IMG/VR virus record: IMGVR_UViG_2693429621_000002
Span: 1 to 8,160 of that record
Direction: 5' to 3' (one strand)
Length of the DNA: 8,160 nucleotides
DNA from: a virus
Taxonomy: Duplodnaviria; Heunggongvirae; Uroviricota; Caudoviricetes
In this document: in pieces, positions 1 to 8,160 of the stretch
Layout of the letters: every line of letters starts with the position of its first letter
How positions within the stretch are numbered: the stretch's first letter is position 1
Translations under genes and position numbers: made by a program
Notes under the pieces: model-generated
The model's input: only the letters and a program-made list of their open reading frames with translations
The model's database searches: none
What the model was told of the DNA's origin: nothing

Positions 1-5
1 AACAA

Positions 6-236
6 ATGGTAGTGTCCGCTATTGCCAGTACACCTCATCCATCACCGAAAAAAATTGGCTTTTACACCATTGGCGATAAAAGCATTTACCTGTATGACCT
101 ACGCCGCATGGATGAAATCATGGAGGCTCTTGATAATCGTTCGTCGATGGATTGGTGTGTTGCTGTTCATGATATGAATGCAGGGTTTGATGAAAAGATT
201 TTGTTCCCCTCATCAGTTGAAAGCACTGCGGGTTAA
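6..236 (+). CDS. hypothetical prophage protein (76 aa from first ATG; may extend 5' beyond the window)
   Basis: Open frame from ATG at 6 to TAA at 234-236; the codon before the ATG in this frame is not a stop, so the true start may lie upstream of the window. No recognisable motif. Confidence 0.4.
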   Translation: MVVSAIASTPHPSPKKIGFYTIGDKSIYLYDLRRMDEIMEALDNRSSMDWCVAVHDMNAGFDEKILFPSSVESTAG

Positions 237-246
237 GGAGTAACAC

Positions 247-414
247 ATGACCACTATTACCAAAGAACGTATTGAATTGTTCATTAAAAACCCGCTTGAA
301 AACGGGCTTACCCGTGGTGAACAAATGGAACTGGCACGGATTGCGCTGGCATCGCTGGAAGCAGAGCCGGTTGTGTTCTGGTTTGAAAAATATCAAGAAG
401 GGGCTACGGCATGA
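247..414 (+). CDS. hypothetical small protein (55 aa), N-terminal paralog of the next gene
   Basis: Strong SD AAGGAG 7 nt upstream of ATG at 247; stop TGA overlaps the next start (ATGA at 411-414). Below the 60-aa cutoff of the ORF track. Shares MTT(I/F)T(K/R)E... and ...(A/V)SL(E/A)AEP motifs with the 411-755 product. Confidence 0.55.
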
Positions 415-755
415 CGACTTTTACCAGAGAGCAGTTAATAGCTCACGCAGAGGAGACTATTGAAGCACAGAGACTGTGCATACCGGGCACAATCGACCAT
501 GACATCATCCGCACATATAAGATGGATATTGCTGTTCTGGAAATCGCACTGGTATCGCTGGCAGCAGAGCCAGCCGGTAAATTGCATGAATACAAACCAG
601 TGGGATATCAGCGTCTGGTCGATGAGTTAACCATGCTGGTAAAGCAGTTAACCTGGCAACTGAGGAAAGCGAAGCCAGACTGCAAATTACCGGATAAGGC
701 GATGAGTTATCTGGAGCGGAACGGACTGATAAGCGTGGAGGATATTTTACGATGA
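411..755 (+). CDS. hypothetical protein (114 aa), paralog of the 247-414 product
   Basis: ORF in track; start overlaps upstream stop and its own stop overlaps the next start (ATGA at 752-755), indicating translational coupling. Internal similarity to the preceding small protein. Confidence 0.6.
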
Positions 756-835
756 CCTGGCCTGAAGCATTAACAACGGTAGGAATTGCGATGGCGGTGG
801 CGCTGGTGGTGTATTCGATTTGCCGCTGGGGATAA
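752..835 (+). CDS. putative 27-aa hydrophobic membrane micro-protein ([27 protein letters not shown])
   Basis: ATG overlaps the stop of the upstream gene (ATGA); single predicted transmembrane helix; ends TAA 833-835. Too short for the ORF track. Could be a chance ORF. Confidence 0.35.
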
Positions 836-841
836 AAACGG

Positions 842-870
842 TTTGCGGGAAAAGGAGAGTTAAGTAGAAT
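842..870 (+). promoter_or_regulatory. candidate sigma70 promoter for hok mRNA (-35 TTTGCG, 17-bp spacer, -10 TAGAAT)
   Basis: Hexamers read directly; the predicted transcript start (about 877) precedes a GCTTGAGGCT motif that I recall from the 5' end of plasmid R1 hok mRNA. Confidence 0.3.
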
Positions 871-1046
871 TGCAGCGGGTGCTTGAGGCTATCTGTCTCA
901 GGCATGAACACCAAAAGGCAGATAGAGAAAAGCCCCAGTTAACATTACGCGTCCGGCAAGACGCTTAACATTAATCTGAGGCTCAATCTATGAACGGCAA
1001 ATCTAGGTTAGCCTCTTACGTGCCGAAAGGCAAGGAGAAGCAGGCT

Positions 1047-1202
1047 ATGAAGCAGCAAAAGGCGATGTTAATCGCCCTGATCGTCATCTGTTTAACCGTC
1101 ATAGTGACGGCACTGGTAACGAGGAAAGACCTCTGCGAGGTACGAATTCGAACCGGCCAGACGGAGGTCGCTGTCTTCACAGCTTACGAACCTGAGGAGT
1201 AA
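1047..1202 (+). CDS. hokD: Hok/Gef-family type I toxin, HokD/RelF-like (51 aa)
   Basis: Translation MKQQKAMLIALIVICLTVIVTALVTRKDLCEVRIRTGQTEVAVFTAYEPEE matches my recollection of E. coli HokD (RelF). The ORF track shows an in-frame 70-aa extension from ATG 990, which may be a mok-like upstream frame or an ORF-finder artefact. Confidence 0.85.
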   Translation: MKQQKAMLIALIVICLTVIVTALVTRKDLCEVRIRTGQTEVAVFTAYEPEE

Positions 1203-1271
1203 GAGACCAGGCGGGGGAGAAATCCCTCGCCACCTCTGATGGGTCAGGCATCCTCAATGCACCCACACTTA

Positions 1272-1300
1272 ACCCGCTTCGGCGGGTTTTTGTTTTTATT
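1272..1300 (+). terminator. rho-independent terminator ending the hok transcript
   Basis: Hairpin ACCCGC-TTCG-GCGGGT followed by TTTTTGTTTTTATTTT. Confidence 0.6.
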
Positions 1301-1310
1301 TTCAACGCGT

Positions 1311-1340
1311 TTGAAGTTTTAGATGGTGCCGGAATAGAAT
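1311..1340 (+). promoter_or_regulatory. candidate sigma70 promoter (-35 TTGAAG, 18-bp spacer, -10 TAGAAT)
   Basis: Hexamers read directly, about 85 nt upstream of the 1423 start codon. Confidence 0.3.
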
Positions 1341-1422
1341 CAAAAATACTTAAGTAGCGCGCAGGGAGAAGAGGGATGGACCCCGAACAGGGGAGTGCTA
1401 TTTATCTGGAAGGATTCTGTTG

Positions 1423-1704
1423 ATGAAAATCGAAGAATTACGTGAAATTTTTAGTGAAGATGGCCTCTATACTGTGCGCGTTGAGAATGGCGCTATTGTC
1501 AGCCACTGCCTTCCAGACTACACAATTCTGATAATTCAGCCGTCTTTGCCAGCAGGCACGGGCGGCGCTCTCACGCATTTAAATCTGATTGGTACCAGCA
1601 TCCCCCATGCACTGAAGAACAGGCCGAATGGCTCATTCAGTGTTACCGCAGGCGCGGATGCGAGGTTAAAAAAGCCCTTAGCCTCGACTACCGTCACTGG
1701 ATAA
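1423..1704 (+). CDS. hypothetical prophage protein (93 aa) in the position occupied by rem in Qin-like prophages
   Basis: ATG at 1423 preceded by GGAAGGA; the ORF track starts 3 nt earlier at TTG. Lies between hok and the DUF968 gene as in Qin. Identity with Rem not verified. Confidence 0.5.
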   Translation: MKIEELREIFSEDGLYTVRVENGAIVSHCLPDYTILIIQPSLPAGTGGALTHLNLIGTSIPHALKNRPNGSFSVTAGADARLKKPLASTTVTG

Positions 1705-1779
1705 TCTCCGTCAGGCTCCCTTACTCCGAACGGCCAACGCGTCCGTCCCGCACATTCCAGCAACGGATCTGGAGGTAAT

Positions 1780-2838
1780 GTGCGGGTATTACTTCGACCT
1801 GTTCTGGTACCGGAACTCGGTCTGGTTATCGTTAAGCCAGGCCGTGAATCAATGTCAGCATTCCATAACGGCAGAATACTGGTGGAGCCGGAACCAAAAA
1901 GCATGCGTAATCTGCCGTCCGGGGTCGTTCCTGCCGCTCGCCAGCCGCTGGTGGAAGACAAAACATTGCTGCCGTTTTTCAGTAACGCACGGGTGATTCG
2001 TGCTGCTGGTGGTGCTGGTGCATTGTCTGACTGGCTGTTGCGCCATATTAAATCCTGCCAGTGGCCACACGGCGATTATCATCACAGCGAAACCGTCATT
2101 CACCGTTATGGTACCGGCGCAATGGTGTTGTGCTGGCACTGCGACAACCAGCTGCGTGACCAGACATCCGAATCACTCGAGCAACTTGCTCATCAAAACC
2201 TGTCAGCATGGATGATTGACGTCATCGGTCACGCAATAAGCGGTACGCAGGAGCGTGAATTATCTCTGGCTGAATTATCCTGGTGGGCGGTCCGCAATCA
2301 GGTGGCGGACGCGCTACCGGAAGCGGTATTACGTCGTTCGCTGGGGTTGCGTGCGGAAAAAATTCGCTCTGTGTACAGTGAAAGCGACATCATACCGGGA
2401 GAGCAGACAGCCACCAGCATACTGAAGCAGCGCACAAAAAATATTGCGTTACTGCCTCACGTCCACCAGCAACAGAACCCACCACAGGAAAAGACGGTGG
2501 TCAGCATTGCCGTTGATCCGGAGTCACCGGCTCAGTATCTCCAGCGCCAGAAATCACAACGGGAAGAGATGCCTGTATACACGCGCTGGGTAAAAACGCA
2601 GAAATGCATGACGTGTGGCAATCAGGCAGATGATCCGCATCACATCATTGGTCATGGACTGGGAGGGATGGGAACAAAGGCTGATGATTTGTTTGTTATT
2701 CCGTTATGCCGTAAATGCCGTAACGAACTACATGCCGGAGTAAAAGATTTTGAAGAGAAACACGGCAGTCAGCTGTTGTTGCTGATTCGTTTTTTAATGC
2801 ACGCGAGAAATTCGGGTGTTCTGAAGTGGAAAGCATAA
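1780..2838 (+). CDS. DUF968 / YdfU-like prophage protein with C-terminal Cys/His cluster (352 aa)
   Basis: Long ORF from GTG 1780 (SD GGAGG at 1771-1775); the true start may be internal. C-terminus has CMTCGN...DPHHIIGH...PLCRKCRNELH, an HNH/zinc-finger-like arrangement. Stop TAA abuts the rusA start. Confidence 0.65.
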   Translation: MRVLLRPVLVPELGLVIVKPGRESMSAFHNGRILVEPEPKSMRNLPSGVVPAARQPLVEDKTLLPFFSNARVIRAAGGAGALSDWLLRHIKSCQWPHGDYHHSETVIHRYGTGAMVLCWHCDNQLRDQTSESLEQLAHQNLSAWMIDVIGHAISGTQERELSLAELSWWAVRNQVADALPEAVLRRSLGLRAEKIRSVYSESDIIPGEQTATSILKQRTKNIALLPHVHQQQNPPQEKTVVSIAVDPESPAQYLQRQKSQREEMPVYTRWVKTQKCMTCGNQADDPHHIIGHGLGGMGTKADDLFVIPLCRKCRNELHAGVKDFEEKHGSQLLLLIRFLMHARNSGVLKWKA

Positions 2839-3219
2839 ATGACCGAGCGCATAGAATTTGTTTTACCTTACCCGCCGACGGTGAACACTTACTGGCGTCG
2901 TCGTGGCAGCACATATTTTGTATCAAAAGCCGGGGAGCGTTATCGCCGGGCAGTGGCGCTTATTGTTCGCCAGCAGCGGCTGAAATTAAGCCTGTCCGGA
3001 AGGTTGGCAATAAAAATTATTGCAGAACCACCGGATAAGCGCCGCCGTGACCTGGACAATATTCTGAAAGCGCCGCTGGATGCGCTGACGCATGCGGGGT
3101 TGCTAATGGACGATGAGCAGTTTGATGAAATCAATATCGTTCGTGGTCAGCCAGTATCTGGTGGACGTCTGGGGGTGAAGATTTACCCCATAATGCATGA
3201 AGAGCAGGTCAAAAAATGA
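2839..3219 (+). CDS. rusA: RusA-family Holliday junction resolvase (126 aa)
   Basis: Conserved RusA blocks LPYPPTVNTYWRRRG, DKRRRDLDNILKAPLDALTHAGL and GGRLGVKI resemble E. coli RusA; SD GGAAAG upstream; stop overlaps the next start (ATGA 3216-3219). Confidence 0.85.
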   Translation: MTERIEFVLPYPPTVNTYWRRRGSTYFVSKAGERYRRAVALIVRQQRLKLSLSGRLAIKIIAEPPDKRRRDLDNILKAPLDALTHAGLLMDDEQFDEINIVRGQPVSGGRLGVKIYPIMHEEQVKK

Positions 3220-4043
3220 AACTGGAAGATTTACCGAAATACTACTCCCCAAAATCCCCCGGCCTGACTGATGCATCGGCCTCAACGTCGAAAGATGCGC
3301 TGAGTATCACTGATGTGATGGCCGCGCAGGGCATGACACAGAATCGGGCTGAGATGGGGGTTTCTGCGTTCCTTGGGAAAATGGGCATTAGTATGAATGA
3401 CAGAGAGCGGGCAACAGAATTGCTGACAGAATATGCACTCAGTCGGTGTGATCGCGTGGCGGCGTTAAGAAAACTCCCGGCAGAAATAAAACCGGCAGTG
3501 ATGCGTATTATGGCTTCGTATGCGTTTGAAGATTATGCCCGTAGCGCGGCGAGCAAAAAACAGTGCCCCTGCTGTCACGGAAAAAAATTTATTGAAAGCG
3601 AGGTTTTTACAAACAAGATCCAGTATCCGGATGGTAAGCCGCCGGTATGGGCAAAGTGTACGAAAGGTGTGTATCCGTCTTACTGGGAAGAATGGAAAAA
3701 AGTCAGGGAGGTGGTAAAAGTTGCCTGTCCGGAGTGTGGCGGAAAGGGTGAGGTTTCCACCGCCTGTAAGGATTGCCGTGGGCGTGGTGTCGCCATTCAT
3801 CGTGAAGAGTCGGTAAAACGTGGTATGCCTGTTATCAGAGACTGCCAGCGTTGTGGTGGTCGTGGCTATGAAAGACTACCATCAACGGAGGCATTTAATG
3901 CTATATGCGAGGTGACAAACCAGATAACACGCGCGTCATGGGAAAAAACAGTTAAGAAATTCTATGATGCGCTGGTGACTCGGTTTGATATTGAAGAAGC
4001 ATGGGCTGAGCGGCAGTTAAAAAAGGTAACTAGGTNAGGTTGA
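3216..4043 (+). CDS. Q-type late antiterminator, QuuQ-like, with zinc-finger motifs (about 274 aa)
   Basis: Repeated CxxC motifs (CPCCHGKKF, CPECGGKG...CKDCRGRG, CQRCGGRG); lies immediately upstream of a promoter plus terminator pair typical of PR'/tR'. The 3' end contains an N at 4036; the duplicate copy shows the true C-terminus ...KKVTR. Confidence 0.7.
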   Translation: MKLEDLPKYYSPKSPGLTDASASTSKDALSITDVMAAQGMTQNRAEMGVSAFLGKMGISMNDRERATELLTEYALSRCDRVAALRKLPAEIKPAVMRIMASYAFEDYARSAASKKQCPCCHGKKFIESEVFTNKIQYPDGKPPVWAKCTKGVYPSYWEEWKKVREVVKVACPECGGKGEVSTACKDCRGRGVAIHREESVKRGMPVIRDCQRCGGRGYERLPSTEAFNAICEVTNQITRASWEKTVKKFYDALVTRFDIEEAWAERQLKKVTRXG

Positions 4044-4128
4044 TTTTTCCGGAATCTGTGGTAAATTCGTCATAACTATGGGCGTTTTATGCCTGACGTT
4101 AGAAGAGTTTCTACAACCCGCCGCCGAG
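3629..4128. repeat. copy 1 of duplicated segment (Q 3' end, PR'-like promoter, start of tR' hairpin) ending at the scaffold gap
   Basis: Matches 4150-4651 except for three substitutions (3962 C/T, 3980 T/C, 4076 T/G) and a small indel around the N at 4036. A copy of the promoter sits at about 4040-4067. Confidence 0.9.
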
Positions 4129-4149
4129 NNNNNNNNNNNNNNNNNNNNN
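4129..4149. other. scaffold gap (21 N)
   Basis: Run of N characters read directly. Confidence 0.97.
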
Positions 4150-4558
4150 GGATGGTAAGCCGCCGGTATGGGCAAAGTGTACGAAAGGTGTGTATCCGTC
4201 TTACTGGGAAGAATGGAAAAAAGTCAGGGAGGTGGTAAAAGTTGCCTGTCCGGAGTGTGGCGGAAAGGGTGAGGTTTCCACCGCCTGTAAGGATTGCCGT
4301 GGGCGTGGTGTCGCCATTCATCGTGAAGAGTCGGTAAAACGTGGTATGCCTGTTATCAGAGACTGCCAGCGTTGTGGTGGTCGTGGCTATGAAAGACTAC
4401 CATCAACGGAGGCATTTAATGCTATATGCGAGGTGACAAACCAGATAACACGCGCGTCATGGGAAAAAACAGTTAAGAAATTTTATGATGCGCTGGTGAC
4501 CCGGTTTGATATTGAAGAAGCATGGGCTGAGCGGCAGTTAAAAAAGGTAACTAGGTAA
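4150..4558 (+). pseudogene. duplicated 3' portion of the Q antiterminator ORF (partial, begins at gap edge); probably contig overlap rather than a separate gene
   Basis: In-frame continuation of Q codons ending ...QLKKVTR-TAA at 4556-4558. The ORF track reports only the part from the internal ATG at 4190. Confidence 0.6.
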
Positions 4559-4563
4559 CAAGG

Positions 4564-4591
4564 TTGATTTTTCCGGAATCTGTGGTAAATT
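4564..4591 (+). promoter_or_regulatory. PR'-like late promoter (-35 TTGATT, 16-bp spacer, -10 TAAATT), presumed Q-utilisation region
   Basis: Hexamers read directly, immediately 3' of the Q gene, with a terminator about 60 nt downstream; this is the lambdoid PR'/qut/tR' arrangement. Confidence 0.55.
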
Positions 4592-4638
4592 CGTCATAAC
4601 GATGGGCGTTTTATGCCTGACGTTAGAAGAGTTTCTAC

Positions 4639-4663
4639 AACCCGCCGCCGAGCGGGTTTTTTA
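4639..4663 (+). terminator. tR'-like rho-independent terminator
   Basis: Hairpin AACCCGC-CGCCGA-GCGGGTT followed by TTTTTTAT. Confidence 0.65.
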
Positions 4664-4782
4664 TGACTGAAATCGCGTCAGTACAGTAAACGCGCTGGTG
4701 GCGGTGAATACCTGTCTTTCAGCTTGCTGGCTTTTTCGACAAGAGTTATTGGTGTGTCACGTTAACCGGAAAAGGAAAAGAC

Positions 4783-4980
4783 ATGCTAAAACAGCAGGAT
4801 ATGACAGAAACCGCCAGAGTGGTGTTTAATGAATTAAGCGTTACCGAACCGGCGACAGTCGGGGAGATAGCGCAGAATACTTACCTTTCACGCGAACGCT
4901 GCCAGTTAATACTGACCCAGCTGGTTATGGCGGGTCTGGCAGACTATCAGTTCGGTTGTTACAGACGCCTTCCGCAGTGA
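4783..4980 (+). CDS. small putative winged-helix/HTH DNA-binding protein (65 aa)
   Basis: SD AAAGGAAAAG 6 nt before ATG; the segment PATVGEIAQNTYLSRERCQLILTQLVMAGLA looks like a helix-turn-helix. An alternative start is ATG 4801. Confidence 0.5.
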   Translation: MLKQQDMTETARVVFNELSVTEPATVGEIAQNTYLSRERCQLILTQLVMAGLADYQFGCYRRLPQ

Positions 4981-4994
4981 AGGCTTTTTTATTT
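4967..4994 (+). terminator. rho-independent terminator overlapping the stop codon of the 4783-4980 ORF
   Basis: Hairpin GCCTTC-CGCAGT-GAAGGC followed by TTTTTTATTT. Confidence 0.5.
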
Positions 4995-5007
4995 GTGGTA
5001 AATGGGC

Positions 5008-5038
5008 GGCTGGTGGGTGTTAGGGGCACCCACCAGCC
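5008..5038 (+). promoter_or_regulatory. perfect 12-bp inverted repeat hairpin (GGCTGGTGGGTG-ttagggg-CACCCACCAGCC) upstream of the methyltransferase gene
   Basis: Read directly; not followed by a T-run. A near-palindrome CTGCTTTGCGCAAAAGCAG lies at 5080-5098, about 35 nt before the methyltransferase start. Confidence 0.4.
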
Positions 5039-5130
5039 ATCTGCTCATGCGTTGGGTTCACAAGCAAACCTCAGGCCCACTGCTTTGCGCAAAAGCAGAA
5101 TGAGCCTATCAGAGACAGGCTTAATGATCC

Positions 5131-6189
5131 ATGCTTAATACTGTAAAAATATCCAGTTGTGAGTTAATCAACGCCGACTGCCTGGAATTTATCCGGTCGT
5201 TACCCGAAAATTCTGTTGACCTGATAGTCACGGACCCGCCGTACTTTAAAGTGAAGCCTGAGGGCTGGGATAACCAGTGGAAGGGCGACGATGATTACCT
5301 GAAGTGGCTGGACCAGTGTCTGGCGCAGTTCTGGCGGGTGCTGAAACCTGCCGGAAGTCTTTACCTGTTCTGTGGTCATCGCCTGGCATCTGATATCGAA
5401 ATCATGATGCGTGAACGCTTCAGTGTGCTGAACCATATTATCTGGGCGAAGCCGTCCGGACGCTGGAACGGATGCAACAAGGAAAGCCTGCGGGCGTATT
5501 TCCCCGCCACAGAGCGCATTCTGTTCGCGGAACATTATCAGGGGCCGTATCGTCCGAAAGATGCCGGGTATGCGGCGAAGGGCAGTGCACTGAAACAGCA
5601 TGTGATGGCCCCGCTGATTTCTTACTTTCGTGATGCGCGAGCTGCCCTGGGGATAACGGCAAAACAGATTGCAGATGCCACAGGAAAGAAAAACATGGTG
5701 TCGCACTGGTTCAGTGCCGGTCAGTGGCAGTTGCCGAATGAAAGCGATTATCTGAAATTACAGGCGCTGTTTGCCCGGGTGGCAGAAGAGAAGCATCGGC
5801 GTGGTGAACTGGAAAAGCTCCACCACCAGCTGGTGGATACGTATACCTCACTGAACCGGCAGTATGCGGAGCTGCTGAGTGAATATAAACATCTGCGGCG
5901 GTATTTTGGCGTGACGGTGCAGGTGCCGTATACCGATGTGTGGACGCATAAACCGGTGCAGTTCTATCCCGGGAAACATCCGTGCGAAAAACCGGCAGAA
6001 ATGCTGCAGCAGATAATCAGCGCTAGCAGTCGTCCGGGTGACCTGATTGCAGATTTTTTCATGGGGTTGGGTTCGACAGTGAAAGCGGCACTGGCGCTCG
6101 GGCGTCGTGCAATTGGCGTTGAGCTGGAGACTGAACGTTTTGAGCAGACGGTTCGGGAAGTACAGGATTTAGTCAGCCAGAACGGATGA
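5131..6189 (+). CDS. beta-class DNA amino-methyltransferase, probably N6-adenine, orphan (352 aa)
   Basis: N-terminal motif IV LIVTDPPYF and C-terminal motif I DFFMGLGST. This order (IV before I) is the beta-class arrangement, and DPPY favours N6-adenine. No restriction endonuclease ORF is adjacent. Confidence 0.85.
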   Translation: MLNTVKISSCELINADCLEFIRSLPENSVDLIVTDPPYFKVKPEGWDNQWKGDDDYLKWLDQCLAQFWRVLKPAGSLYLFCGHRLASDIEIMMRERFSVLNHIIWAKPSGRWNGCNKESLRAYFPATERILFAEHYQGPYRPKDAGYAAKGSALKQHVMAPLISYFRDARAALGITAKQIADATGKKNMVSHWFSAGQWQLPNESDYLKLQALFARVAEEKHRRGELEKLHHQLVDTYTSLNRQYAELLSEYKHLRRYFGVTVQVPYTDVWTHKPVQFYPGKHPCEKPAEMLQQIISASSRPGDLIADFFMGLGSTVKAALALGRRAIGVELETERFEQTVREVQDLVSQNG

Positions 6190-6229
6190 TATTGAAGAAT
6201 TAATTACGCGTCGTTATTATGCGGCTCCC

Positions 6230-6305
6230 GGCCCTTTAGCTCAGTGGTGAGAGCGAGCGACTCATAATCGCCAGGTCGCTGGTTCAAATCCAGCAAGGGC
6301 CACCA
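6230..6305 (+). tRNA. ileZ: tRNA-Ile2 (anticodon CAU, lysidine type; ileX/ileZ-like), 76 nt with encoded CCA
   Basis: Manual cloverleaf: acceptor GGCCCTT/AAGGGCC, D-arm GCTC-AGTGGTGA-GAGC, anticodon loop CTCATAA, T-loop TTCAAAT. Closely resembles my recollection of E. coli ileX. Confidence 0.85.
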
Positions 6306-6312
6306 TCACATA

Positions 6313-6389
6313 CCGCCATTAGCTCATCAGGAAAGAGCGCCAGCCTTCGAAGCTGGCTGCGCGGGGTTCAAGTCCCCGATGGCGGTCCA
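6313..6389 (+). tRNA. argN: tRNA-Arg (anticodon UCG), 77 nt with encoded CCA
   Basis: Acceptor CCGCCAT/ATGGCGG, anticodon stem CCAGC/GCTGG, loop CTTCGAA, T-arm CGGGG-TTCAAGT-CCCCG, discriminator T, CCA. Confidence 0.8.
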
Positions 6390-6402
6390 TTATCTGCATC
6401 AT

Positions 6403-6479
6403 GCGTTGTTAGCTCAGCCGGACAGAGCAATTGCCTTCTAAGCAATCGGTCACTGGTTCGAATCCAGTACAGCGCGCCA
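6403..6479 (+). tRNA. argO: tRNA-Arg (anticodon UCU), 77 nt with encoded CCA
   Basis: Acceptor GCGTTGT/ACAGCGC (one G-U pair), anticodon stem ATTGC/GCAAT, loop CTTCTAA, T-loop TTCGAAT, discriminator G, CCA. Confidence 0.85.
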
Positions 6480-6616
6480 TATTCATTCTTCCAGATTCCT
6501 TCCGGCAGAGCCTTATACTGAAATATACCTGGCTCAGGATATTGTTGAAAATATTTTATGTTTGTCAAAAATAAAAGTTCTGTTAAGTATTGATTGAGTG
6601 TTTGTTATACGGTCTA

Positions 6617-6943
6617 ATGGTTTTTTCAGCATTAAATATTTATCATTCATATGGTGTGGGTAGAGTGAATATTGATGAGGCGTCGGGGTGTTTCATCCTT
6701 AGGCAGCGTATTGATATAGTCAATGCAGCACGAGCAAAGGCCTTCAGCCGTTTGACAGTTTTGTTCTGTACTCCTGATCGTCTTTCGGGAAGAGACGTTA
6801 TTATTCTGAATAGTGATGCTATACAGAGGGTTTGCGATGAGTTCATGGTTGCTAATTCAGAATTATTTGCTCTTGTTCAGGAGTACAACAGAATAGCCAG
6901 GACCTGTGGTATGGATGAACTTCGGATTACTCATCTGGGGTAG
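6617..6943 (+). CDS. hypothetical cargo protein (108 aa from first ATG; ORF track extends to TTG at 6590)
   Basis: Open frame of more than 100 codons in an AT-rich region; no clear SD. Arg codons are 6/11 AGA/AGG plus one CGA, and Ile includes 3 ATA, matching the adjacent tRNAs. No recognisable domain. Confidence 0.4.
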   Translation: MVFSALNIYHSYGVGRVNIDEASGCFILRQRIDIVNAARAKAFSRLTVLFCTPDRLSGRDVIILNSDAIQRVCDEFMVANSELFALVQEYNRIARTCGMDELRITHLG

Positions 6944-7023
6944 ATACATATCTGGATTATCACCTGTTACGGTAAAAAGTGATTGCTTACTGTTTTTGTG
7001 AATGGCATTGCAGCAGCCGGATA

Positions 7024-7110
7024 ATGTCAGTGCTGGCTGACGGTGTGCTGGTGGCGGGTGTGGTGGTTGTTGCTTTCCCGTTGCTGAAAAAGAAAACGCC
7101 AGACTGTTAG
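7024..7110 (+). CDS. possible 28-aa hydrophobic micro-protein (MSVLADGVLVAGVVVVAFPLLKKKTPDC)
   Basis: ATG with weak SD (GGA); one hydrophobic helix followed by KKK. Speculative; may be non-coding. Confidence 0.2.
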   Translation: MSVLADGVLVAGVVVVAFPLLKKKTPDC

Positions 7111-7335
7111 CCGGGTATCAGTTAGCGGGAGAAATTTTTAAATACTTCACAATTCAGGCGGTTGACTGTTGTCTGGTTTGCGGGGAGTTTGTTAAAAGAA
7201 ACTGGCATGGTGAATCCCCCTGTGCGGAGGGGCAATCAGCGAGTAGGTATATGGGATAATCGCGGATTCAGGTGCTGGTACTGAATTCACCGGGAGGCAC
7301 CCGGCACCATGCAATGGCACATAGCGCCACTCTCC

Positions 7336-7370
7336 AGCCCCTCTCCGGAGGGGCTGTTTATATTGATTTT
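7336..7370 (+). terminator. strong rho-independent terminator, + orientation
   Basis: Perfect 8-bp stem AGCCCCTC-tccg-GAGGGGCT followed by GTTTATATTGATTTT. Confidence 0.6.
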
Positions 7371-7387
7371 GTCAGATGTGAGTAAAC

Positions 7388-7421
7388 TCCTTATGGACTT
7401 TGTTGTTTTAGTCCATAAGGA
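7388..7421. promoter_or_regulatory. perfect 12-bp inverted repeat (TCCTTATGGACT-ttgttgtttt-AGTCCATAAGGA) overlapping the stop codon of the minus-strand ORF
   Basis: Read directly; on the minus-strand mRNA the last 10 codons and the stop lie inside this hairpin. Confidence 0.4.
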
Positions 7422-7726
7422 CATATTTGCAGAGTGCAACGGTTATTAAAGCATTCATTCAATACGTTATCTGTATTTGTAGGGCATTCCTGGCTATTTT
7501 TGATTGAATTCCAGAATGTTTTATTGAATGGTACTACGTTGTAAATGGTTACAGGTAGCACTTTGTTATTGAGCATGATGCCTGTGTGAGTCAGTGTAAA
7601 TATACTTTCAGGAGGTAAGAAAGCATCCGATTGATACCAGATTATTAATTTTATTTTACTCCATATGACTGAAAAAGATATTCCGCATGATGGCTGGATA
7701 ACTGTATCAATCACAATCCACTTCAT
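7391..7726 (-). CDS. hypothetical cargo protein (111 aa), antisense to the phage late operon, Cys-containing C-terminus
   Basis: ATG at 7726 with SD AAGGA 7 nt upstream; 6 of 13 Ile codons are the rare ATA (read by the adjacent tRNA-Ile2). C-terminal [25 protein letters not shown] has four Cys. No recognisable domain. Confidence 0.6.
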
Positions 7727-7986
7727 TTAGTTTCCTTGTTTATGCCTTGCTGGTGATGTTCTGAAAAGTATAAATGATATTTTTGAATGTAAACCATAGA
7801 GCAGAATTATTTTTCTGATGTTGTTTATTGTTTATTTAAATGCAGGGTGGTTTATATCTCGTCTTGTAGTTTATCCATGCATATCTGCTTGATAATCAGG
7901 TTTTTATTTAAGGTATGGTTTTGTGTTTTTTCTGTATTACATGTCAGGTATTTTAAAGAATTATTTTTCAGATGGTGGAAAGAACC

Positions 7987-8160
7987 ATGGCATTTAAACA
8001 CTATGATGTTGTCAGGGCGGCGCCGCCGTCAGATCTTGCGGAAAAGCTGACACATAAACTGAAAGAGGGCTGGCAGCCGTTTGGTAGTCCGGTGGCCATA
8101 ACCCCTTATACCCTGAGGTGTACTGGCAATAGCGGACACTACCATTTGTTCTTTTTTTAA
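7987..8160 (+). CDS. small prophage protein (57 aa from ATG 7987; 62 aa from ATG 7972), tentatively DUF1737-like
   Basis: SD-like GGTGGAAAG before ATG 7987; stop TAA at 8158-8160 directly after a T7 homopolymer at the window edge. Similarity to the N-terminal domain of Stx-phage NanS-p-type esterases is from memory and unverified. Confidence 0.45.
   Translation: MAFKHYDVVRAAPPSDLAEKLTHKLKEGWQPFGSPVAITPYTLRCTGNSGHYHLFFF

Follow-up and report, generated by a model that had tools for sequence, protein, structure and literature searches.

Positions 247-835 of the window, by which we mean the whole stretch of 8,160 nucleotides of a Caudoviricetes record that was analysed, probably represent the distal part of a mosaic gene array made up of lambdoid accessory early genes of the "ea" type, comprising two modular genes (ORF1 and ORF2), a coding micropeptide gene (ORF3) and a landing site for toxin-antitoxin (TA) modules, and not a self-contained TA or defence operon. 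No new defence or TA system is revealed by this segment. An earlier sequence-only reading had seen in it a compact cassette resembling TA or phage-exclusion modules; its description of the layout has largely held, but the functional interpretation is unsupported, as the proteins match no TA family or fold, a crude consensus scan predicts no promoter in front of them, and the three genes can be inherited apart from one another.

Layout of the locus and its prophage setting

The segment belongs to the early rightward operon of an E. coli lambdoid (Rac/Qin-like) prophage, with an array of three ead/Ea22-like genes upstream and with hok, DUF968, RusA, Q and a DNA methylase gene downstream (Table 1). 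The block 1-1400 is found with at least 80% coverage in 241 of 5426 complete E. coli genomes, and this conservation, together with the coding-type substitution pattern of ORF3, argues that the three ORFs did not arise by chance. RefSeq lists both ORF1 (WP_000207997.1) and ORF2 (WP_000206826.1) as "hypothetical protein" and leaves ORF3 without annotation, and source annotations name ORF1 "EaA/Eaa protein". The upstream neighbour, ORF0, is truncated or chimeric in the window (the intact homolog has 87 aa, with the full form in locus L001), and its apparent start is an artefact, since window bases 1-37 repeat 8114-8150 in inverted orientation.

Table 1. Features of the ORF1-ORF3 segment and its surroundings (window coordinates)
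Feature	Position	Strand	Remarks
ORF0, upstream neighbour	6-236	+	phrog_1714 (unknown function), PHROG match 5.3e-37
ORF1	247-414	+	55 aa
29-nt direct repeat, copy 1	340-368	+	N-module boundary in ORF1; 86% identity to 543-571
ORF2	411-755	+	114 aa
29-nt direct repeat, copy 2	543-571	+	End of N-module in ORF2; repeat search
GGAGGA, Shine-Dalgarno motif of ORF3	737-742	+	Inside last ORF2 codons (..VED..)
ORF3	752-835	+	27 aa, single-pass membrane micropeptide; ATG within ORF2 stop (ATGA)
hok mRNA leader and sok antisense region	877-1052	+	Rfam RF01794, 112.4 bits, full-length; separate module, ~40 nt past ORF3
mok frame	990-1202	+	hok (1047-1202) nested within; Pfam HOK_GEF 1.2e-23
Intrinsic terminator, end of hok transcript	1271-1297	+	Predicted

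The ORF coordinates and the ATGA stop/start overlaps at 411-414 (ORF1/ORF2) and 752-755 (ORF2/ORF3) confirm the tight packing of the three ORFs that had been described. Shine-Dalgarno-like motifs can be read before each start (AAGGAG for ORF1, GAAGGGG for ORF2, GGAGGA for ORF3), and translational coupling, likewise claimed before, is probable. The sequence-only reading was also correct that the third gene encodes a hydrophobic single-helix peptide of 27 aa, as seen from hydropathy (17 residues, 7-23, with a Kyte-Doolittle mean of 2.16), and that the cassette stands upstream of hok, the hok/sok locus being complete. No inverted repeats were found within 200-900 by a repeat search, and no promoter was predicted on the + strand within 1-1300 by a crude consensus scan, in which bases 1-37 are artefactual. 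ORF1-3 would presumably be silent in the repressed prophage and be transcribed from the early rightward operon upon induction or infection.

Modular architecture of ORF1 and ORF2

ORF1 and ORF2 appear to be small soluble proteins, helical throughout and composed of modules that can be exchanged. According to PHROGs, BLASTP and AF2 models, both carry an N-module of about 45 aa with an MTTxTKE... start and a predicted helical hairpin, which we assign to the EaA/YfdT-type group (taken here as PHROGs 3323, 660, 60 and 5117); many lambdoid "ea" proteins have a module of this type. ORF1 consists of this module (residues 1 to about 41) and a 15-aa tail; it matches PHROGs 3323 (1.3e-19) and 60 (4.3e-18) and is 47% identical to the N-terminus of TH18 EaA in BLASTP (E=6e-8), and its AF2 model (pLDDT 69.5) has helices at 6-14 and 23-39 and a disordered tail. 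ORF2, which matches PHROG 660 at 8.2e-43, comprises a variant of the N-module (1-54), a disordered linker (55-62) and a C-terminal module (about 68-114), with AF2 helices at 6-26, 30-51, 65-87, 95-103 and 109-113 (pLDDT 77.9). The PHROG matches of the two proteins span only N- or C-terminal parts of longer families. The description of ORF1 and ORF2 as paralogs is correct for the N-terminal module that they have in common (about 54 residues, 33% identity, E=1e-5) and not for the C-terminal module of ORF2, which ORF1 lacks.

ORF2 would thus be a combination of the N-module with a portable C-terminal module. It is matched by 291 representative clusters, and in nearly all of the matching clusters listed the C-module forms the very end of the protein, the proteins being 50-389 aa long; among those listed, the N-module is found at the N-terminus. 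In the alignment of ORF2 relatives (A2), the N-modules are variable, inserts range from 0 to 110 aa and the C-module is invariant. A natural fusion protein, P0031, joins residues 1-36 of ORF1 to residues 51-114 of ORF2 at the direct repeat, and the homology to ArgO145 starts at about 356, within repeat copy 1, which (340-368) is likely a recombination joint. The DNA encoding the motif that ends the N-module would then serve as the joint at which modules are exchanged.

The exchange can be followed in front of ORF2. In 76 otherwise identical loci, the preceding gene is of the ORF1 type in 57 and an HNH endonuclease in 19, and in all 76 both forms end in the same 15-aa tail. In ORF1 this tail matches the C-terminal residues of the ArgO145 HNH endonuclease without a difference. 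The ORF1 stub type is intact in all 57 IMG/VR loci (54 with the 55-aa form, three with a 61-aa allele). ORF1 may thus represent the N-module alone, joined to the 15 terminal codons of any gene that happens to stand before ORF2.

Among known proteins, the closest in design are the EaA/YfdT proteins and the lambda Ea22 family. The former have the same MTTxTKE... module (ORF2 is 41% identical to YfdT of the K-12 prophage CPS-53 over 54 aa, E=8e-6) and occur in the same neighbourhood of ea gene arrays; however, the C-terminal part of YfdT is unrelated to that of ORF2, and in K-12 no ORF3 follows yfdT. Functional data within the EaA/YfdT group exist for YfdT only: replication initiation is inhibited when yfdQRT or yfdQRS is present in multicopy, and YfdT and YfdS can replace each other in this effect (PMC4776307). 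The Ea22 family comprises mosaic early accessory proteins with a common N-terminal or coiled-coil part and C-terminal domains that can be swapped, DUF551 among them (PMC10834534). ORF1 and ORF2 follow the same mosaic principle and lie in the same gene arrays, but they have neither the coiled-coil region nor the Ea22 C-terminal domain, and the pro-lysogenic phenotype of Ea22 is not transferable to them. In Pfam searches, neither protein matched the Ead_Ea22 profile (PF13935) even at E<=10, or the DUF551 profile (PF04448, ..THWMPLPEPP), and with the DUF551-containing relatives P0064, P0066 and P0098 only the N-module is in common. Foldseek comparison of the ORF2 model with PDB and BFVD gave only generic helical-hairpin matches, all with E>0.1, and a PDB profile search gave nothing below E=0.1. 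By analogy to other Ea-type proteins, ORF1 and ORF2 may act as oligomerising adaptors.

ORF3 and the evidence for its coding capacity

ORF3 appears to be a genuine gene, the start of which overlaps the stop of whichever gene precedes it and the ribosome-binding site of which lies in that gene's last codons, an arrangement that implies coupling by termination and reinitiation. Relatives were gathered by degenerate DNA patterns and by exact-sequence look-up. Exactly 27 codons are found in 96 of 120 pattern matches, and these 96 represent 48 distinct DNA versions; the codon-position entropy is 0.44/0.24/0.71, with the third position most variable, and pN/pS is 0.42, a value derived from non-independent pairwise comparisons within a sample chosen by the first seven codons. 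In loci anchored on ORF2 alone, ORF3 is intact in about 75 of 81, and an independent anchor recovers divergent members (e.g. MSWPDAIVTLGVVFAAAFVVFSICRWG), which at 55-63% identity still have 27 codons. The preceding gene is of the ORF2 type in 41 cases, of the DUF551 type in 39, of the L0139 type in eight and of another type in eight. After EaA, Ea22-like, DUF551, H0068 and L0139 genes, the ATGA (or adjacent) overlap and the length of 27 codons are retained throughout, and AGGAGG equivalents of the ORF3 Shine-Dalgarno motif sit in the last codons of the DUF551-type genes. Mosaic breakpoints fall exactly at the ORF3 start (in 933W) and just after its stop (in ArgO145). Knock-out alleles (a 1-nt deletion, ATG to ATA, an early stop) also circulate, which indicates that the gene is dispensable and that some copies are decaying.

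That these 84 nt are no gene at all, being a DNA or RNA element such as an upstream part of hok or a recombination site, or that the antisense ORF at 747-914 is the real one, seems to us barely credible. The antisense ORF is called by some pipelines (L427, L429, POCJ13 gp73), and ORF3 is unannotated at the four RefSeq loci inspected. However, the entropy profile fits the ORF3 frame, as the antisense frame would vary most at position 2, and on this ground the minus-strand ORF was rejected; in addition, the length is constant in all the versions and divergent members mentioned above, ORF3 occurs without hok, and the Rfam sok match begins only past ORF3. An ORF3-like peptide is absent from the accessible part of the EHEC ribosome-profiling supplements, in which the ORF length cut-offs may exclude products of 27 aa.

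ORF3-like DNA is present in 1634 of the 5426 complete E. coli genomes (about 30%), with up to seven copies per genome, and in the Stx-converting phages 933W and VT1/VT2-Sakai. No Pfam, PHROG or NCBIfam model covers ORF3, and a full-text literature search for the string MTWPEA found no paper. We propose a family defined by 27 codons, an M-x-W-P-[ED]-A-[FLI] start, one TM helix, a C-terminal [CF]-R-W-G and a start overlapping the upstream stop; the ORF3 of the window shows every one of these features. Among the matches listed from a degenerate-pattern scan of genome contigs, almost only chance ones in unrelated genomes were seen. Viral contigs of 35-66% GC contain sequences that may be distant members. 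The name "DUF551 domain-containing protein", which a cluster look-up returned for ORF3 peptides, is a naming or clustering artefact, the DUF551 representatives being devoid of the peptide.

As to the function, the peptide would probably adopt an N-out/C-in orientation, judging from the acidic N-terminus and the Arg near the C-terminus, and its small-xxx-small motifs form a face that may act on a host or phage membrane protein, e.g. in tuning membrane physiology or in superinfection exclusion. We infer that ORF3 is an early-expressed inner-membrane modulator. Several other assignments were discarded: sub-threshold matches to the glycine-zipper family DUF883_C, KdpF, PTR2, PetL and phrog_4612 were treated as compositional, a holin was rejected as the gene lies outside the lysis cassette, and a lipoprotein is contradicted by the lack of a lipobox (L-[ASTVI]-[GAS]-C), the sequence being ..Y-S-I-C with a misfit Ile at -1. 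In the VT1-Sakai variant, the Cys is replaced by Phe (..LYSLFRWG).

Toxin-antitoxin modules and the site past ORF3

The sequence-only reading took the cassette for a TA or abortive-infection/exclusion module, with ORF3 as a membrane-damaging toxin and ORF1 and/or ORF2 as antitoxin or regulator, which we now regard as unlikely. ORF3 does fit a small hydrophobic toxin of type I in size and hydrophobicity, although this is a matter of compatibility only; the genes are tightly packed with ATGA overlaps, the accessory region adjoins real TA modules, and knock-out alleles would be expected of a costly gene. Its resemblance to Hok, TisB, DinQ, KdpF and AcrZ-like peptides extends to the single hydrophobic helix and the small-xxx-small motifs. 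Unlike type I toxins, however, ORF3 has no antisense RNA (the sole such family in its vicinity is sok, which does not overlap it), no predicted promoter of its own, no long structured leader and no significant family match, and its translation begins within the stop codon of the protein gene before it. A type II system fares no better: PADLOC, Pfam and NCBIfam return no TA or defence family for ORF1-3, and the ORF2 model has no Foldseek match at E<0.1 in PDB or BFVD. Homology and structure prediction, which the sequence-only reading had put forward as a check, resolve ORF1 and ORF2 into EaA/YfdT-type modules with no TA fold, with plain helical hairpins and disordered segments and no DNA-binding or known antitoxin domain (Pfam, AF2). 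The partners are not co-inherited either, since ORF1 is exchanged for the HNH endonuclease, genes of the DUF551 or L0139 type stand in for ORF2 before the same ORF3, and at least three unrelated gene types precede ORF3. That reading had also conceded that matches to known lambdoid nin-region housekeeping proteins, with no toxicity or defence phenotype, would speak against it, and in part this is what was found, ORF1 and ORF2 matching lambdoid "ea"-type accessory families (PHROGs 3323, 660 and 60).

The parallel drawn with Qin of K-12 stands as far as the gene order relB-relE-hokD-rem-ydfU-ydfT is concerned, and relBE indeed occupies the same operon position, before hok and DUF968 (ydfU)-Q, in the same orientation. 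However, relBE is a true TA pair of type II, in place of which the window has ea-type genes, and the slot boundaries differ: the homology to K-12 starts only at 1033, inside the hok leader, so that the two "slots" have no common boundary. The K-12 junction cuts the leader, whereas hok/sok of the window is complete, with TAGAAT at 865-870 as a possible -10 element of hok, judged by its sequence; in RefSeq relatives this hok is annotated as hokD. ORF3 is followed by hok/sok here and in 933W, and by a convergent ParD/ParE-type pair in ArgO145 and in an O111:H11 strain; the TA content at the corresponding place in K-12 is relBE-hokD. The site directly past ORF3 is therefore probably a recurrent insertion point for real TA modules. 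About half of the sampled ORF3 copies stand directly before hok, which could mean a functional link and not mere adjacency, and at least two other families of small single-TM ORFs take the same place before hok/sok.

It is tantalizing to consider ORF3 and hok/sok as a real unit, in which ORF3 would modulate or neutralise Hok-type peptides or form with them a two-peptide membrane module. Hok lies within 600 nt past ORF3 in 47 of 89 evaluable loci, regardless of the upstream gene type; the conserved block of 933W runs from the ORF3 ATG through hok; and in hok loci without ORF3, another small single-TM ORF is found at the same place in 25 of 77 cases, versus 47 of 1860 random positions, one such ORF (ECs_5710/XECs145) having strong ribosome coverage in Sakai lysogens. 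On the other hand, the remaining 42 of the 89 copies have no hok nearby, some of them preceding a ParDE pair and others lying on the opposite side of the phage map, ahead of xis/int (WGPS2, VT1-Sakai). Moreover, the ORF3 stop and the hok promoter region are separated precisely by a mosaic breakpoint, and the enrichment of small ORFs before hok may only reflect the gathering of small ORFs and TA modules at operon ends, so that such a unit is in our opinion improbable. We think as little of the idea that ORF3 is a membrane anchor for the preceding protein, coupled translation yielding a stoichiometric, membrane-tethered complex with ORF2 (via its C-module). The strict overlap with the preceding stop codon, the almost exclusive location of the C-module at protein C-termini among the clusters listed, and the C-module proteins P0065 and P0100, after which ORF3 comes next, agree with it; yet three unrelated C-terminal sequences precede ORF3 (ORF2-type, ..PLPEPPQEVNQ and ..NDLKNIEQKVNQ), a DUF551 gene, and not ORF3, comes after the C-module protein P0081, and about half of the DUF551-type genes ending in PEPPQEV lack ORF3. 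Slightly less doubtful, though still far from probable, is that ORF3 stands for a large uncurated family of phage micropeptides (MxWPEAF and a TM helix), with a membrane function tied to the adjoining TA landing site. Such a family could, for instance, control Hok-type toxins or membrane energisation at prophage induction, or serve to block superinfection.

Under the preferred reading, that of a mosaic accessory array, module shuffling alone is enough to produce a TA-like layout in the lambdoid "ea" region, and a recurrent TA insertion point is placed just past ORF3. ORF3 itself appears to be a conserved coding gene of about a third of complete E. coli genomes that has been missed at the RefSeq loci inspected and by Pfam, PHROGs and NCBIfam. 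In some genomes the antisense ORF is called in its place, and thousands of annotations would be put right by a model of the ORF3 family. Micropeptides encoded by phages have been little explored as a class, and this one sits in medically relevant prophages.

Gene layout and prophage setting

The three-gene arrangement upstream of hok is real, and the coordinates, the position and the 27-aa hydrophobic peptide described in the sequence-only reading were all confirmed. ORF1, ORF2 and ORF3 are joined by ATGA stop/start overlaps, and a purine-rich Shine-Dalgarno-like motif precedes each start. ORF3 contains a 17-residue hydrophobic window (mean Kyte-Doolittle 2.16), and ORF1 and ORF2 are not hydrophobic. 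Of 5426 complete E. coli genomes, 241 cover at least 80% of positions 1-1400 at ~98-99% identity; in the RefSeq records inspected, ORF1 and ORF2 are listed as "hypothetical protein" and ORF3 is not called.

In a near-identical chromosome, a lambdoid prophage of the Rac/Qin type carries these genes in its early rightward operon. The gene order opens with repressor/Cro, YdaT and the replication genes, continues with three "ead/Ea22-like" genes and several small hypothetical ones, and ends with ORF0 (the upstream neighbour), ORF1, ORF2, hokD, DUF968, RusA and Q. Downstream ORFs of the window match DUF968, RusA, antiterminator Q and a DNA methylase; beyond them lie three tRNAs and the STnc100 sRNA. 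The tRNA cluster, STnc100 and the minus-strand ORF behind them, whose equivalent in a relative is annotated as IraM-type, are cargo typically seen ahead of the late region in Stx-like prophages.

Two irregularities of the record should be mentioned. Positions 1-37 duplicate 8114-8150 exactly in reverse complement, and E. coli genome matches start only at 38/39. An assembly artefact of the contig end is the probable cause, so ORF0 does not truly begin at position 6, as it seems to. Within the Q gene, a 500-nt duplication (3629-4128 = 4150-4652, 98.6% identity) lies on both sides of a run of 21 N (4129-4149, plus an N at 4036); it seems to stem from scaffolding and not to be genuine.

Features of the window and of comparison loci
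Feature	Record	Position	Strand	Remark
ORF1	window	247-414	+	55 aa
ORF2	window	411-755	+	114 aa
ORF3	window	752-835	+	27 aa
ATGA overlap	window	411-414		ORF1/ORF2
ATGA overlap	window	752-755		ORF2/ORF3
Antisense ORF	window	747-914	-	55-57 aa
Place after ORF3 stop	window	836-876
sok RF01794	window	877-1052		Rfam, 112 bits, full model
mok	window	990-1202	+	reading frame
hok	window	1047-1202	+	Pfam HOK_GEF 1.2e-23
Terminator	window	1271-1297		downstream of hok
tRNA-Met/Arg/Arg cluster	window	6230-6479		downstream of methylase gene
STnc100 sRNA	window	7176-7365		downstream of methylase gene
ORF after STnc100	window	7391-7726	-	equivalent in relative L001 annotated as IraM-type anti-adapter
HNH endonuclease gene	L004 (ArgO145)	2194-2559		position of ORF1
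ParD/ParE-RelE pair	L004 (ArgO145)	2981-3616		convergent, after ORF3
ParD/ParE-RelE pair	L514 (O111:H11)	688-1288		convergent, after ORF3
relBE + truncated hokD	L330 (K-12 Qin)	6120-6873		corresponding position
ORF3 homolog MIWPEAFAITGVAIAIDFLVYVICRWG	L425 (Sakai Sp6)	2344-2427		unannotated, between DUF551-type ECs_1518 and ECs_5710
ECs_5710	L425 (Sakai Sp6)	2463-2567		small single-TM ORF, = XECs145
ORF3, 1-nt deletion	L005 (689R5)	3553-3663		after ATGA; also several IMG/VR loci
ORF3, ATG to ATA	L427/L429	~1920		null allele
ORF3, stop at codon 3	L089 (POCJ13)	1501-1581		null allele
Antisense-ORF call	L427/L429	1939-2112
Antisense-ORF call	L089 (POCJ13)	1506-1634

Modular origin of ORF1 and ORF2

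The description of ORF1 and ORF2 as paralogs holds over the first ~54 residues (33% identity, E=1e-5) and fails beyond them. ORF1 ends in 15 residues that recur unchanged at the C-terminus of an HNH endonuclease encoded at the same gene position in phage ArgO145; in ArgO145-type phages, the HNH gene has the same last 15 codons (window 370-414) and the same ATGA junction to ORF2. Of 76 IMG/VR loci with near-identical ORF2, 54 have the 55-aa ORF1 upstream, 19 the HNH gene, and 3 another allele of the N-terminal helical-hairpin module (N-module) that keeps the same tail. The common last codons and junction of the HNH gene suggest an insertion or replacement at this joint, possibly in a homing-like manner. 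In addition, ORF1 and ORF2 share a 29-nt direct repeat (86% identity) encoding the 10-residue end motif of the N-module, and the natural protein P0031 joins ORF1(1-36) to ORF2(51-114) at this very motif. The shared tail, the repeat and the P0031 fusion thus indicate that the "two paralogs" are two uses of one shuffling module, with ORF1 a likely product of recombination.

Searches of Pfam, NCBIfam and PADLOC gave no match for ORF1 or ORF2. Both match PHROG families, albeit over part of their length, and those families are themselves of unknown function. For ORF1 the matches are to the N-terminal part of phrog_3323, phrog_660 and phrog_5117, and to residues 116-165 inside phrog_60; ORF2 matches phrog_660 (8e-43) and, over its last ~50 residues, the C-terminal ends of phrog_924 and phrog_8171 as well. 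The alignment of ORF2 relatives comprises an N-terminal module in several alternative versions with the common end motif, an optional insert of 0-110 residues, and a nearly invariant C-terminal module (C-module, ELTMLVKQL..). A search of 1.84 billion representative proteins returned 291 clusters matching ORF2; in the listed ones, proteins of 50-389 aa carry the C-module at their C-terminal end or very close to it, whereas the N-module is N-terminal. AlphaFold2 models ORF2 as a confident helical hairpin (6-26, 30-51; pLDDT >90) joined by a disordered linker (55-62) to three helices of lower confidence, and ORF1 as a shorter hairpin with a disordered tail; for the ORF2 model, Foldseek found no match below E=0.1 in the PDB or BFVD.

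The same N-module starts phage "EaA" proteins (47% identity), DUF551 proteins and E. coli K-12 YfdT (41% identity). ORF1 and ORF2 are members of lambdoid accessory families that are known but uncharacterised. Mosaic Ea22 proteins follow the same module-shuffling pattern (PMC10834534), yet Pfam Ead_Ea22 matches neither ORF1 nor ORF2. YfdT, the sole relative with functional data, is part of a multicopy yfdQR(S/T) set that inhibits replication initiation and in which YfdS and YfdT can replace each other (PMC4776307); with only the N-module in common, this function cannot be transferred with confidence.

ORF3 as a micropeptide gene

Mosaic breakpoints bracket ORF3 exactly: in 933W, which has a different upstream gene (type L0139), homology to the window begins at the ORF3 ATG, and in ArgO145 it ends right after the ORF3 stop. 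By tblastn, ORF3 was found in 91 phage records (55-96% identity); in the examples inspected it has 27 codons, apart from an early stop in POCJ13, and begins where an EaA, Ea22-like, H0068, DUF551 or L0139 gene stops. Searching viral contigs with a degenerate pattern of the initial seven codons located 120 sites, 96 of them with a 27-codon ORF, in 48 distinct DNA versions. In the unconstrained codons 8-27 of ORF3, the entropy by codon position is 0.44/0.24/0.71 and pN/pS is 0.42. Some annotations call, in place of ORF3, an antisense ORF that runs across it and the hok promoter region; these values argue against that ORF as a real gene. With the PEPPQEV end of DUF551 genes as an independent anchor, more variants emerged (e.g. 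MSWPDAIVTLGVVFAAAFVVFSICRWG), giving the consensus M-x-W-P-[ED]-A-[FLI]-x3-G-(hydrophobic)-[YF]-x-[IL]-[CF]-R-W-G. With ORF2 as the only anchor, ORF3 is intact in ~75 of 81 loci; the remainder share a 1-nt deletion, also present in phage 689R5.

ORF3-like DNA occurs in 1634 of the 5426 complete E. coli genomes, in up to 7 copies per genome and at 163 places on plasmids. Pfam, PHROG and NCBIfam have no model for it, its sequence was not found in a full-text literature search, and the exact peptide has been deposited now and then as "prophage protein" or "hypothetical protein". Judged from this sequence evidence, ORF3 is a bona fide and common micropeptide gene, largely missed by annotation.

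Viral contigs of 35-66% GC also contain 23-36-aa ORFs that start with M[TN]WP[ED]A[FL] and continue into a hydrophobic helix. All overlap the upstream ORF by ATGA (L099, L108, L123, L156, L158, L168, L193, L195, L201, L206), a form rarely taken by chance matches to the pattern in bacterial genomes, and the ORF3 family may include them as distant members.

The hok/sok neighbourhood and the toxin-antitoxin reading

The comparison with K-12 Qin was correct (relB-relE-hokD-rem-ydfU-ydfT, same orientation). K-12 homology starts only at 1033 (window 1033-1490 versus K-12 5833-6289), so K-12 hokD lacks the leader/sok region (877-1032) that is intact in the window; thus K-12 carries a truncated hokD behind relBE, whereas the window carries a complete hok/sok locus behind ORF3. 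The place just after the ORF3 stop is recurrently filled by a toxin-antitoxin (TA) module: hok/sok in the window and in 933W, a ParD/ParE-RelE pair in ArgO145 and the O111:H11 chromosome, and relBE with hokD at the corresponding position of K-12. Among 89 evaluable loci (from 96 ORF3 copies), hok follows within 600 nt in 47. Where hok lacks ORF3 (L333, L373 and L342 are among these loci), another small single-TM ORF occupies the same place in 25 of 77 loci, compared to 47 of 1860 random positions; two families appear among these ORFs, MSDDISLAMEGALAVIAVVGVYCLVVFLMDRLGN (ECs_5710 / XECs145) and MEKVDVLILIFGYINALFLGVFMAVMCIEYWR. Sakai prophage Sp6 has two tandem micropeptide genes ahead of hok/sok, in the order DUF551 gene (ECs_1518), ORF3 homolog, ECs_5710, hok/sok. 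In Sakai lysogens, XECs145 exhibits high ribosome coverage (RIBOseq RPKM 346, RCV 4.35; PMC5597208).

The resemblance of ORF1-ORF3 themselves to a TA or phage-exclusion module, proposed from their compact layout, is not supported: no TA or defence family is matched in Pfam, NCBIfam or PADLOC, and the three genes are not co-inherited. The gene upstream of the 96 ORF3 copies is of ORF2 type in 41, DUF551 type in 39, L0139 type in 8 and other in 8. ORF3 comes after the C-module proteins P0065 and P0100 (for P0065, its ATG is changed to ATA in 2 of 4 places), a DUF551 gene takes that place after P0081, and about half of the DUF551-type genes ending in PEPPQEV lack ORF3. The partners are exchangeable, a crude consensus scan predicts no promoter upstream of ORF1-ORF3, and an Rfam scan of the window found no antisense RNA family overlapping ORF3. 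Most of the hallmarks of type I or II TA systems that could be sought are thus absent, although a peptide as small and hydrophobic as ORF3 would be compatible with a type I toxin.

The analysis establishes the gene structure, the modular ancestry, the coding status of ORF3 and the separate inheritance of the three genes. We infer that ORF1-ORF3 would be transcribed within the early operon upon induction or infection, and that ORF3 would be translated by reinitiation at the stop of the upstream gene, inserted in the inner membrane (N-out/C-in), and could act on a membrane partner via its G/A-xxx-A face; ORF1 and ORF2 may be oligomerising, adaptor-like Ea proteins. On present evidence ORF1-ORF3 are not a new kind of system, and the value of the ORF3 finding lies in annotation and in a cheap experimental target.

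What the first reader, a model, noticed from the sequence alone, without database searches (positions are those of the whole stretch)
3629..4651. Scaffold gap flanked by a 500-bp near-identical duplication; the window may be a chimera
The 21-N run is flanked by two copies of the Q 3' end, promoter and terminator. They differ at three positions, two of which are synonymous third-codon-position changes in Q. That pattern looks like real divergence between paralogous prophage copies rather than random sequencing error. The assembler probably broke in a repeat shared by two or more lambdoid prophages, so linkage of the left half (cassette through Q) to the right half (HTH protein, methyltransferase, tRNAs, cargo) is not proven.
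Basis: seen in the sequence. Interest (0 to 1): 0.5.

Follow-up and report, generated by a model that had tools for sequence, protein, structure and literature searches.

The report
False duplication at a scaffold gap
The 500-base "duplication" around the run of Ns is an assembly artefact: a stretch shared by two defective prophages of a Shigella sonnei-type genome was written at the ends of two contigs, and the scaffold mixes sequence from both prophages.

Summary
Copy 1 is 3629-4128, the 21-N gap is 4129-4149 and copy 2 is 4150-4652. They differ at 3 substitutions, two of them synonymous in Q. A fourth difference was missed: the single N at 4036 sits on an 8-bp indel.

This is not a biological duplication. 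Finished Shigella sonnei chromosomes carry two IS600-riddled lambdoid remnants about 0.67 Mb apart.
- PB (10/10 loci): IS600-hok-DUF968-RusA-Q(273 aa)-HTH-methyltransferase-tRNAs-short cargo-IS600.
- PA (8/8 loci): RusA-Q(284 aa)-tRNAs-DUF3927-IraM-DUF1737'-IS600.

PA and PB share a 525-nt segment. The duplicated block covers 503 nt of it, stopping 10 and 12 nt short of its two edges. Copy 2 equals PB exactly. Copy 1's last 167 nt carry PA's allele at all 3 substitution sites, and a PA/PB hybrid with the N at the indel.

Collapsed on copy 2, the window matches finished PB with 0 mismatches from 3629 to 6471, so the link across the gap is the normal one. From 6472 to 8160 the window is 100% PA, including PA's IS600 junction. 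The switch lies in a 69-nt tRNA-Arg stretch identical in both.

So the scaffold is a PB/PA mosaic. Interest is low: an ordinary false duplication.

The parts
1..37 (+). Last 37 nt of IS600 (right end). The scaffold starts inside the IS copy that bounds prophage remnant PB on the left.
   Evidence: It matches many sites per genome in complete E. coli genomes, up to 43 places. It is identical to the 3' end of an annotated IS600. The same junction occurs in finished S. sonnei PB loci.
38..3618 (+). PB-specific left part: small ORFs, hok-family toxin (990-1202), DUF968 (1780-2838), rusA (2839-3219) and the 5' part of Q (from 3216).
   Evidence: Identical to finished PB loci apart from 4 sites at 3146-3203. 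All other PA/PB-discriminating sites between 2839 and 3618 carry PB alleles. Pfam hits.
3146..3203 (+). Patch of 4 PA-type alleles (3146G, 3186C, 3197A, 3203A) inside otherwise PB-type rusA.
   Evidence: Three-way alignment. All finished PB loci carry the other alleles. The same patch occurs in one sibling draft, L156, which is 100% identical over 1511-3652.
3629..4128 (+). Copy 1 of the repeat, at the 3' end of contig 1: Q codons 139 onward, the Q stop region, the pR'-like promoter and the 5' arm and loop of tR'. The last 167 nt (3962-4128) carry the PA haplotype.
   Evidence: define the copy. 3962C, 3980T and 4077T equal PA in 7 of 8 finished PA loci.
4036..4036 (.). Single N on an 8-bp copy-number polymorphism (AACAAGGT, seen in 0, 1 or 2 copies). 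Copy 1 has 'N AGGT', which is neither the PA allele (0 copies) nor the PB allele (1 copy).
   Evidence: The same hybrid with an N appears in an independent sibling draft, L048.
4129..4149 (.). Scaffold gap of 21 N between contig 1 and contig 2.
4150..4652 (+). Copy 2 of the repeat, at the 5' end of contig 2, carrying the PB haplotype (T, C, AACAAGGT, G). This is the authentic continuation of the Q gene.
   Evidence: 0 mismatches to finished PB loci over 4150-6471. The same haplotype occurs in 10 of 10 PB loci.
4564..4591 (+). Probable late promoter pR' (TTGATT, 16-nt spacer, TAAATT).
   Evidence: Read directly from the sequence. It falls below the consensus threshold of the scan. The assignment rests on resemblance to lambda pR' recalled from memory, so it is an inference.
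4639..4664 (+). Intrinsic terminator tR' (7-bp G+C-rich stem, 6-nt loop, T-run). It is complete only here.
4665..6402 (+). PB-specific module: 65-aa HTH-like protein (4783-4980), N6/N4 DNA methyltransferase (5131-6189), tRNA with CAU anticodon (6230-6305) and tRNA-Arg(tcg) (6313-6389).
   Evidence: 0 mismatches to finished PB loci. PA lacks the HTH and methyltransferase genes and has variant tRNA sequence at 6195-6402. tRNAs, Pfam.
6403..6471 (+). 69 nt of tRNA-Arg(tct) that are identical in PA and PB. This is where the window switches from PB to PA.
   Evidence: Differences from PA end at 6402. Differences from PB begin at 6472.
6472..8113 (+). Cargo segment belonging to PA in finished genomes: unassigned 117-aa ORF, DUF3927 (6979-7110), IraM/PmrD-like protein (7391-7726, minus strand) and a truncated DUF1737 gene (from 7972).
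   Evidence: 0 mismatches to PA loci L132 and L137 over 6403-8160. All 10 finished PB loci continue differently after the tRNA. Gene context.
8114..8160 (-). Last 47 nt of IS600 (right end, reverse complement). This is the IS copy that truncates DUF1737 in PA.
   Evidence: It includes a 37-nt perfect inverted repeat with positions 1-37. IS600 end sequence. The identical junction occurs in finished PA loci.

Best explanation
The duplication is a false duplication made by assembly and scaffolding, not a feature of the genome.

The source is a Shigella sonnei-type chromosome with two defective lambdoid prophage remnants, PB and PA. They share a 525-nt stretch: the 3' part of the Q antiterminator gene, the late promoter and tR'. 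The first 343 nt of that stretch are identical. The rest differs by 3 SNPs and an 8-bp indel.

Short-read assembly could not thread this repeat. Contig 1 came in from PB's left flank, ran through the repeat and picked up PA's variants in its last 167 nt. At the indel it produced a PA/PB blend with an N, the mark of a mixed read pile. Contig 2 starts 10 nt inside the repeat and carries PB's variants. The scaffolder then linked the two contigs but did not merge the imperfect overlap, and wrote a gap of N instead. The repeat therefore appears twice.

The true local structure is most likely a single Q gene followed by pR'-tR', the HTH gene, the methyltransferase gene and the tRNAs.

Further right, contig 2 leaves PB at a 69-nt tRNA-Arg stretch that is identical in both prophages, and continues in PA's cargo up to PA's IS600 junction. 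The scaffold as a whole is therefore a PB/PA mosaic.

Shown here: the allele-by-allele origin of every segment, the coincidence of contig ends with repeat edges, and the single-copy structure in finished genomes. Inferred: the assembler behaviour, because no reads are available.
For: - Finished chromosomes, including CP000038.1 (Ss046) and HE616528.1 (53G; names confirmed in PMC5447701), hold PB and PA as separate loci. In CP104423.1 they lie at about 1.86 and 2.53 Mb.
- All 10 PB loci read: window-type left flank, haplotype T/C/AACAAGGT/G, HTH-methyltransferase, then a different short cargo. All 8 PA loci read: divergent left flank, short indel allele with T at the third site (7 of 8 with C/T at the first two, 53G with C/C), tRNAs directly, then the window's cargo.
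- The three-way alignment shows copy 1 equals PA at 3962, 3980 and 4077 and is a hybrid at the indel. Copy 2 equals PB at every discriminating site.
- The window matches PB with 0 mismatches over 4150-6471. It matches PA with 0 mismatches over 6403-8160, including the IS600 junction.
- Contig ends sit at graph forks. The last PA/PB difference is at 3618. Sibling draft L119 has a contig 100% identical to 4150-7381 that starts exactly at the equivalent of 3619. Another sibling contig ends exactly at 3961, one base before the first SNP.
- Sibling drafts show every possible threading and several mixed haplotypes: L014, L084, L048, L059, L065, L042. Finished genomes show only the two canonical structures.
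- The Q 3'-end motif occurs only once in every natural contig. Among the 119 IMG/VR loci only L119 has two matches, and they lie on contigs separated by an N. Each of the 18 finished loci has one.
- 1044 complete E. coli genomes hold the collapsed arrangement in one colinear place.
- An assembly gap between two copies is a recognised hallmark of false duplications (PMC9516828).
Against: - No reads, depth or pair information are available for this assembly, so the real structure of this particular strain is not observed.
- Two N-free sibling contigs (L014, L084) join the window's left flank to the PA tail, as contig 1 does. That threading could therefore be real in some strains.
- The joint from the PB tRNA into PA's cargo is shared with sibling L119. 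In more distant E. coli prophages, methyltransferase-tRNAs-IraM-DUF1737 is a natural order (L001, L148, L152-154). A real gene conversion is therefore not excluded.
- The contig ends lie 10-12 nt inside the repeat rather than k-1 nt beyond it, which no simple assembler model predicts.
Confidence: 0.85

Rival explanations
1. Real recombinant strain, so the join at the gap is a true misjoin. In this strain the window's left flank would really continue into the PA-type tail and straight into the tRNAs and IraM cargo, as in sibling contig L014. The HTH-methyltransferase module would sit behind the other, divergent Q gene. Contig 1 would then be correct, and contig 2 would belong to a different prophage.
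For: L014 (6236 nt, no N) and L084 show exactly this: IS600 end, left flank (99.9% identical), PA haplotype, tRNAs, then in L014 the cargo and IS600 end. L065 shows the divergent Q joined to the PB haplotype and methyltransferase.
Against: All 18 finished loci have the canonical linkage. PA and PB lie in the same orientation in CP104423.1, so a reciprocal crossover would delete or duplicate about 0.67 Mb rather than swap arms. The hybrid N at the indel shows that contig 1's tail was called from mixed reads. Closely related drafts show mutually inconsistent threadings, as expected from random mis-threading. Contig 2 would still need a second mis-join at 6403-6471.
Confidence: 0.08
2. Real gene conversion between the two prophages. 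Short tracts of PA sequence would have been copied into PB in this lineage: 3146-3203, and the cargo from the tRNA to the IS600 copy. The mosaic would then be partly biological, even though the duplication itself is an artefact.
For: The 3146-3203 patch recurs in sibling draft L156 at 100% identity. The PB-tRNA to PA-cargo joint recurs in L119. Both loci have homology on each side of the cargo: the tRNA on the left and IS600(-) on the right.
Against: None of the 10 finished PB loci has either tract. L119 also contains a contig with the canonical PB cargo after the same tRNA. Recurrence within drafts of similar type could equally come from the same assembly behaviour.
Confidence: 0.1
3. True tandem duplication of the Q 3' end, pR' and tR' in this strain, interrupted only by an unsequenced gap.
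For: Only the raw appearance of two direct copies 521 nt apart.
Against: No tandem copy occurs in 119 IMG/VR loci, 18 finished S. sonnei loci or the colinear places in 1044 E. coli genomes. The copies end within 10-12 nt of the edges of an inter-prophage repeat. Copy 1's variants are those of a locus about 0.67 Mb away. The joint between the copies is made of N.
Confidence: 0.02
4. Plain overlap of two contigs from one locus, with the differences being random sequencing or consensus errors at a low-quality contig end.
For: All differences lie in the last 167 nt of contig 1, and one of them is an N.
Against: The three substitutions hit exactly the three SNP sites that separate PA from PB in the shared segment, and each shows PA's base. 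The N sits on the only indel. By my own arithmetic the chance of this is about 1e-9: positions 3/500 x 2/499 x 1/498, times (1/3)^3 for the bases.
Confidence: 0.01

Closest known systems
False duplications flanking assembly gaps (uncollapsed overlap of contig ends), as catalogued for vertebrate assemblies by Ko et al. 2022 (PMC9516828)
   Same: There are two near-identical copies on one scaffold separated by an assembly gap. The copies differ by real variants of two source sequences. Collapsing them restores the structure seen in finished assemblies.
   Different: In the vertebrate cases the two sources are usually haplotypes of a diploid. Here they are two paralogous prophage remnants of a haploid bacterium. 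The depth and read-pair criteria used in that paper could not be applied here.
Late-gene regulatory module of lambdoid phages (Q antiterminator, pR', tR', then tRNA genes and cargo, as in Stx and related prophages)
   Same: The duplicated DNA is the 3' part of a Q gene (Pfam Antiterm, E = 1.6e-53), a TTGATT-16-TAAATT promoter-like site and an intrinsic terminator. These are followed by a DNA methyltransferase gene and three tRNA genes.
   Different: Both copies in S. sonnei are IS600-truncated remnants, not inducible phages. No function of Q, pR' or tR' was tested here.
IS-rich, repeat-fragmented Shigella draft assemblies
   Same: Both scaffold ends stop inside IS600. Sibling drafts break at the same repeat edges.
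   Different: Nothing differs in kind. This is a typical case.

Membership tests
False duplication at an assembly gap (artefact) | The two copies lie on the same scaffold and are separated by a gap of N. | tested here: met
   Copy 1 at 3629-4128, 21 N, copy 2 at 4150-4652. The criterion is stated in PMC9516828.
False duplication at an assembly gap (artefact) | Collapsing the copies reproduces the single-copy structure of finished genomes. | tested here: met
   1-3628 plus 4150-6471 is colinear with 10 of 10 finished PB loci. There are 0 mismatches over 4150-6471 and 4 over 1-3628. The spacing from the Q stop to the HTH start is 225 nt in both.
False duplication at an assembly gap (artefact) | The differences between copies are variants of two real source sequences, not errors. 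| tested here: met
   Copy 1 carries PA's allele and copy 2 PB's at all three SNP sites. At the indel site copy 2 is PB and copy 1 is a PA/PB hybrid.
False duplication at an assembly gap (artefact) | Read depth and read pairs are inconsistent with two copies at this place. | not testable with these tools
   No reads are available for this assembly.
Genuine tandem duplication | A sequenced novel joint exists between the end of copy 1 and the start of copy 2. | tested here: not met
   The joint is entirely N. Copy 1 even stops inside the tR' hairpin.
Genuine tandem duplication | It is present in related finished genomes or independent assemblies. | tested here: not met
   The Q 3'-end motif occurs once per contig in 119 IMG/VR loci and 18 finished loci. 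The two matches in L119 lie on different contigs.
Lambdoid Q antiterminator gene (Pfam PF03589) | Significant match to the Antiterm profile above the curated cut-off. | tested here: met
   E = 1.6e-53, 179 bits against a cut-off of 26.7, for the collapsed 273-aa Q.
Lambdoid Q antiterminator gene (Pfam PF03589) | Q-dependent read-through of tR' from pR'. | not testable with these tools
   Only sequence features are seen: a promoter-like hexamer pair and an intrinsic terminator.
IS600 (IS3 family) ends at the scaffold termini | Sequence identity to the terminal bases of an annotated IS600 copy, and multicopy distribution. | tested here: met
   Positions 1-37 and the reverse complement of 8114-8160 equal the 3' end of the IS600 annotated in NZ_CP014583.1. 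The sequence occurs in up to 43 places per genome.

The most novel reading that the evidence does not exclude
The mosaic is partly biological. In this S. sonnei lineage, short gene-conversion tracts would have moved PA sequence into PB: the rusA patch at 3146-3203, and the 1.6-kb IraM cargo between tRNA-Arg and IS600. That would document ongoing sequence exchange between two IS-bounded defective prophages about 0.67 Mb apart. The duplication around the gap would still be an artefact.
Probability: 0.1. Interest if true: 0.25.

Novelty: not a real feature. Interest (0 to 1): 0.08.

Why it matters
The main value is as a warning about annotation. Taken at face value the scaffold suggests four things that are not there:
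- a truncated extra Q gene;
- a second late promoter;
- a Q protein with an X in it;
- physical linkage of the methyltransferase module to the IraM/DUF3927 cargo.

In finished genomes the first three are absent, and the cargo belongs to a different prophage remnant about 0.67 Mb away.

Any gene-content, prophage-typing or synteny analysis that uses such drafts would miscount Q genes and could report prophage architectures that do not exist. The case also shows that contig ends and stray Ns can be explained allele by allele once finished relatives are available.

Tried and rejected
1. I looked for a near-identical complete E. coli genome to serve as the reference. The best match was only about 97% identical, because the source is Shigella-type and that collection holds E. 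coli only. It was still useful in showing that the collapsed gene order is common (1044 genomes).

2. I first read the 37-nt terminal inverted repeat as a possible adapter or composite-transposon end. It is the IS600 right end, and the two ends come from two different loci.

3. I considered random sequencing error for the three differences. This is rejected because every difference falls on a site that separates PA from PB.

4. I considered a real tandem duplication. This is rejected because none exists in any natural contig and the joint is made of N.

5. I tested whether the 3146-3203 patch is unique to this window, which would have pointed to pure artefact. It is not unique. One sibling draft, L156, has it, and the same 166-mer is natural in more distant E. 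coli prophages. Its status stays open.

6. The sigma-70 consensus scan found no promoter in the repeat. The pR' assignment therefore rests on reading the hexamers directly and on remembered similarity to lambda.

7. My first estimate of the shared segment (about 1046 nt) wrongly counted the duplication and the gap. The correct length is 525 nt in collapsed coordinates.

Full report
**The observation**

The window holds a 21-N run at 4129-4149 and a single N at 4036. The 500 nt before the run (3629-4128) and the 503 nt after it (4150-4652) are direct copies.

They differ at three substitutions: 3962 C/T, 3980 T/C and 4077 T/G. They also differ at the N, which stands where copy 2 reads AACA. The first two substitutions are third-codon positions of the ORF starting at 3216 and do not change the protein. 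The first 333 nt of the copies are identical.

Two details of the finding need correction. There is a fourth difference, at the N. And copy 1 stops in the loop of the terminator hairpin, so only copy 2 has a complete terminator, at 4639-4658 plus a T-run.

**What the DNA encodes**

Collapsed on copy 2, the ORF is a 273-aa Q antiterminator (Pfam Antiterm, E = 1.6e-53).

Upstream lie a Hok-family toxin, a DUF968 protein and RusA. Downstream lie a 65-aa HTH-like protein, an N6/N4 DNA methyltransferase and three tRNA genes. After those come DUF3927, an IraM/PmrD-like gene on the minus strand and a truncated DUF1737 gene.

Both ends of the window are the right end of IS600: 1-37 in forward orientation and 8114-8160 in reverse.

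**Where it comes from**

No complete E. coli genome is closer than about 97%. The exact DUF968 and IraM-like proteins, however, occur in many complete chromosomes. These include CP000038.1 and HE616528.1, which are Shigella sonnei Ss046 and 53G (PMC5447701).

These finished genomes carry two separate defective lambdoid remnants.
- PB (10 of 10 loci): IS600(+), small ORFs, Hok, DUF968, RusA, Q 273 aa, HTH, methyltransferase, tRNAs, a short cargo, IS600(-).
- PA (8 of 8 loci): RusA 124 aa, Q 284 aa, tRNAs directly after the terminator, DUF3927, IraM-like, truncated DUF1737, IS600(-).

In CP104423.1 the two lie at about 1.86 and 2.53 Mb in the same orientation.

**The repeat and its edges**

A three-way alignment of the window, PB and PA shows the two prophages differ at about 80 sites between 2839 and 3618. 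They are then identical from 3619 to 3961. Up to the point where they diverge completely (the equivalent of 4665), they differ only at 3962, 3980, 4077 and an 8-bp indel.

In collapsed coordinates the shared segment is 525 nt. The duplicated block covers 503 nt of it. Copy 2 begins 10 nt inside the left edge, and copy 1 ends 12 nt before the right edge.

Sibling draft assemblies in IMG/VR break at the same places. L119 has a contig 100% identical to 4150-7381 that begins exactly at the equivalent of 3619. L059 has a contig that ends exactly at 3961.

**Origin of the differences**

- Copy 2 has PB's allele at every discriminating site and matches finished PB loci with 0 mismatches from 4150 to 6471.
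- Copy 1 has PA's allele at all three SNP sites.
- The 8-bp unit AACAAGGT occurs in 0, 1 or 2 copies in natural prophages. PA has 0 and PB has 1. That shifts the Q stop and accounts for the 284-aa versus 273-aa proteins.
- Copy 1 has 'N AGGT' there, a blend of the two alleles. This is what a consensus over a mixed pile of PA and PB reads would give. An independent sibling draft, L048, has the same blend.

Random error is excluded, because the differences fall only on sites that separate PA from PB and each shows PA's base.

**Is the window a chimera?**

The link across the gap (left flank, one Q, HTH, methyltransferase, tRNAs) is the arrangement in all 10 finished PB loci. It is also found colinear in 1044 complete E. 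coli genomes. That link is therefore most probably true.

The window is still a mosaic:
- 1-3103 is PB.
- 3146-3203 has four PA alleles.
- 3260-3618 is PB.
- 3962-4128 is PA.
- 4150-6471 is PB.
- 6472-8160 is PA with 0 mismatches, including PA's IS600 junction.

The last switch falls in 69 nt of tRNA-Arg(tct) (6403-6471) that are identical in both loci. All 10 finished PB loci continue differently after that tRNA.

**Artefact or biology?**

Closely related drafts show every combination of left flank, haplotype and right flank, and several mixed haplotypes (L014, L084, L042, L048, L059, L065). The 18 finished loci show only the two canonical structures. That pattern fits random mis-threading of a repeat longer than the reads.

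A gap between the copies is a recognised mark of false duplication (PMC9516828).

I cannot exclude that the 3146-3203 patch (also present in sibling L156) or the joint from the PB tRNA to PA's cargo (also present in L119) reflects real gene conversion. No reads are available to settle it.

**Verdict**

The duplication is not a real genomic feature. It is a repeat shared by two prophage remnants, written at two contig ends and left unmerged by the scaffolder. The underlying biology, IS600-bounded defective lambdoid prophages in S. sonnei, is already represented in finished genomes.

Noticed in passing
window 1-37 and 8114-8160: The window begins and ends with the same end (right end) of IS600 in opposite orientations, which gives a 37-nt perfect terminal inverted repeat. 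In finished S. sonnei genomes the two junctions belong to two different loci about 0.67 Mb apart (PB on the left, PA on the right).
   Followed up: yes
window 6403-6471, with 6472-8160 downstream: A second non-canonical joint. The window follows PB up to tRNA-Arg(tct) and then continues, with 0 mismatches, in PA's cargo (DUF3927, IraM-like, truncated DUF1737, IS600). All 10 finished PB loci continue differently. Sibling draft L119 shares the joint.
   Followed up: yes
window 3146-3203: Four clustered PA-type alleles in the 3' end of an otherwise PB-type rusA. They are absent from all finished PB loci but present at 100% identity in one sibling draft (L156). The same 166-mer is natural in more distant E. 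coli prophages. This could be gene conversion or a recurrent consensus artefact.
   Followed up: partly
window 4553-4564 (copy 2) and 4032-4040 (copy 1): An 8-bp unit AACAAGGT between the Q stop and the -35 hexamer is present in 0, 1 or 2 copies among natural prophages. With 0 copies the TAA stop is lost and Q is 11 residues longer (284 vs 273 aa), reading through the promoter region.
   Followed up: partly
window 3629-3950: This 322-nt part of Q is nearly invariant (0-2 mismatches) in about 119 lambdoid contigs. The 400 nt to its left fall into two classes, with about 0-2 or about 35 mismatches. A sharp mosaic boundary therefore lies inside the Q gene at about 3619.
   Followed up: partly
window 5008-5040: Inverted repeat GGCTGGTGGGTG...CACCCACCAGCC between the HTH gene and the methyltransferase gene. 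Contigs of two sibling drafts (L119, L042) start at the equivalents of 5012 and 5034, so it appears to be another place where assemblies break.
   Followed up: no
window 1510/1511: Some relatives (L063, L128, L059, L156) have about 250 nt more at this point than the window, in the Rem-like region upstream of DUF968. Other finished S. sonnei genomes are colinear with the window.
   Followed up: no
window 6230-6305: ARAGORN calls this tRNA-Met (CAU). RefSeq annotates the homologous gene in E. coli strain 131 as tRNA-Ile. The trio resembles the tRNA cluster found downstream of Q in many lambdoid prophages.
   Followed up: no
window 6590-6943: A 117-aa ORF in the cargo segment with no Pfam match at E <= 0.01. 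It was not studied further.
   Followed up: no
L119 (IMG/VR UViG 2681813267), whole locus: This sibling scaffold chains three contigs from the two prophages and also contains the methyltransferase-tRNA stretch twice (equivalents of 4150-7381 and 5012-6492). It is another likely false duplication in the same region.
   Followed up: partly

Follow-up and report, generated by a model that had tools for sequence, protein, structure and literature searches.

The window, by which is meant the whole 8,160-nt stretch of viral DNA analyzed here, covers the start of a late operon in a lambdoid prophage of Shigella sonnei. A Q antiterminator gene, a late promoter with a pause-inducing element, and the terminator tR' are followed, all on the same strand, by a cassette that consists of a 65-aa ORF, a 131-nt leader, and the gene for a 352-aa methyltransferase, with four hairpins designated HP1 to HP4 ahead of the latter gene; after the cassette comes a tRNA cluster (Table 1). 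The Q gene is interrupted in this record by a draft-assembly artefact that lies outside the cassette: positions 3629-4128 duplicate 4150-4652 around a run of N (4129-4149), and complete genomes contain a single intact Q of 273 aa.

Table 1. Features of the window, with positions counted from its first nucleotide
Feature	Position	Strand	Basis
Q antiterminator gene, phage-82 type	3216..4558 (real gene 3216-3628 joined to 4150-4558, 273 aa)	+	PF03589, E=1.8e-53
Late promoter PR'	4564..4603 (-35 TTGATT 4564-4569, -10 TAAATT 4586-4591)	+	lambda PR' architecture
Putative sigma70-dependent pause-inducing element AACGAT	4598-4603	+	match to lambda
tR' intrinsic terminator	4639..4664	+	7-bp stem then TTTTTAT (terminator scan)
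Conserved non-coding block before small ORF, CTTGCTG...AGAGTTAT.TGT.TGTCA	4723..4759	+	conserved across loci of different Q types
65-aa winged-helix protein, phrog_331, frequent methyltransferase partner gene	4783..4980	+	phrog_331, E=1.4e-37
HP1 intrinsic terminator; hairpin holds small-ORF stop TGA (4978-4980)	4967..4994	+	terminator scan
HP2: perfect 12-bp inverted repeat and outer stem ATGGGC/GCTCAT	5002..5048	+	fold, repeat search
HP4 enclosing stem, 5056-5066 with 5118-5129	5056..5129	+	fold
HP3: near-palindrome CTGCTTTGCGCAAAAGCAG (5080-5098) within GGC.CA/TG.GCC stem	5074..5106	+	fold
M.EcoGI/M.EcoGII-family beta-class N6-adenine DNA/RNA methyltransferase, 352 aa	5131..6189	+	PF01555, identity to known enzymes
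Predicted nucleic-acid-binding domain of methyltransferase	~5608-5841	+	limits from PMC11551740
tRNA cluster Met/Ile2(CAT), Arg(TCG), Arg(TCT)	6230..6479	+	ARAGORN, Rfam

Genomic context of the cassette

The initial annotation placed the methyltransferase in a Q-dependent late transcript, and the region directly upstream supports this, since it contains Q, a lambda-like PR' with its AACGAT element, and tR'. The promoter of lambda (NC_001416) has the form TTGACT-17-TAAATT-6-AACGATGGG, with which the architecture in the window agrees, the portion TAAATT-N6-AACGATGGG being identical; the functions of the promoter and of the pause element here are assigned by analogy, from the established biology of lambda. 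As in the late control of lambda (Q, PR', qut, and 6S RNA/tR'), these elements have a terminator next to them, but Q here is of the phage-82 type (PF03589), and a second terminator and a structured leader precede the first long gene. tR', at which the short transcript from PR' would stop without Q, is kept upstream of the cassette in homologous loci. The conserved block that precedes the small ORF (4723-4759) was not called as a promoter by the promoter scan (by eye it matches the sigma70 consensus at 3/6 and 3/6 positions), and a dyad was looked for in it and not found. No promoter passed the scan either upstream of the small ORF or between this ORF and the methyltransferase gene.

On the late transcript the cassette is followed by the tRNAs, a set that is also found before stx in Stx phages. 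The cassette occupies the moron site and in many Stx2 phages lies between Q and stx, whereas no stx follows the tRNAs in the Shigella copy. The region downstream of PR' is a known insertion site for morons (PMC4104026). The gene upstream of the cassette is a Q of PF03589, PF06323, or PF06530 in eight of ten distant loci that were sampled, and its position after three unrelated Q families in distant genera marks the cassette as a late-operon moron. Matches to the segment 4560-6600, which spans the cassette and the tRNA cluster, occur in 3392 of 5426 complete E. coli genomes; at least 80% of the segment is covered in 1748 complete E. coli genomes, with up to 15 places per genome.

The methyltransferase and its Shigella allele

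The orphan beta-class methyltransferase of 352 aa is present as described, at 5131-6189. It matches PF01555 (N6_N4_Mtase; E=7.9e-42) over residues 29-340, with an insert of ~90 aa, and DPPY (motif IV; residues 35-38, coded at 5233-5244) comes before F-M-G-L-G (FxGxG, motif I; residues 310-314, coded at 6058-6072, with L313 at 6067-6069). The order of N-terminal DPPY, central nucleic-acid-binding domain, and C-terminal FxGxG is that of the beta class. The insert between the motifs, taken by the initial annotation for the recognition domain, indeed holds the nucleic-acid-binding domain that published AlphaFold modelling predicts at residues 160-237 (PMC11551740). A restriction partner is missing, as had also been stated; the window contains none, and neither does the homologous 14-kb locus of C227-11.

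Identity to the C227-11 prophage enzyme (WP_000935536.1) is 97% (336/348 residues) and identity to M.EcoGII is ~93%, the latter determined with the sequence of Table S1 in PMC11551740, which was machine-read from the PDF and contains a few reading errors. Judged by its sequence, the enzyme is the Shigella/E. coli prophage copy of the characterised, non-specific M.EcoGI/M.EcoGII. The likeness to these two enzymes of E. coli O104:H4 C227-11 prophages (PMC5778455) extends from length (349-352 aa), sequence (~93-97% identity), and beta-class motif order to the site downstream of Q in a lambdoid prophage, the identical tRNA set that follows, and the identical small ORF and leader upstream. Unlike them, the Shigella copy has the substitutions S313L (motif I) and S197G (predicted nucleic-acid-binding domain) and a C-terminus that is three residues longer, and it resides in an IS-ridden Shigella sonnei prophage.

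[quoted passage not shown] The non-specific activity, the silence in lysogens, and the toxicity that are attributed to the enzyme here all come from the literature on M.EcoGI/M.EcoGII. Given an identity of ~93-97% to them, no methylation motif is to be expected. A phage-specific motif, which the initial annotation used as its yardstick, is hence not a suitable one, as near-identical enzymes act motif-free and the absence of a motif would not refute function.

The possibility of inactivating changes in the catalytic motifs had been raised as well, and one part of it stood, in that a change in motif I was seen: position 313 is Ser in 84 of 84 homologues (FMGSG) and Leu in the window copy (FMGLG). 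Against the same 84 homologues, S313L and S197G are found in the window copy alone, and both sites are invariant or nearly so. The part concerning inactivation was not sustained, because the equivalent motif I residue of CcrM is Val and S313L therefore need not inactivate the enzyme; at a position that is otherwise invariant, it may still mean that this copy is inactive. The two substitutions could also be taken, together with the flanking IS elements that interrupt the prophage and with the presence of exactly this protein in thousands of Shigella sonnei/Shigella assemblies, to indicate that the cassette is here a decaying remnant, namely a defective prophage with an inactive methyltransferase allele and elements that have no current function in the host. 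This is possible but rather doubtful, as both ORFs, the leader, Q, PR', and tR' are all intact, CcrM is an active beta-class enzyme with its Val at the motif I position, and the allele is kept stably across many genomes with no frameshifts. The Shigella sonnei copy may be weakened by S313L, and it may perhaps never be induced.

The small gene and the structured leader

The 65-aa HTH-like ORF of the initial annotation exists at 4783-4980 and has a weak winged-helix match to TrmB (PF01978; E=0.0026, with 18 bits under the 25.6-bit cutoff). Its AlphaFold model (pLDDT 90) has the layout H1-H2-H3-wing, and dN/dS is 0-0.15 with dS saturated; the ORF is a real gene under purifying selection. Among 81 informative loci, 65 have it in front of the methyltransferase, and 101 viral contigs have it beside this gene; in four viral contigs it occurs with HP1 and HP2 and without the methyltransferase. 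The winged-helix protein is a frequent yet dispensable partner of the methyltransferase. NCBIfam and PADLOC gave no match for it, and Foldseek against the PDB gave generic winged-helix matches only (best E=1.6e-3), which include the SelB-SECIS and Zalpha winged-helix domains; N-terminal domains of small-molecule O-methyltransferases, also among the Foldseek matches, were judged not meaningful. Literature searches yielded no paper on the ORF or the leader, and both appear to be undescribed, whereas the enzyme is already known. The database names for the 65-aa protein are automatic.

The small ORF had been said to have its own terminator, and it does: in HP1 a stem (4967-4984) is followed by TTTTTTATTT and overlaps the stop codon, which lies in the loop at nearly all loci, and five of the six stem pairs are changed on both sides across homologues. 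The perfect 12-bp inverted repeat at 5008-5038 was confirmed (GGCTGGTGGGTG/CACCCACCAGCC, 5008-5019/5027-5038; 12 nt, 100% complementary, 7-nt loop), the chance expectation of such a repeat in that stretch being ~0.001 (~581 positions x 41 spacings / 4^12). The outer stem of HP2 is pairable in 97/97 unique leaders and its changes are of the wobble type. The near-palindrome at 5080-5098 was likewise recovered, as CTGCTTTGCGCAAAAGCAG, and is a stem of 7 bp in the structure of minimum free energy; the corresponding hairpin, HP3, is kept in 97 unique enterobacterial-type leaders and is dyad-symmetric in many loci, its centre (GCTTTAGCGCTAAAGC) included. HP4 pairs the 13 nt directly before the methyltransferase start codon, where no Shine-Dalgarno sequence is visible. 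The share of paired cells in HP4 is 91.7%, four of its pairs are changed on both sides, and pairing is kept in 87-94 of the 97 leaders, with GC<->AT exchanges.

With a mean identity to the window of 84%, the 131-nt leader exceeds the coding regions on either side of it (73% and 75%), and in 111 of the 116 viral contigs that could be assessed it goes together with the methyltransferase. It is also kept, with its palindromes, in 14 of 16 loci that have no 65-aa ORF. Across the leader 83.5% of cells are paired, compared with 80.3% in shuffles and 30-49% in slid controls, and 16 pairs are changed on both sides, compared with 9.4 in shuffles; the observed values are reached in 0 of 500 shuffles. 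The fold has z = -4.3 in the sense and -4.4 in the antisense direction, and because both fold equally well the assignment to a strand comes solely from the wobble asymmetry, the helices having 149 G·U cells versus 30 A·C cells when read on the sense strand. On these comparative grounds, we take it that the palindromes are helices of a strongly conserved, folded leader RNA of the sense strand and not binding sites of the small protein, and part of the conservation could be due to a function at the DNA level. When the whole window was compared with Rfam at E<=1, the leader (4980-5131) could be placed in no family, its sole match being an antisense one to P26 (24 bits versus a gathering cutoff of 36; E=0.12). 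With RNAalifold, the raw MAFFT alignment gave a partial structure together with an alternative long-range pairing, TGGGC/GCCCA, that has one double change, and the local stems and the long-range pairing are not separable by these data. A 60-aa ORF at 4956-5138 was considered as a leader peptide or translationally coupled ORF and rejected, its frame and stops being unconserved, with indels of 1-2 nt.

In the com-mom system of phage Mu, a late, toxic, adenine-modifying enzyme is preceded by a small ORF of 62 aa, and a leader stem masks the start of translation. The cassette parallels this layout, with a small upstream gene (65 aa), a leader that pairs the start region where a Shine-Dalgarno sequence is lacking, and a late, toxic, adenine-modifying enzyme, and the winged-helix protein might accordingly bind a leader hairpin (HP2/HP3) and open the start-masking stem, with translation of the methyltransferase needing the small protein to be made beforehand. 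The strong co-occurrence of the two genes is in keeping with such a gate, as are the fold matches to winged-helix domains whose ligands are RNA hairpins or unusual nucleic acids (SelB-SECIS and Zalpha), but we consider it unlikely. The leader, including HP4, is unchanged in 14 loci that lack the small gene, and in cis the methyltransferase thus has no obligatory need of the small protein; the fold matches are generic, with none at E<1e-3; and Com, an RNA-binding zinc-finger protein encoded by a gene that overlaps mom, is related to the winged-helix protein neither in sequence nor in fold. Mom, unlike the enzyme here, is also not a SAM methyltransferase. In a variant of the idea the winged helix would read or shield m6A-DNA. 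It is equally speculative that the 131-nt leader represents an undescribed family of cis-regulatory RNA, specific to the non-specific adenine methyltransferases of enterobacterial prophages, for which the phrog_331 protein serves, as in com-mom, as the RNA-binding partner that unmasks the start. If true, this would be a com-mom-like gate for a toxic DNA/RNA-modifying enzyme, assembled from unrelated parts.

The inverted repeat might instead be primarily a DNA element, with its hairpin as a by-product, since the arms of HP2 in the window copy carry Chi (GCTGGTGG) on both strands, an opposed pair that could shield replicating or packaged phage DNA from RecBCD. Chi occurs 11 times in the window, compared with 0.33 expected from shuffles, and at 0.7-2.0 per kb, with a plus-strand bias, in homologous loci of Enterobacteriaceae; lambdoid phages rich in Chi are documented (PMC3784561, PMC12315714). 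The Chi of the left arm is kept in most Enterobacteriaceae leaders, and the right arm varies. Most homologues, however, no longer have the Chi on the minus strand, yet they keep the pairing through G·U. Moreover, Providencia and Xenorhabdus have at the HP2 site a hairpin of Chi-less sequence (e.g., GACTGTAAAGGTG/CACCCTTACAGTC), and the outer stem ATGGGC/GCTCAT, which is pairable in every leader, contains no Chi. A primary role of the inverted repeat as a Chi pair is on these grounds improbable.

C proteins are Xre-type HTH proteins whose binding sites, the C-boxes, precede their own gene and whose main target is a restriction gene. The initial annotation saw such a layout here, in which the 65-aa protein would be a C-protein-like controller and the inverted repeat and near-palindrome its operators, timing transcription of the methyltransferase. 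The likeness to C-controlled restriction-modification systems (C.PvuII, C.AhdI, C.Esp1396I) consists of a small HTH-type gene by a methyltransferase, an adjacency that recurs in the 65/81 loci and 101 viral contigs, of a DNA-binding type of fold in the AlphaFold model, and of nearby dyads, HP3 being symmetric through its centre. The proposal nevertheless has very little chance of being correct: the protein is a winged helix with no Xre/HTH_3 match, a restriction gene is absent from the window and from homologous loci of 13-14 kb, and the palindromes follow the small gene, while C-boxes come before the gene of the C protein, a place where the conserved block here has no dyad. Of 16 loci from which the small gene is missing, 14 still have intact palindromes, and the small gene itself occurs with HP1 and HP2 in four viral contigs without the methyltransferase; no promoter-like site separates the two genes; and the one-sided changes keep sense-strand G·U (149 vs 30), which is unexpected for a protein operator, the dyads evolving as RNA helices.

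Proposed control of the methyltransferase and its implications

The explanation that we favor in full, with a probability of about 0.7, is that the cassette is a two-gene moron inserted where a lambdoid late operon begins, with a Q-switched, non-specific methylase behind a structured leader. The identity of the enzyme, its genomic context, the conservation and covariation of the leader, and the reality of the small gene are established by the data given above, while Q-dependent read-through, translational occlusion, and an anti-restriction benefit are steps that we infer. In the lysogen, transcripts from PR' would end at tR' (4639-4664) and any that escape would end at the second terminator (4967-4994), and with two terminators the methyltransferase would be silent. 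Upon induction, Q would load onto RNA polymerase at PR' and the modified polymerase would pass both terminators, generating a read-through transcript with the 65-aa gene, the 131-nt leader, the methyltransferase, and the tRNAs. Within the leader, HP2 (~18-20 bp), the inner HP3, and the enclosing HP4, which pairs the Shine-Dalgarno-less region before the start, would most likely restrain or delay translation of the toxic enzyme, and HP2 is perhaps also an element for processing (RNase III-type) or a module boundary. The enzyme would then methylate adenines of the replicating phage DNA whatever their sequence context, and the methylated, packaged genomes should be protected in the next host against many restriction systems that are adenine-sensitive. 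Protection of progeny DNA on induction, as the initial annotation proposed, is the same as the hypothesis already in print for M.EcoGII (PMC5778455).

In genome annotation, a methylation motif is not to be sought for the methyltransferase gene, and the name 'Site-specific DNA-methyltransferase' probably misleads, as does 'TrmB family transcriptional regulator'. EcoGII, which belongs to the same enzyme family, is already a laboratory reagent, and the silencing and subsequent switch-on of a toxic, non-specific methylase is a mode of control that has so far not been described. The double terminator, the conserved start-pairing leader, and the conserved small winged-helix partner provide handles on that control. 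In Stx phages this transcript also includes stx, and elements of the leader region could therefore have an effect on the toxin mRNA as well.

Late-operon setting and identity of the methyltransferase

The window corresponds to the late-regulatory part of a lambdoid prophage: hok/sok, DUF968 and RusA come first in gene order (profile and Rfam matches) and are followed by Q, a lambda-like PR′ and tR′, all 5′ of the methyltransferase. As in the initial annotation, this gene lies in the late transcript, and Q-dependent read-through into it would be expected. The AACGATGGG that starts six bases after the −10 element of PR′ is, in lambda, the sigma70-dependent pause element and site of Q engagement. 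Part of the region occurs twice, with 3629-4128 (3′ half of Q, PR′ and half of tR′) duplicating 4150-4652, ∼500 bp, around a run of 21 N at 4129-4149; there is a further N at 4036, and the copies differ at one base (AACTAT versus AACGAT). Since complete Shigella sonnei genomes contain a single intact 273-aa Q, the duplication is an assembly (scaffold-join) artefact.

Features of the window, with their positions and the basis for each
Feature	Position	Strand	Basis or detail
hok/sok type I toxin-antitoxin locus	877-1202		sok 877-1052 (Rfam, 112 bits); Hok ORF 990-1202
Q antiterminator, phage-82 type			PF03589, E = 1.8e-53
PR′			−35 TTGATT; −10 TAAATT, six bases later AACGATGGG, both the same as lambda (sequence comparison)
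tR′	4639-4664		terminator scan
65-aa ORF	4783-4980		phrog_331
HP1	4967-4994		terminator; loop holds ORF stop codon
HP2	5002-5048		12-bp repeat lengthened by ATGGGC/GCTCAT outer stem
HP3	5074-5106		near-palindrome within GGC.CA/TG.GCC stem
HP4	5056-5129		5056-5066 with 5118-5129; pairs 13 nt directly before methyltransferase ATG
Methyltransferase, 352 aa	5131-6189		PF01555, E = 7.9e-42
tRNAs Met/Ile2(CAT), Arg-TCG, Arg-TCT	6230-6479		3′ of methyltransferase; ARAGORN
117-aa ORF	6590-6943		phrog_2873
STnc100 sRNA	7176-7365	+	Rfam, 132 bits, full length
111-aa ORF adjoining STnc100	7391-7726	−	equivalent in homologous loci annotated anti-adapter IraM
Chi	802, 1947, 2005, 4694, 5009, 5829, 7047	+
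Chi	2411, 2463, 5030, 5823	−

The region 3′ of PR′ is the recognised moron insertion site (PMC4104026), of which 7176-7726 forms a convergent-sRNA region. Annotations of homologous Stx phages show stx preceded by the same tRNA set, whose CAT member is a Met tRNA according to ARAGORN but an Ile tRNA according to RefSeq; in the window no stx comes after this set and the 117-aa ORF stands in its place. The segment comprising the cassette (65-aa ORF, leader and methyltransferase) and the tRNAs is 94% identical in Stx2a/Stx2d phages and 86% in phiP27, and matches to it were found in 3392 of 5426 complete E. coli genomes, with at least 80% of the query covered in 1748. A Q antiterminator lies directly 5′ of the cassette in eight of the ten distant loci sampled and belongs to one of three unrelated families (PF03589, PF06323, PF06530/DUF1133), which argues that the cassette is a mobile module, consistently landing at the start of late operons. 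In one Salmonella locus, another gene resembling a DNA methyltransferase (L025:940-1584), unrelated to the first and with a DPPW motif, lies just 5′ of Q, ahead of the cassette.

The methyltransferase is of the beta class, as its motif order (DPPY N-terminal, FxGxG C-terminal) dictates, and is an orphan, a restriction gene being absent from the window and from homologous 13-14 kb loci. It shares 336 of 348 residues with its counterpart in a non-Stx lambdoid prophage carried by E. coli O104:H4 C227-11, and its identity to M.EcoGII, as given in the SUPREM paper (machine-read, with a few reading errors), is ∼93%. Judged by sequence, it is a member of an enzyme family that has been characterised before, and its genomic niche is the known one. 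M.EcoGII methylates adenine in any context on dsDNA, ssDNA and RNA (Murray et al., PMC5778455). Neither M.EcoGII nor M.EcoGI, a paralogue with 95% identity to it, is active in the lysogen, where both are silent; constitutive M.EcoGII expression is harmful, and it was proposed that M.EcoGII is turned on at induction, shielding phage DNA from restriction (PMC5778455). The initial annotation had presumed a target-recognition domain in an insert between the motifs; its position was roughly right, corresponding to a four-helix-bundle nucleic-acid-binding domain predicted at residues 160-237 by AlphaFold modelling (PMC11551740), but a sequence-specific target is not expected, given that M.EcoGII is context-free.

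Thousands of assemblies labelled Shigella sonnei or Shigella encode the identical protein; the allele is fixed in them, and the prophage carrying it is IS-interrupted. Residue L313 (6067-6069), the middle residue of the motif I GxG, is Ser in 84/84 homologues and G197 (5719-5721) is Ser in 83/84, and hence S313L and S197G appear as lineage-specific substitutions. Because CcrM carries Val at the motif-I position matching L313, loss of activity through S313L can only be called possible.

The winged-helix partner and the controller-protein proposal

Homologues of the methyltransferase (61-97% identity) were collected at 80 loci, using one genome per species, from Escherichia, Salmonella, Citrobacter, Klebsiella, Enterobacter, Mixta, Erwinia, Photorhabdus, Xenorhabdus, Providencia and Morganella. 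In 65 of the 81 loci that were informative, the methyltransferase is preceded, at a distance of 82-154 nt, by a homologue of the 65-aa ORF (39-100% identity). The dN/dS of this ORF is 0-0.15 where calculable, synonymous sites being otherwise saturated; by these comparisons it is evidently a real gene linked to the methyltransferase. The protein gives a sub-threshold TrmB winged-helix match (E = 0.0026, 18 bits versus 25.6), NCBIfam and PADLOC have no model for it, and a minimal winged helix is predicted (best model pLDDT 90, other four poorer), for which a structure search returned generic winged-helix domains, none at E < 1e-3. A conserved non-coding block 5′ of the ORF (4723-4759, CTTGCTG...AGAGTTAT.TGT.TGTCA) is common to loci with different Q types, weakly matches the sigma70 promoter consensus and contains no dyad.

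The initial annotation had likened the layout to controller-protein regulation of the methyltransferase. All the elements it described were confirmed and its interpretation is right in part, but the controller mechanism is not supported at any defining point: the protein does not belong to the Xre type, a restriction gene is lacking, and the dyads lie 3′, not 5′, of the small gene. Nor do they behave as its operators, since the leader is unchanged in 14 of 16 loci without the small ORF. In these 14 the leader directly follows a terminator, which in two (L012, L022) follows Q itself. Conversely, four viral contigs (L107, L145, L171, L190) keep the small ORF, HP1 and HP2, with a recombination breakpoint right after HP2 and the rest of the leader and methyltransferase swapped for a different gene of ∼246 aa. 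Each gene can thus occur without the other, with the palindromes mostly accompanying the methyltransferase.

The ORF has its own terminator, as first described, in which a hairpin (4967-4984) is followed by TTTTTTATTT. Its stop codon (4978-4980) lies in the loop and 3′ arm, a layout found in nearly all homologous loci with differing stem sequences. A terminating ribosome could thus hinder hairpin formation, and translation of the ORF could be coupled to termination at HP1.

A conserved, structured leader

The inverted repeat 5008-5019/5027-5038 is perfectly complementary over 12 nt with a 7-nt loop (chance expectation in that stretch ∼0.001, by our own arithmetic), and the near-palindrome at 5080-5098 is present. 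By covariation and conservation, both belong to a strongly conserved structured leader made up of the 131 nt that precede the start codon, an ATG with no visible Shine-Dalgarno sequence. Across 33 loci its mean identity to the window is 84%, exceeding the 65-aa ORF (73%) and methyltransferase coding sequence (75%) despite saturated synonymous sites. With the four-helix structure, 83.5% of cells in these 33 sequences are paired versus 80.3% in shuffles, and two-sided changes occur at 16 pairs versus 9.4; none of 500 shuffles reached the observed values, and slid controls gave 30-49%. The outer HP2 stem is pairable in all of 97 unique leaders and HP4 in 87-94 of them, with GC↔AT exchanges; Providencia and Xenorhabdus loci keep a hairpin of unrelated sequence at the HP2 position. 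The window leader folds equally on both strands (z = −4.3 and −4.4); across homologues, 149 G·U cells versus 30 A·C cells point to a sense-strand RNA. An Rfam search returned no family matching the leader, and of 116 viral contigs that could be assessed, 111 have the methyltransferase at the expected spacing after the leader motif.

The Chi octamer (GCTGGTGG) occurs 11 times in the 8.16-kb window versus 0.33 expected from shuffles, including both arms of the inverted repeat 5008-5038. Homologous Enterobacteriaceae prophage loci have 0.7-2.0 Chi per kb, mostly on the late-transcript (plus) strand, and Chi is nearly absent from Xenorhabdus and Providencia loci; Chi-rich lambdoid phages were already described (PMC3784561, PMC12315714). 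Chi may add to sequence conservation of the HP2 left arm, but cannot explain the hairpin, which survives without it. The methyltransferase gene itself contains a perfect 14-bp palindrome, CCACCAGCTGGTGG at 5823-5836 (encoding HHQLV), formed by two opposed Chi sites that overlap about a CAGCTG core.

Proposed control of a dangerous enzyme

In the most likely mechanism, identity, context and conservation with covariation come from this analysis, and enzymology and lysogen silence from the literature. In the lysogen, PR′ transcripts would stop at tR′, with HP1 as a back-up terminator, while after induction Q-modified polymerase would pass both. The leader, by pairing the region around the start codon, would then restrict or time translation of the dangerous enzyme, and the enzyme would methylate phage DNA non-specifically ahead of packaging, to the presumed benefit of the phage. 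HP2, of ∼18-20 bp with a small internal loop, could also be a processing or module-boundary element. The closest working analogy would be the com-mom system of phage Mu, in which the start of a toxic adenine-modifying enzyme is hidden by a leader stem until a small protein encoded upstream opens it. The likeness is in logic only, and the fact that the leader persists where the small ORF is missing speaks against an obligatory need for the small protein. The strongly conserved structured leader and its conserved winged-helix partner appear to be undescribed.

Follow-up and report, generated by a model that had tools for sequence, protein, structure and literature searches.

The tRNA genes of phages compensate for the differences in codon usage between phage and host, according to Bailly-Bechet, Vergassola, and Rocha (2007), in the form in which that work is cited in PMC7946995. 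In SfI, Sf6, ST64T, and P21, tRNA-Thr(UGU)/Asn genes are located downstream of Q and match an ACA bias (PMC3636060). McDonald et al. (2015; PMC4539685) ascribed the argO tRNA to phages and gave its identity to argU as about 75%, and its copy number correlates with the use of AGA in the laterally acquired genes of O157. In Sp5, a transcription start has been published upstream of the tRNAs (PMC7547250). Furthermore, morons are autonomous insertions made up of a promoter, a gene, and a terminator, found downstream of pR′, as described by Juhala et al. (2000; cited in PMC4104026). The ileZ-argN-argO cassette, its specificity for rare codons, and the idea that it supports stx or other acquired genes have long been in the literature, and PGAP annotates it routinely; finding it once more has little discovery value. 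A literature search on the gene names ileZ, argN, and argO retrieved nothing relevant, and no experimental deletion test of the tRNAs was found in the literature search.

In the present work, we analyzed a stretch of 8,160 nucleotides (hereinafter, the window) harboring three tRNA genes, for which an earlier note had proposed a role in the expression of the cargo ORFs immediately downstream. The features considered are the following:

4564-4591, plus strand: late promoter pR′-like element (TTGATT, 16-nt spacer, TAAATT), a putative promoter assigned from position and homology
4639-4664, plus strand: tR′ terminator, 3′ of the Q antiterminator gene (terminator scan)
5131..6189, plus strand: DNA N6/N4 methyltransferase gene (Pfam PF01555, E=7.9e-42; PGAP annotation of the orthologue)
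6079..6487, plus strand: conserved mobile block comprising the 3′ end of the DNA methyltransferase gene (~110 nt), the promoter-like element, and the tRNA trio (homology)
6192..6220, plus strand: promoter-like element (TTGAAG, 17-nt spacer, TATTAT), its 3′ end lying 9 nt from ileZ (consensus scan)
6230..6305, plus strand: ileZ, tRNA-Ile2 type, anticodon CAU, CCA encoded (ARAGORN, Rfam, PGAP orthologue)
6313..6389, plus strand: argN, tRNA-Arg, anticodon UCG (ARAGORN, Rfam)
6403..6479, plus strand: argO, tRNA-Arg, anticodon UCU (ARAGORN, Rfam)
6617..6943, plus strand: orf108, cargo gene, with a conserved core at 6665-6943 (PHROG 2873, E=3.8e-70)
6979..7110, plus strand: DUF3927/TciB-like small membrane protein of 43 aa (Pfam PF13064, E=1.7e-27; PHROG 1470)
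7176..7365, plus strand: STnc100-family sRNA with a terminator hairpin at 7335-7356 (Rfam RF02076, 132 bits; terminator scan)
7391..7726, minus strand: IraM-family anti-adaptor gene (NCBIfam NF007393, E=4.7e-48)

The order of the genes in the window is Q, the pR′-like element and tR′, orf65, the methyltransferase gene, the tRNAs, and then DUF1737; the orthologous O104:H4 prophage runs on into the holin and lysozyme genes. The trio is thus placed in the late region, downstream of Q and pR′-tR′ and upstream of the lysis cassette. In other loci, an identical pR′-tR′ sequence directly adjoins the tRNA cassette.

The three tRNAs reported in the earlier note were all called by ARAGORN at the positions listed above (as CAT, TCG, and TCT), and the covariance-model check that it had recommended bore them out, since Rfam RF00005 gave 72.5 bits for ileZ, 58 for argN, and 68 for argO, with a gathering score of 29. 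The genes are separated by spacers of 7 and 13 nt. Among the K-12 genes, ileZ shares 89.5% identity with ileX and 67.5% with metT; its anticodon loop (CTCATAA) is the same as that of ileX, and its acceptor stem (GGCCCTT/AAGGGCC) harbors the pairs C4-G69 and C5-G68, which are TilS determinants. Judging from these features, ileZ has an Ile2-type body and not a Met body. The decoding of AUA would presuppose the conversion of C34 to lysidine, and both this modification and the charging with Ile are predicted. The PGAP label of the ileZ orthologue is tRNA-Ile; as a point of annotation, ARAGORN-type tools wrongly label ileZ as tRNA-Met.

The argN gene harbors A20 and C35, with U as the discriminator, and differs by two D-loop substitutions from the O104:H4 and Stx2a copies. 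Its UCG anticodon is expected to read CGA/CGG, this range being a prediction. The anticodons of the K-12 Arg tRNA genes examined are ACG and UCU, and UCG is absent among them; to our knowledge, the whole K-12 genome lacks any UCG isoacceptor. As regards argO, its identity to K-12 argU is 74%, the anticodon loop (CTTCTAA) being the same, and its UCU anticodon is predicted to read AGA and, via wobble, AGG; a modification of U34 is predicted for both argN and argO. The anticodons would therefore assign to the trio the codons already named in the earlier note, i.e., ATA, CGA, CGG, AGA, and AGG (hereinafter, the trio codons). That these are rare in E. coli also held: in a host sample of 15.9k codons, no sense codon is rarer than AGG, AGA, ATA, and CGA, and CGG shares ranks 7 to 9.

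According to these data and to the comparison with phage genomes, the trio is the already known ileZ-argN-argO cluster of lambdoid/Stx prophages. The block 6079..6487 shares 91.9% identity over 409 nt with the Stx2a phage WGPS8 (NC_049944), whose annotation names the matching genes ileZ/argN/argO, and likewise 91.9% over 409 nt with the stx-negative phage phi296; in both cases, the homology stops 8 nt past argO. The tRNA cluster is matched by 365 phage records and occurs in about half of the complete E. coli genomes (2578 of 5426), with a maximum of 13 copies per genome.

The promoter-like element matches 9 of 12 consensus positions, and its promoter activity in the window is putative. The identical -35/17/-10 arrangement, at an identical distance from ileZ, occurs in 94 out of 101 loci, and the other seven (7/101) carry TTGATT-17-TATTAT within upstream sequence that is not homologous, so that a promoter-like element at a fixed distance from ileZ is present in 101/101 loci, embedded in three unrelated left contexts. 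At the other end of the cassette, a canonical intrinsic terminator follows argO in 85 of the 88 loci that are not of the orf108 type, whereas it is missing in 30 out of 30 orf108-type loci (vs. 3/88 elsewhere); in the window, the terminator scan retrieved none after argO, and the fold had z=-0.24. The sequence break is located 8 nt past argO only in orf108-type loci and past the terminator elsewhere. A site-specific insertion of the cargo at the 3′ end of argO was considered and rejected, the 8-nt break being limited to the orf108-type loci. As far as the compared loci can tell, the cassette acts as a self-standing unit that has a promoter-like element at one end and a terminator at the other, the latter being lost specifically in the orf108-type loci; it is constant and self-contained, and its left and right neighbors vary freely.

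The cargo gene orf108 probably has, on the alignment of its homologs, a conserved core of 92 aa starting from GTG 6665 (orf92): the homologs are 57-60% identical, and their starts align with this codon. A TTG start at 6590, corresponding to a 117-aa ORF, was rejected, since the PHROG profile begins at residue 10 and the diverged homologs at GTG 6665. The AlphaFold2 model of orf108/orf92 is a two-helix hairpin (pLDDT 84.7), for which a Foldseek search against the PDB gave a generic coiled coil as the best match (E 0.2) and none at E<0.2. The Pfam and NCBIfam profile searches did not retrieve any match, and PHROG 2873 is without an assigned function. The homologs, all hypothetical, occur only in E. 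coli and Shigella, and only one isolated phage carries the gene, which has no PGAP annotation in O104:H4. For annotation purposes, orf92/orf108 is a conserved yet often unannotated gene.

Past orf108, DUF3927 comes second among the plus-strand ORFs that follow the tRNAs, and the STnc100 hairpin is the first strong plus-strand terminator. On its right, the cargo slot is bordered by the conserved STnc100 block, which follows it in 97 of 120 argO loci; a permissive Rfam scan of 6100-8160 for AgvB/AsxR-type anti-sRNAs gave only STnc100 and the tRNAs. The IraM-like protein is 61% identical to K-12 IraM, and its gene forms a cassette of its own, on the opposite strand, which occurs across loci independently of orf108.

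The codon statistics recommended in the earlier note, which had described the cargo ORFs as enriched for exactly the trio codons, gave a mixed picture. In orf108, 11 of 108 codons are trio codons (10.2%; 10/92 in the 92-aa core), the corresponding shares being 4.0% in the window neighbors (Fisher p=0.007), 3.4% in the related prophage (p=0.001), and 1.3% for the host. Six AGA/AGG and three ATA make up the excess, and CGA/CGG (2/108) are not enriched. The IraM-like gene has six ATA in 111 codons, no rare Arg codon (CGA/CGG 0/111), and a single Arg, while DUF3927 has 2/43 trio codons, which is not significant. The enrichment thus stands for AGA/AGG/ATA in orf108 and for ATA only in the IraM-like gene, and not for CGA/CGG or DUF3927. 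The word "exactly" has to be dropped: in the cargo ORFs, ACA, CCT, TCA, GTT, CTT, GTA, and CTA show a comparable over-use, and the observed counts are those expected from neutral base composition (11 vs. 11.3 for orf108 and 6 vs. 6.3 for the IraM-like gene). The AT-richness of the cargo and its lack of codon adaptation would explain its abundance of some trio codons.

The match holds for the prophage as a whole. Ranking the 61 codons by prophage/host over-use, AGG is 1st, AGA 2nd, CGG 3rd, ATA 5th, and CGA 14th (permutation p=5e-6), ACA being the sole non-trio codon in the top five. The late genes harbor 276 trio codons and the early genes 110 (386), vs. 19 in the three adjacent genes (orf108 11, IraM-like 6, DUF3927 2). 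Their frequency is 3.4% in the prophage (3.2% in the head/tail genes) vs. 1.29% in the host. Phage lambda, which has no tRNA genes, reaches 3.97% overall, with 2.9% in the head/tail genes, 10.1% in int, and 13.9% in xis; in this single comparison (3.97% vs. 3.4%), the possession of the tRNAs is not accompanied by a higher use of the trio codons. Therefore, the supplement is not required, and the codon usage has not visibly co-evolved with the trio. Moreover, the most highly expressed structural genes still avoid the trio codons (0.6% in the major capsid gene and 0.9% in the decoration protein gene), and the tRNAs therefore do not neutralize the codon cost.

We consider it likely that the cassette is a general and dispensable translational supplement, matched to the lambdoid phages and not to the adjacent ORFs. 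It would be a small portable transcription unit of the late region, lying after the Q antiterminator and before the lysis genes, which appears to own a sigma-70-type promoter and, in most phages, an intrinsic terminator. The trio would supply tRNA-Ile2(CAU), tRNA-Arg(UCG), and tRNA-Arg(UCU) for the rarest codons of the host, AUA, CGA/CGG, and AGA/AGG, raising the tRNA supply where lambdoid genes and acquired AT-rich lysogen genes create an excess demand. Its putative effect on translation would be exerted in trans on all such genes and not specifically on the adjacent ORFs, and orf92/orf108, DUF3927, and the IraM-like gene would have been inserted independently into the moron hot-spot beside it. 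The position of CGA, only 14th for over-use, speaks against the supplement model, and so does the decay of argN and argO in at least one phage, 640R1, a hint of weak selection in some lineages.

The proposal of the earlier note, i.e., a trio dedicated to the adjacent cargo and kept beside rare-codon-rich morons (stx, orf108, iraM-like) whose expression depends on it, appears improbable. It mirrors, as that note said, an old idea about stx: stx2A has 8.8% trio codons, though stx2B has none. The stx/rare-codon proposal is said to go back to Plunkett et al. 1999. The loads of orf108 and stx2A exceed the phage mean of 3.4%, and, given the amino acid content, the synonymous usage of orf108 (p=0.014) and of the IraM-like gene (p=0.007) lies above the phage-typical one; on the other hand, the non-trio codons are equally over-used, the counts correspond to the neutral composition expectation, CGA/CGG are enriched in neither cargo ORF, and the IraM-like gene, with its single Arg, lies on the opposite strand and occurs independently of orf108. 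Similar loads are found where the trio is absent, not only in lambda: K-12 iraM, which has no phage trio in its vicinity, counts 8 ATA among its 107 codons, and an orf92 homolog in a trio-less prophage segment has 6/92 trio codons. Among the 120 argO loci compared, 97 have a definable slot, which is empty after argO in 45 (46%) and elsewhere contains stx2, TciA-like genes, or orf108. The trio-codon load of the slot genes ranges from 0 to 10.9%, with low values in stx2B (0%), a 74-aa ORF (0%), the TciA-like genes (2-3%), and a methyltransferase-like ORF (4.2%), and no general co-occurrence of the trio with a rare-codon-rich cargo emerged across genomes. One point in favor of a link is the terminator: since it is missing in all the orf108-type loci, the tRNAs and orf92 may belong to a single transcript. 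In these loci only, the cargo might have replaced the cassette terminator, and the putative tRNA promoter could give rise to a single constitutive transcript (ileZ-argN-argO-orf92-DUF3927-STnc100) that stops at the sRNA terminator (7335-7356). In it, a rare-codon-rich moron would be fused, both physically and in transcription, to its decoding tRNAs, from which RNase P/RNase E processing would free it. We regard such a co-transcript as possible, though rather doubtful; if true, it would represent a local and secondarily evolved version of the proposal made in the earlier note.

The cassette might also be a nearly neutral legacy, persisting in a recombination-rich and insertion-tolerant region and travelling with the neighboring modules. 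In agreement with this, lambda handles the same codon load without tRNAs, the flanks are mosaic, phage 640R1 has decayed argN and argO with an intact ileZ, and partial clusters with only one annotated Arg tRNA, or with a Lys tRNA, occur in other genomes. Such hitch-hiking is nonetheless unlikely, given that tRNAs, promoter-like element, and terminator are conserved over three unrelated left and many right contexts, that argO copy number correlates with AGA use (PMC4539685), and that the five codons are the most phage-over-used, host-rare ones (p=5e-6). These same points fit the general supplement favored here. In principle, phage tRNAs could instead stand in for host tRNAs that anticodon nucleases or toxins cleave or deplete in the course of an infection. 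Phage tRNAs that escape tRNA-targeting defenses have been reported, and colicin D is an example of a tRNase targeting Arg tRNAs. This general precedent is what favors counter-defense, nothing in the window pointing to it, whereas the anticodon loops of ileZ and argO equal those of host ileX and argU, with no obvious escape changes at nuclease sites, and the choice of rare-codon isoacceptors fits codon supply better; we deem it very unlikely.

The general supplement corrects the previous interpretation: the cassette matches the codon usage of the lambdoid phages as a whole, and the apparent match between tRNAs and cargo would be a by-product of AT-rich, non-adapted cargo placed beside a ubiquitous cassette in a moron hot-spot.

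The closest described systems are the clusters of WGPS8 and of the 933W/Sp5-type Stx phages, which share with the window the anticodons, order, strand, spacers, and promoter-like element; as in the window, the Stx/lambdoid cluster lies between Q/pR′ and the lysis genes. They differ in what follows the cluster, that is, orf92/orf108 and DUF3927 in the window and stx in the Stx phages, in the two D-loop substitutions of the window argN, unlike the Stx2a copy, and in what precedes it, since the methyltransferase gene and orf65 separate pR′-tR′ from the tRNAs in the window, whereas the cassette abuts tR′ in some phages. Compared with the host genes, ileZ and argO have the same anticodon loops as ileX/ileY (CAU) and argU (UCU), respectively, the window tRNAs being phage-borne extra copies, while none of the examined Arg tRNA genes of K-12 corresponds to the UCG tRNA argN. 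The cassette resembles the lambdoid morons in having its own promoter-like element and, in 85/88 of the other loci, its own terminator, and in sitting in a recognized moron hot-spot with flanking sRNA genes; unlike them, its products are tRNAs and not a protein, and the terminator is absent in the window. Finally, like the codon-compensating phage tRNAs, the trio has the same post-Q location and corresponds to codons commoner in the phage than in the host, but the trio-less lambda has the same bias, which implies that compensation is optional and not co-evolved.

The window corresponds to the late-regulatory region of a lambdoid prophage without stx; its positions 4600-8116 share 97.6% identity with a prophage of E. 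coli O104:H4 2011C-3493. Its genes run in the order hok/sok, DUF968, RusA, Q, a pR'-like promoter, tR', orf65, a DNA methyltransferase, three tRNAs, orf108, DUF3927, an STnc100-family sRNA, an IraM-family gene and a DUF1737/NanS-p N-terminus.

Features of the window
877-1202, plus strand: hok/sok type I toxin-antitoxin module (sok RNA RF01794 and Hok-like ORF)
4564-4664: pR'-like promoter and tR'
5131-6189: DNA methyltransferase
6192-6220: promoter-like element
6230-6305, plus strand: ileZ tRNA, anticodon CAT (ARAGORN; Rfam tRNA covariance model, 72.5 bits)
6313-6389, plus strand: argN tRNA, anticodon TCG (ARAGORN; Rfam, 58 bits, the lowest of the three)
6403-6479, plus strand: argO tRNA, anticodon TCT (ARAGORN; Rfam, 68 bits)
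6665-6943, plus strand: 92-residue conserved core of orf108 (orf92), GTG start at 6665
6979-7110: DUF3927, TciB-like small membrane protein
7176-7365, plus strand: STnc100-family sRNA (Rfam STnc100, 132 bits)
7391-7726, minus strand: IraM-family anti-adaptor gene

The sok RNA RF01794 (877-1052, 112 bits) overlaps the Hok-like ORF (990-1202), whose O104:H4 orthologue is annotated as hokD. Within 3629-4652, two direct repeats flank a single N (4036) and an N-run (4129-4149): one of 300 nt with exact copies (3629-3928 and 4150-4449) and one of 92 nt (4037-4128 and 4561-4652, 99% identity); this arrangement looks like a scaffolding or assembly artefact duplicating the 3' part of Q and pR'-tR', rather than biology. 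At the right end, the DUF1737 ORF (7972-8160) tracks the N-terminus of the NanS-p esterase as far as 8116, beyond which it departs from it and terminates where the window ends (...RCTGNSGHYHLFFF*); the divergent stretch 8117-8160 could reflect truncation, insertion or the joining of contigs.

The three tRNA genes proposed in the earlier note are present at the coordinates given there, since both ARAGORN and the Rfam model call all of them, with scores well above the gathering score of 29 bits; CCA is encoded in each. ARAGORN labels the CAU tRNA as Met; it is nevertheless of the Ile2 type. Its identity reaches 89.5% with ileX of E. coli K-12 vs. 67.5% with the elongator metT/metU, it shares the anticodon loop of ileX, and it retains the acceptor-stem pairs C4-G69 and C5-G68, which are TilS determinants. 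Its O104:H4 orthologue is named tRNA-Ile by PGAP. The UCU tRNA is 74% identical to K-12 argU, with an identical anticodon loop; the K-12 Arg genes compared have the anticodons ACG (argQ) and UCU (argU), so that the UCG tRNA lacks a counterpart among them. Both Arg tRNAs possess A20 and C35. The argN of the window differs at two D-loop positions from the O104:H4 and Stx2a copies (TCATCAGGAAAGAGC vs. TCATCGGGATAGAGC), G18 and G19 being kept.

It is close to certain that these genes represent the well-known ileZ-argN-argO cassette. Over 6079-6487, identity reaches 91.9% with the Stx2a phage WGPS8, whose annotation gives the genes these names and places them upstream of stx2AB, and is just as high with the stx-negative phage phi296. 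The cassette region is matched by 365 phage records, and a copy (at least 80% coverage of the 296-nt cassette) was found in 2578 out of 5426 complete E. coli genomes, in up to 13 places per genome. Variant clusters (Ile plus one Arg, or Ile plus Lys) occur in other E. coli genomes, and phage vB_EcoS-640R1 (3117-3300) shows a natural partial decay, with ileZ intact and argN and argO reduced to unrecognisable remnants.

The analysis of 120 viral contigs harboring an exact 41-mer of argO indicated that the cassette behaves as a portable and probably autonomous unit. Three unrelated left contexts (the 3' end of the methyltransferase gene or of an AraC-family gene, or the pR'-tR' terminator directly) all lead into a promoter-like element that stops 9 nt short of ileZ. 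In 94 out of 101 loci this element reads TTGCAG/TTGCGG/TTGAAG, 17 nt, TATTAT, and in seven loci of the AraC context TTGATT-17-TATTAT, within non-homologous surroundings. A canonical intrinsic terminator (GGCTCGC-TTTT-GCGGGCC plus a T-run; fold z = -3.7) follows argO in 85 of the 88 loci outside the orf108-type; it is missing in all 30 orf108-type loci, including the window, whose sequence 3' of argO shows no folding beyond that of shuffled versions (z = -0.24).

The cargo slot lies between the cassette and a conserved STnc100 block of about 200 nt, which is its right flank in 97 of the 120 loci. Among the 97 loci where the slot is definable, it is essentially empty (100 nt or less) in 45, and holds orf108 and DUF3927 in 27, stx2AB in five, and other content in 20 (a TciA/TerB-like gene with TciB, a pair of small ORFs, or a methyltransferase-like ORF). 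The IraM-like gene was inserted separately, on the right-hand side of the sRNA, and occurs independently of orf108. The position of the STnc100 block coincides with that of the convergent prophage sRNAs described 3' of stx2B (Tree et al. 2014, PMC4104026).

The earlier note held that the codons read by the trio (ATA, CGA/CGG and AGA/AGG) are rare in E. coli, and that the downstream cargo ORFs are enriched for exactly these codons, and suggested that the tRNAs support their expression. Rarity was borne out: in the host reference (O104:H4 chromosomal genes, 15.9k codons), no sense codon is rarer than AGG, AGA, ATA and CGA, and CGG ranks joint 7th-9th. For comparison, a related prophage set was used (45 CDS, 11.4k codons, leaving out IraM and DUF3927).

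Frequency of trio codons
Host genes: 1.29%
Related prophage: 3.4%
Other window genes: 4.0%
orf108: 11/108 (10.2%); conserved core, 10/92
IraM-like: 6/111 (5.4%)
DUF3927: 2/43

Trio codons observed, and expected given the amino acid sequence of each gene
orf108: 11 observed; host 2.6, phage 6.0 (p = 0.014), neutral 11.3
IraM-like: 6 observed; host 0.9, phage 2.0 (p = 0.007), neutral 6.3
stx2A: 28 observed; host 5.6, phage 12.9, neutral 24.1

In orf108 the excess is borne out in both comparisons, with p = 0.001 for the prophage and Fisher p = 0.007 for the neighbouring genes of the window. The IraM-like gene, which has one Arg, shows no overall excess against either (p = 0.18 and p = 0.31, respectively), only ATA being in excess (p = 4e-5), and CGA/CGG are enriched in neither gene. 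By the yardstick that the earlier note had set, a difference between the cargo and adjacent phage genes does exist, albeit a modest one that is limited to three of the five codons; ordinary phage genes reach similarly high values (Z 9.9%, DUF977 7.8%, hokD 7.8%, W 7.4%, RusA 7.3%). The codon claim of the earlier note is confirmed in part, for AGA, AGG and ATA but not for CGA/CGG, and ACA, CCT, TCA, GTT, CTT, GTA and CTA are over-used to a similar degree in the same genes. Since the counts of orf108 and the IraM-like gene also meet the neutral expectation, based on the base composition of each gene, the match is a signature of AT-rich genes without codon adaptation, not a trio-specific enrichment.

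Concerning the role of the cassette, phage lambda, with no tRNA gene anywhere in its genome, has an overall trio-codon share of 3.97% (int 10.1%, xis 13.9%, head/tail genes 2.9%), not less than the trio-bearing prophage (3.4% overall, 3.2% head/tail); this implies that a high use of these codons is a general lambdoid trait. The chromosomal iraM of K-12, a strain not known to carry a phage trio, encodes a protein 61% identical to the IraM-like one and has eight ATA in 107 codons, with no Arg. Diverged orf92 homologues (57-60% identity) follow an AraC-family gene in prophage segments devoid of the trio; one of them, in a Q-PemK-methyltransferase-AraC segment without tRNA, still has 6/92 trio codons. 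The most highly expressed capsid genes avoid these codons (0.6-0.9%). These data, together with the decay in 640R1, suggest that the cassette is best seen as a dispensable, trans-acting supplement, required by no particular neighbour.

A local link would find its basis in the terminator: as that of argO is absent only in orf108-type loci, and the first strong plus-strand terminator 3' of the tRNAs is the hairpin and T-run ending the STnc100 match (7335-7356), a transcript from the putative tRNA promoter could there run through orf92 and DUF3927. We consider this rather unlikely; if true, it would amount to a modest coupling restricted to this type of locus, much as the earlier note imagined. 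The orf108 product matches PHROG 2873, a family of unknown function, and was not called by PGAP in O104:H4; orf92/orf108 occurs solely in prophages of E. coli and Shigella, and its predicted fold, a two-helix hairpin (pLDDT 84.7), retrieved no informative structural or family match. A general, rather than cargo-specific, supplement is the role that we favor as probable, the interpretation of the earlier note being a known hypothesis applied too specifically.

Ranking the 61 sense codons by prophage/host frequency placed AGG 1st (15-fold), AGA 2nd, CGG 3rd, ATA 5th and CGA 14th (rank-sum permutation test, p = 5e-6). Late structural and lysis genes contain 276 trio codons and early genes 110, the three genes adjoining the trio accounting for 19 (orf108 11, IraM-like 6, DUF3927 2). 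This phage-wide match fits both the general rule, cited in PMC7946995, that phage tRNAs correspond to codons commoner in the phage than in the host, and the finding that, in O157, the number of argO copies correlates with how often laterally acquired genes use AGA (PMC4539685). The sole non-trio codon among the top five is ACA, and a tRNA-Thr(UGU) occupies the same post-Q position in other lambdoid phages (PMC3636060).

Follow-up and report, generated by a model that had tools for sequence, protein, structure and literature searches.

What occupies the Shiga toxin position of a lambdoid prophage that carries no toxin? The question is raised by a stretch of 8,160 nt of caudoviricete DNA (IMG/VR record IMGVR_UViG_2693429621_000002; "the window"), in which three tRNA genes, the last ending at 6479 as ARAGORN confirms, are followed by about 1.5 kb of unusual composition (6480-7971). 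The initial annotation took this segment to be a single AT-rich island at the stx position, holding two convergent, unrecognised ORFs and plausibly an undescribed accessory function. Both ORFs are present, at 6617-6943 on the plus strand (hereafter ORF1) and at 7391-7726 on the minus strand. The segment as a whole, however, is very probably the iraL locus already described, the same as that in the potB prophage of UPEC CFT073, and consists of two independent moron cassettes that flank an STnc100-family sRNA gene and lie between the ileZ-argN-argO tRNA cluster and a remnant of a nanS-p esterase gene (Table 1). The region is largely known, and only the small ORF1 family in it is still unexplored.

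Table 1. Features of the tRNA cluster, the cargo slot and its right flank, in window coordinates
Feature	Position	Strand	Basis
tRNA, CAT anticodon (ileZ-type tRNA-Ile2)	6230..6305	+	ARAGORN; Rfam tRNA, 72.5 bits
tRNA-Arg (TCG), argN-type	6313..6389	+	ARAGORN, Rfam, 933W annotation
tRNA-Arg (TCT), argO-type; left anchor of cargo slot	6403..6479	+	ARAGORN, Rfam
Left cargo cassette, allelic to stx2AB of 933W	6488..7146	+	Pairwise blastn breakpoints; 933W and Nil3 annotation
ORF1, helical-hairpin protein	6590..6943	+	phrog_2873
DUF3927/TciB-like small membrane protein gene, 43 aa, 5'-truncated	6979..7110	+	Pfam PF13064, phrog_1470
STnc100-family sRNA gene (RF02076), including intrinsic terminator 7335-7362	7176..7365	+	cmscan
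Right cargo cassette, iraL and promoter region, AT-rich	7356..7985	-	blastn breakpoints
12-bp hairpin over iraL stop codon	7388..7421	-	RNA fold of 7430-7300, minus strand, z = -6.3
iraL CDS, 111 aa, RssB anti-adaptor	7391..7726	-	NCBIfam NF007393
iraL 5' UTR, transcription start 7759	7727..7759	-	Published 5'-RACE of CFT073 mRNA (PMC4045071)
AT-rich iraL promoter and upstream region	7760..7971	-	Sequence reading; 99.1% identical to CFT073
DUF1737 ORF, 62 aa; right anchor of slot	7972..8160	+	Pfam PF08410, 57.2 bits

Two cassettes around an sRNA gene

The correspondence with the CFT073 potB prophage is close. Window positions 6190-8116 align with it without gaps over 1927 nt at 98.3% identity, and only 11 positions differ within 6480-7971. 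The gene order Q, three tRNA genes, DUF3927, IraM-annotated gene and DUF1737 is identical in CFT073, which also shares ORF1, the DUF3927 stub, STnc100 and the iraL transcription start. The two prophages differ upstream: CFT073 has an IS200 between Q and the tRNA genes, where the window has genes for a DNA methyltransferase (5131-6189) and, before it, a small winged-helix protein (4783-4980), and its tRNA block is just 93% identical. The Q-to-tRNA order that was first read from this DNA therefore stands as regards its elements but not their direct adjacency. Apart from that extra methyltransferase after Q, the layout is that of the late region of Stx-converting phages: Q, ileZ-argN-argO, cargo slot, STnc100, DUF1737/nanS-p. 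The Q region of the window contains a run of N with a duplicated flank; the duplicated 3' end of Q (4036-4149) may be a scaffolding artefact. The CAT tRNA is labelled Met-CAT by ARAGORN; its homologue is annotated as tRNA-Ile in CFT073 (RefSeq) and as ileZ in the 933W record.

Comparison with the Stx2 phage 933W locates the toxin position within the segment. The two share the same flanks, with ileZ-argN-argO to the left, STnc100 in the middle and DUF1737/nanS-p to the right. Homology runs through the tRNA genes to 6487 and resumes at 7147, stx2AB lying between these points in 933W, and pairwise blastn places the left breakpoint against 933W, Nil3 and phi296 at 6487-6492. What 933W carries as stx2AB is thus replaced in the window by ORF1 and a tciB stub, and its AsxR-containing spacer by the iraL cassette; its STnc100 copy is only about 71% identical, and an Rfam scan found no AsxR-like RNA beside STnc100 in the window. 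The stx position assigned at the outset is accordingly correct for the left part of the segment alone. Two further relatives, Nil3 and vB_EcoP_phi296, have the same tRNA genes and STnc100 (100% identical over 180 nt in Nil3), but there STnc100 follows the tRNA genes almost directly and the stx slot holds no cargo; the empty site of Nil3, 23 nt long, is allelic to the left cassette. The window is 93% identical to JLK-2012 across the 3' part of tciB and the STnc100 region; JLK-2012 lacks ORF1, and the window lacks the TerB-domain gene of the tciA-tciB cassette.

The absence of toxin genes was borne out. The slot contains neither stxA nor stxB, the stx2AB segment of 933W has no counterpart in the window, and no ORF of the island matches a toxin family in Pfam. 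A PADLOC-DB v2 scan of ORF1, IraL and the DUF3927 protein returned no defence family, the sole PADLOC match (MTase_II) being to the methyltransferase upstream of the island.

Base composition likewise divides the segment. It is AT-rich overall, as had been noted (39.3% GC in 6480-7971, against 50.5% in 1-6479), but not uniformly so: GC content is 41% in 6480-7175, 55% in 7176-7365 and 32% in 7366-7971. The GC-rich block is the STnc100 gene, which matches the full covariance model (positions 1-206) at 132.4 bits against a gathering score of 47. A terminator scan found a hairpin at 7335-7356 followed by a T-run, so that the hairpin and strong terminator of the initial annotation are real and are reinterpreted as the 3' end of this sRNA gene. 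STnc100 occurs at the equivalent position in 933W, where it lies 75 nt downstream of stx2B, and in Nil3, phi296, JLK-2012, mEp460 and E. coli 042. The homologue in Stx2 phages, EcOnc27/sRNA103, is an expressed, Hfq-bound sRNA (PMC12711010); by analogy, the copy in the window may have a regulatory role, and it would be transcribed in the late direction and end at the strong terminator. The segment, then, comprises two small cargo cassettes separated by a conserved sRNA gene rather than a single island, and STnc100 forms the common boundary of a set of interchangeable cassettes: stx2AB, tciAB, ORF1, iraL and AsxR.

To the right, the slot is closed by the DUF1737 ORF, which represents the N-terminal part of a nanS-p-type esterase gene cut short; the esterase gene of 933W begins with homologous sequence, and the annotations of CFT073 and 042 list the ORF as a pseudogene. 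Among 5426 complete E. coli genomes, 1429 contain the iraL module, 1183 the ORF1 module and 863 the whole island. In 80 sampled prophage contigs, the linkage of ORF1, DUF3927 and STnc100 is retained in essentially all, and the iraL cassette is found in most, but not all, of those bearing ORF1.

IraL in the right cassette

The minus-strand ORF, initially regarded as unrecognised, encodes a protein of a characterised family. It scores 162 bits against NCBIfam NF007393 (cut-off 121) over residues 1-110, and 110 of its 111 residues are identical to those of CFT073 IraL (WP_000871291.1; 99.4% identity between the coding sequences), the single difference being S74L. It belongs to the IraL subtype, defined by at least 95% identity to CFT073 iraL together with a conserved promoter and transcription start. 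In CFT073 the gene was characterised in 2014 at this same locus: its product was shown to bind RssB and to stabilise RpoS during exponential growth, and its transcription start was mapped by 5'-RACE (Hryckowian et al. 2014, PMC4045071). The 5'-RACE sequence matches the window from 7759 to 7728 at 31 of 32 bases, with one mismatch. Putative promoter hexamers lie just upstream, a -10-like TATACT at 7772-7767 and TTTACA at 7793-7788, with a short, 15-nt spacer between them. At the other end of the gene, the hairpin over the stop codon is a candidate weak iraL terminator, being followed by no strong U-tract.

Similar comparisons can be extended to IraM of K-12 (YcgW/ElbA, b1160; PDB 8twd), a homologue in the same NCBIfam subfamily, which is 61% identical to IraL over 107 residues. 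In a sequence search, IraL residues 1-78, corresponding to the PmrD-like core of IraM, matched 8twd_A with E = 6.3e-31. The published RssB-contact residues of IraM (I4, I6, W22, K26 and I42; T13, C14, F18 and W30; I61, Y62, H63 and I64; P66) are largely retained: in an ungapped alignment, 11 of the 14 are identical and two are conservatively replaced, the changes being T13S, I64V and H63N. Like IraL, IraM stabilises RpoS by binding RssB. The settings of the two genes differ, in that iraM adjoins the e14 element and does not occupy a post-Q slot. According to published work, Mg2+ starvation induces IraM through PhoP, and the protein touches both domains of RssB; in two-hybrid assays IraL bound the N-terminal domain only, and it acts in exponential phase, under regulation reported to differ from that of K-12 iraM.

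RssB binding and a longer RpoS half-life are probably properties of the variant in the window as well, carried over from the CFT073 protein. The iraL strand opposes phage late transcription, and the gene would be read from its own promoter, starting at 7759, and therefore be expressed in the lysogen. IraL would then bind the response-regulator-like adaptor RssB, RpoS would therefore not be handed to ClpXP, and RpoS would accumulate in exponential phase as in CFT073, which may raise the general stress resistance of the host. A wholly silent island, which the initial annotation had named as a ground for rejecting its reading, is contradicted by CFT073 lysogens, in which iraL (c1429) is transcribed and regulated. 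The idea of an undescribed accessory function is thereby narrowed: the slot after Q and the tRNA genes of this lambdoid prophage does hold moron-type cargo, but the main cargo, iraL, is already characterised.

ORF1 and the left cassette

The plus-strand ORF remains without an assigned function, although it is not wholly unrecognised, since it matches phrog_2873 over the full length of the profile (residues 10-117 against positions 1-108 of 108; 233.9 bits). It has three candidate starts, TTG at 6590 (117 aa), ATG at 6617 (108 aa) and GTG at 6665 (92 aa), and its conserved core is 6665-6943. The promoter-like hexamers at 6545-6572, and the failure of PGAP to call the ORF in CFT073, 042 and sampled RefSeq genomes, would fit a non-coding 6480-6978 that provides DUF3927 and STnc100 with a leader or a regulatory region. 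That ORF1 is no gene at all is nevertheless very improbable, given the PHROG match and the manner in which it has diverged. Against a 57%-identical homologue, dN/dS is 0.27 and third codon positions carry an excess of the changes (43, compared with 25 and 23 at the other two positions); more distant homologues, at 21-40% identity, keep the length and the conserved residues and likewise lie after Q or ahead of the holin, and an AF2 model built with them is confident (pLDDT 88.7) and consists of two long helices. On these comparisons, ORF1 is taken to be a real gene under purifying selection, a conserved 92-aa gene of some 1200 complete genomes that the sampled RefSeq annotation omits and that is therefore invisible to expression studies relying on that annotation.

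The family to which ORF1 belongs is small, with 20 representatives among 1.84 billion proteins. Searches of Pfam, NCBIfam and PADLOC gave no match, no relative was found in the PDB, and fold searches gave generic matches only. A GapR/UPF0335 identity was considered and rejected, the profile-versus-PDB match having E = 0.054 and the fold searches lending no support. A tblastn search of 50,697 phage records matched mEp460_ev081 alone, and a profile search of genome contigs with an alignment of close homologues found ORF1 only in E. coli and in one probably mis-binned MAG. A search for the old locus tag c1428 gave no match.

The neighbour of ORF1 is a DUF3927 protein (PF13064, 95.6 bits against a threshold of 25; phrog_1470, E = 7.8e-13) that is incomplete at its N-terminus. 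Full-length TciB proteins have 50-54 aa and two hydrophobic segments; in an alignment, the 43-aa protein of the window lacks the first of these, and its N-terminus is unrelated to theirs. Nucleotide homology to the tciB of JLK-2012 begins at 7011, which corresponds to tciB codon 22. In four contigs representing two divergent contexts (L016-L019), an ORF1 homologue is followed by a TerB-like gene and a DUF3927 gene. Since distant prophages have the hairpin protein followed by TerB and full-length DUF3927 genes, the left cassette of the window seems to have arisen by deletion from a cassette of three genes, for hairpin protein, TerB-domain tciA-like protein and full-length DUF3927 protein. The pairing of ORF1 and DUF3927 is frequent but not universal: two contigs (L014 and L020) have an ORF1 homologue without the TerB/DUF3927 link, and in L005 and L014 the homologue is followed by small ORFs that have no match to DUF3927. 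A literature search for tciA and tciB retrieved only Trypanosoma papers.

Whether the reduced cassette still does anything is the point at which readings diverge. It is possible, if on the unlikely side, that tciA was lost in a deletion together with the 5' end of tciB, leaving a decaying remnant without present function, in which ORF1 and the stub hitch-hike with a successful prophage backbone. The loss of the first transmembrane segment from the DUF3927 protein would accord with such decay, as would the adjoining nanS-p gene, likewise a stub, and the three candidate starts of ORF1, none of which has a convincing Shine-Dalgarno sequence. Copies of ORF1 within E. coli are 95-100% identical, so that little can be read from their recent spread about selection in this lineage. 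Against decay, the deeper comparisons indicate purifying selection, the window, CFT073, 042 and mEp460 all have an intact ORF1, and, as described above, its linkage to DUF3927 and STnc100 is almost invariable.

The converse reading keeps an undescribed accessory function in the slot, now conceivable only for ORF1 with or without the DUF3927 peptide; ORF1 would then be a novel factor for host modulation or exclusion, driven by the late promoter as Stx is. We regard it as distinctly unlikely. In its favour, ORF1 is exactly allelic to stx2AB, is conserved by selection, and recurs after Q in distant prophages; its lack of Pfam, NCBIfam, PADLOC or PDB relatives, and its presence in so many genomes without annotation in any sampled RefSeq entry, would fit a function that has been overlooked. 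Against it, ORF1 is a plain two-helix hairpin with neither signal peptide nor enzymatic motif, its family is tiny, and its former partners in the ancestral cassette have here been lost or shortened, so that this copy may be an orphan.

What the hairpin protein might do can be put as a best guess: it could be a small cytoplasmic binding partner or regulator of a membrane-associated TerB/DUF3927 module, and its expression may depend, with low confidence, mainly on Q-dependent late read-through, as for stx. A bolder proposal is that ORF1 (6665-6943) is the founding, as yet unannotated member of a small prophage family of the post-Q "toxin slot" that works with TerB-domain (TciA-like) and DUF3927 (TciB-like) membrane proteins as a three-gene lysogenic-conversion module, for which envelope-stress tolerance, colicin tolerance and superinfection exclusion would be plausible roles, and that it has kept a function of its own in the iraL lineage after losing its partners. 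Taken as a whole, this proposal is improbable.

Cargo of the toxin slot in E. coli

For the most part, the outcome is a tidying of annotation. It gives iraL, whose location had been called a "genomic island", a precise place, in a lambdoid prophage cassette that adjoins the stx-allelic site. Roughly one complete E. coli genome in four has, in the slot occupied by Shiga toxin in EHEC phages, cargo that rewires the general stress response via IraL and RpoS.

Layout of the region

The window covers the part of a lambdoid E. coli prophage that regulates its late genes (table). The flagged segment has a GC content of 39.3%, compared with 50.5% for the rest, so that its initial description as AT-rich holds overall, but it falls into three blocks that differ strongly (6480-7175, 41%; 7176-7365, 55%; 7366-7971, 32%). 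Both ORFs named within it are present where they had been placed.

Features of the window
Feature	Position	Remarks
sok RNA	877-1052	Rfam sok, 112.4 bits; upstream of the DUF968, rusA and Q genes
ORF beside sok RNA	990-1202	equivalent place in E. coli 042 and CFT073 annotated hokD
DUF968 gene, rusA		between sok/ORF 990-1202 and Q
Q antiterminator	from 3216
Small winged-helix ORF	4783-4980	65 aa, phrog_331
N6/N4 DNA methyltransferase	5131-6189	352 aa; PADLOC MTase_II, 540 bits
Three tRNAs	6230-6479
Flagged segment	6480-7971
ORF1 (plus strand)	6590-6943
DUF3927 gene	6979-7110	Pfam, 95.6 bits; 43 aa only
STnc100 sRNA	7176-7365	RF02076, full length; 132.4 bits, gathering score 47 (cmscan)
iraL (minus strand)	7391-7726
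DUF1737 ORF	from 7972 (to 8160)	62 aa

The winged-helix and methyltransferase genes fill the interval between Q and the tRNAs, where CFT073 has an IS200 and 042 nothing, and the pair occurs in a minority of iraL prophages among IMG/VR contigs. With no nuclease seen, this is apparently an orphan methyltransferase. The plus strand has two terminator-like hairpins, each with a T-run (4639-4658 and 4967-4984), the former about 80 nt past the Q stop codon, where tR′ of a short PR′ leader RNA would be expected. Position 4036 is a single N and 4129-4149 a run of 21 Ns. About 500 bp, made up of the 3′ portion of Q and the beginning of the terminator hairpin that follows, flanks this run twice (3626-4128 and 4150-4664). 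Both copies align to one and the same CFT073 segment, and the doubling has apparently arisen in scaffolding or assembly and is no true duplication. At the other end, the DUF1737 region is in 933W the start of a 645-aa nanS-p-type esterase, and the esterase gene of the window is therefore a stub; its counterpart is carried as a pseudogene in the annotation of CFT073 and 042.

Two cassettes and the stx allele

The breakpoints in pairwise comparison are sharp: with 933W, homology extends through the tRNAs to 6487 and resumes at 7147. The interval corresponding to 6488-7146 is filled in 933W by stx2AB, whereas the flanks in Nil3 are separated by 23 nt and form an empty site; from these breakpoints, 6488-7146 is a true allele of stx2AB. 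The stx position initially assigned to the whole island thus applies to this part, but iraL lies past STnc100 in a second replacement, which runs from the STnc100 end (7356) to the DUF1737 gene (7985). The corresponding spacer is 262 bp in 933W, where it holds AsxR in minus-strand orientation, and 231 bp in phi296. The anti-sRNA AsxR of 933W (locus L015, 3696-3748, minus strand; RF02703, 88 bits) abuts the STnc100 3′ end, in the same slot and convergent arrangement as iraL in the window.

Linkage was checked in 80 IMG/VR prophage contigs with ORF1. The order ORF1-DUF3927-STnc100 is kept wherever the contig extends far enough, and iraL is next in most, but is absent in at least 14 that reach 3 kb downstream. 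Of 5426 complete E. coli genomes, 1429 have the iraL module, 1183 have the ORF1 module and 863 have both. Breakpoints and counts together replace the single island with two independently assorting cassettes.

ORF1, DUF3927 and STnc100

ORF1 matches phrog_2873, a PHROG of unknown function, end to end (233.9 bits). It belongs to a very small family (23 clusters among 5.8 billion proteins; 20 representatives among 1.84 billion), which includes members 21-63% identical that share a length of 91-95 aa, a uniformity which points to a conserved core starting at GTG 6665. ORF1 is taken as a real gene on the evidence of codon evolution, because comparison with a 57%-identical homolog gives a dN/dS of 0.27 and an excess of third-position changes. 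No RefSeq annotation of ORF1 was found in CFT073, 042 or 12 genomes sampled across the ranking, and it is therefore absent from the CFT073 expression table examined. AlphaFold with a diverse alignment confidently models two 32-residue antiparallel helices (pLDDT 88.7), for which fold searches returned nothing beyond generic helical hairpins.

ORF1 homologs in other prophages are also placed after Q or before holin. In two divergent contexts the genes after the homolog encode a TerB-domain protein and a DUF3927 protein of full length, a pair annotated in JLK-2012 as tciA-tciB. The DUF3927 protein of the window lacks the first hydrophobic segment of its 50-54-aa relatives, and nucleotide homology to tciB begins only at codon 22; the simplest reading is that a deletion took out a tciA-like gene and the tciB 5′ end. 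Conceivably, though with low confidence, ORF1 could serve the TerB/DUF3927 module as a small protein-binding partner, and there is a small residual chance that it is functionally new. ORF1, the tciB stub and STnc100 would be co-oriented with PR′ late transcription and, like stx2, may be strongly expressed on induction.

The post-Q region of mEp460_ev081 (L002, 4998-5426) and that of prophage locus L005 (1810-2238) each encode a 142-aa protein that scores about 80 bits for the TolA C-terminal domain; these proteins differ from the TerB-domain TciA of JLK-2012, although both are about 142 aa and adjoin STnc100. In two different prophage settings (L005, 2933-3658; contigs L016/L017, 3142-3870), the ORF1 homolog directly follows the gene for an AraC/HTH_18-type regulator of about 241 aa, through which the prophage may act on host stress or virulence genes.

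The "strong terminator" of the initial annotation exists (7335-7356 plus T-run) but belongs to STnc100 as its 3′ end. STnc100, regarded as a relative of PasD, is in the equivalent place in 933W, phi296, Nil3, JLK-2012, mEp460 and E. coli 042. In 933W it starts 75 nt past stx2B, which has also been reported independently, and the O157 copy overlaps EcOnc27/sRNA103, an Hfq-bound sRNA (PMC12711010). A partial "hypothetical protein" pseudogene that RefSeq places inside the STnc100 gene (7195-7320, minus strand; L001 7716-7841, L013 13269-13394) is probably spurious. Two STnc100 copies occur in L003 (4165-4358, 4634-4822) and L005 (2344-2556, 5650-5839), and likewise in L023 and L043. The paired copies bracket hypothetical ORFs in one prophage and an AraC-type regulator, an IS3 and an ORF1 homolog in another; this differing cargo suggests that STnc100 is a homologous linker where post-Q cassettes exchange.

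iraL and the known locus

The minus-strand ORF, initially considered unrecognised, is iraL, an anti-adaptor gene already described experimentally. Its product exceeds the NCBIfam NF007393 cut-off of 121 (162 bits), is 61% identical to K-12 IraM, aligns through residues 1-78 with the solved core of IraM (PDB 8twd), and is identical to the CFT073 protein at 110/111 positions. The CFT073 gene has been characterised as iraL; IraL interacts with RssB, with which it also co-purifies, and raises RpoS level and stability in exponential phase (PMC4045071). Of the reported RssB-contact residues of IraM, 11/14 are identical here and two conservatively replaced. The 32-nt 5′-RACE sequence of iraL mRNA matches 7759-7728 with one mismatch, which puts the minus-strand transcription start at 7759. 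Lack of transcription, which would have told against the accessory function first proposed, is not what is seen: iraL (c1429) is transcribed in CFT073, with an increase of 1.6 log2-fold after a shift to 37 C and raised expression in a fur mutant.

The present analysis identifies the gene, its promoter region and its start site, and establishes the conservation of contact residues and the cassette boundaries. As known for the almost identical locus elsewhere, iraL would be driven in the lysogen by its own promoter, and IraL would bind RssB and protect RpoS from ClpXP. Late read-through would be expected to oppose iraL, whose AT-rich block appears to resemble DNA of the kind silenced by H-NS.

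Window positions 6190-8116 align without gaps to the potB prophage of CFT073 (98.3% identity), with only 11 differences within 6480-7971. Megablast finds the 1492-bp segment, over 80% or more of its length, in 863/5426 complete E. coli genomes, annotated as [quoted passage not shown]. This is the iraL locus as previously described, and both STnc100 and DUF3927 exist as curated families. The initial statement that toxin genes are missing stands, as none of the three island proteins scanned matched a toxin-family or defence model. In the literature searched, neither the exact placement of iraL beside the stx-allelic site, nor the role of STnc100 as a cassette boundary, nor the unannotated ORF1 family was found; these three points are modest additions to a known locus.

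Follow-up and report, generated by a model that had tools for sequence, protein, structure and literature searches.

A probable 92-codon gene, uncalled in the stx slot of an Escherichia coli lambdoid prophage, with codon usage that follows its base composition

Introduction

Does the open frame that follows three tRNA genes in this E. coli lambdoid prophage encode a protein, where would that protein begin, and are its codons matched to the tRNAs beside it? A first-pass annotation of the window (the whole stretch of DNA analysed here, 8,160 nt) had proposed a plus-strand cargo gene whose Arg and Ile codons are those read by the adjacent phage tRNAs. Our preferred reading, to which we give a probability of roughly three in four, is that the locus holds a late-region, moron-like gene of 92 aa that has gone uncalled in the slot occupied by stx in Stx phages, and that its codon usage is compositional.

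The late region and the stx slot

The window covers the region of late regulation in a lambdoid prophage of E. coli. Its features are as follows, in window order.

First in the window: hok/sok module
1780-2838: DUF968 gene
2839-3219: RusA
3216-4043: antiterminator Q, followed by a run of N and a second copy of the Q 3' end
4564-4591, plus strand: putative late promoter pR' (TTGATT-16 nt-TAAATT, read by eye; not listed by the promoter scan)
4639-4658, plus strand: hairpin followed by a T run, putative terminator tR' (from the terminator scan; element span 4564-4665)
4783-4980: 65-aa ORF (orf65 in Stx2a phages)
5131-6189: DNA methyltransferase
6230-6479: three tRNA genes, namely
6230-6305, plus strand: tRNA with anticodon CAT, ileZ type (tRNA-Ile2; ARAGORN, Rfam 72.5 bits)
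6313-6389, plus strand: tRNA-Arg with anticodon TCG, argN type (ARAGORN, Rfam)
6403-6479, plus strand: tRNA-Arg with anticodon TCT, argO type (ARAGORN, Rfam)
6590-6943, plus strand: ORF under study, as given in the ORF list (TTG start, 117 aa)
6979-7110, plus strand: DUF3927 ORF (43 aa; Pfam DUF3927, E=1.7e-27)
7176-7365: STnc100-family sRNA
7391-7726, minus strand: IraM, recognised by NCBIfam
Last in the window: DUF1737 (NanS-p-type) gene, 5' portion only

The ORF exists as first described, and the three tRNA genes do lie upstream of it, at 111-360 nt from position 6590 (150-400 in the first-pass annotation). Between positions 4540 and 6494 the window is 94% identical to many Stx2a-converting phages, in which the gene order is orf65, methylase, ileZ, argN, argO, stx2A, stx2B. 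This homology stops 15 nt past argO, just 5' of the stx2A start of those phages, which places the ORF in the stx slot of a non-Stx relative. The tRNA island has the composition found in Stx phages, with CAU, UCG and UCU tRNAs in the late operon, after Q and a methylase. In the records of Stx2 phages, the three genes are called ileZ, argN and argO; the CAT tRNA is called tRNA-Ile by PGAP in homologous loci and ileZ in Stx2a_1447. The ileZ-type tRNA-Ile2 reads AUA after lysidine modification.

The base composition of the slot is distinct from that of the neighbouring phage genes: the GC content of the ORF is 0.41-0.44, against 0.51-0.53 in the methyltransferase, RusA and DUF968 genes. A sliding profile falls from ~0.54 to ~0.40 across the ORF module, a drop that marks the module as a discrete mosaic unit. 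In the three close relatives whose flank has been replaced, homology with the window ends directly outside 6590-6943, and at one locus with a replaced left flank it is lost directly 5' of 6590. What fills the slot also differs between related phages, which carry stx2AB in the case of Stx2a phages and tciAB directly after the tRNAs in JLK-2012. The ORF belongs to the accessory, moron-like genes in the late region of a lambdoid prophage that resembles Stx phages. It shares with stx2AB the slot, the orientation, the low GC content and an abundance of AGA, AGG and ATA codons, but its product has no sequence or fold relation to the toxin, being a predicted 92-aa helical hairpin and not an AB5 toxin.

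As for the neighbouring STnc100-family sRNA, it is accounted for by the Pas-sRNA preprint, whereas the ORF is not.

A frame of 92 codons conserved across lineages

The first-pass annotation held that an open frame of more than 100 codons is unlikely by chance in AT-rich sequence. This agrees with the ORF as listed, since in 5,000 mononucleotide shuffles of 6480-7175 (696 nt), a start-to-stop ORF of at least 117 codons arose in 0.9%. It does not extend to the part of the frame that proved to be conserved: an ORF of at least 92 codons arose in 7% of the same 5,000 shuffles, and length is to be read, at either threshold, as suggestive. The case for a gene was therefore taken from comparison of homologous prophages, which delimits the following feature.

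6665-6943, plus strand: conserved coding sequence (GTG start, 92 codons, TAG stop, 279 nt)

Three allele types occur in E. coli (that of the window, that of L003/L005 and that of L006/L017), with a protein identity of 56-63%. All three have exactly 92 codons plus the stop from the same GTGAATATTGATGA, with no indels. Differences between the alleles fall on the three codon positions in the proportion ~24/23/44, and the Nei-Gojobori dN/dS is 0.26-0.27 in the sense frame as against 0.8-1.25 in the +1 and +2 frames. Within the lineage of the window, the core is intact in 83 of 83 close relatives (80 IMG/VR loci together with L001, L002 and L016); the variable sites among them comprise 6 synonymous and 5 non-synonymous ones, over ~63 synonymous and ~213 non-synonymous sites. 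Frameshifted or truncated copies occasionally occur (P0008, P0009, P0013, P0017, P0020 and P0021).

Interruption of the frame in close homologues had been named in advance as the sign of a non-coding region. Instead, the frame is open in all 83 relatives and in the three diverged lineages, from which we conclude that the ORF is a gene. The proposed comparison across prophages, with a dN/dS of ~0.26 and 92 codons kept from lineage to lineage, bears out the central claim of a plus-strand cargo protein gene, one that is moron-like in character. On this comparative evidence, 6665-6943 is very probably a real protein-coding gene.

Could the frame nevertheless have opened by chance in a non-coding, AT-rich spacer between the tRNA island and the cargo, with no protein made from it? 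Such an origin would fit the lack of a PGAP gene in the window-type matches listed, the lack of a Pfam or NCBIfam match, the weak Shine-Dalgarno (SD) sequence and the 7% of shuffles that hold a 92-codon ORF. It would not account for a length kept at 56-63% protein identity with an excess of third-position differences and a dN/dS of 0.26, for the intact core in 83 of 83 close relatives, for a confident structure model, or for relatives of the same length (20-43% identity) in five genera at the same phage position, and we regard it as highly unlikely.

The choice of strand needs separate support. On the antisense strand, one frame has its wobble positions in common with the sense frame, and its dN/dS of 0.22-0.38 is equally low; because dN/dS does not separate the two, the assignment to the plus strand is based on conservation of the open frame, the family alignment and the structure model. 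Were the real gene an antisense ORF at 6846-6643 (minus strand, 67 aa), the plus frame would be its shadow; the two share wobble positions and an equally low dN/dS, and in L017 the antisense frame stays open for 95 aa. Within the core, however, it is interrupted by two stops in the window-type allele and by two in the L003-type allele, for which we rejected it. Its translation has no PHROG match, it runs opposite to the late operon, and the plus frame alone is open in all lineages, so that this arrangement is exceedingly improbable. An sRNA overlapping the ORF was likewise considered and rejected, as a search of 6480-7175 against Rfam gave no match at E<=1.

The gene very probably encoded by the plus strand is widespread. 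DNA of the ORF is present in 1,314 of 5,426 complete E. coli genomes (~24%) with diverged alleles included; the complete E. coli records with the window allele number 1,179 at an identity of at least 99%, and 128 matches have 60-80%. In a collection with one genome per species, the matches are the E. coli representative genome and one MAG labelled as Bacillota. The allele types differ in what precedes them: that of L003/L004/L005 lies downstream of a YdeO/GadX-like AraC gene and that of L006/L017 downstream of a methylase. In RefSeq, PGAP places no gene under the window-type allele in any of the matches listed (36 rows); it does annotate the L006 allele, with a product of 92 aa that starts at the equivalent GTG. 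The strains E2348/69 (EPEC), 55989 (EAEC) and C227-11 (O104:H4) are carriers, and mEp460 also has the gene. What follows is an annotation correction that concerns, with its diverged alleles, about 24% of complete E. coli genomes and a 92-codon gene uncalled by PGAP in the window-type matches listed. The ORF is in itself an ordinary find, if a real one: a real, widespread and uncharacterised small prophage gene with a corrected start.

The start of translation

Three starts had been put forward for the ORF (TTG 6590, ATG 6617 and GTG 6656). None of them is conserved, and the start shared by the allele types is GTG 6665. Two further features accompany it.

6590-6664, plus strand: 5' leader of the gene module, open in the window lineage and not conserved as coding
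6653-6661, plus strand: weak SD-like GGTGTGGGT, upstream of GTG 6665

The first-pass annotation had noticed that a clear SD is missing from its starts, and the anti-SD duplex energies agree with it: -0.4 kcal/mol for 6590, -2.4 for 6617 and +2.6 for 6656. The duplex for GTG 6665, at -4.5 kcal/mol, is the best among the four candidates. At the position of this SD, the L006-type allele has AGGAG (-6.9 kcal/mol), and most of the distant members of the family have SD-like sites at the aligned start.

The leader behaves differently from the core. In L006 and L017, an in-frame stop lies 30 nt 5' of the GTG with no start codon between them. Between L005 and L003, whose cores are 100% identical, there is a 4-nt indel just 5' of the core, and L005 has only 15 open nt there. 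Within the window-type lineage, the density of variable sites is 0.09 in the 75-nt leader and 0.036 in the core, a 2.5-fold difference, and five of six substitutions in the leader would be non-synonymous (sites read by eye against the sequence). We accordingly rejected the N-terminal extension 6590-6664 as coding, given its stops and indels in L005, L006 and L017 and its higher variability. Some GenBank annotations have a 108-aa product. Family relatives of 89-110 aa have starts that align with 6665, and a few of them carry called N-terminal extensions. Taken together, these comparisons make GTG 6665 the probable start by a wide measure.

Initiation at this GTG would give a product that begins Met-Asn-Ile-Asp. 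The string MNIDEASGCFILR is a peptide of the predicted gene product.

Codon usage beside the tRNA genes

The codon counts first reported are exact: seven of the 11 Arg codons of the ORF are AGA, AGG or CGA, and three of its Ile codons are ATA (Arg: CGT 3, CGA 1, CGG 1, AGA 3, AGG 3; Ile: ATT 7, ATC 1, ATA 3). They had been read as a match to the tRNAs encoded next to the ORF. In its full form, this reading proposes a cargo protein of ~108-117 aa that starts at 6590, 6617 or 6656, whose codons are co-adapted to the adjacent tRNAs and whose translation depends on them.

Several observations are in keeping with such an adaptation. Rare Arg codons are more frequent in the ORF than in the other genes of the window (7/11 vs 16/94; Fisher p=0.002), and 76 of the 83 close relatives have both tRNA(CAT) and tRNA-Arg(TCT) directly upstream. 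The extension is open in the window lineage, and a 108-aa product is called in some GenBank annotations. Moreover, stx2A, which sits in the same slot, is itself rich in these codons (rare Arg 10/24, ATA 15/20).

When the base composition of the ORF is taken into account, however, the signal disappears. The observed fraction of rare Arg codons, 0.64, compares with 0.51-0.58 expected from composition. The share of ATA in the ORF (3/11) is no different from that in the rest of the window genes (19/67), and the observed 0.27 lies within the expected 0.22-0.33. Those Arg residues that are conserved among the three alleles are encoded by CGT or CGA, whereas AGA and AGG fall almost entirely on variable positions and are often a single step away from Lys codons. 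Homologues without a tRNA neighbour use the same codons: rare Arg 3/8 and ATA 3/8 in L006, 4/6 and 4/8 in the Morganella locus L107. Conversely, loci beside Thr(UGU), Gly(UCC) and Asn(GUU) tRNAs have no enrichment of ACA, GGA and AAC, and codon use does not covary with the adjacent tRNA across 10 family loci with different tRNAs or none. The longer protein fares no better, as stops or frameshifts affect its extension in L005, L006 and L017, its starts lack SD pairing, and the relatives of 89-110 aa start on 6665 apart from a few called extensions. Since composition predicts the rare codons and homologues with other tRNAs or none use them equally, a specific co-adaptation of codons and tRNAs is unsupported, and we consider a tRNA-dependent cargo protein of this kind improbable. 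The abundance of AGA, AGG, CGA and ATA is the unbiased codon use of AT-rich mobile DNA (41-44% GC).

How, then, is the allele linked to the tRNAs in so many relatives? The argO-type tRNA ends 186-188 nt 5' of the GTG in most relatives with enough upstream sequence, and the tRNA-Arg(TCG) of the window has a counterpart in only one of the 83. The linkage of allele and tRNAs is that of a recently spread block. According to a long-standing proposal, phage tRNAs assist the translation of stx2A and other late-operon cargo. The tRNAs of the window may likewise help to translate the ORF and relieve the decoding load of its rare codons, as a general property of the slot, with the ORF itself not specifically adapted.

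This locus can serve as a negative control, in which base composition alone can yield a match between the rare codons of a cargo gene and the phage tRNAs beside it. Claims of this sort need to be tested against compositional expectation and against homologues that lie beside other tRNAs.

A family of small helical phage proteins

Profile searches place the product in the uncharacterised family PHROG 2873, to which PHROG 4827 is related and whose members come from Enterobacterales. The 92-aa core matches phrog_2873 over its full length (E=5.6e-58), and residues 10-117 of the 117-aa ORF match profile positions 1-108 (E=3.8e-70). Members of PHROG 2873 are similar in size and, with few exceptions, encoded on phage-derived DNA, but its profile of 108 positions takes in the 16-residue extension from ATG 6617, which the comparative data above do not find conserved as coding. 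The match to the sister family PHROG 4827 is weak for the window allele (E=2.2e-5); among 11 diverse relatives, all 11 match phrog_2873 and 10 match phrog_4827, the best at 2.5e-16.

A profile search of 1.84 billion representative proteins gave 22 matches and a broader profile 45, the latter all annotated as 'hypothetical'. The hosts of the broader set are Escherichia, Shigella, Citrobacter, Salmonella, Morganella, Providencia, Serratia and Xenorhabdus. Distant relatives have 20-43% identity and 89-110 aa, in an almost gap-free alignment. Across 17 diverse members, R23 and N75 are invariant, while M1, Y74 and A78 are nearly so, the C-terminal ones within an 'EYN..A' motif.

The product is predicted to be a small soluble protein folded into an antiparallel hairpin of two helices, which span residues 3-35 and 50-81 in the AF2 model (pLDDT 82.5). 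No membrane segment is predicted in the 92 aa, and on our own reading of the sequence they have no recognisable signal peptide.

Other searches were negative within their scope. Neither Pfam (the ORF at E up to 1; 11 relatives at E up to 0.1) nor NCBIfam (the ORF at E up to 1) returned a family, and the PDB gave no sequence match with either the single protein or the family profile. Against PADLOC, the ORF, P0023 and the neighbouring TciA and TciB had no match, and P0036 had a single marginal one (E=0.011). Literature on this protein, on ileZ/argN/argO in connection with rare codons, and on tciA/tciB yielded nothing relevant.

PerC/Pch, IraP and ANR/Aar are small helical regulators of roughly 60-110 aa carried on E. 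coli mobile elements. The ORF product resembles them by analogy, as it is small, predicted to be all-helical and encoded on AT-rich acquired DNA, with regulator genes in the neighbourhood (the AraC gene in one allele, IraM in the window), but it is not a member of these groups by any criterion that we applied. The PerC/Pch and anti-adaptor (IraP/IraM/IraD) families were not returned by the Pfam and NCBIfam scans of the ORF or by the Pfam scan of its relatives; both databases presumably hold models of them, and NCBIfam did recognise IraM here.

Neighbourhoods of the family and the tciAB remnant

In eight lineages, the gene is found after Q and before the holin/endolysin cassette, on the strand of the late operon, sometimes with a methylase and a tRNA island intervening between Q and the gene. 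They are the window, L005, L006/L017, Citrobacter L008, E. coli L022, Salmonella L106, Morganella L107/L108 and Serratia L109/L110.

Sixteen complete E. coli genomes have the order ORF, TciA (TerB-like), TciB (DUF3927) and holin, as do L017 (an E. coli-like contig) and Citrobacter L008. What remains of it directly 3' of the ORF in the window is the DUF3927 ORF listed above.

6979-7110, plus strand: 5'-truncated tciB (DUF3927) remnant

This ORF is identical with TciB of JLK-2012, but only from 'SSRIMSVLADG...' onwards, and lacks the first hydrophobic segment, and DNA homology to tciB-carrying phages begins at ~7011. As judged from these alignments, tciA and the 5' part of tciB are lost in the window. 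The ORF adjoins TciA and TciB in the same late-region slot but is homologous to neither. Most tciAB loci lack this ORF allele, and most of the family members examined lack tciAB. An obligatory ORF-TciA-TciB operon was rejected, all three genes being found together in only 16 genomes.

The truncation raises the prospect that the ORF itself is a decaying remnant, once part of an ORF-tciA-tciB cassette and now a pseudogene after the loss of its partners; the missing tciA, the shortened tciB and the intact three-gene order elsewhere would all be expected of it. A pseudogene is less easily squared with a core intact in 83 of 83 relatives, with only 6 synonymous and 5 non-synonymous variable sites and a lower density of them than in the leader (0.036 vs 0.09 per nt), or with an allele present in ~24% of complete E. 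coli genomes. Many relatives, moreover, occur without tciAB, which argues that the gene is independent of the pair, and decay is in our view very unlikely.

Expression and possible role of the product

In Stx2 phages, late expression of the cargo depends on Q and pR', and the same is presumed for the functional gene that we favour here. The pR'/tR' segment just 3' of Q is 94% identical to that of Stx2a phages, and the pR'-like promoter, the tRNAs, the ORF and the downstream lysis genes are all on the same strand. By analogy, the late transcript antiterminated by Q is presumed to originate at pR' and tR' and to extend across the tRNAs and the ORF. In a scan for a promoter of its own, the one candidate was a 9/12 promoter-like site at 6545-6572. 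For terminators, the scan gave none on the plus strand from the stop of the ORF to 7335; it did list a terminator-like hairpin inside the ORF at 6779-6797, which we treated as chance.

The steps that we envisage are these. Upon induction, the ORF would be transcribed mainly within the late transcript from pR', tRNAs included, and tRNA processing would release the downstream ORF mRNA. Translation would begin at GTG 6665 behind its weak SD. The hairpin protein may then bind a protein partner during lytic growth or lysogenic conversion, or may alter host physiology, with a possible link to the TerB-like TciA and DUF3927 TciB, or to the lysis module, that lie 3' of it in intact relatives; it may act jointly with TciA/TciB where the pair occurs. 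Expression within the late transcript is the likelier part of this scheme, given the analogy with Stx2 phages, and somewhat better than an even prospect; a protein-binding accessory role in the late or lysis phase is put forward tentatively.

Genes in the stx slot are expected to be made in a burst upon prophage induction, which makes their proteins candidate factors in lysogenic conversion or lysis accessories. In the present case, the candidate would be relevant to ETEC, EAEC, EPEC and O104:H4-type strains.

A bolder proposal, which we think doubtful, is that the family is no random cargo but represents a conserved lambdoid accessory late gene across Enterobacterales, fixed between Q (with the tRNA island) and the holin even at 20-40% identity, and that its product is a cytoplasmic coiled-coil hairpin that tunes lysis timing, late expression or host stress through a phage or host partner. 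If this were true, the lambdoid late/lysis module would gain an unrecognised component, located in the stx slot in roughly one of every four complete E. coli genomes, and the copies at fimbrial and type IV pilus loci would be co-opted fragments. Members outside the interval between Q and the lysis genes are found close to a K88-like fimbrial operon (on plasmid-like contigs), close to type IV pilus genes or within tail modules. At the K88-like fimbrial locus, a tRNA-Thr lies 580 nt upstream of the family gene, which suggests a transplanted phage fragment.

Putative late promoter region and a repeated segment

Downstream of the late antiterminator gene Q (3216-4043), three promoter- or terminator-like signals were noted, the first two resembling a pR'-tR' segment (late promoter and terminator):

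within 4564-4665, plus strand: pR'-like promoter, TTGATT-16 nt-TAAATT
4639-4658, plus strand: GC-rich hairpin followed by a T run, about 50 nt past the pR'-like promoter
4967-4984: second terminator-like hairpin, after a 65-aa ORF

The promoter comes from our own reading of the sequence and is absent from the promoter-scan list. Together with the hairpin at 4639-4658, it would yield a short leader RNA of the 6S/StxS type in the absence of antitermination by Q. The region from 3629 to 4652 is repetitive: positions 4150-4449 are an exact copy of 3629-3928, a repeat that by eye reaches approximately 4037/4558, and 4561-4652 copy 4037-4128 with 99% identity. Combined, the two segments give a repeat about 521 nt long that flanks an N-run (4130-4149), with a further single N at 4036, and carries second copies of the Q 3' end and of the pR'-tR' segment. 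This duplication seems to stem from scaffolding or assembly and not to be a biological feature.

tRNA islands downstream of Q

A tRNA island 3' of Q is found in lambdoid prophages of several genera, as seen when the window is compared with loci from Citrobacter (L008), E. coli (L022), Salmonella (L106), Morganella (L108), and Serratia (L109). The anticodons vary by phage (Thr-UGU, Gly-UCC, Asn-GUU, CAU, Arg-UCG, Arg-UCU), and across the compared loci the island is conserved in position and not in content.

The ORF and its neighborhood

Two features bear on the ORF (6665-6943, plus strand; PHROG 2873 family) and its 3' side:

6779-6797, plus strand: terminator-like hairpin CGTCTTTCGGGAAGAGACG, then a T-rich tail, inside the ORF
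6979-7110, plus strand: 5'-truncated tciB, annotated by PGAP as "DUF3927 family protein"

The hairpin falls in the codons of the inter-helix loop of the ORF and probably arose by chance. The DUF3927 product is identical to TciB of phage JLK-2012 only from "SSRIMSVLADG..." onward, lacks the first hydrophobic segment, and has no tciA beside it in the window. It is probably a non-functional remnant, yet it is still called as a gene.

Diverged members of the ORF family occur outside this setting. In E. coli RM10042 (L003, L005), a member lies in a prophage directly 3' of a YdeO/GadX-like AraC regulator, and further diverged members were found on plasmid-like contigs (L018-L020) and at L021. Some have a K88-like fimbrial operon nearby, its PapB-type regulator gene being about 1.2 kb away, and a tRNA-Thr lies 580 nt upstream; others adjoin type IV pilus biogenesis genes. 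These neighbors may hint that the family helps regulate virulence or adhesins; alternatively, they may reflect mosaic mobile DNA only.

Other elements of the window

Two further modules were identified:

7391-7726, minus strand: IraM anti-adaptor gene (NCBIfam, 162 bits; GC 0.35)
877-1202, plus strand: hok/sok-type toxin-antitoxin module

The sRNA STnc100 gave a strong Rfam match at 7176-7365 on the plus strand (132 bits versus a gathering score of 47), ending at a terminator hairpin (7335-7356). A 2026 preprint (10.64898/2026.05.13.724894) links STnc100 to the prophage sRNA PasD, which is located upstream of the sialate esterase gene; the DUF1737 gene starting at 7972 fits this position. On the opposite strand, iraM is flanked by the sRNA and the esterase gene; it is prophage cargo that acts on host physiology by stabilizing RpoS. 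In the hok/sok module, the sok RNA match (877-1052, 112 bits) overlaps a 70-aa Mok/Hok-like ORF (990-1202), and a sub-threshold isrK-like match follows at 1211-1292.

Follow-up and report, generated by a model that had tools for sequence, protein, structure and literature searches.

The interval between positions 6944 and 7390 of the window (the whole stretch of viral DNA analyzed here, 8,160 nucleotides) resolves into two known elements, both on the plus strand: a small protein gene at 6979-7110 and a small RNA (sRNA) gene at 7176-7365. Very likely, these represent two adjacent moron elements of the late region of a lambdoid prophage, namely a gene of the DUF3927/TciB-like family and a gene for an sRNA of the STnc100 family, the latter being the counterpart of EcOnc05 and EcOnc06 from Escherichia coli O157:H7 Sakai. 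A preliminary description of this DNA, made from the letters alone, had presented the interval as a structured convergent intergenic region with two mini-ORFs, two related hairpins, and a strong terminator, and had offered three readings of it: an sRNA, a type I toxin/antisense pair, or the 3' UTR of the upstream ORF. Sequence inspection, together with ORF, promoter, and terminator scans, located all of these features in place or a few bases off. For the window, this means that the "intergenic" region holds a small protein gene and an sRNA gene left out by genome pipelines, which annotate a spurious antisense pseudogene instead.

Table 1. Coordinates of the features discussed in the text (positions in the window)
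Feature	Position	Strand	Basis or remarks
Q antiterminator	3216-4043		
Three tRNAs	6230-6479		ileZ-argN-argO
Small membrane-protein gene, DUF3927/TciB-like moron family, 43 aa, GTG start	6979-7110	+	Pfam, PHROGs, PGAP
Minus-strand mini-ORF, antisense shadow of sRNA promoter and 5' end	7122-7208	-	Judged spurious
Candidate sigma-70 promoter, short isoform	7169-7198	+	-35 TTGTCT 7169-7174, TG 7190-7191, -10 TTAAAA/TAAAAG 7192-7198
STnc100-family sRNA gene (Rfam RF02076), homologue of EcOnc05/EcOnc06 of O157:H7 Sakai	7176-7365	+	cmscan
Conserved core, four-way junction	7205-7312 (108 nt)	+	MFE fold, Rfam structure, covariation
Closing helix, 8 bp	7205-7212 with 7305-7312	+	
P1	7215-7232	+	
Pseudoknot strand 1, P1-P2 linker AAUCAGC	7235-7240	+	Pairs with 7274-7279
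P2 region, variable	7241-7263	+	
P3	7264-7271 with 7281-7288	+	
Pseudoknot strand 2, GCUGGU in P3 apical loop	7274-7279	+	Pairs with 7235-7240
P4	7290-7294 with 7300-7304	+	
Core-terminator linker; candidate seed region (ACAUAGC, CUCUC)	7313-7334	+	Inferred
Rho-independent terminator	7335-7364	+	Stem 7335-7356, then UUUAUAUU; terminator scan, fold, Rfam alignment

The identity of the sRNA gene relies on a cmscan match to RF02076 over the full length of the model (positions 1-206 of 206, not truncated), scoring 132.4 bits (gathering score, 47; E-value, 8.9e-30). When the whole window was searched against Rfam at gathering thresholds, this element, the three tRNAs, and sok (877-1052) were retrieved, and STnc100 was the sole match across 6480-8160 at E<=1. 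A genuine hok/sok module is present elsewhere in the window, at around 877-1202. The option of a small RNA was borne out further by the near identity of the element to an experimentally detected transcript: positions 7135-7355 are 98.6% identical to the EcOnc05 locus in the Sakai prophage Sp4 (positions 905-1125 of the retrieved Sp4 locus). The reverse complement of the EcOnc05 Northern probe corresponds exactly to 7234-7268, while the EcOnc06 probe corresponds to 7246-7280 with one mismatch. Both EcOnc05 (Sp4) and EcOnc06 (Sp17) were recovered in five out of five Hfq-CRAC data sets (Tree et al. 2014, PMC4104026), and Northern bands of ~222 nt and ~177 nt, respectively, have been reported for them (PMC4104026). 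The Hfq-crosslinked peak of EcOnc05 falls at approximately 7237-7345 of the window, provided that the published coordinates still hold. Expression as a discrete, Hfq-associated transcript is known from the literature on the Sp4 locus, and by analogy it would apply to the window copy.

Judged by these matches, the element is already known: it is Rfam STnc100/EcOnc05, a very common prophage sRNA gene. The sRNA region has matches in 3408 of 5426 genomes, with up to 13 places per genome, and in 2005 E. coli records the best place is at least 99% identical to it. Primers published for quantitative PCR of "STnc_100", which have been used on vesicles of STEC (PMC12370729), match 7207-7226 and 7281-7300. 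In sequenced bacteria, few sRNA families are as abundant as STnc100, which has no listed function (PMC9029176).

The DNA from 6900 to 7450 is found with 100% identity in E. coli 042 and in many further strains. The PGAP annotation of E. coli 042 records a DUF3927 protein (window 6979-7110), a partial "hypothetical" pseudogene on the minus strand, and IraM (window 7391-7726, minus strand); the RNA gene is absent from it. The setting is that of a lambdoid late or "moron" region, in which hokD/sok, DUF968, RusA, the antiterminator Q, a DNA methylase, and the tRNAs are followed by the interval and by iraM, and in the matching genomes the holin and lysozyme genes are located further downstream, after iraM. 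ARAGORN calls the tRNAs as Met-CAT, Arg-TCG, and Arg-TCT, the first of which is annotated as tRNA-Ile (ileZ) in the matching genomes. With Q, the methylase, and the tRNAs before it, and the lysis genes after it in those genomes, the STnc100 copy occupies a prophage late/moron location.

This location is shared with EcOnc05 and EcOnc06 (PMC4104026), which also lie at a moron position downstream of ileZ-argN-argO and resemble the window copy in the full-length model match, the core, the tail, and the terminator. The differences concern the neighbors. In the window, the element comes after orf117 and the DUF3927 gene, whereas EcOnc05 comes directly after the tRNAs. Likewise, the convergent iraM stands where the O157 copies have a partner sRNA of the EcOnc08 or AgvB type; in Sp4, the module directly following ileZ-argN-argO and a terminator, with no DUF3927 gene, is in turn followed by the convergent sRNA EcOnc08. 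An iraM gene is also found in K-12, but it is just 70% identical to that of the window, and the idea that an STnc100 copy adjoins it was discarded, since none is there.

Many STnc100 loci have Q upstream and holin, lysozyme, and spanin downstream, which fits the published "sRNA dyad" niche of lambdoid prophages, flanked by the late promoter and the lysis genes. This niche is the one used by the AgvB/AsxR anti-sRNA dyads, in which STnc100-type RNAs are the sense members. A dyad of this kind was rejected for the window: no convergent AgvB (RF02702) or AsxR (RF02703) partner was matched on its minus strand even at E<=1, and iraM occupies the partner position.

The small protein gene had been noticed in the preliminary description as a 28-aa hydrophobic mini-ORF (7024-7110, plus strand). 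That frame is indeed open, but it does not stand as a gene on its own, being the in-frame C-terminal transmembrane part of the 43-aa ORF at 6979-7110. The longer ORF matches Pfam PF13064 (DUF3927) with 95.6 bits (E 1.7e-27, cut-off 25) and phrog_1470 ("TciB-like", E 7.8e-13), a family for which the PHROGs label reads [quoted passage not shown]. In identical DNA, PGAP annotates it as WP_000562553.1, a DUF3927 family protein. The peptide has a hydrophobic helix and a KKK tail. Homologous genes of 52 aa are encoded upstream of both PasD1 and PasD2, two sRNAs of EPEC that are treated below, and the dN/dS ratio against the EPEC homologue is ~0.2 (24 codons, a small sample with dS near saturation). 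Of the two mini-ORFs originally proposed, this one is a real member of the DUF3927 family, while that on the minus strand is broken in diverged copies. The sRNA is independent of the DUF3927 gene. By tblastn, DUF3927 was detected near the STnc100 core in only 4 of 122 loci examined, and among these core loci it was not found next to the element outside E. coli.

The minimum free energy (MFE) fold of 7176-7365 on the plus strand reproduces the Rfam STnc100 structure, in agreement with its consensus. The folding energy is -74.6 kcal/mol (z = -2.26), which on its own is a weak signal; the strong evidence for the structure comes from homology and covariation. Relatives were gathered with the 21-mer CACCGGGAGGCACCCGGCACC, using one genome per species, and at least 120 loci were obtained. 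Among the matches listed, these loci span Escherichia, Shigella, Salmonella, Citrobacter, Klebsiella, Enterobacter, Kosakonia, Pantoea, Erwinia, Rahnella, and other genera. Rfam STnc100 was confirmed in 17 of 18 loci tested, with 48-90 bits, the exception being a locus (L044) from a record titled Streptomyces. A total of 108 distinct cores were extracted, and 70 diverse ones were aligned with MAFFT, anchored on conserved blocks. In these 70 copies, 92.9% of the cells assigned to the four helices are paired, versus 82.1% in shuffles, and the covariation score is 0.349, versus 0.139 in shuffled alignments (0/500 as high) and 0.06-0.08 with slid partners. Compensatory changes occur in the closing helix, in P1 and, above all, in P3. 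The constancy of P4 and of the GGUGAAU block is partly a matter of ascertainment, because the search pattern contained them, although the independent consensus of Rfam likewise shows both as highly conserved. As far as these alignments go, the core is conserved across the Enterobacterales.

Within the core, the linker that immediately follows P1 on the 3' side and the apical loop of P3 have complementary sequences, and both vary widely between copies. Examples of this pairing are CAGC/GCUG (the window), UUAACC/GGUUAA, AGGCUAC/GUAGCCU, and AGCCACAA/UUGUGGCU. The complementarity was evaluated by comparing the linker of each copy with its own loop and with loops permuted among copies; this test was preferred over a column-wise count on the MAFFT alignment, because the register of the helix shifts between copies. 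For 93 non-redundant copies, the own-copy complementarity is 5.60, against 3.91+-0.10 for permuted loops (0/2000), and in an independent set of viral contigs it is 5.93 against 3.96+-0.17 (0/2000). Two permutation tests thus support a pseudoknot between the linker and the P3 loop in the core. In the EcOnc06 variant, the loop carries GCUGAU, which turns a U-G pair into a U-A pair, and PasD retains the contact as AUGAUC/GAUCAU. The pairing is not shown in the consensus line of Rfam STnc100; it is beyond what RNAalifold, the predictor used in a 2026 preprint, can represent.

That preprint relates STnc100 to PasD1 and PasD2 of EPEC E2348/69 (EcOnc13 in EHEC), which have been detected by RNA-seq and Northern blot and reported to depend on Hfq for stability. 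PasD1 corresponds to NC_011601.1 1060260-1060432 (173 nt), and a DUF3927 gene lies ~40 nt before the RNA. Both PasD loci share with the window the order DUF3927-then-sRNA, a homologous promoter, the closing helix, P3, the pseudoknot, and a seed (in the window, a candidate one) between the core and the terminator. They differ in a shortened P1, a reduced P4, and a 3' tail and seed (UGUGAG) unrelated to the window tail, and they do not reach the gathering score of Rfam STnc100. By this comparison, PasD is a degraded relative of STnc100 that falls below the Rfam threshold. The opposite assignment, in which the window RNA would be PasD proper, was rejected on account of the same differences in P1, P4, and tail and of the lack of an Rfam STnc100 hit for the PasD loci.

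PasD also serves as a guide to the start of the window RNA. The mapped 5' end of PasD1 is the G of GCAUGGUG / GCAUGGUGAAUCC, with which the closing helix begins, 7 nt past a TTGACT-17-TTAAAA promoter. The window sequences TTGTCT (7169-7174) and TG-n-TAAAAG (7190-7198) align with that promoter, so that the RNA is predicted to start near G7205 and to measure ~158-160 nt, which fits the EcOnc06 band. A weak promoter of the extended -10 type probably drives transcription from G7205. A consensus promoter scan did not return any promoter directly upstream of the sRNA, and the candidate listed in Table 1 comes from PasD homology only. An A/T-rich -10-like signal is found at -17 to -12 before GGUG across 105 copies. 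In turn, the ~222 nt band of EcOnc05 suggests a longer isoform, and a second, additional start upstream, near 7140-7155, is possible.

The strong intrinsic terminator described for the plus strand was recovered as a 9-bp hairpin at 7335-7356, in which seven pairs are G-C, with TTTATATT after it; the terminator scan returned no other site of this type inside 6944-7390. The two related GC-rich hairpins are also real, and both are part of the STnc100 model: one (stem 7215-7220/7226-7232) is P1, and the other is the terminator. They share the motif CGGAGGGGC (7225-7233 and 7346-7354), whose two occurrences compare with 0.04 expected; none of 200 shuffles had as many. For the short isoform, prediction shows the linker between the core and the terminator as accessible. 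In PasD, the UGUGAG seed and the RIL-seq chimeras map just before the terminator, a place equivalent to 7313-7334 of the window, and by analogy the accessible part of the 3' linker, 7319-7334, is the probable seed. Many phage matches stop at query position 174 (window 7313), so that the promoter and the core are common to them and the 3' tail is different; in the copies compared, the 3' tail is swapped among family variants.

According to these data, the sRNA would be read from the plus strand and would stop at the intrinsic terminator at 7335-7364. It would consist of two modules, the 108-nt structured 5' core and a variant-specific 3' tail with a single-stranded linker, the terminator, and a U-tail. 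By analogy with the PasD RIL-seq data, the RNA would be bound by Hfq and would base-pair with mRNAs in trans through its 3' linker, and possibly through the P2 loop too. An Hfq-dependent, trans-acting sRNA is, on the strength of its relatives, the best-supported mechanism proposed for the window copy. In the literature on the STnc100 subfamily to which this copy belongs, we found no report of a direct, experimentally verified target.

Other readings of the interval fare less well. The preliminary description had included a convergent 28-aa mini-ORF with a strong SD (7208-7122, minus strand). The ORF is present and encodes MPVSFNKLPANQTTVNRLNCEVFKNFSR, but as a gene it is judged spurious: the ATG is read from a CAT of the closing helix on the opposite strand, the "SD" AGGGGG likewise complements 7216-7221 in an arm of P1, the ORF has no Pfam match, and it is intact only in near-identical copies, with 2-13 aa left in Sp17, Shigella, Escherichia albertii, and the PasD loci. 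Coding by the minus strand would involve a 28/37-aa ORF (7122-7235) or the 42-aa ORF (7192-7320) that PGAP lists as a partial "hypothetical protein", and a 132-aa ORF is even annotated antisense to PasD1. However, the RNA on the opposite strand, with its compensatory helix substitutions, accounts for what conservation these ORFs have. Both the mini-ORF and the PGAP pseudo-CDS were therefore rejected as antisense shadows of the RNA, and we regard protein coding on this strand as scarcely credible.

The suggestion of a type I toxin/antisense pair was dismissed as well, and it is considered very improbable. In such a system, the toxic component would be the DUF3927 peptide, and its antitoxin either the transcript of the convergent mini-ORF or some other RNA that is antisense or partly complementary. 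The short protein with its hydrophobic helix and KKK tail does resemble many type I toxins, the PHROGs label and the real hok/sok module elsewhere in the window point in the same direction, and a small hydrophobic ORF adjoining a structured small RNA is the configuration known from hok/sok and similar systems. Nevertheless, antisense overlap, complementarity, and obligate linkage are all absent, and the rejection rests on strand, lack of complementarity, and lack of linkage. The RNA is encoded on the same strand as the ORF, downstream of it and with no overlap, and a crude duplex energy between them (-95.2 kcal/mol) is no better than that of shuffled sequences (-96.3+-6.3 kcal/mol; 155 of 300 shuffles at least as good). 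Moreover, the ORF and the RNA are unlinked in Sp4 and in other genera, where the RNA occurs without DUF3927, and the promoter scan revealed no promoter-like site on the minus strand facing into the ORF.

Somewhat less improbable, although still unlikely, is that the region is nothing but the 3' UTR of the DUF3927 mRNA, with no internal start and with the small RNA as a processing product. In a trivial sense this part of the preliminary description holds, since no terminator is found between the DUF3927 stop (7110) and the sRNA, and any DUF3927 transcript would continue through it. The weak promoter match and the order DUF3927-sRNA, kept in both EPEC PasD loci, are also consistent with it. In contrast, the module at 7135-7355 behaves as an independent one that sits behind other genes: its 98.6%-identical version is expressed in Sp4 after the tRNAs and a terminator, with no DUF3927 gene, the 5' end of PasD1 maps 7 nt downstream of a promoter, and DUF3927 is absent beside the element outside E. 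coli.

A different question is whether the core itself, and not the seed, is the functional unit, with a role in protein or ligand binding, as a decoy or sponge, as a tRNA-like processed element, or as a cis leader, the Hfq-binding tail being a secondary add-on. This proposal, which is compatible with the best explanation for the window copy, is tentative, although it is less improbable than the other alternatives. A good sigma-70 match is present in ~20% of the family copies and a terminator within 120 nt in ~36%; since few copies have a good promoter or terminator, the conserved unit from E. coli to Pantoea, Erwinia, and Rahnella is the core, not the promoter, tail, or terminator usual for base-pairing sRNAs. 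The combination of a pseudoknot, a four-way junction, and near-constant loops points the same way, and so does the distribution of the core domain, which occurs in prophages, plasmids, tRNA clusters, and a chromosomal kdgM-porin locus of the Enterobacterales. Tandem copies are found, with four in 1.1 kb on a Pantoea plasmid. A tRNA is found no more than 1 kb away from 18 of the 108 copies, always on the same strand (18/18), and in Citrobacter braakii some copies stop 6-7 nt short of a tRNA gene. A subfamily with a 134-nt core is encoded between a LuxR-type regulator and a KdgM porin/pectate lyase pair in Klebsiella, Kosakonia, Raoultella, and Enterobacter, 30-200 nt upstream of the KdgM porin gene.

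On the other hand, it is sRNA genes, not riboswitches, that typically occur as tandem copies with a promoter each, relatives of the element bind Hfq and form chimeras with mRNAs, and the constancy of P4 and GGUGAAU comes in part from the search pattern. A riboswitch reading of the kdgM-linked subfamily is weakened by its spacer, which varies in length and sequence, and by a U-tract that is poor or absent in most members. As for a tRNA-like element, the fit is limited to the helix order and to the position of copies directly beside tRNAs. With ARAGORN, no STnc100 element was called in the window, whose three genuine tRNAs were the only output, or in those three C. braakii copies that are not adjacent to a tRNA, and no conserved CCA follows the closing helix across the extracted cores, nor is there a discriminator. 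It is a speculative idea, and a rather unlikely one, that STnc100 has been misfiled as an ordinary base-pairing sRNA and is instead a pseudoknotted four-way-junction domain with a function of its own, onto which lineages have grafted promoters, seeds, and terminators. The well-supported tertiary contact and the clear division between core and tail suggest concrete mutations to separate the role of the core from that of the tail and, if true, the pseudoknot offers a handle for probing whether the core has a function of its own.

The STnc100 family also includes EcOnc27/sRNA103, an Hfq-bound copy found in Stx2 phages 75 nt downstream of stx2B, at the same moron position as the window copy. It is ~69-77% identical to the latter, and in many phage records the match comprises only the promoter and the core, the 3' tail being a different one; unlike the EcOnc27/sRNA103 locus, the window has no stx genes. 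STnc100 copies thus adjoin Shiga toxin genes, and SNPs in EcOnc27/sRNA103 have been reported to predict haemolytic uraemic syndrome (HUS) (PMC12711010). Overexpression of this sRNA raised the transcripts of fimZ and espA by an unclear mechanism, and it has been linked in the literature to outer-membrane vesicles.

In the STnc100-family sRNA gene of the window, the apical loop of P3 pairs with the linker that follows P1, forming a pseudoknot within the four-way junction. This pairing, which is absent from the Rfam consensus line for STnc100, is found throughout the family, and the sequence of the helix co-varies among the copies, both in the relatives retrieved by scanning one genome per species (L002-L121) and in the viral-contig set (L128-L247). 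A further pairing is predicted if transcription starts upstream (~7150), as in the putative long isoform, between a GGGGAGU segment of the leader and ACUCUCC in the 3' linker. According to this prediction, the candidate seed held in that linker would be masked in the long isoform and free in the short one.

On the strand opposite the sRNA, PGAP places a pseudogene described as a partial "hypothetical protein", and in EPEC a 132-aa CDS is annotated antisense to the sRNA's relative PasD1. Both are probably annotation artefacts, arising because the RNA on the opposite strand is conserved.

The convergent gene encodes a prophage-borne IraM (NF007393, 162 bits), whose DNA is only 70% identical to that of K-12 iraM. 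In O157 prophages, by contrast, the place held here by iraM is occupied by a convergent anti-sRNA (AgvB, AsxR or EcOnc08). On the upstream side lies a 117-aa ORF matching phrog_2873, of unknown function, over residues 10-117 (234 bits), and its true start is probably M10. Neither the copy of this ORF in E. coli 042 (98% identical) nor that in strain 131 (97%) is annotated by PGAP.

Members of the STnc100 subfamily with a 134-nt core occupy a conserved chromosomal locus, in which a LuxR-type regulator on the opposite strand is followed by the core, a KdgM-family porin, and a periplasmic pectate lyase. The porin gene is located 30-200 nt 3' of the core, on the same strand and after a variable spacer. 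This core could be a leader, or else an sRNA gene kept in synteny. Tandem arrays of STnc100 cores also exist; on a Pantoea plasmid, four cores lie within 1.1 kb. The cores of C. braakii alternate with tRNA genes, and only 6-7 nt separate the closing helix from the tRNA that follows. Within 1 kb of an STnc100 core, 18 tRNAs were found, all of them on the strand of that core.

Elsewhere in the window, a hok/sok type I toxin-antitoxin module, labelled hokD in matching genomes, was observed (sok Rfam match, 112 bits). Antiterminator-Q domains were also observed in two ORFs, one of full length (275 aa) and another of 122 aa holding solely a DnaJ-type zinc finger and the Antiterm domain; the latter may be the remnant of a second late-control module acquired by mosaic recombination. 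The prophage combines common modules into a mosaic: no complete E. coli genome in the collection is more than 94.9% identical to the whole window (1-8160), whereas many match 6900-7450 at 100%.

Coordinates of the features in the window and in relatives carrying STnc100 cores
Feature	Position	Strand
hok/sok module	877-1202	+
sok match	877-1052	
hok/mok ORF	990-1202	
Q ORF, 275 aa	3216-4043	+
Q ORF, 122 aa	4190-4558	+
117-aa ORF	6590-6943	+
Leader GGGGAGU	7182-7188	
Antisense pseudogene	7192-7320	-
Pseudoknot, post-P1 linker	7235-7240	
Pseudoknot, P3 apical loop	7274-7279	
3'-linker ACUCUCC	7326-7332	
iraM	7391-7726	-
134-nt-core subfamily	L048 1844-2092; L009, L020, L025, L027, L029, L037, L041, L070, L085, L097, L106, L107, L108, L116	
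Tandem or tRNA-interleaved cores	L036 894-2010; L073 3717-5512; L030 3418-3847

Follow-up and report, generated by a model that had tools for sequence, protein, structure and literature searches.

The minus-strand open reading frame at positions 7391–7726 of the window (the whole 8,160-nt stretch of DNA that was analysed) is very probably iraL, the gene of an RssB anti-adaptor, carried by a lambdoid prophage as a lysogenic conversion gene. The coding sequence was identical at 334 of 336 nucleotides (99.4%) to iraL of Escherichia coli CFT073 (c1429/C_RS06710, WP_000871291.1; Hryckowian 2014, PMC4045071), and the 133 nt upstream matched at 131 positions (98.5%). There, iraL is defined by at least 95% nucleotide identity to CFT073 over the coding sequence and at least 96% over the promoter region; the window copy exceeds both values and lies in a lambdoid prophage, not beside e14. 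The same source places CFT073 iraL on a "potB genomic island", and C_RS06710 was located in a CFT073 lambdoid prophage inserted beside potB/potC. Together with a match to the published 5′-RACE product (described below), these identities indicate that the frame is iraL and not an orphan. The initial annotation had recognised no family for it; NCBIfam model NF007393.0 ("anti-adapter protein IraM") matched residues 1–110 of 111 with 162 bits (cutoff 121; E = 4.7e-48). When the region was compared by megablast with complete E. coli genomes, 2781 records matched, and among the matches listed, all 20 records covering the region annotated the frame as "anti-adapter protein IraM". The gene is thus already known: iraL was described in 2014, and PGAP annotates it under the IraM name.

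At the protein level, 110 of 111 residues were identical to CFT073 IraL, the coding sequences differing by L74S and one synonymous change. Residue 74 sits in a helix beside interface residue 75, and this difference was counted against full equivalence of the two proteins. The S74 allele is that of Shigella sonnei 53G, and the exact protein was indexed in 4016 assembly-collection blocks, representing thousands of contigs. From this near identity, the allele in the window probably acts like CFT073 IraL. Identity to K-12 IraM was 61% over 107 aa (PMC4045071 gives 58.9% between IraL and IraM), and phmmer against the PDB matched the IraM fragment 8twd_A (E = 6.3e-31). Homology to a structural phage protein, which had been named as a result that would argue against an accessory gene, was not what these searches returned. 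An hmmscan of the frame against Pfam-A gave only a sub-threshold match to Nairovirus_NSm, PF11183 (PmrD) being absent even at E ≤ 10; precomputed annotation lists PF11183 for all the homologues.

The frame reads from ATG to TAA and encodes 111 aa. No plus-strand ORF of at least 40 aa spanned 7391–7726, and only a 46-aa ORF at 7309–7449 clipped the end of iraL. Direct reading of the minus strand located the Shine–Dalgarno sequence AAGGA at 7733–7737, 6 nt before the start codon, in agreement with the good ribosome-binding site proposed earlier. The codon bias reported in the initial annotation was also reproduced: of 13 Ile codons, six were ATA (46%), four ATC and three ATT. The GC content was 34.5% in the ORF vs. 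48.4% in the whole window. This low-GC, ATA-rich composition would reflect a foreign, horizontally acquired origin. The protein can be divided into a PmrD-like β-barrel domain (residues 1–78) and a tail (79–111). It contains five cysteines, namely C14 in the barrel and C81, C92, C97 and C102 within the last 31 residues, the tail motif being C81-x10-C92-x4-C97-x4-C102-P-Y-G.

Remote homology searches and structure prediction, both proposed in the initial annotation as checks, converged on the IraM family and the IraM fold. The final AF2 model, built on an alignment of 39 family sequences from the representative search, had an overall pLDDT of 85, with values of 89–97 over residues 1–80 and 57–65 over the Cys tail. 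Its best Foldseek match was IraM (8twd_A; TM 0.91, rmsd 1.2 Å, 78 columns), and the next matches were PmrD structures (4hn7). A first model from 16 close homologues (pLDDT 60, weak Foldseek match) was replaced by the 39-sequence run. The IraM residues contacting RssB, grouped into interface clusters I–III (PMC10844676), were compared with IraL by alignment. Cluster I (I4, I6, W22, K26, I42) was identical at all five positions. In cluster II, C14, F18 and W30 were identical (3/5), and the two replacements, T13S and L75I, were conservative. In cluster III, I61 and Y62 were identical (2/4), whereas H63 and I64 of IraM correspond to N63 and V64 in IraL.

IraL therefore shares with K-12 IraM (YcgW; 8TWD, PMC10844676) the PmrD-like barrel plus helix and the cluster I residues, as well as the same four tail cysteines with the ICPYG motif. 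The two genes differ in their settings. K-12 IraM is an RssB anti-adaptor induced through PhoPQ at low Mg2+, and its promoter and inducing signal differ from those of IraL; its locus lies just outside the cryptic prophage e14, whereas iraL lies in a lambdoid prophage. K-12 iraM is also four codons shorter and has its own canonical terminator, in contrast to the 12-bp hairpin of iraL. In two-hybrid assays, IraM contacted both RssB domains and CFT073 IraL only the N-terminal receiver domain (PMC4045071). Because of this difference in domain contacts, the IraM co-crystal may be an inexact guide to IraL.

Similar two-part architecture, together with W72, C81, C97 and C102, was found in RssC of Salmonella and in the wider enterobacterial "IraM" family, whose members in Citrobacter, Enterobacter, Cronobacter, Intestinirhabdus, Dryocola and Franconibacter were 20%–41% identical to the window protein. 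PMC4045071 gives rssC as approximately 49% identical to iraL and confined to Salmonella. PmrD (4HN7, 2JSO, 2RQX) shares the fold over residues 1–80 (TM 0.70–0.73, Foldseek probability 1.0), and proteins of the IraM/IraL type, like PmrD, bind a response-regulator receiver domain (PMC10844676). However, PmrD is a protein of approximately 85 aa without a Cys4 tail and is 14%–20% identical to IraL. Its target also differs: PmrD protects phospho-PmrA from dephosphorylation, whereas the target of IraL is RssB, from which substrate delivery is blocked. With its additional Cys4 tail and RssB as its target, IraL is better placed in a sister family of PmrD than in the PmrD family itself. IraP and IraD are likewise small, stress-induced proteins that bind RssB and stabilise σS, but they lack sequence similarity to IraM and IraL and have other binding modes (PMC4045071). 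Their resemblance to IraL is thus one of function and not of ancestry.

The mechanism expected for the window protein follows the characterised homologues. In CFT073, IraL raises the level and stability of σS in exponential phase and binds RssB, as shown by immunoblot, two-hybrid and pull-down assays; a deletion phenotype and a mapped mRNA 5′ end are also described (PMC4045071). In IraM, the PmrD-like barrel (1–78) spans the two domains of RssB, reshapes the helical linker and covers the 4-5-5 face of RssB that is needed for σS (PMC10844676). By analogy, the IraL barrel (residues 1–78) would bind the response-regulator-like adaptor RssB and occlude the α4-β5-α5 face of its receiver domain. RssB blocked in this way would be unable to hand RpoS (σS) over to the ClpXP protease, and σS would consequently accumulate even in exponential phase, raising the general stress regulon.

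Evidence for independent expression comes from the upstream region. According to PMC4045071, the CFT073 iraL 5′-RACE product starts ACATCACCAGCAAGGCATAAACAAGGAAACCA. This sequence lies directly upstream of C_RS06710 and was found in the window from 7759 with one substitution, which places the putative transcription start at 7759 on the minus strand, with a 33-nt 5′ UTR. By-eye reading upstream of the mapped start suggested a putative σ70-type promoter (7767–7793, minus strand), consisting of a −35-like TTTACA at 7788–7793 and, after a 15-nt spacer, a −10 element TATACT at 7767–7772 that precedes the start by 7 nt. [quoted passage not shown] As K-12 iraM is PhoP-dependent, a PhoP box was also considered; reading by eye, as opposed to a statistical test, showed only a single GGTTTA half-site over the −35 region. 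Changes in the CFT073 IraL transcript or protein are reported in PMC7157518 and PMC12890032, the transcript being regulated by temperature and by Fur status. The promoter, 5′ UTR and stop-codon hairpin are shared with CFT073, where the gene has its own σ70-type promoter and a 5′-RACE start, and the earlier view of the frame as an independently expressed moron was well founded. By homology, iraL in a lysogen would be transcribed from its own promoter without depending on the Q-dependent late operon, which is silent in that state and to which iraL is antisense. On induction, late transcription antiterminated by Q would cross iraL in the antisense direction.

The window corresponds to the nin-to-late region of a lambdoid prophage. 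The gene order was sok/hok, DUF968, RusA, antiterminator Q, a DNA methylase and three tRNAs, followed by a 117-aa ORF of unknown function, DUF3927, an STnc100 sRNA, iraL on the opposite strand and DUF1737. The same order occurred in CFT073, 042 and phage vB_EcoS-640R1, namely hok, DUF968, RusA, Q, tRNAs, DUF3927, antisense iraL, DUF1737 and holin, after which came lysozyme and Rz. The prophage position and orientation, between Q/tRNAs and DUF1737/holin, are therefore those of CFT073 iraL, although a DNA methylase separates Q from the tRNAs in the window prophage and IS200 occupies that site in CFT073. Since iraL lies between Q and the tRNAs on one side and DUF1737 and the lysis genes on the other, its description in the initial annotation as a minus-strand gene inside a plus-strand late region was correct. 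The window is a gapped scaffold with a duplication, which bears on the integrity of the prophage and the state of Q and was counted against the preferred explanation. Intact iraL was widespread: among 5426 complete E. coli genomes, it was present in 1446 (about 27%), in up to three copies each, and intact at ≥ 90% identity in 1440, everywhere annotated as IraM. Four deposited phage genomes also carried it, with 98% identity. Given the 2014 description, the PGAP annotation and this frequency in E. coli, the gene itself adds nothing new.

The prophage tRNA genes may bear on the codon usage of iraL. The gene called tRNA-Met(CAT) at 6230–6305 was identical at 76 of 76 positions to a gene annotated by PGAP as tRNA-Ile in CFT073 and 042, and hence would be of the tRNA-Ile2 type. 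A tRNA-Ile2 with a CAU anticodon reads AUA once it is lysidine-modified. The prophage would then carry the decoder of the commonest Ile codon in iraL, and this tRNA may help to decode the ATA-rich gene.

A perfect 12-bp inverted repeat at 7388–7421 (minus strand), reported in the initial annotation, was confirmed; it takes in the iraL stop codon together with the 9 1/3 codons before it, with stem arms TCCTTATGGACT and AGTCCATAAGGA and a 10-nt loop. The window carries two perfect 12-bp repeats, the other at 5008–5038; 300 block shuffles gave an expectation of 0.01 such repeats (loop ≤ 20 nt) per window. The RNA of 7388–7421 folded at −17.5 kcal/mol (z = −6.3), and none of 200 dinucleotide shuffles folded as well, so the repeat exceeds chance. 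This stability raised the question of a functional intrinsic terminator or an essential 3′-end stabiliser of the iraL mRNA. Consistent with such a role, the hairpin was unchanged in CFT073, 042, phage 640R1 and five chromosomal loci with the exact allele, among them that of S. sonnei 53G, and was perfect in all nine copies of the iraL lineage examined; a scan of the iraL strand found no canonical terminator, the only nearby terminator-like site being on the plus strand, whereas K-12 iraM has one approximately 70 nt downstream. However, because the copies keeping the hairpin were at least 98% identical overall, its preservation carries little information. The stem is AU-rich (GC pairs at 5 of 12) and is followed on the iraL strand by GUUUACUCAC, without a U-tract; the terminator scan did not call it, and ribosomes must melt it while reading the last iraL codons. 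In relatives with the same 111-codon frame at 88% and 75% identity, only 7 and 9 of the 12 positions, respectively, could pair; the changes were one-sided or mismatches, with no compensatory double change and thus no covariation supporting the hairpin in these diverged relatives. The reading frames of the Stx2c-phage paralogue and of K-12 iraM are four codons shorter at the 3′ end, and neither has the 12-bp hairpin. The missing U-tract and the uncompensated decay in the 88% and 75% relatives make the terminator role suggested in the initial annotation, or an essential stabilising one, unlikely. Among the sequences compared, the hairpin is confined to this iraL lineage. The extra QQSP codons appear to result from read-through once the ancestral stop had been lost (AAA TAA vs. 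AAA CAA).

The iraL 3′ end is instead most likely bounded by a GC-rich 9-bp hairpin with a T-run at 7335–7356 (plus strand), which was called in the terminator scan and is located 35 nt beyond the iraL stop. This hairpin, an intrinsic terminator belonging to an STnc100-like sRNA, folded at −20.3 kcal/mol on the plus strand and −19.0 kcal/mol on the minus strand. It forms the terminal stem of an STnc100-family prophage sRNA gene at 7176–7365 (plus strand; Rfam RF02076, 132.4 bits against a gathering threshold of 47, full length 1–206) and was kept downstream of every phage-borne iraL/iraM paralogue examined. The sRNA gene converges on iraL, with approximately 25 nt between its 3′ end and the stop codon of iraL.

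It was also considered whether the product might be a toxin, or a moron acting in phage exclusion or defence, and not a regulator of host proteolysis. The location of iraL invites this reading, as it is the classic lambdoid moron slot that carries stx in Shiga-toxin phages, and so does the foreign composition; a full-length match to PHROGs phrog_4407, which is listed as unknown function, is compatible with it. However, PADLOC gave no match for the window protein at E ≤ 1, the fold and interface residues are those of IraM, and the 99%-identical IraL, once cloned and expressed, stabilised σS via RssB, with no toxicity reported in the available part of PMC4045071. The toxicity or exclusion role raised in the initial annotation is accordingly very improbable, the function of IraL being RssB binding and RpoS stabilisation. 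Least credible of all is a decaying or silent remnant of a defective prophage, or a chance or pseudogenised frame without present function: the surrounding prophages are often degraded, with pseudogenes flanking iraL in CFT073 and 042, IS elements flanking exact-allele loci such as that of S. sonnei 53G and the window itself being a gapped scaffold, but the frame is full length and intact in 1440 complete genomes, the promoter and Shine–Dalgarno sequence are conserved, W72 and the four cysteines are conserved family-wide across 39 lineages, and in CFT073 the transcript responds to temperature and Fur status, has a mapped 5′ end and is associated with a deletion phenotype (PMC4045071).

A profile search of 1.84 billion representatives returned 97 relatives, of which 48 had E ≤ 1e-10; sequences from Salmonella salamae, Citrobacter, Enterobacter, Cronobacter, Intestinirhabdus, Dryocola and Franconibacter were among them. 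When 39 full-length family representatives (20%–62% identity) were aligned, the only invariant columns were W72, C81, C97 and C102, and C92 and P103 were conserved at 97%; the barrel cysteine C14 was usually Thr. The family tail, C-x10-C-x4-C-x4-C-P-Y-G, was present in the window protein. The remark in the initial annotation that the four-Cys C-terminus may matter is strengthened by the invariance or near invariance of these residues in the 39 representatives. In the IraM structure, residues 79–107 were removed because the tail was proteolytically unstable, and the tail was called less conserved and flexible (PMC10844676). The four tail cysteines thus rank with the best-conserved positions in the family, yet they lie in the portion missing from its only crystal structure. 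A literature search on IraM with zinc or cysteine found no statement on the tail cysteines or on metal binding. A reasonable interpretation is that the tail would form a structural Zn(Cys)4 knuckle; at a pLDDT of 57–65, the AF2 prediction neither supports nor refutes such a knuckle.

The knuckle, if zinc- or redox-sensitive, may control the stability or activity of the anti-adaptor, in which case σS stabilisation by IraL would respond to metal or oxidative status. The placement of iraL, antisense to the late operon, with a convergent sRNA and a hairpin at the junction, could constitute a prophage "stress-tuning" module that late transcription switches off at induction. IraM-family paralogues, 74%–75% identical, were observed in the corresponding prophage slot, directly downstream of stx2B in antisense orientation in Stx2c phage 1717 and three E. 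coli contigs. A literature search on IraM and Stx2 phages found no paper naming IraM in its title or abstract, and only one or two passing mentions in each. If these paralogues act in the same way, they would couple toxin phages to σS control. Taken jointly, the zinc/redox Cys4 knuckle, the tuning module formed by antisense placement, sRNA and hairpin, and the σS coupling of stx2-adjacent paralogues make up a speculative proposal that we consider doubtful as a whole.

With this assignment, a frame that looked like an orphan becomes a known prophage gene for manipulating the host, which raises the host's general stress response by blocking RpoS proteolysis. It also points to an annotation gap: phrog_4407 is still listed without a function, many phage records carry iraL as unknown or unannotated, and most Stx2c phage records leave the stx2-adjacent paralogue unannotated. 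The conserved tail cysteines outside the solved IraM structure raise a testable structural question, and iraL is relevant to the fitness of uropathogenic E. coli and Shigella.

Homologues of the iraL product, the 111-aa anti-adaptor encoded on the minus strand (7391-7726), were found beside stx2. In the Stx2c phage 1717 (L004), an IraM-family paralogue at 6001-6324 was antisense to stx2B, as was the paralogue at 3206-3541 of the E. coli contig L007 and likewise those in the contigs L008 and L009. These four stx2-side paralogues shared 74-75% identity with IraL of the window, and each was located directly 3' of stx2B, with a nanS-p-like esterase on the far side. Across 41 Stx2/Stx2c phage records, the IraM-family match was mostly without annotation or labelled 'hypothetical', and in the five papers found by a literature search combining IraM, Stx2 and phage, no title or abstract contained IraM. 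PF11183 (PmrD) was not returned by a Pfam hmmscan of IraL, even at E <= 10, and was given for all homologues in precomputed annotation; phrog_4407 (PHROGs) matched IraL from end to end and consists of IraL/IraM proteins, yet its label in PHROGs is 'unknown function'.

The gene convergent with iraL was a full-length prophage sRNA of the STnc100 family (7176-7365, plus strand; 132 bits to Rfam RF02076, for which the gathering score is 47), and only 35 nt separated the iraL stop codon from the STnc100 terminator hairpin (7335-7356). A relation between STnc100 and the PasD sRNAs of Stx-phage origin was drawn in a 2026 preprint. Three prophage tRNA genes were also found on the plus strand (6230-6305, 6313-6389 and 6403-6479), two of which were tRNA-Arg(TCG) and tRNA-Arg(TCT). 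The other was called tRNA-Met(CAT) by ARAGORN; since it is identical at 76/76 positions to the tRNA annotated by PGAP as tRNA-Ile in E. coli CFT073 and 042, it would be of the AUA-reading Ile2 type. This gene was 1.1 kb from iraL, in which ATA is the commonest Ile codon. Directly 3' of the tRNA-Arg(TCT) gene was a 117-aa ORF (6590-6943, plus strand; phrog_2873) with no match in Pfam, in which AGA/AGG accounted for 6 of the 11 Arg codons. With a GC content of 41%, this ORF is a further low-GC accessory gene sharing the slot of iraL.

Further upstream, a plus-strand hok/sok type I toxin-antitoxin locus (877-1052 and 990-1202) was supported by Rfam (sok, 112 bits) and by a Pfam HOK_GEF match to a 70-aa ORF, the 3' part of which corresponds to the 51-codon hokD annotated here in CFT073 and 042. 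Ambiguous bases were present at 4036 (a single N) and 4129-4149 (a run of 21 Ns), and the run was flanked by a direct duplication of ca. 500 bp (3629-4128 vs. 4150-4652), in which identity was 100% over 300 nt and 99% over 92 nt. Because of the Ns and this duplication, two versions of the antiterminator gene Q were present, one (3216-4043) with an ambiguous base close to the 3' end and a second (4190-4558) that was only partial. The N run and duplication look like a draft-assembly scaffolding artefact rather than biology. A strong terminator-like plus-strand hairpin with a T-run (4639-4658), ca. 80 nt past the stop codon of Q, occupied the position at which lambdoid phages would be expected to have tR', the terminator of a short pR' leader transcript. 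Besides the repeat at the iraL stop codon, the window contained just one perfect inverted repeat of 12 bp (5008-5038; GGCTGGTGGGTG...CACCCACCAGCC, loop of 7), which was flanked by the methylase gene and a 65-aa ORF (4783-4980) followed by a terminator-like site of its own (4967-4984).

The tail of IraL (residues 79-111; 7391-7489, minus strand) was examined in an alignment of 39 family representatives from several enterobacterial genera (20-62% identity). Over the whole alignment, only W72, C81, C97 and C102 were invariant, and C92 and P103 were 97% conserved. In the crystal structure of IraM-RssB, the tail was truncated and was described as less conserved (PMC10844676). It is possible that the IraL tail forms a Zn(Cys)4 knuckle.
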